Assembly (NCBI GenBank): GCA_023231475.1 | Contig: JALJEE010001270.1 | Coordinates: forward strand, 1 to 33,965 | DNA: 33,965 bases | Origin: Seison nebaliae | Lineage: Eukaryota | Direction of reading: 5' to 3' | Shown: positions 1 through 33,965 of the stretch, one piece after another | Numbering within the stretch: position 1 is the stretch's first letter | Layout of the letters: every line of letters starts with the position of its first letter | Program-made: the position numbers and the translations under genes | Notes under the pieces: generated by a model | Databases searched by the model: none | What the model saw: only the letters and a program-made list of their open reading frames with translations | Told to the model about the DNA's origin: nothing

Positions 1-457
1 AATAGAAAAAGGCCAAAATTCTGGTGTAATACTTCGACTAAGGATAAAAAAATTTACACATCTCTTTAGGTTTATTTTTCCTATCTCCATGATTTTTTTG
101 GAGTCAAACGGCGGATGCGAACGCGTACCATTCCCTTGTAAATAAATCATCCGAATATTAGGTCTGTCTTTTCTTTTTATTTAATTTGGTTAACATATAT
201 ATATATATATATATATACGAAACGTTTTACGGGATTGAAGAAGAGAAATAGAGTTTCCGGACAAGGATATACGTTGAAACATAAATTCTCCCATATTGTT
301 TAGTGAGGGAAATCAGGAAACAATTGAGTGAATGAACGAGGAATAAGATGCTTTGAAATGAACGAATATAGTCCACCCGAAGGTAGACCAGGCCCATTAT
401 CAGAATGAAGAAGATCAGAAGATGTATTATTGAAGATGTGATCGGTGGATTAGACAT
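1..457 (-). CDS. Possible 5' end of an unidentified gene with a hydrophobic N-terminus, running off the window start
   Basis: ORF 457-227 begins with a TM-like stretch and ends at CC|GTAAAA (donor at 230). Phase-compatible AG acceptors at 173 or 164 join it to a stop-free frame continuing to base 1 (PNIRMIYLQGNGTRSHPPFDSKK...). The acceptors lack a pyrimidine tract and I recognise no family. Confidence 0.25.
195..217. repeat. (AT)n microsatellite
   Basis: About 11 uninterrupted AT units. Confidence 0.95.
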
Positions 458-2076
458 CGATTAATTCTAATCAACAATAAGAAATAGATAAGAAGATCGT
501 TTAGACATAAGATAAATATTGTCATTGATATATATAATTAAAAAAAAACGTAACTCGACTAATCGAAACAGTGAAGACCTACTGTTCGTTATCAGAATAT
601 AATTCTTTTATTTCACAATAAACTTACTTTTTCCATAATAGTTACATAACATTCAAATTTATACAGAGAACTTTTTTCAAATGATAATAACAACTCTAGC
701 AACATATTGAGTTATTACACGTAATATTTTCTTATAAAAATAAATTCTTCATATTTTCTAACGAGGACAACAAACATCGTTGACAATGTTATCATTCCAT
801 TCGAACGGAAATGTCAAATCAATTGGCAAAACATCACGTTCGTCAGATTATGAACAATGTGTATTAAAGTTCATCGATTGTTTCATTTTACTCATTTTCT
901 TCTTTTTATTTTTGTCCTACTCAAATTTTTGAATTAAGGAATTGTCTGGAAATTATGATTGACAAACAGAAAATCTTTCCTCAAAAACATTTTTTTTTTA
1001 CCGTATAACTTAAATATTCTGTGTCAGCCAAATGTTCGATTTCTTTTCGATTATGTACTGAACTCTTTCATTGTTGAACTGAATCAAAATTGTTGTTTCC
1101 AAGACTCTCATGGATGTTATAGTCTTTGTCTGAATTTAACGAATATGTCGCGATTAAAATGAGAAGTTGCATTCGTACATTCAAGAAATTTTTAAAATCT
1201 GTGCTAAAAGCTTAGATGTTTTCCTAAGAATTTCGAATTTCGTCGAAATGGAAGTTTATAAATTAAGCGAAATAGTTTTTGTCGTGATTAGACAAACCAG
1301 CAGATGTTCGGAGGAGTAGAAGAGAAGAAAACAGTTTAAGAAATATATCGTCTGTTATCCGTCAAAGTAAAATACTTCTTATTATCCATCCGACCCCACA
1401 ATAAACAAACTTTAGACGAAAAATTATGCAATATCCGAGAGAATCTTTGATTACGATTTAATACCATATTACATACGATGTATATCTCTAAAGTAATCGT
1501 AATTCAATTAATTTGTTGGTAGACAAATACTACCCAGCATTATTGAAACTTATGTCACGCTCTAATGTCATGTTTATCATTAGTTCACTTTATATTTCGA
1601 ATTTTAATATTTAGACTTTGTTTTCTTTCTTCAGTGGTTTCTTATTTTCAATAATTCAGTTATTTCAATATTATATTCATATATATAGTTATAGTGGTCT
1701 GTTATAGATTGGAAATGAGAAGTATAAATGTTTAATTTTATTAAGGAAATGTCAAATTCGTTCCACTGGTGGACAATAGATACAAATAGATGTTAATATA
1801 AATATACGGTGAAGAAAGAATTTTGAATAATTTTTTTTTAAATGGCTAGAACAAATTATTGAGATTATATATTATAAACAAGAGAATATAAACAATCTCC
1901 AATAAGGTAATATCAAATCAATCTAATTTTCTAAAGAGATGACTCCTTCATGGTGTGTAATGTGATGATAACTCACCGGAATTATTCGAAATATCAAAAT
2001 TCATTTTTTGAAAAAAGGAAAATTGGGAACAGCTTCATATTTAGCACTCGGGACGAGATTGCCAATTGATAATATG

Positions 2077-5034
2077 TCATGATTGAATAATAGTAGACAA
2101 CCGTCGACGACTATACCGAGTATTAGACAATGAGTGTAATCGACGAACAGTTGAAGCCGAACTGGGTAGAAGTAAATTCCGCTGTTCCCTTTCGAATTCG
2201 TTGGGATGCATTTTAGATTCTTCCAATCTTTGAAGATCTTTGTCATTTTTGTCCAGGTTATTTGAAAGATCACTATGTTTGCGATGATGAAATTGAAATA
2301 ATTGTAAATTGAGATTATGTAAATTCCAATTAGGCGACTTAGTTTCATCATCTCTAATTAATGAATGGGCCGTAACAGATTTGGATGGGAGACTTTTCAT
2401 CTTCTTTCTATTAACATTGTAACGATAGAGAGCCGCCAATGCTGATAATGGTAAGGGATAACATTTCAAGTTTATTTGAGAGGCACTTGAGTTCACATGA
2501 TTTATTTTTTGTCTTTGAGTATGAAAAGAATGACTATACGGTCGTCGACGTAGTTTCTGGTTGTTTTGCGAGTGGACGGAATTATCGATGGATGATGATT
2601 TGTGATAAGTGATCTGATGCAAACTAAAATCGTTTGTTGACGAACGCCATAATGTTCGTTGTCGCCGATATCGAAGAACGTTATAAAGAATGGGGAAAAA
2701 AAGAAAAGAAGATTTTGTCGATTGTGGAATTGTTTCTAACAAACTCATTTTCGGTTTTTTTCCATTTATCTGATCTCTTTCATGACGATGCCGATCTCGG
2801 AAATTATTTCTACCATCGAATTTCTCTTCATCTTTCTCAATTTTCATGGGAGCTTTGGGAATGATGTTGATGTTATTGTTGTTGATAGTTAATCGATATT
2901 TCTTCGATTGTTCATGTTTTATTTGTTGATGTCTTAAACGTTGATGATAATAGAATTGAGAGTCGGGATGATTATTTCTGTTAAAGGAGCAAATGCGTTG
3001 GAAAATTGAAGGATTCCTTTTTGATGAACATTGTAATTCTTTGATCATTCGTTTCTTCTGTCTCCAAATACAAAAATGGCAAAGTATTTTTAGAAACGTC
3101 TTTCGATAATCTTTGGAAGAGAAAGCGTATATGAAAGTATTCATGCACGAATTAACATGACCCAACCACGTCAAAATATTGATAATGATCGGATGAACGT
3201 CAATGAAGGTGGAGACAATGTTCAAGATGAAGAATGGTAACCAACAAATAATAAATATTCCCATCACAATACCAAGTGTCTTGGCAGCTTTCTGTTCTTT
3301 CGATAATTTTACTAATCGTTTAGTAAGCGTCTGATTCGCTTCCGTTTCCGATGTGAGAGATGCGAAATAAGCCGAACTGAATATCAAGTTCTTTGAACGA
3401 AGTCGTTTCAACATTAAGATCCTTTCTAATGTGTCTGAACGAAAGTTCCATTTACGTTTCGTTTGGTTTGTTTTTAATCGATTGTTCCTTTCATTCGCAA
3501 ACGAATGCGAATTATTCCCAAGAAACACACAATCTTCTTCTTCATTCTTCTTTGAATGTGAATTATGTTGCATTCGATGATGCATATCCTCAAACGATCG
3601 ATAACGACGCAATTTCGGTAAGTATAAACGTTCCTCTTCCAAATGTTGTCTCGTTTGCTCTTTTTCGATTGATGGCATCGTATATTTCTCTCTAAGATTT
3701 ATGGCATGAATTGAAGCACGACGTAATAAAGGATCGGTGATCTTTTCATTAATCAATCGTGTCGAACTACTAAGAATATTCTTACGATGAAGTAATTTAA
3801 TAATTGTCGATTGTCTTCGATGTTTAGACGAACGATTCACTAAGAACAACGGCGATTGCATCGATGTTGTTTTGACTGTGGTCGAATGACTGTCATTATG
3901 ACCATTTGATGTTTGCGTTCCGATACCGGCCGAATTATATTTTCCTCGATGAATTCTCAAGACAATTTGATGCGTCACTTTCGGTGTGGAGTTGCAATGA
4001 TTTACATGTGGCTGATGAGTTAATTGACGGAATCGTTTCGTTACTGAATGGAGTAGTTTAGGTGAAGACTTGGGGACATAGGTATGGAAACTGTTTTTAT
4101 TCTTCCCATAAGAATTATTAGAATAATACGAATTCTCTTTTTTCTGATGATTTCTTCCATGGAAATGTTCATTTAGATTTTTCCTTTTGTAACGTTTATC
4201 ATCGTCCACCACAAATTCCTTATCCGTTTCACATGTCACAATGCCACCACGACGTACACATAGGATTTGATGTCTTGCAGCAACAAAAACACGCCAATAT
4301 AAGAATAACATGACCATTAATGGAATATAAAAGCTGATGAGTGACGACATGATGATATAGAAACGACTAGGAGAGAATTCACAAATTCGATCATCATTCG
4401 TGTGATTAATGGAACTTAATGTTGTATTGTGAATCATGAAGATTTGTGTGATGGATTTGTACGTGTTGGAATCGGTGGGGAAACAAAGAACAGGAACGGA
4501 TATCAAAGAACTCGCCAACCAAACGAGAATGATTAATGTTAAACATCTCGTTTTCGTCATTATCAGAGGATAAGTTATCGGATTTGTGATTGCCCAATAA
4601 CGATCGAGAGCTATAACGCATAGATCTAAGATAGATGCCGTGCTGGCGAAAACATCGGCACTTCTCCACACGCAGCACCACCCACGTCCGAAAAGCCATT
4701 GGTGATGTCCATAAAATTCGAATATCCAATTCAACGGCATCACAAAAACACCGACGATTAGATCAGCGGTGGCTAGTGACATAATAAATAATCCAGCACT
4801 TGCTCGTAGACTCTTCTCATAGAGCACCGATATGATTACTAGAAGATTTCCTGCAATCGTTATGATAATAATGAATGCTAGAATTGCTCCAATGATACTA
4901 CGAATGGCTATGTCGCTCACCGAGTAAGTCGAATTGGATGCAATCGAATTTGATATAAGGAAACGTGATTTAATATTGATCGATTGTTGATTATCTATAG
5001 TCATACGCATCGGTAATGGTTCCAGCGTCATCAT
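2077..5034 (-). CDS. Dop1R2: Class A biogenic-amine GPCR, invertebrate-type dopamine receptor (Dop1R2/DAMB/INDR-like), single exon, 985 aa
   Basis: Seven hydrophobic segments with GNLLV (TM1), SLATADL (TM2), D3.32 in ADVFASTASIL, LDRYWAITNP, TM5 SSLISFYIP carrying the catechol-binding serines, LRIHRG in ICL3, KEQKAAKTLGIVMGIFIICWLPFF (TM6) and WLGHVNSCMNTFIY (TM7). DRYWAIT, LRIHRG and KAAKTLGIVMG match the Dop1R2 clade as I recall it. An in-frame TGA directly precedes the ATG. Confidence 0.85.
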   Translation of the reverse strand: MMTLEPLPMRMTIDNQQSINIKSRFLISNSIASNSTYSVSDIAIRSIIGAILAFIIIITIAGNLLVIISVLYEKSLRASAGLFIMSLATADLIVGVFVMPLNWIFEFYGHHQWLFGRGWCCVWRSADVFASTASILDLCVIALDRYWAITNPITYPLIMTKTRCLTLIILVWLASSLISVPVLCFPTDSNTYKSITQIFMIHNTTLSSINHTNDDRICEFSPSRFYIIMSSLISFYIPLMVMLFLYWRVFVAARHQILCVRRGGIVTCETDKEFVVDDDKRYKRKNLNEHFHGRNHQKKENSYYSNNSYGKNKNSFHTYVPKSSPKLLHSVTKRFRQLTHQPHVNHCNSTPKVTHQIVLRIHRGKYNSAGIGTQTSNGHNDSHSTTVKTTSMQSPLFLVNRSSKHRRQSTIIKLLHRKNILSSSTRLINEKITDPLLRRASIHAINLREKYTMPSIEKEQTRQHLEEERLYLPKLRRYRSFEDMHHRMQHNSHSKKNEEEDCVFLGNNSHSFANERNNRLKTNQTKRKWNFRSDTLERILMLKRLRSKNLIFSSAYFASLTSETEANQTLTKRLVKLSKEQKAAKTLGIVMGIFIICWLPFFILNIVSTFIDVHPIIINILTWLGHVNSCMNTFIYAFSSKDYRKTFLKILCHFCIWRQKKRMIKELQCSSKRNPSIFQRICSFNRNNHPDSQFYYHQRLRHQQIKHEQSKKYRLTINNNNINIIPKAPMKIEKDEEKFDGRNNFRDRHRHERDQINGKKPKMSLLETIPQSTKSSFLFFPILYNVLRYRRQRTLWRSSTNDFSLHQITYHKSSSIDNSVHSQNNQKLRRRPYSHSFHTQRQKINHVNSSASQINLKCYPLPLSALAALYRYNVNRKKMKSLPSKSVTAHSLIRDDETKSPNWNLHNLNLQLFQFHHRKHSDLSNNLDKNDKDLQRLEESKMHPNEFEREQRNLLLPSSASTVRRLHSLSNTRYSRRRLSTIIQS

Positions 5035-5227
5035 TCATATTTGTTACAGCAGACGATAGATCATGATGATGGTGAGGAATGATAATGAATGGACATCTAT
5101 TTAGATTGGAATAAACAATTTAATGAATAATCATCAGTCTATCATCAAAACTTTTCAAGTAACATATCTCAAATATAATTAACTATTGTGTGAAAAATAT
5201 TGGAGAAAATGTATAATAGAAATGTTT

Positions 5228-5458
5228 AGGAAAGCGACATTTGGTAGACGAACTATATGGTACACGGGACTATTTGGTAGACCGACCGTTTGGTAGACTC
5301 AGTATACAAAATACAGTTATGTATTTGATACGGAGACGTATCAAATTGATTCAAACACGATTAGGTAAAAGACACAAAGAAACTCGCAACTACAACTTGA
5401 CGAGTTTACCAAAAGGTCGGTCTACCTAATGACCGGTCTACCCAAATGTCCTAGACTC
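5228..5458. mobile_element. Non-autonomous foldback/Mutator-like MITE, 231 bp
   Basis: Left arm gacatttggtagac...tttggtagaccgaccgtttggtagactc (5236-5300) is the inverse of right arm gagtttaccaaaaggtcggtctacc...ggtctacccaaatgtc (5402-5450). The arms are built of tandem tggtagac units. Flanking 9-bp near-direct repeats gaaatgttt (5219-5227) and gaaacgttt (5459-5467) each lie 8 nt outside the gacat core. Confidence 0.75.
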
Positions 5459-8400
5459 GAAACGTTTGAGTGCGGAAAATAGGTTTTTTATTCAAATTAA
5501 CTTCTCTTATCAGCCTTATGGAGCTATCAACTATACGGGAACTGGTTTGAACTGTACCCGAAGATTACGATTATGTTGGAGAAAGAAGTGGAGAAAGAAT
5601 TTAGAGAAGGTGAGAATTGTTGTTGTAGAAGTGTCTGAGAAACTAATGATTATTTTTTGGAGTTCAATCGATATCCTAACATAGAATATTCGTTAGTAAT
5701 GAGTAAATTCCCCGATAATTAATAGTTGTACATATGTATATCTATCTACTACGTAACAATTAATGATGTCAGGAAAACAGTTAGGTTAATTTATATTTAC
5801 TTCTTTTAATTAGATCTACTTATGTTAGGTTCGCTACTTACCTATGCATTGAAGTTAAAAATTAATTTATTCTGCTAACAATACACAAGAAGTCTACTAA
5901 ATCAATAGCCTATTGACAATAGGTGTTATTTGCATTTCATCAATCCAAACGTATTCGTTTATGCAGTCAACGAATTGTCGGGAAGTGTAATATCTGTAAA
6001 GTGTCTACGGAATGAGGAAATAAATGAGCAGATACTGGACTCATAATGTTGAGTAGATAATCGAAATTGATACCATCTAAATAACTATATATGATCAACA
6101 ATATAACTATTAGAGGAACCATCTAATTTTCTCTTAAATTCTTTCATTCGTTCATCTATGCTGAGTATTGTCGATAAGATTTGAATTGCACTTCCCCATC
6201 AATCCCATTTACATGAGACAGATTATCGTTAAACTATAATTGTTGATGCATTCGTATCGCATACACGACTCCGCACAATGTAACCCGATCGAATTATGCC
6301 GATCACACCCAACCACTGATGATACTAGGGATATGGTTGAAACGGATTATCGAAGTAGAAATGAAATGGAGAGGAGAAAGATGTTTGCTTAAATGATACA
6401 GAAAGCGCCAGTAAACAAAATGCAAATGGACAGCAGTAAATGATAATGCTCTTTATATCGACTCGACGAGGATAAGAGTAAGAGATTTATGAACCATTAT
6501 TGAGATATTACTTCCATTCGATATGAGTTCGTCCAATTTCCTTTGAGTGATACTTTGAAAATGTGTGAAGAAATGCGATGTAGTAGAATAATGATAGAAG
6601 GAAGACGTCGATTCTGTTGAGACGCAAGTAATATTACGAAAAATAAATGTACAAACGTTATACGATCAGTATAAACTTATTTCGTCCTTCATTCCTCTCA
6701 ATTATCTAAACAATATCTCCACCAACGTCAATTTCTTCCTCCTTCTCACCAACGAGTTCGATATGAGAAAATGTCCAATTCATTTTCAGTCATCTTATTC
6801 GATGGATGGGAGAAGGTATGAGGCAGCTTAAGAGAAAATATTGAATTTCACTAAGAAACCGACTTAACAGCTACGCTTCAATGTGCAAGTGACAATAATT
6901 TGAGATTGAGCTAAACCTGTCAAGAAATACCAACTAATTGAAGACTGTCCAGGTAGAAGTTTGGTCCATTAACCTATATTTCCGTAAAAGATCATGACAT
7001 CTTTGCTATCACTGATCATTCGTCTCCTTCTCCCTTTTCCCTATATCATAAAATCACCAAATTATTGACCAGTCTCCCATCCTTCGCACTGCCTTCCTAA
7101 TTCTACTGTTTTCTTCTTTTGTTCTTTTATTCCAACACAATCTGGAGTAGCTGAATGAATGATTGAAATCTTGCGCATTATTATCTAACAATTTCAACAG
7201 GAATCGCTAGACGGATTGCTAAATGTAGATGACAAAAATTATCAACATAACTGCCCTGTAGACATTCCGATTAACTGTACTTACGAACCTGCTATCATTT
7301 CAATTTTATTACGTTTAGCATATTATTAGAGCTCGCTAATAACAGAATAAGCGACCTTTACCTAAATCTCTATCTAAGATTAACTAATTATAAACATGAA
7401 ACGGATGAGAAAAACTTCCTTCGCGCATCGGAAACAGTTAAAAATTTCTTATTCTTTCTATTAATTACTTCCCTCACCTATTTGCATTTTTAAAAAGAAG
7501 GAAAAATGTTGAAATGATTACGTTATTCTCATCGAATTCCAGTTCTCATACATAAATTTCTACAAAAATCAATTGATGTGTAGAACATGGAGAATTGGGA
7601 AATTGTTCAAAAAGTTTCTTTTAAACTATTGCCATTACTTGAGAAAAAAAATGTCGTTTGGCATGAATAAGAAGAGAGTAAGTGGAGAAATAAGAATTGG
7701 TAAATTCGTTTTATTTGCGAATTTAGTCATATTTCTGATCCAAACTAATCCCACGGGAGTAAATTTAACAAAAATTTTTAACAGTTTCACTTCTACACTT
7801 AATTTTCTCGGTTGAAAACATTTATTCATTTCCATTCATTTCCTATCAAAATGATTACTGTATTATTAGAAGAAATGGAAATAACACCGAAAAAGTTAGA
7901 AAGCAAATTATGTTTTAAGTGGTAACGTAGTTATTAAAAAGGTCATATTGAAAGTAACATGTGTAATATCATTTCTCGATCATTACTCTCTTCTTGACAA
8001 CGGAAAAAATAATTCGTTAATTCCATAAATTCTTCATATAAATATTCGATTTTCATAATAATTGGAAATGAGAAAAGAATTACATCCAACTATTTCTCTC
8101 GTTTGAAAAAAAGAAGAATCGAAAAAATTTTCCTTGGGAACAAATTTAATTTGAATTTTCTGTTAAGATTGGCACATGATGCAAAGACCATTAATATATT
8201 ATCTTCCTTTATTAATATCAGCATAGAATGATTTCCATTTTCGTCTACTACTAATTAAATATATTAATAACCTTAACACTTTCGATTTCCGACCTGACTA
8301 TTGGATGTAACTACGAAATGGTAATATACCGTTTTCACATCTTTCCCTTCCAAATTTAACAATAATATTTTTCAACTAACTCTTATAATGATATAATATT

Positions 8401-10777
8401 CTCAATTGAACAAGTGAAAGAGGCAAGTTCTGAACTAGTCTTTACTCACTACCTAGCGCTGACGATATAAAGTGGCAAATGAAATCGCGAACGAATTGAA
8501 TCCATCCTATATACACTATGTATTACACTATATAGAGTAAGTACCCTCGACTATAGCATCACTAAAGATTTATCATTCTGTCATCAAATTCTTAATTATC
8601 CACGTTGATACCACCAGCCAGATCTGTGAAGTTATGTTCAGAGACTAATAATCTATTTTCTGACAAATATAAGGGAAATTGTAAGAATTGAGTGCATAAA
8701 AAATGAAAAAAATTCGAAGAGCAAATTTTTTTTGTTATTTCAAATCGGAAAATTTCCTAAACATATTTTCAGTCTAACAGAAGAGAAGATTTCGTTTGTT
8801 GAGGGAATGTTGGGAAGAAATTTATTTACAATTTGCTTTCTTATTCACAATATCTTATTTTTTCGTTATTGAATGACGATTATTTAAACATGAATAAGAT
8901 ATGCTTATTTATGAATAAGAATAAATACAGATCTCTTTTTCTCGGGTAAACTAATATGATATGAATAAATATTTGACTCACATAATAACAATCATCATAA
9001 AAATTAAACTATAACTTAACATATAAACAATCTCTTTTGTTCATTTGAAACGATCGTAATTGATTTCTAAAAATCAATCCCACAATTCTCTGATTAGAAT
9101 GCAAAGGAAGAATTTTCAAAAAGTTGCGTATGACATTACTTCGAAAACTACCAGTAACTGGTAAATCGATACTTTTCCATAAATGTTGATCATTCGAACT
9201 TGTCGGTAAATATATTGATATAAAGAAATAATAATAATAATAATGATTTCTAAAAACTTTCTGAAAAGACCAACGATTAGACATATGATATTTCCATAAA
9301 AATTTTTTTGGGACAAATTGGTTGCATTAAGTAACCGTTGGGTGGAAAATGAGGAACGATTGACAACAAATATTTTAGGGAGAAAGAAATAGTAAATAGG
9401 TTGTATTAAGGAAATAATATAGTATAACGTTGTAAATTGGTGTGGAGATTATGTAGAAGGAGAAAGAAAGATTATGTTACAAAATTTCTTGGGTAAACTA
9501 GAAGATTAACTGTTGGAGGAAAGGTCTCTCGTTGTATGGTAAGGATTCTCATGGAGAGATTAATAGATAATTTTAATGTGTTAGAGAATATTCGATCGCA
9601 CTTTCCATCAGCCATTTGACATAGAAGAAGAGTATCGTTAAACCTAAAAGGTTCTTTTGCGAAGAAAATACATTCCTTGAATTTTAACACGGCACTCACT
9701 CACTTTGTTTCACTCACATAATAAGGTAATCTGTTTTATCCAGTATAGTATTTTTGGAAACAAATTAATATCGATTTGACGGAATTATTGAATCATTTAT
9801 GATAATACAGAAATTAATAGAACTTTTCCTGAAAATTCATCTTCCAACTAAATTCCCATAGTTGATCGATAGAAAAATAAGGGGAAAATGGTAGAAAACG
9901 AGAAAAGGAATAGCGAAAGGAAATTTCTTTAATTTTCTCGATATAAATAATATCTCCACTTCCAATTAAGTTGTTGTTGAATAACTTAGGAAAAGTTTGC
10001 TATTTCGATGAATGATAAGATTAATGAAAGAAGTAAGTAGAAAAGCAAAGAAAGAATATTAAGAGAAAGAAACTTTCGCCAAAAATGTTTGTACTAGAAA
10101 TGTGTTAAAAGATTTCGTTTCAGACGTAGTGTAATTCAATAATTTTATTCATTTTCATTCATCTCAGTAACCTGATTATGGTCGATAGTAAGAGATTGGG
10201 CACGGTTCCAATTGCCACAATTCTCACGGCTCAAATTGAATTTTATTCGAATATTCCCTAACAAAATAAAATTATGGATTAATTGTCTCAATTCGACGTG
10301 AACGTTACGTAATTTTTTCGTGAGTTCATGAGAAGATATGGTCCATTATCTGATTAAAATGAAAAAGAATATAATTATCAGATAAACAACTGAATGAAAT
10401 GTTTTGTTAATCTTCTTCTCAATAAATATACATAATTATCGAACAGTTCCTACATTTGCAGACTTCGAATAAATGCATCTACTGTAATTTTTTTATATTT
10501 ATATATAATTTTTATTTTTCCATTTTGGTCGTCCCATAAGAAGCAAATGGAAATATCTAACAGACTATATGAAAACTTCACAAGTTAACTAATTATAAGA
10601 GTCAGAACTAAGCGAATAATAAATCGATGTATCATGCGAATAGTTTTTTCCACTCATTTTCATTAATTCTACTGGTGATGTCCAAATGATAACGATAAGA
10701 ACCTACTCCTCTTACCGTTTCCGTTTTTTGATAAAAAAGAAAGAAAAGGAGAACGATACAAGTAGTGTCCCACATAT

Positions 10778-11613
10778 GCGAATCCCAGAGAGGAATTCAC
10801 TCAAATATCGGAGCGGAATTCACTTCGCTATTCATCTTATAAAATAGTATTCGGAGGGGAATTCACATAACTTTGAGGTCTTCACCGTGGAATTCACTTA
10901 GTTTTAGGTTTTCGCAAAGAATTTCAACTTTCACCTCATATTTTTTTCATTCGAATTACTATTTCAAATCCAGCATGCAGATGAAGAAAAAACTATTCAA
11001 TTTGCAACTTCGTTTGGTTCCTGTCTCGTCAACTGCGCACTGTAATTGAAACACCAAATCGATCGGCCTCACTCCAATTGTTGGGAGATCCTTCGAATTA
11101 ATGGATGGTCTTGTTCGGTGATTGTGACTTCACCAAATCCATATAGATCAACATCATCTTCGAATTTCTATAGTTTTAAAACGGATATCCAAGGACCCCT
11201 CCCCACAAACAAAACTAGTTTTGTTTGTACAACAACAACACTGTGATATGGAAGCTTCCATATTACAATTGAAGAACAACAATTTTTAATGATTTTTGTT
11301 CCCAAATCGTTGTCTTCTGGTATCATTGATAATAAATCTTTTTTGACGCGGAAAGGAAAATGCCGACTAAAAAGAGACTTCTTCTCGGAAACAGAAACTC
11401 CACAATGACTTTCCAATCATCAGGACCTCATCAAAGATTCTTTCTGACTAAACAGAGTTAGTTCCTCTCCGAAACATCATAAAGAGGATGAGTTGTTCTG
11501 TGTACTAAAAAAAATGGATGAGTTCCACTCGGAAATTGAAAAAAATGAGCGAACTCCGAAACATTGATGGTGGGTGAGTTCCTCTATAAGGTGAGTTCCG
11601 CTCCTAGATTCTC
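10778..11613. mobile_element. Non-autonomous TIR element with inverted subterminal repeats, about 836 bp
   Basis: Left end gcgaatcccagagaggaattcac versus reverse complement of right end gagaatctaggagcggaactcac. ggaattcac occurs at 10792, 10815, 10858 and 10889; inverted (g)tgagttcc occurs near 11519, 11574 and 11591, with a variant near 11457. No convincing TSD and no intact transposase. Confidence 0.7.
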
Positions 11614-13196
11614 TCATTTATCTCCTCGTCTGATAATACGTAGATAGATCCGAAGATTGTTTCGTTTACATTGAAGTACTTTTTGAAGTATTAAACGACG
11701 AATCGTCGGAGTTAGAATAAAAAAGTGACGCGCGCCATGATACGAAAACTCAACAACTGCTCTTACAAATAGTGGAAATAAATTGTTAGTGGAAATATAT
11801 TTGAGAATAATAAGAAGAAATAATATCCATTTGAAGGAGTATAAAATTCTCTTTCCAATAAATCTTATACCGATAATTTTGAATAAGTATAAATCCCTTA
11901 AATTTTCATTTTTTTTTCAATTCTCTTTTTTTTCGGGGTGAAGGTAACAGCATCTTGTCCATTTGCCCCGCGGGGATATGTTGTTGTAATAAAAAGAAAA
12001 TAAGTAAATAAATTTCATTCCACTACTGTTCCTTTCCTTCCTATGAAGGATATTCATTTTGATTATATTCAATTCGAAGAGTCCAAAAAATGAATGTGGA
12101 TTTCTTCCAACTGTTTTTTTATCAAGAAATAGACTGAGGAAGAAAATTGTTACTGATTGACTGTCTATTAGAAAACTTTTTCATACATAAACATTTTAGT
12201 TTAAAGGACAGTCCAGCACTAAAAAAATGTTCATTCGGTTTACTTGGACACAAAATACTGATAGACGGGCCTTCATACAATTAAAAAGTTCAATGATTTT
12301 AAGTAAAATAATGTTTGGAAATTTTTTCCCGTTACTTTCTCAGTTCATGTTTTATCAATTAAAATAGATGACTACCTAAAATAGTTATTTCCATTAACGT
12401 CTAAATAGCATTGTCTGACGACCAACCTTACATACTATATCGGAGTAAAAAATAAATATAGTACAAATGTATGGCATCAATACATGACTAGGTGCAAGGA
12501 GGCTAAAATAATTATTTTTGTATTTCTCAATTTTTGGATATGGATGTTGAAAGAACATGAAATGAGTGAGATATGTGGAAGAAAAACGGTACCCGACTTT
12601 TGTTAAAAAAGTATAAATTGCACAATTGTTTTATTATTGTAGAATGTAAGAAAAATAAAGTTGGAAAGCGAGTATTGAGGAAGGAGCGGACATGCATTTC
12701 ATTGGAAAAGATATATTTTTGCATGATGTTCGATCTCTGGTAGGGGAACAAGTAGGTAATAGGGAAATAGATCAATAATTAAATAATAATAAAATGTTCG
12801 TCATCCATCTGATGTGAAGATATATATAAGGGACAGATACTTCCAAATCACTCTCTTCTCTATGTGTTCAATTGCATTATCCCCTAACAAACTTTATACG
12901 TAGAGTTGTCTCATGAATATATAAATTTAGATGTTTCGTGTTCGGTTTATTGAAAGAAAATGAAATATTCACAATTTCATTCCATTGAATATTATTTCTG
13001 ATAACGGGGTTATCTCTCTATTTCATATCGTAGCCAATCATCACTTTGATTATAGGACTGCATCTTTCTAACTTACTTCTCATCGTATCTTCATTTTACA
13101 ATTGATCAACTACTCACATTCTCTCCTTTACTCTCCAAAAATTAACATGGAAAACATTGAAATTTTAAATGAGAAAAAAAATCTATTTCTTCAAAT

Positions 13197-13220
13197 AACA
13201 ACAACAACAACAACAACAAC
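13197..13220. repeat. (AAC)8 microsatellite
   Basis: Eight perfect aac units. Confidence 0.95.
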
Positions 13221-14376
13221 CACTTGTGAGTGGGCAAAATTGGTAAGGACTCGATATGAATAAGGTCGATTAGGACATATGTCCACATGAGAACATGAGT
13301 GAGAATAATTCAAAGACAAGATTTATTATGTAGCACGTCTAGAGTGATAGTTTCATTTCAATGGAAATTGTTAATAGGAATGAGAAGTTGATTAGAAATT
13401 TTGAGCCGTCCATTCTCTGGGATACACTAAGTCGAACAGATTTCCCAATTTTGGGGTAGAAGGGTAAGAATGAAGGAAAGAAAGAAGAATTCAAGGAACC
13501 ATTTCATAATCAATAATCATCATAAAAGATAGAAGGAATATGATGAATTATCGATGACAAATAGTAATGAAAGAAATAAACTGAAATCGTTCATGGTTCC
13601 TCTGTCTTCCAATGTTTCTATTCATTTCTTTAAAAATGACTTTATTCCATTCTACTCTATTCAATTATATTTTTAATGATTATTATAAGTCCTTTCCCAT
13701 GACGGAAGCACTAAATCATTCCTCTTCTTTCTAGATAACTATGCCATTGATGTCTTATGCGATTTATTCAATTTCCTCTTTCATTCGCCTACCATCGGCA
13801 ACTTTTATAGTCCAGTTCATTTAACTATTATCTAACAAGAAATATTATCTAATCTCAACTCAGACAATTCATTTCTGATGAAATGGAAAACTTTTGGAAA
13901 GAAAAAAACAAGATTCACATATTCCGAATAAAATAAGCTGAATTGAATTCCATGGAAATAAAATTGAAGTCACATTCTCAATCAAAATGAAGAATATTTC
14001 GACGAAAAATATTTAGATGAAAATAATTGTTTGTGATTTTTACCTGCTCCTTCACACGAATTGCCTTACACATCACATTATAAAAGATCGTTAGTTAGCT
14101 GAGTCGTTGAAGGTGCATCGGTTGGAAATCATCCAAATGAACGTAGAGCCAATCGTGTAATTTGATTAGAGTTACAATCATCAGTAATAATAGTAGTAGT
14201 ATGACATTCAATCTATCTTCAATCCAAAAGATTTCTTCGATTATTAGAATTTATTGAAAATTTTAACTGAAAGTATACTAATAGGAAGCTGTTTCCTGAA
14301 ATTTCGTGATATTCTCTAAATGGAATGAGAGAAAATGATGGTGGGAAGGGAGAGGAGTATATGGGGAGAAAAGATG

Positions 14377-16071
14377 TTAAATGTTCTTGGAAGATGGAGA
14401 GATGGTGGATGATTTGGATGACATGGAAAGTGATTCTCTCACAAGCGAGACATGCGGAAATTCGTCAAATATTTGATGATGAAAAGAAATTAGAGTCTCA
14501 ACGATCCTCATTTCACAAGAGTGGAATGACGAAGAGAATTGTCGATTTCTTTCCATTCGAATCAACACATTCTTCAATACGATAGCTAATGTGTTCGCGG
14601 ACATTCCATTAGCATCAGAATATTTCTGTATCTCATGGAAATGCCTCGTCACATACCGTAATGTATGGAGATGGATCGGAGGTAGTTTCAATAGTACGAT
14701 TCGTAATTGATGAATGAAATTATCTTTGTTTGATTTGCTAATGAAACTCATCTTTTCTCGTCCTCTTTCCATGTCGTCGTCGATGAGACGCATCAATTCA
14801 TCATTCAATTCATAAGTGATCAATGGTATTGGCAATGACCGAAGATAGTCTTTCAATACACAAGCGATCGCATATACATCTTTAATGGTGCACAGATTGC
14901 ACAATGATTCATTCTCTTTATCCTTTCCATTAATTATTGACGAACTCTCAATTCTTGCTGATGATCGGAGAGATATCGGACTTGACAATGACGTCACCGA
15001 ATTGCTGGATAAAATCACCAGATGGTTCGCCTTCATTTTCTTCGAGTTCGGTGAAAACTTGTCAATATAATTTCGGAAGATTCCTTTCACACAATTCATC
15101 GATTCGACCGATCCTTCTTTTCGATATATTCCACATAACGCTCTCAAATCTCTCTTCTCAATCTCGTTAATACAACTTTTTATAACGAATGGAATCACAC
15201 CGTCAGTTGCTCGAACGAACGTCGTCAAATCGATTCCGAACATTTCTCGCATATATTTCATTCGAGGAATACAATCATCGATGACATCGTTGAGACATTT
15301 GTGATGGATCTTCCGTCCACAATGGAGACACTTTAGTTCATGTCGGATATAAGGAAAGATATTTCGATAACAGATTGTACATTTGACAGGAAAGACTATT
15401 GATACGGTTTGGAAATGATGTTGTTGAGAATGTCGAACAATATGTAATCGATCAATTAACTCTTCACCCGCCTGACTTAAATTCACGTCCAATTCTTCAT
15501 TTTCCATTTTCCTCTTATCTTTCTCCACCACAACATCTTTTTTCTTCTTTTTCTTGTTCTCTTTATTTTTCCACTTCGCTCTATTCTCATTCTTTGTTTG
15601 TGATGTCATTTCTGACGAAAGTTTCGGTTGGAAGAATATCGTTGAATTAACTGTTGTTGTTGCATCGAATGAATGTTCATCAGTCAATTTGTGGGAATTG
15701 ATTTGATCATGGTAGAATGATGCCAATCCATCGCCCACTAATTCATTTAAGGAAATAAATTTACGATGTCCCACCGAATGGAAAGTTCCATCAAATTTTA
15801 TCTTAAAATTTTTCACTTTTCCATCGAATAAAATATCGAGAGTAAAACTATTGGGAGGATTGGTCGATGAACGGACAAGATAGGAACCAGTCAAATTCTC
15901 GTTTAATAAAATATTTTCCGATTGTTTTCTGTCAATTAATCCATGGTAAATTTCTCCATAATGTGGATAGATGTCATGCAATTCAATTTCCTTCGTTATA
16001 ACAGCGTTCGGAGTCAAATGTGGATCGATCATCTCGTTAATTAGTCTTAATAAGCAACTATCAATCTGACT
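14377..16071 (-). CDS. CHN1/CHN2: Chimaerin-family RacGAP (SH2 - C1 - RhoGAP)
   Basis: SH2 YGEIYHGLIDR..GSYLVRSS..F.SLNELVGDGL; C1 zinc finger H-x12-C-x2-C-x13-C-x2-C-x4-H-x2-C-x7-C at 15271-15420; RhoGAP FGIDLTT..GIYR (Arg finger 15121-15123)..LKDYLRSLPIPL..LPPIH. The ORF track starts at 16032, but the frame is open to 16071 (SQIDSCLLRLINE resembles chimaerin SYLYQLQQE), so a small upstream exon is likely. Confidence 0.92.
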   Translation of the reverse strand, partial: SQIDSCLLRLINEMIDPHLTPNAVITKEIELHDIYPHYGEIYHGLIDRKQSENILLNENLTGSYLVRSSTNPPNSFTLDILFDGKVKNFKIKFDGTFHSVGHRKFISLNELVGDGLASFYHDQINSHKLTDEHSFDATTTVNSTIFFQPKLSSEMTSQTKNENRAKWKNKENKKKKKKDVVVEKDKRKMENEELDVNLSQAGEELIDRLHIVRHSQQHHFQTVSIVFPVKCTICYRNIFPYIRHELKCLHCGRKIHHKCLNDVIDDCIPRMKYMREMFGIDLTTFVRATDGVIPFVIKSCINEIEKRDLRALCGIYRKEGSVESMNCVKGIFRNYIDKFSPNSKKMKANHLVILSSNSVTSLSSPISLRSSARIESSSIINGKDKENESLCNLCTIKDVYAIACVLKDYLRSLPIPLITYELNDELMRLIDDDMERGREKMSFISKSNKDNFIHQLRIVLLKLPPIHLHTLRYVTRHFHEIQKYSDANGMSANTLAIVLKNVLIRMERNRQFSSSFHSCEMRIVETLISFHHQIFDEFPHVSLVRESLSMSSKSSTISPSSKNI

Positions 16072-18090
16072 CTACTTAAAACATAACATAAATGAGAGAT
16101 GAATCCACATTAATAACCATTCCCATTTGATACAAGACCGATCAAACCAAAAATAACTGTTATTGTTTTTTAAGTTTATACTCCTGCCAAAATATCAGAA
16201 GAGAAATATTTTAAATTATCTCTCTTTTCTCATTCACTTCATTTCCTCCATCTCCCTTCACTTCAAAACTTAATTTTAATTTTTTTTCGAACTAATTTTT
16301 AATTTCTAATCAACTTCTCAATTTCTTCCAATTCACGTTTGTTAAGAATCTCGTTAATTGACATGTTAAGATTCCTAAAATATTCCTCAATAATAATTTA
16401 TTGTTTCTCTCCAGATTATTACTAAAGATTATCATATCTAATTAATATACTTTTATTTATTCTTATACTTATTTTTTAAAGAGGATACCACTAAAGAGGT
16501 AACATAAAATAATCATAAATTCCATTTTGAAAAGGAAATTTCCGTTGTATTGCATAAAAATATTGAAATTGACCTTAGTTGGATATTTATCTTTTAAACT
16601 TAATAAACATCAAAATTATTTGCATGTGGTCTAGTTGTATGTCTCTACATATTTGGAGAATTAATTCCAATGAGTGTTGGACTTCTAATTTTAGGAAGTG
16701 GTTCTAACAATAATTAGTCGTTGAGACAAAATCTAATGAAAGATTAAAGGTTATTTATTGAAATAAAAAGAGGATTTATACGAGTTTTTAATTGAATGTT
16801 CCTTTCCTCTAAAATAACTCGATCGATTTTTTGTCACATGATTAGATGAAATCATAATCGTTCCCGTCGTCATTCAATTTCCATAATTCACAACATGTTT
16901 TACGTTTTGTGAATTGGTTTCGAACGAATCTCCAAAAGGAAGCACTGGGTAAAATAGTGCATAATTTGTGAAGGAAACATTCCACTTCTTTCCTGACGTT
17001 CTTGATGGTAATTCATAGAATGATGAACAGTCATGTACGCACAATGGAAGTGTTGAAAACTAATAGAAATTTATCAAATTTCCCTCATATCATTCGCTTC
17101 CTATATCATATAGAATGAACTGATAGAAGTCAATATTTCACATAATCGAATCAAAGTGAATTTTTGATGATGAAGCGAGTTGTTCTCTAAGTTGAAAAGC
17201 GTCAAAATGGCGTGAAACGTATCTTATCGAACATATTTGAGGAAACACTTTATTTATGAGACAGATGGAAGAATTTCGTTCAAATCAATCATCAATTTCA
17301 TAGAACTTATACAATGTAAGGATTAACGAAATCTTTCCTTTTAAATTATTTAAAAAAGAAATTACCATTTTATTCTTACCATTTCTTACTTATCCACTTG
17401 CTCTAATAGTTAGGCAACAGATGAAAGAATGATTAAGGTAATCGAATGAGCTTCGAATGAATCAAAGAACACCATTGTATAAGGATAAAAGAGATAACGA
17501 AATCAGATTTCATAAGCATTATTATCTTTAATGAGATTATCCAAATAATTTCTAATTGTGACTTAATGGATTAAGGAGTACGACATTTAGAATTAAGAAT
17601 GCTAAATCGTTATTAACTCAACACTTCTTCCAATTCATTCTTATTTGTTTCTCGTTCTACAACTACTCATTGACTCGAATTATTTGGAAGAATTTGCAGA
17701 AGAGATGTAAACTATCGATATCATCTTGATTAATTGGGAAGAATATGGAAGAGTAAAAAACTTTCAAACTTAACTACCTAATCAATTGACTATAGTTTGC
17801 TGTTGAATGAATTCAGGATAAATAGAGATGGATATCGTTTTTCTAATTCTATTAAAGAATAAATTTAACCAATATTCTCTCCTCAACTAATATCTCTTTT
17901 ACTCATTTCTTATCAATAAACGATAATAATATTTTTTTCTTTATTAAAAAAAACTTTATTCATTCATTACAACTCGATGAACCTTTTCTTAATTTTTTTT
18001 TATTTCTAATTTCTTGATCTTTCACTTTTTATCATTTCTTCTTCGTCAGAAAATTATCCGTCAGCCATCCTTTACATTATACGAAATAAA

Positions 18091-19402
18091 ATGTTTTTAA
18101 AACATAACAATATAATTGACATGATAAGATTATTTTCGTTATTGTTATTAAACGTTCGATTATTCTCATGTGAAAGTTGGTGGAATTTCGGTGTTTATTA
18201 TACGAAAATTGCCAATTCCAAAAACAAAGTTGAGTCAATCAAAATGTTATGTGATCGATCAGTCAATTTGAGTTGGAAACAAAAACGATTTTGTCATCAA
18301 TTCCCTTTCCACCTCATTGTGATTAGTGAGAGCATCGCACAGAGCATCGAATTGTGTCAGAAAAGGTTTGAAAATAAACCATGGAATTGCACTGTTTACG
18401 GAAATATCGATCACATTTTCGGACCGGCTAAAATCGAAAGTTTAATTTATCTATTCTCTCAAATTCCTTTTAATTATCTCTTTCAATTTTTTCTGCTTTT
18501 TTAGACACGAAGGAGATAGCATATGTACGAGCACTTACCACCGCATCCATTATTATCAATTTAGCCGAAAGTTGCGCGGAAGGTCGTTTATCAAACACAT
18601 GTGGCTGCTTATTACGAAATGCACCCATGAAATTTTCCGGTTCGGTTGAATGGAACCGTTGTAGTGATAACATTTGGTATGCGAATAAATTCTATCGTTA
18701 TTTCTCTCGAATATTCTCTGAATCTTCTAATAATAACAAGACAAAAATTTCGTTAACAAATCAAACTTCATTCCGTTCGGCTATTCATCGTAGTCGACGC
18801 TTCAATAAACGTGAAACGTCAAATGATGATATAAATAATTTTAACAAAGATCTTGGAAGACAGGTTTCTTATTACTCATTCTATATCACTACAATATTTT
18901 ACAGATTGCTACCAGATCAATGGCATTACGTTGTGCATGTATTCAGTGGTATTATGGGAAATGTGTTAAGAACCGATGTGCATATCGAGTAACATCAGTG
19001 AAATCATTAGAAAGAAGATTGACCCAATTGTACGACCAAGCTGTCCATTTTACAACATTACGTCAACTCAGAACTTTCAAGAACCATCGACAACGACGAG
19101 GTGAAATTCATTATAAACCACTCATCTATTCAGAAGAGTCACCAAACTACTGCGAAAAGAATAGAAAGTTCGGTTGGCCTGGTGTGCACGGTCGTGTTTG
19201 TTTCAAGAACGACATGTCAGTTGACGGTTTTAAATCGATAAATGTCGCTCAAATCGAAAGTAATTGTAGTCAAGCTTGTTGTGGCAAATTCTCACAAACA
19301 CTCCGTAAAATCCAATACAAATGTGACTGCAAATTCCAATGGTGTTGTCAACTGAAATGTAAAATTTGTGAACGATTATCATTAACATACACATGCAATT
19401 AA
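18091..19402 (+). CDS. Wnt: Divergent Wnt ligand (possibly Wnt5-like); exons 18091-18439, 18505-18863, 18905-19402; 401 aa (alternative start 18121)
   Basis: Signal-peptide-like N-terminus, then CQKRF..WNC, (N)TKEIAYVRAL, C.EG.L..CGC, W..CSDN, N..LGR, LIYSEESPNYC, G..GRVC, CCG and CDCKFQWCC..C..C....TC. There are 24 Cys in Wnt spacing. GT-AG introns 18440-18504 (65 nt, phase 1) and 18864-18904 (41 nt, phase 0) join three ORF-track fragments into one frame. The subfamily guess rests on SWW and LS..QK.FC...H and is tentative. Confidence 0.93.
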
Positions 19403-20469
19403 TAGAATAATCTCTTCAAATTCTATTCATTTCCATTTCATCAATATTTTACAGATATTTCTTCCCTAAATTCTTATAGCCATTTCATTTGATAAACTCA
19501 TACCATTATTATAAATTAAGATTTTGTTATCAATGTCTAATATGTATCTTTTTTAGAATCAATCAATATGTTATAATATTATCCAAATATTAGTTTAAGG
19601 AAAGGAATTTACTTTGGTTTTTCGATTTCGAAGAAAAAATCACTCAATTATTAACTCTACTTTTTCTTCCACGAATGGTAACTGTAGTAGTATTTATTCT
19701 TATCCAAAATATATCGTAGTGAAACCTTTGACAGTTCCTTTTATCCATCTTTCAAAGTTCACGATATTTCATTATACTAAATCACGTTTTATTCGACATC
19801 AAACAGTCGATTATTAAAATAAGTTAAAGTATCTTAAACATCCTAAAACATTGGTTTATCTTTATTATTCATTGCCAGTGAGTCCTAATGAAAAAAACGC
19901 AAGTTATGAGAAATATTAGATTATATTCCATTGATTTATTGTCATTCAAATGCTGAAAGAGGCCAAAATTGAGAAGGAAATAAAAAAAATAAATTATTTT
20001 GAGTTTGATCCAAACGGAAGTAGTTCACGGTCAGTCCAATGAGTACATGACTTAATAAAAAATGTGAAATGAACATTCTCTGTTGCCGATTACATCGTTA
20101 GTGATAAGTGGAACGAATAGATAAAACTACATGAAGTGTGACGGATGTAAAATGATGAAAAATGATAAAAAAAATGGTGAAAGTAATTGAGAATCTTTGA
20201 AGGAGAAAAATTGTTGCTCTGAAGTTTCGTGCAATTATTTATGATAAATAACTAAATAAATAAATAAATAAATATAGATCTATACAAGGAGAGAAGAAGG
20301 TGTTTGCAAAACAAATAATTTAAGTCTGAAAAGAGATGATGAGAAGGATCGTGAAATTTCATTTGGAAACCGTAACTCGATTCCATTTTATTACGTTCGA
20401 GTATTTTCCAGTATAAAGGGAGAGTTTGTGGATATAAGAGCGAAAGCAAAATTCAATTTGACCAATTGT

Positions 20470-24687
<4,218 letters not shown>

Positions 24688-25058
24688 AATTCTCAACAAA
24701 GACAAGATGCGCTCCTATAACTCTTCTTGTTCTTCACGCGTCATTCTCCTTTAAAAATTGTTTTTCAACTCACATTCAATACTCAGTGGCTAAGAATGGA
24801 ATTGGACATGATGAAAATAAAATTTTCATTCTGATGCTAACGAAGTAGTTTATCTGAAATGATTCGAATGAAATGCTTCTGTATATTTGAAATTTGTAAT
24901 GAGTAGAATTATTTAATTTTCCATCATCTTTTCTTTAATAATCGTTCTGATTGTTAAGTGAATTAGAAAAAAATAGAATTTATGAGAAGGACTTTGCGGG
25001 GAAATTCGGTGATCAACGCAACATTACACTCGATGTCTGTTTACGACTGACGGTGTGT

Positions 25059-25120
25059 GAGACAGAGAGAGAAAGAGAGAGAGAGAGAGAGAGGGGACGA
25101 AAGAGAGAGAGAGAGAGAGA
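25059..25120. repeat. Interrupted (GA)n microsatellite
   Basis: GA runs with short interruptions, upstream of the CDK coding start. Confidence 0.95.
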
Positions 25121-26330
25121 ATGAACAAAATAAACTTTATTAGAAAAAGACTCATTGGGAAAGGCAAAATCATCAAAAAATTTTATTTTTAATCGAGAAA
25201 AGAAAAATGTTAATGATCGCTGTTGTTGCTGTTGTTATTGTTGTTGATGATGATGATGGTGATAATTAGAGAGTAAATGTCTAAGTTTTGATTTATTGGT
25301 ATTGTGCAGACGGATGAAGGACAAGAAGGAAGAGAACGTTAGTTCTCGGTTGGTTGTGGGAAGAAGTTGAGAAAGAGAGAAGAATAATTGTCAATATTAT
25401 CTAATGAGTCTGATATTCTTTTCAATTTAATTCATACACATGGGAAAACGATTGGTTGAGTAAGAATCTCTCTAAGAATCACCGATAACAATTCTAAAAA
25501 ATTTTCCAAATAATTTAATTCTTTTCAAATAGTAATTTCTAATGCATACTTCCTTCCTCCTACTACGAGTAGATAATAATAAGCGATGTGTCTATTAACA
25601 AATCGGTTCCACTACATCAAAATTCATCAATGTGATTTTTATTGAAATTTTCCTTATTTCTTCTATTAAATAAAGAAGTAATTGATTCTTATCTCAATCG
25701 ACTGCTCTCCAACCTCCTCCACATTCACATCATCAAATTTGTTCGTTGAATTCATTGGCTTTATTCTCGATAATAATTCATAATTAATATAACGGATTAT
25801 CGACTAAACAATTATGTGAAATGGAGACAATGTGAAATAGTTCTCCGATAATCGAAAAGATAATCTTCGACTTTTATTCCGTCGTTACCAGGAATATTAC
25901 TTAATTACTTTGGAAAGTGATGATGAAATTGGTGGGCATCACTCAAACCATATGAAGTGTTAGAAAACGCTTCTACTAGAAGATCATTAATAGATAATTA
26001 CCTAATAAAAATGTCTTTTGTCTAAGGGCAATTCCACGAAGAATATAGGAAACATCTCGTTTGAATCGCACAAGAAAATAAGTGGAGAGCAAAATAAAAT
26101 TATGAGAATAGGAGTAGTTCTCGTGAAATTGGCGAAAAGAATATGTCTAGTTTTCTCCTCCTCACTCCATTATACAACATATTCGAATATTCCCATCTGA
26201 TAATTCTATGTAATTGTTTATTTATTACTATTATATGGAGAAGAAGAAAGTACATAATTATTTATAATTCGGTAAATGATGTAAGAATTGTTCAAAGAAT
26301 AAGTCACTATATGAAAACGATAAAGAATGT

Positions 26331-26348
26331 TATATATATATATATATA
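26331..26348. repeat. (TA)9 microsatellite
   Basis: Nine TA units. Confidence 0.95.
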
Positions 26349-27323
26349 GTTATATGTCGATGTGTTTATCTTTTTCACCTTCTTTCTCTTTTTCTCCCTT
26401 CGTTCGTGTCTGTTTCTGTGTCTGTTTGTGTATATGAAGAAAAAGAAATATTTCCACCGAACAAATATGAATCCACAGTTTCCATTCTTCTGCCTTCTCC
26501 TCTCCCTTCCAGTCTCTCACCAAAAAATTTCCTTTCAACTCAATTCTTATTGAATGATTTTTATCCTTATAAGACATTCCCAATACGCCACCATATTCCT
26601 CCTTGTGGCATGGCGAAAAAAAAATGAGATTCACTTACCATTCTTTCCCACAAATATAAATACAGATATCAAACGAAGTTTAGACGTACAACTCCAATGT
26701 TAGTCCAGTGAAAGCTTCTGGAGGGGAAATGCCGACTATACACACAACCATGCCATCACTTTGCTATTAGGTCGAATGCTTGTGATAAAGTCATATTAAA
26801 AGAAAAGATCGAAACTTTTTCTTTTCTTTTATTGACTATTTTATATTATTTTTCTAATCTCTCTCACCATATTCAATCACTCATTAGAGAGAAGAAATTT
26901 GACCCTTCAAAATAATCTGGTAAACTCAATTTCCGTTCGCTACCTATCCAAATTCTTTACCTCCAATAATTCATGTGGTTTCATTTACATAATTAGATAA
27001 ACTAGAAAAGAATTCTATTTCAAATTCATCATAAATATATGAGCTTAAAACTGTGAGTCCATTTTCTTCTGACCGTTGAACCAATATCGACATACATCCT
27101 AAAGAAATTACTACATATATTTCTAATTGAAACACTCTTTCCCAGTTATTCAAAGAAAACAGAGAAATATTTTCTTTTTATTTTATTCATTTGTTTATTA
27201 AACAATTTCTTTTATTGGAATGATGTTATGTAACTGATAAAGTAGGAAAATTTAAGAGATAATTGTAGAGTCAACACTAATGAGTAGTGCCTGAAGAATA
27301 AAGAATAAACATGAAAGATGTTA

Positions 27324-27533
27324 TGTTTCCGGAACGATAAAGATCCGGATATATCTGTCCATATATCTGATATGGAACAAAGTAATTTGTTCCGGATACA
27401 ATTCCTAACAATATTCCAATTTTCTTTCGAAACTTTTCCAACATTTGTTATGAATCATTTCATTGTATGGATGTTGGGAAAGAAACGATTTTCAAAAACC
27501 GCAAATTACAATTTGTGTTCCGGAAACACAAAT
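27324..27533. repeat. Small foldback/MITE-like relic rich in TCCGGA
   Basis: tgtttccggaac (27324-27335) is the exact reverse complement of gttccggaaaca (27517-27528). Two further tccgga lie inside. There is a hairpin atttgtgtt/aacacaaat at 27511-27533 and an inner inverted pair ttccaacat/atgttgggaa. Confidence 0.45.
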
Positions 27534-28007
27534 ATTTTTCTTTTTTCTTCATCCTACCATTATTGGATTGATCAGAGAATGAGAAAGGAAGAATAATTTA
27601 TTTCAACGATCTTCTCGTCTCATATATTATAATTGAATAAGTAATGATCGGAAGGAAGGAAGGAATGAATGGTTACAGAAGAGAAGAGAAGAATGAACAA
27701 CTTATTTGAACGCATACCTTTTCGTCACCAAAATTTCTACTTTCTCATCAATGATCTATTTTTATATAGAATAATGTTTTTTTTTGTAAGATGATTATAT
27801 TAAAAATAATTCAATGTCTCCTCTCTCTTTTCTATTAGTCGTCTTCAGTAATTTGTATTATGATCAACTTCTTTCTCTCCAAATAAGATAGATGTAAATT
27901 TATTCTTTTGGTGAATGAAAGCATCTTCTTTCATTTCTGCTCCATTGGAAAAGAAGTTACGAAAAGAATTTTTGTTCGTCCTCAATTTCCATTCAATTAA
28001 TTTCCAT

Positions 28008-31000
28008 TCAGTCGAAAGTGAAATCGCTTCTTTTCCCTTCGTTCAGCAGAATCATTTCCGAATGTTTGATCATTGGAATACGCTTGTCAACTTTAATTAA
28101 GTAAGATGATAAATCATTTTTCAACGAAATTTCAACATTCTCATTTTCCATCAGTTTCTTCTCTAAAATCTTTAAATCTTTCTCCAATTCCTCATAGAAG
28201 TTAAACAAATCTTTAGCAATCGACATGTAGAGTCGATTGTCAGTTTCGATGACTAATTTCGAATTAATCAATTCCAAAGTCAGCTTTGATAAGGATAAGG
28301 TGGTAGCTGCCATCGGATAAATGACAGGATTCGTATGACTAATCTTTATAAACTTCTCATTAGACTGAACTGCAAAATTATATATGTTCTTTTTACTTTG
28401 TCCTGTGACGTTCATCGTCGCATATTGAACAAATGGATTGGATATATATTTATCTAACAAATGAGCCAAACGTCTGGTTGCTATGAAGACGAAGGAATTT
28501 CGATCGATTTCTAAGAAATAATCGATAACTGATTTCAACAAGATTTCCGCACTCGTCATCGTTGTGTGAGTGAATGGTTCGTCAATGAAAATTATTCGAT
28601 TTTTCTTATCAATCCGATTTAGGAATATCGTCGAATATTGACCAACTTCATCATTGAATGATGATAATGTGATGTCCGCTTGTTTCTTCCCATTGATTAA
28701 ACGGATTTCATCAAAAATACTTATGGAACTTTCTTTCAGACATGATACCAATGTTCCCAATTGATGGAGGAAAATAGTAAATAAGATTCTTCGAATAACT
28801 TCCGTTTTTCCACTTCTACTCGGACCGGTTAGAAAGGAAATCTTCTCATCTTGATCAATTGTTATCGGAATATTGTCGGGAGAAATAGTCGATTTTGATC
28901 CAGATGTCGAAGCGATCAATTCATCTGTATAACTGATAGATAACAATGAGGACGGAATGAAACATTCCTTCAATTCAAATATTCCCTTCACTTTCACATT
29001 TGTGGAGATGGGACGGCTGGGATTCAGACGAATCGGATGTAATTTCGTTAAAGTGAAATTCTCATCAATCGAATATATGGACAAATGTTGAATGATCTGT
29101 ATTTCACGAATTTGTTCATTAATCAACTGCAAAACGAGATATCGATCATTGAAAAATTTGGTCAACTCTTCGAACACTTCGTATTGTAAGAAAGAAATGC
29201 TGGAAATGGTTTCGTGAGCGAAATTTGTGAAGAAATCCGTTTTTTTGTTCATTAAATAAATTTCATTTTCATTCACTTGAATGGAAATGATGGACTGTAA
29301 AAATTTCTGCTTATTTAATTCAATTTCAGTATCAACTTTCGAATTTCGTCGTCCACTCAAACATCGACTGGTTGTTGGCTGAGTTTGAATAACTCGTTCA
29401 GTTGGTGCTGCTGTCACTTTCGACATTTGTTGAGATGATCTGGATGATGATCTGGTTGTTCTACATTCATCCATTGACGCCAAAAGAGGAGAAGTGGATG
29501 AACAATTAAATTTGTTTTGTAAATTCTTTAAAATGTCATAAGAATAAATTCGAATGAATTCGTTCGTGTCAATGGAGAGATAAGTTAAATGTAATTTCGT
29601 ATAGATCATACGGAGAGAAGTTAATTTCGATCTATCAATCTCTTCCTGTTCGATCATTTGTTTGATTTCGTCGAAACTGGAAGACACTTTTTCCAATTCC
29701 ACTAATTGTCGATTACCTTCCGGTTGAAATTGGAAGATCTTCTCGTTTTTCAGTAAACGAATTTTAATAATTTCGTTCAAATCCTTCAACATCTTTTGGA
29801 GGTAGTTACGAGATTCGTAGAGGAAAGTATTGATGAATGATTGAATAGAATATCTCTCAAATATCTTCAAGAGATGGTCGATTAATAAGGAGATCGAATA
29901 GATATTGGGAATGATTTTTGAAAGACGTTCTCGTTGATTCTGATGGAATTGATGAATATTCATCTCCATTCTTTCATTCCCTTTCTTCAATAATCGAATG
30001 TTTTGTGTGAACTGATTGATGGTTCGAAATAATTTCGATAACATTCTCAAACTATCTCTCGACTGTTCACCAAATATTCGTGTGAATTGTCTCTTTTCCT
30101 TCAAAATTTTCTCGTCTACGATTATATGATGGAAACATTCCCACAACTTCCAATGATAAGCAACGGGTAATGTCTTTCTCAATTGACCGAAAAGTGATCG
30201 ATTCGATTCTAATCGATTGACAACTTTCTTATAATCATTAAATCGATATTGAGAGGAGATGACACGAATGAATGAAAGAAGAGGAAAGTCGAGTTGAAAT
30301 GTGAAATGATTGTGGAAGGAGTGGAAACAAATCAATTTATATTTTATTTCTCTATCCCATTCGCTGAACATTTTGAGGAATTTTATTAAAATTCGATTTT
30401 TTGTCAATTTGTAACATTGTTGAAATGAGACGATAGATCTCAAATTTTCCCGAACATTCTCACAATAAACGTTTAATGATTTACTTTCAACAAAATGTTC
30501 TCGTGATAAGTTGGATGTATTACGCGTTGTGCCACTCACACTACGATTAGAGTTAGATATGGAGAAAGAATTGTCGAAATCATGTTTAGAGGAAAGATCA
30601 TAATCGATATTTGTTTGTCGATTGATCGATAATTGATGGTTAAATTTCCGCATATTCTCTCCATTCAACAGATGTAGATAATCGAGAAATTCGTCATTAT
30701 CAATCACAACTTCACGGACGTTTGCTGAGCGGAAGAGATAGAGCATATACTGATGAATCGACAATTCGCACAACGATAATTTTGCCATATTTCTGCTTGT
30801 TGAATTAGTCCAATCGGAATTCATCAGGAATTCGAACGATCCACTTTCTAATCGAAATATTCCTAAATTCACATTCTTGTTGACATCGGTACAACTCAAA
30901 AAAATGATGATCTCATCGCTTGGTATTTGTGAAGAATTTCTGGTGGAATTGAGTGATTTGGTGTCGATGATCGATCGATTAACAGGAGAAAGAACGTTCT

Positions 31001-31547
31001 GAGAAAAGATATAATTCTTCTCGCAAACTGGAGTATTCATTGGGATGATATCTAACGACTTCTCCTCCACAGGCAACGGGAAACAACGCAATAGACGACT
31101 TTCGGCCGATTTCCATAATTCGATGTTCTTCTCGGTCATCATTTCCATTTCATTTATTCGAGTCATTTCTTCATTTTGTCTCATTCTTTTCCTACTAAAA
31201 ATTGTTCCTTCTTCTTCACATAAATTTACATAATTTTTATAAATATCAATCGTCTTCATCTCAGTGACTGGCAAGAGAATCGTATCAACGATATTTCGTT
31301 TCTTACTTCTTTGCGATTGGAAGGTATCATTGAAATAAACAGATTTGTTCGATAACTGTGAATCAGGTACAATATGAAATGAATTATCTTCCTCTACTGA
31401 TATTTTACTATTTCTTTCACTATTATTTCCTTCATTATTATCGAGCGGTAAATCATTTAATTCACTCAAATTTAAAGGAGATCCTTCATCTGAGAATGAT
31501 GGTGACAAGCTATTATTCCAAGATGATTCAGTCAGATCTATCTCCAT
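28008..31547 (-). CDS. Divergent MutS homologue, probably meiotic MutS-gamma class (MSH5-like more than MSH4-like), single exon, 1179 aa
   Basis: C-terminal MutS ATPase: LTGPSRSGKT (Walker A, 28803-28826), L.QLG..V, LSSF..E..Q, IIFIDE (Walker B) and FIAT. SLFG.L marks the start of the core domain. No GxFYE mismatch-binding motif is visible. SLRMIYTKLHLTYLSI and LSSFNDEVGQ resemble MSH5 from memory, so the subfamily is not secure. Confidence 0.75.
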   Translation of the reverse strand: MEIDLTESSWNNSLSPSFSDEGSPLNLSELNDLPLDNNEGNNSERNSKISVEEDNSFHIVPDSQLSNKSVYFNDTFQSQRSKKRNIVDTILLPVTEMKTIDIYKNYVNLCEEEGTIFSRKRMRQNEEMTRINEMEMMTEKNIELWKSAESRLLRCFPLPVEEKSLDIIPMNTPVCEKNYIFSQNVLSPVNRSIIDTKSLNSTRNSSQIPSDEIIIFLSCTDVNKNVNLGIFRLESGSFEFLMNSDWTNSTSRNMAKLSLCELSIHQYMLYLFRSANVREVVIDNDEFLDYLHLLNGENMRKFNHQLSINRQTNIDYDLSSKHDFDNSFSISNSNRSVSGTTRNTSNLSREHFVESKSLNVYCENVRENLRSIVSFQQCYKLTKNRILIKFLKMFSEWDREIKYKLICFHSFHNHFTFQLDFPLLSFIRVISSQYRFNDYKKVVNRLESNRSLFGQLRKTLPVAYHWKLWECFHHIIVDEKILKEKRQFTRIFGEQSRDSLRMLSKLFRTINQFTQNIRLLKKGNERMEMNIHQFHQNQRERLSKIIPNIYSISLLIDHLLKIFERYSIQSFINTFLYESRNYLQKMLKDLNEIIKIRLLKNEKIFQFQPEGNRQLVELEKVSSSFDEIKQMIEQEEIDRSKLTSLRMIYTKLHLTYLSIDTNEFIRIYSYDILKNLQNKFNCSSTSPLLASMDECRTTRSSSRSSQQMSKVTAAPTERVIQTQPTTSRCLSGRRNSKVDTEIELNKQKFLQSIISIQVNENEIYLMNKKTDFFTNFAHETISSISFLQYEVFEELTKFFNDRYLVLQLINEQIREIQIIQHLSIYSIDENFTLTKLHPIRLNPSRPISTNVKVKGIFELKECFIPSSLLSISYTDELIASTSGSKSTISPDNIPITIDQDEKISFLTGPSRSGKTEVIRRILFTIFLHQLGTLVSCLKESSISIFDEIRLINGKKQADITLSSFNDEVGQYSTIFLNRIDKKNRIIFIDEPFTHTTMTSAEILLKSVIDYFLEIDRNSFVFIATRRLAHLLDKYISNPFVQYATMNVTGQSKKNIYNFAVQSNEKFIKISHTNPVIYPMAATTLSLSKLTLELINSKLVIETDNRLYMSIAKDLFNFYEELEKDLKILEKKLMENENVEISLKNDLSSYLIKVDKRIPMIKHSEMILLNEGKRSDFTFD

Positions 31548-31731
31548 TCTATTCTCAATTTAATATTCAACTTCCACTATTTTCTCTACAACTGTGAATG
31601 ATGTGACTTTTAACAATCCAATCACCCCAATGATTTCTCTCTGCAATTCTGGATAACAGTCAAGAAATGTCAAGAAAGAAAAGAGATAAGGAAACTATAA
31701 ATACTATTTTTAAGTTATGACATTAATATAA

Positions 31732-31852
31732 TGAAAATAATACAATGAAAATAAAATTATGAAAATAAAATTTGAAAATAAAATTATGAAAATAAAATCT
31801 GAAAATAAAATCTGAAAATAAAATTATGAAAATAAAATGTGAAAATAAAATT
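31732..31852. repeat. Minisatellite, 9 copies of a 13/14-bp unit tgaaaataaaat(ta/t/c/g)
   Basis: Read directly; unit lengths are 14,14,13,14,13,13,14,13,13. It lies between the Chk1 stop and the MutS start. Confidence 0.95.
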
Positions 31853-31971
31853 TAGATTTGTAGATAAATTTTGAGGAAGATTAATGATTCCAATTGACGG
31901 AAATAAATGATAAGTAAAATAATTAATAAACTAAAAGATTCACATTCTCCATTTTCACATTAGATGTCATA

Positions 31972-33591
31972 TTAGATAGGTGGTCGATTTTCTTGTCCAG
32001 TAGATTGATGATAATTATTAAATATATTTCCATTATCTGTCTGTTGTGTCGTCATGTTCAAATCGAGATTGTGAAAGTTTTGTCGAGAACGTCGTTTTCT
32101 TTGAGTGTCGCCAATGAGTCGTTCAGGAATCTTGACCGTCGTCCCCACCGCAATATGAGAACTAGCAGCTTGGATAGTTCGGAATTGTAGTTTAAATTCG
32201 AGACCATCACCACGACTTAAACGGAACATAATGTAAGCAGGAGAATTCTCTCTCTGTGGATAACCGACCGCTTTGTAGATTAACGTTTCCACTCGTCGAT
32301 CGCGTGATGTGATAGTGAGAACGTTGTGCGAAGTTAATTGGACACCGTAGCCGAGTCGTTTACAAATTTGTTTTAATTCTCGAATTGCATCCATTAATGG
32401 TACTCCGAGATAAATGCGAGTCATTCGTCGAATTGAATCAATCTCCACCGTTTGAATAATATTGGCTTGTGTATCGTTGGGACATTGTTCGGCCATATAT
32501 CGATTCATATCGGTTGGTTGTGTTGCATTCATTTGATCGACACAAATCTGTTTGGATGTCGGTTGCAATTGATAATTTCTTTTCAAAGGAGAATTCAGAT
32601 TTGTTCTCAATAATTTTATTTGAATGTCTTCATCTATCAAACTAATATCATTCTGCACTTGACCGTCTTCCATCGATGACAGATCAGCCCACGTTCTATC
32701 CGGTTGAGCATAGTCGATCTCACCGAATTGTGAAATGGTCACATGATGGAAGTTCGATTGTGGATTCACTGGAATAATCGATGATTTCATCCACATATGA
32801 TTTTGAATTTGTGTTAATTCCAATCGTGAACTTGGATTCAATTCCAACATCCTTTCGATCATATCGAATAATTCAGGAATTTTCGAAATCTTATTCCATG
32901 GCGGTTTCGTTCGTTCATGTCTCACCCAATAATTGAATGAAACATTTTTGATGGGATTCGGTTCGTCCCATGGCAATTCTCCCGTTACCATAGCAACTAG
33001 AATGACTGCACATGTCCAAAGTTCTGCTGGTTCCGCCCGATAAACTTCACTGCCCAACACTTCGGGTGCCACATATGGTAACGTTCCACATTCCTTCGAT
33101 AACAGACGTTCTTTACCGTTCTGACGGAAAAATGTTGACATGCCGAAATCTGCTAATTTTAACGTTCCGTTAGCTGAAATCAAAATATTTTCAGGTTTCA
33201 AATCTCTGTGAGTTATACCTTTCAGATGCATATATTCCACAGCATTGATCAATTGATGGAAATAGTTTTTAGCACTTTCTATCGGCATTCCTTGTTCTGG
33301 TTCGATCTGATCATATAATTCACCACCCGACGCGTACTCGATAAAAAGATAATGGAAAGAGGCCAATCTCTTCTCACCATAAAGTCTCACAATATTATCA
33401 TGTCTCAACGAACGTTGACAACAAATCTCTCGTTCGATAGTCGAACTATCTGCTGATCGATAAGCATTCAAGTTAACAATTTTCAGTGCCAACGCTTCAT
33501 TCCGTTGAGAGATTGCTAACTTAACTTCAGCGTACGCTCCTTCTCCCAAAGTTTGCATAAATTTCCATCCAGGAGGTAAAATCTTCTCCAT
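31972..33591 (-). CDS. CHEK1: Checkpoint kinase 1 (Chk1/grapes), single exon, 539 aa
   Basis: W...QTLGEGAY.EV, EYASGGEL.D.IEP..GMP, GITHRDLKPEN, DFG..T.FR.NG.ERLL...CGTLPYVAPE, GELPWD.P and PW.KI. The C-terminal KA1 domain has the Chk1 motifs RRMTR and FRLSRGDGLEFK..F. Confidence 0.95.
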   Translation of the reverse strand: MEKILPPGWKFMQTLGEGAYAEVKLAISQRNEALALKIVNLNAYRSADSSTIEREICCQRSLRHDNIVRLYGEKRLASFHYLFIEYASGGELYDQIEPEQGMPIESAKNYFHQLINAVEYMHLKGITHRDLKPENILISANGTLKLADFGMSTFFRQNGKERLLSKECGTLPYVAPEVLGSEVYRAEPAELWTCAVILVAMVTGELPWDEPNPIKNVSFNYWVRHERTKPPWNKISKIPELFDMIERMLELNPSSRLELTQIQNHMWMKSSIIPVNPQSNFHHVTISQFGEIDYAQPDRTWADLSSMEDGQVQNDISLIDEDIQIKLLRTNLNSPLKRNYQLQPTSKQICVDQMNATQPTDMNRYMAEQCPNDTQANIIQTVEIDSIRRMTRIYLGVPLMDAIRELKQICKRLGYGVQLTSHNVLTITSRDRRVETLIYKAVGYPQRENSPAYIMFRLSRGDGLEFKLQFRTIQAASSHIAVGTTVKIPERLIGDTQRKRRSRQNFHNLDLNMTTQQTDNGNIFNNYHQSTGQENRPPI

Positions 33592-33828
33592 TTGTTTCCA
33601 AATTTCCAGTATCTAATGTAAAATTTGAAGAATTATTTCAATGAGTGGGAGAAATAAAAATTTTCGAATTTTACAAATGAAAGTTAGTGGAAGAGAGCTT
33701 AATTTTAACTAATTTCGGATGTTGAAAACTATCAAACATCGAGAGTGCACCATTTTATGCAAATGGAATATCACACGCACACGATAATAGTAGATTAGAC
33801 TACGAAGTACATGTATCTCTTATATGGT

Positions 33829-33894
33829 AAACGGAACGTATTTCCGACCTTTCTCTTTTCTTCCAAAAATTGATAAAACGGAACGTATTTCCGA
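33829..33894. promoter_or_regulatory. Duplicated 19-bp motif upstream of Chk1, each copy a spaced palindrome CGGAA-N5-TTCCG
   Basis: aaacggaacgtatttccga occurs exactly at 33829-33847 and 33876-33894, about 240-300 bp upstream of the Chk1 ATG. The repeat is certain; the regulatory role is inferred. Confidence 0.45.
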
Positions 33895-33965
33895 TTTTTT
33901 TTTCTCTCTCCTTAAATAACATTTTCCTTATATAAACAAATAGGACTTATCTGAATCAAGTAAGT

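What the first reader, a model, noticed from the sequence alone, without database searches (positions are those of the whole stretch)
18932..18979. Wnt lacking the lipidated serine: CKCHGxSGSC replaced by aromatic CACIQWYYGKC (candidate lipid-free, Porcupine-independent Wnt)
Seen: exon 3 reads MALR-CACIQWYYGKC-VKNRC, with no Ser or Thr in the hairpin and a loop one residue longer than canonical. All 24 Wnt cysteines, the signal peptide and the C-terminal finger CDCKFQWCC are intact, and the model has no stops or frameshifts. Established: the Ser in CHGxSGSC (Wnt3a S209, XWnt8 S187) is O-palmitoleoylated by Porcupine; the lipid is needed for Wntless-mediated secretion and fills a groove in the Frizzled CRD. 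Drosophila WntD is the well-known unlipidated exception. Inference: I/W/Y/Y at the thumb tip may act as a protein-encoded lipid mimic, giving a soluble Wnt that bypasses Porcupine/Wntless. Alternatively it is an antagonist or uses another receptor. Several codons differ in a coherent way, so one sequencing error cannot explain it.
Basis: partly seen in the sequence, partly recalled or inferred. Interest (0 to 1): 0.88.

Follow-up and report, generated by a model that had tools for sequence, protein, structure and literature searches.

The report
Rotifer Wnt without its lipid site
An intact Wnt signalling gene of the small marine rotifer Seison nebaliae has lost the serine that normally carries Wnt's fatty acid, and also the nearby residues that grip its export carrier Wntless, so it is likely a lipid-free Wnt exported without that carrier, which a published gene survey also failed to detect in this animal.

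Summary
An intact three-exon Wnt gene (18091/18121-19402, +; public model named as Seison nebaliae) keeps 24 of 24 conserved cysteines and the Frizzled-binding finger. Its thumb loop reads IQWYYGK, with Tyr in the acyl-serine register. This is not a sequencing error: it needs at least 7 substitutions plus an inserted codon, and contigs of two studies are identical.

The decay is local. The thumb keeps 1 of 8 conserved non-Cys positions, against 32 of 45 elsewhere (p=0.003). The lost positions include the Wntless contacts K215/T216/W218, which Drosophila WntD has also lost. A published BUSCO table scores Wntless missing in Seison and both acanthocephalans, but present in 21 of 22 free-living rotifers. 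Seison lacks 356 of 954 BUSCOs, so this is only a hint.

Best reading (0.55): a lipid-free, Wntless-independent secreted ligand, convergent with WntD. The 'aromatic lipid mimic' is untested (0.15). Ser-less Wnts are rare but not unique (4 of 145 others). Transcription, Porcupine, other Seison Wnts and Frizzleds could not be tested. New variant of a known kind.

The parts
18091..18439 (+). Wnt exon 1 (coding; ATG at 18091 or, more likely, 18121; the public model starts at 18244)
   Evidence: (PF00110, E 1.8e-07)
18121..18171 (+). Likely signal peptide (hydrophobic stretch before the SWW motif)
   Evidence: hydropathy scan; no dedicated predictor run
18440..18504 (+). Intron 1, 65 nt, GT-AG, phase 1
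   Evidence: same junction in public model P0001
18505..18863 (+). Wnt exon 2; holds the W-loop (Trp equivalent to Wnt3a W150 kept at 18651-18653, the following GG changed to NR) and an insertion predicted disordered
   Evidence: (E 8.6e-14)
18864..18904 (+). Intron 2, 41 nt, GT-AG, phase 0
   Evidence: same junction in P0001
18905..19402 (+). Wnt exon 3 (thumb, linker, finger, stop)
   Evidence: E 1.4e-23
18932..18979 (+). Remodelled thumb hairpin: four Cys kept, loop of 7 residues with three aromatics, no Ser/Thr
   Evidence: predicted hairpin, pLDDT 95-97
18953..18955 (+). Tyr202, in the register of the palmitoleoylated Ser (Wnt3a S209); predicted at the hairpin turn
18971..18982 (+). N208, R209, (C210), A211 in place of the Wntless-contact residues K215, T216, W218 of Wnt3a
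19322..19348 (+). Index-finger motif CDCKFQWCC, with the Trp equivalent to Wnt3a W333 (needed for signalling) kept

Best explanation
This is an intact, strongly diverged Wnt whose thumb hairpin has lost the acyl-acceptor serine and the adjacent Wntless-contact residues, so it is likely made without a lipid, likely secreted through the ordinary secretory route without Porcupine or Wntless, and likely still a ligand that grips a Frizzled-type domain with its conserved finger while the aromatic thumb tip would supply a direct protein contact in place of the lipid. SHOWN: gene structure, cysteine scaffold, loss of Ser and of the K/T/W contacts, retention of the finger Trp, and concentration of the changes in the thumb. 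PREDICTED: a Wnt fold with Tyr-Gly at the hairpin turn. INFERRED: absence of lipid, Wntless-independent export, receptor binding, and true loss of Wntless from the genome.
For: (1) Intact frame, GT-AG introns, 24 of 24 Cys columns. A neutral-decay simulation kept all Cys and no stop in 5.4% of 2000 runs at 0.02 substitutions/site and in 0 of 2000 at 0.05 and above, while the motif alone needs at least 7 changes in 30 nt. (2) Thumb 1 of 8 conserved non-Cys positions kept versus 32 of 45 elsewhere, Fisher p=0.003. This is the lowest thumb retention of 121 gap-free rows; WntD and an Oscarella Wnt follow at 2 of 8. (3) In the WLS-Wnt3a structure K215, T216 and W218 contact WLS; K215A/W218A cuts binding and secretion but keeps about 60% of signalling, and W333A abolishes signalling without harming secretion (PMC8316347). 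The Seison protein has lost the first three and kept the last. These positions are K/R in 69, T in 71 and W in 70 of 75 canonical thumbs, although they lay outside the search pattern. All three are lost together in only 2 of 145 other Wnts, one being WntD. (4) WntD lacks the Ser, is unlipidated and is secreted without Porcupine or Wntless (PMC2427328), and it binds and signals through Fz4 (PMC3206050). (5) BUSCO 202545at33208 (Wntless) is Complete in 11 of 11 monogononts, found in 10 of 11 bdelloids, and Missing in S. nebaliae, N. agilis and P. laevis (supplement of PMC12256650). (6) AlphaFold2 with 93 sequences gave pLDDT 87.3 and pTM 0.84, and the top 10 Foldseek hits are all Wnt structures.
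Against: BUSCO 'Missing' is weak here. S. nebaliae lacks 356 of 954 BUSCOs, 165 are missing only in Seison plus acanthocephalans, and one free-living bdelloid is also scored Missing. The authors of the genome paper allow that divergence may hide genes. The K/T/W triple is also lost in P0077, which keeps its Ser, and three of the four other Ser-less Wnts keep K and T, so the link is not strict. The Trp equivalent to W150, another WLS contact, is kept, and Wnt3a S209A can still form a complex with WLS when over-expressed. The reference set was picked by similarity to this protein, which may inflate retention outside the thumb. No orthologue was found in any other species or strain, so conservation of the aromatic loop is unknown. 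The model is guided by canonical Wnts and solved structures.
Confidence: 0.55

Rival explanations
1. Aromatic lipid mimic: I/W/Y/Y fill the palmitoleate groove of an otherwise conventional Frizzled domain.
For: Three aromatics in the loop, where 139 of 145 other Wnts have none and none has more than one. Two other Ser-less Wnts also carry Phe at the site. Tyr202 is predicted at the tip. Designed proteins that occupy the lipid groove are known (recalled, no call).
Against: In a regular hairpin W200 and Y201 would point to opposite faces, and side chains are much shorter than a C16 chain, so they could at most plug the groove mouth (inference). WntD binds Fz4 with a polar loop, so no mimic is needed.
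Confidence: 0.15
2. Secreted antagonist or ligand of a non-Frizzled receptor: it holds Frizzled by the finger only and blocks lipidated Wnts, or it acts through a groove-less domain of the ROR type.
For: Finger kept, thumb remodelled. The ROR2 domain lacks the lipid groove yet binds WNT5A weakly (PMC11219042). WntD signals independently of beta-catenin.
Against: An antagonist needs lipidated Wnts to oppose, and the missing Wntless call argues against these. No other Seison Wnt was seen among the 30 hits that were looked up for names.
Confidence: 0.12
3. A Wnt under relaxed selection or recently silenced, stranded by loss of the secretion machinery; the aromatic residues are incidental to AT-rich drift.
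For: Long branch (1.25-1.58 changes per column), genome-wide gene loss, and I, Y, K, N are AT-rich codons (FYMINK share 0.33).
Against: All cysteines and the reading frame are intact despite the large thumb change. Retention outside the thumb (0.78) lies within the range of other Wnts: 14 of 122 rows (itself included) score as low or lower.
Confidence: 0.1
4. Still lipidated and Porcupine/Wntless-dependent, through the Tyr hydroxyl at the tip or another residue.
For: Tyr202 sits in the Ser register and the following Gly is kept. The BUSCO miss may be a false negative.
Against: Porcupine is described as transferring palmitoleate to the hairpin serine. The rest of its recognition motif (K, H, G, S) is gone. 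I recall no Tyr-O-acylation by MBOAT enzymes (no call).
Confidence: 0.08

Closest known systems
Drosophila WntD (Wnt8/D; PDB 4KRR; P0128 = D. grimshawi WntD)
   Same: No Ser in the thumb, lengthened loop, Gly kept, and K/T/W contacts all lost. WntD is the experimental precedent for lipid-free, Porcupine/Wntless-independent secretion.
   Different: The WntD loop is 8 residues and polar; this one is 7 and aromatic. WntD works in an animal that keeps Wntless for its other Wnts, whereas Wntless is scored missing here. The loss is independent by inference, since beetle, mite and copepod members of the same Wnt8/D clade keep the Ser.
Canonical lipidated Wnts (PF00110; PDB 4F0A, 6AHY, 7DRT, 7KC4, 8TZO)
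   Same: Fold, 24 Cys, finger motif, intron positions; 24-38% identity.
   Different: No acyl-acceptor Ser, no CHGxSGS motif, no K/T/W contacts; insertions near residues 140-165 and 292-303.
Other Ser-less Wnt records: Glandiceps XP_077998206.1, Octopus sinensis XP_029654969.1, Aphelenchus MOM-2 KAH7717822.1
   Same: No Ser/Thr in the thumb loop; two have Phe at the site.
   Different: They keep K and T after the loop (two also keep W) and have at most one aromatic. They are gene predictions that I did not verify.
Animals reported without Wntless: glass sponges and Myxozoa (PMC5684314)
   Same: Wntless not detected.
   Different: Both also lack Wnt ligands. Seison keeps at least one intact Wnt gene.

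Membership tests
Wnt family (PF00110) | Profile match above the curated cut-off | tested here: met
   each exon passes 20.3 bits: 31.4, 52.2, 84.3
Wnt family (PF00110) | Conserved cysteine scaffold | tested here: met
   24 of 24 columns
Wnt family (PF00110) | Helical core with thumb and finger hairpins | tested here: met
   predicted model pLDDT 87.3; Foldseek E 3.5e-20 to 6AHY; a prediction guided by homologues
Wnt family (PF00110) | N-terminal signal peptide | tested here: inconclusive
   hydrophobic stretch after ATG 18121; no dedicated predictor; absent from the public model
Lipidated (Porcupine-substrate) Wnts | Ser at the thumb tip within CHGxSGSC | tested here: not met
   Tyr in that register, no Ser/Thr in the hairpin
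Lipidated (Porcupine-substrate) Wnts | Wntless-contact residues K215/T216/W218 | tested here: not met
   N/R/A
WntD-like lipid-free Wnts (functional class) | No acceptor Ser | tested here: met
WntD-like lipid-free Wnts (functional class) | No lipid by mass spectrometry; secretion without Porcupine/Wntless | not testable with these tools
   needs expression experiments
WntD-like lipid-free Wnts (functional class) | Binds a Frizzled domain | not testable with these tools
   no Seison Frizzled sequence was reachable; no complex prediction run
Wnt8/D subfamily (orthology with WntD) | Falls in the Wnt8/D clade | tested here: inconclusive
   outside the 13-row clade in both quick trees, but the AU test does not reject inclusion (p 0.75; the constrained tree scored higher)

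The most novel reading that the evidence does not exclude
Seison, and perhaps the whole Seison-plus-Acanthocephala lineage, runs Wnt signalling without lipid: Wntless (and probably Porcupine) has been lost from the genome, and the remaining Wnt has rebuilt its thumb with aromatic residues that bind a co-evolved Frizzled directly. It would be an animal with a working Wnt ligand but no Wnt export machinery, and a natural template for soluble Wnt agonists.
Probability: 0.35. Interest if true: 0.87.

Novelty: new variant of a known kind. Interest (0 to 1): 0.64.

Why it matters
The palmitoleoylated serine is described as absolutely conserved (PMC12419801) and Porcupine as present in essentially all metazoans (bioRxiv 2021.07.19.452875). 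WntD is the single characterised natural exception named in the reviews I read. A second, independent lipid-free Wnt with the same pattern of lost Wntless contacts gives a natural test of which thumb residues serve export and which serve the receptor. If Wntless is truly gone from this lineage while Wnt stays, it bears directly on whether the lipid is needed for Wnt signalling or only for the standard export route. It would also offer a natural soluble Wnt scaffold.

Tried and rejected
No whole genome is held, so Porcupine, Wntless, Notum, Frizzled and other Wnts of this animal could not be searched.

Sequencing runs: no RNA holder listed. The laid contigs show no joints, as DNA would, and X6 laid nothing. 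None of this bears on expression. A wider laying at lower stringency gave no result, so the question of a second-strain orthologue stays open.

Published transcript-to-genome table of S. nebaliae (supplement 2 of PMC8351084, cut to 19,906 rows): no row with this gene's exon/intron signature. One transcript block ended at 18439 on contig k141_3831, but 0 of 12 introns of that contig's transcripts fit splice signals in the window, so it is a coincidence. The table is incomplete, so this is no evidence either way.

Word-based homologue searches found only the protein itself or nothing. HMMER over 1.84 billion representatives found no close relative (relatives above 50% identity would be hidden in its own cluster). 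The Atlas search returned only generic Wnt clusters.

Single-sequence fold of exon 3: pLDDT 45, not used. Subfamily assignment failed: the placement changed between trees (with Oscarella/Hofstenia, near Helobdella/Ciona rows), and the test with the bdelloid Wnt did not finish.

Acanthocephalan supplements gave no Wnt, Porcupine or Wntless rows (one file cut); the P. laevis paper's single-copy cluster table has a Frizzled-2 row. Porcupine is not a term in the BUSCO supplement. No complex prediction was run, for lack of a cognate receptor. Two papers were not held (Speer 2019, Lee 2019). Earlier-findings look-ups gave nothing relevant.

Rows dropped before counts: L005 and 12 loci without a full 20-mer, plus 2 intron-broken motifs; 27 of 150 hits outside 280-460 aa for the column analysis; 4 of 149 without a parsable thumb.

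Full report
1. What is there. The window is AT-rich (32.6% GC) animal DNA with short introns. The finding lies in exon 3 of a three-exon Wnt gene on the + strand: 18091 or 18121-18439, 18505-18863 and 18905-19402, with GT-AG introns of 65 and 41 nt. The spliced frame gives 391 or 401 residues without stops, and each exon matches Pfam wnt above the cut-off. The protein database holds a 350-aa model with the same junctions, named 'hypothetical protein SNEBB_008269 [Seison nebaliae]' (P0001). That model starts at 18244 and omits an upstream hydrophobic stretch that is likely the signal peptide. Numbering below is that of P0001.

2. The thumb reads C195-A-C197-I-Q-W-Y-Y202-G-K-C205-V-K-N-R-C210. 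Against solved Wnts and canonical Wnts from metagenomes, Tyr202 stands in the register of the acylated serine and the loop is one residue longer. At least 7 substitutions and one inserted codon separate it from any canonical coding. Contigs from two study codes agree letter for letter over 17700-19800; X1 and X2 may be the window's own source, while X5 is another sample. No alternative exon with the canonical motif lies near the gene.

3. It is a maintained Wnt, not debris. All 24 conserved cysteine columns are kept. A simple neutral simulation (substitutions only) preserves all of them and an open frame in 5.4% of 2000 runs at 0.02 changes per site, and in none at 0.05 or more; the thumb alone has changed by at least 0.23 per site. 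AlphaFold2 on a 93-row alignment gives pLDDT 87.3, with strands 192-201 and 204-213 and Tyr202-Gly203 at the turn. Its ten significant Foldseek matches are all Wnt chains. This model leans on canonical homologues and does not show which disulfides form. Very recent silencing cannot be excluded, because transcription could not be tested.

4. The change is concentrated in the export surface. Among columns at least 70% conserved in 122 other single-domain Wnts, the thumb keeps 1 of 8 non-Cys positions and the rest of the protein 32 of 45 (Fisher p=0.003; 1 of 7 against 27 of 34 at 80%). Of 121 gap-free rows it has the lowest thumb score, followed by WntD and an Oscarella Wnt. The WLS-Wnt3a paper (PMC8316347; section 8 and passages read) lists K215, T216 and W218 as WLS contacts. 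It reports that K215A/W218A reduces WLS binding and secretion while keeping about 60% of signalling, and that W333A kills signalling but not secretion. The Seison protein has N, R and A at the first three and keeps the finger Trp. These three positions lay outside my search pattern and are K/R in 69, T in 71 and W in 70 of 75 canonical thumbs. Among 145 divergent representatives all three are lost together only in WntD and in P0077, which keeps its Ser. Against this reading, the W150-equivalent is kept, S209A Wnt3a can still bind WLS at high expression, and my reference set was selected by similarity to the query.

5. Genome context from print. [quoted passage not shown] The main text never mentions Wnt. 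The base rate is high: 356 of 954 BUSCOs are missing in Seison, and 165 are missing only in Seison plus Acanthocephala. So this is a modest push, not proof. A bdelloid Wnt (P0027, Rotaria) has the full canonical motif, so free-living relatives retain lipidatable Wnts. Porcupine could not be checked. Animals previously reported without Wntless, glass sponges and myxozoans, also lack Wnt ligands (PMC5684314, passages and Table 2).

6. How rare. HMMER over 1.84 billion representatives gave 1179 hits and listed 150. None is close (24-38% identity). In 145 with a parsable thumb the site is Ser in 133, Thr in 8 and something else in 4: WntD, a Glandiceps tandem Wnt, an Octopus sinensis record and an Aphelenchus MOM-2. 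None has a 7-residue loop or more than one aromatic in it. Loss of the Ser therefore recurs in databases, but this thumb had no match among those examined; 1029 lower-ranked hits were not seen. The subfamily is unresolved, and Wnt8/D membership is neither shown nor rejected.

7. Mechanism. Most likely (0.55) the protein enters the ER by its signal peptide, folds, is not a Porcupine substrate, leaves by bulk secretion without Wntless, and binds a Frizzled-type domain through the finger, with the aromatic thumb giving a protein contact. WntD shows that each step is possible: it is unlipidated and secreted without Porcupine or Wntless (PMC2427328; first part and passages read), and it binds and signals through a divergent Fz4 (PMC3206050, passages). 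The strong 'lipid mimic in a standard groove' version gets 0.15, an antagonist or ROR-type ligand 0.12 (PMC11219042, passages), relaxed or silent gene 0.10, and acylation at Tyr or elsewhere 0.08.

8. Literature. Ten library searches listed no paper on seisonid or acanthocephalan Wnts. The Seison genome paper (PMC8351084; passages, section 9, two supplements searched, one cut) has no occurrence of Wnt, porcupine, wntless or frizzled. Other papers seen as passages only: PMC10112924, PMC7458405, PMC12612157, PMC12419801, PMC12690905 (plus its supplement), and bioRxiv 2021.07.19.452875 and 2024.08.22.609214. PMC7310846 was seen as a search listing and through supplement rows. The library lacks most subscription papers, several supplements were cut, and those of preprints are closed, so a prior mention cannot be excluded.

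9. Verdict. The feature is real and is a new variant of a known kind (WntD-like lipid-free Wnt, independently evolved by inference). The most interesting open possibility, at about 0.35, is a lineage that has dropped the Wnt export machinery while keeping a Wnt. It can be settled by a profile search of three public genomes. Interest 0.64.

Noticed in passing
window 18091-18243: The public gene model (P0001) starts at 18244 and misses the upstream in-frame ATGs and the likely signal peptide.
   Followed up: partly
window 28011-31559 (-): 1183-aa open frame with only a weak MutS_V match (28.4 bits, below the cut-off of 30.2): a very diverged MutS-family gene, possibly a meiotic MSH4/5 type (guess).
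   Followed up: no
window ~20473-24714 (-): Spliced CDK of PCTAIRE-like look with a long low-complexity C-terminal extension in one open frame.
   Followed up: no
window 14380-16071 (-): SH2-C1-RhoGAP (chimaerin-type architecture) in a single open frame.
   Followed up: no
window 2080-5034 (-) and 31975-33612 (-): Single-frame rhodopsin-family GPCR with long loop and tail, and a Chk1-like kinase (the Chk1 label is from recall).
   Followed up: no
P0002, P0022, P0114: Other Wnt records without Ser/Thr in the thumb loop: Glandiceps (both domains of a tandem model), an Octopus sinensis record, and Aphelenchus MOM-2 with Phe at the site. They are further candidate lipid-free Wnts.
   Followed up: partly
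P0009, P0011, P0052, P0073, P0107, P0108, P0133, P0148: Eight of 145 Wnt representatives have Thr instead of Ser at the acylation site; whether Porcupine accepts Thr was not checked.
   Followed up: no
window 18700-18800 and 19230-19270: Two insertions relative to canonical Wnts: a basic, Asn/Ser-rich loop predicted disordered (about residues 140-165) and about 12 residues before C306.
   Followed up: no
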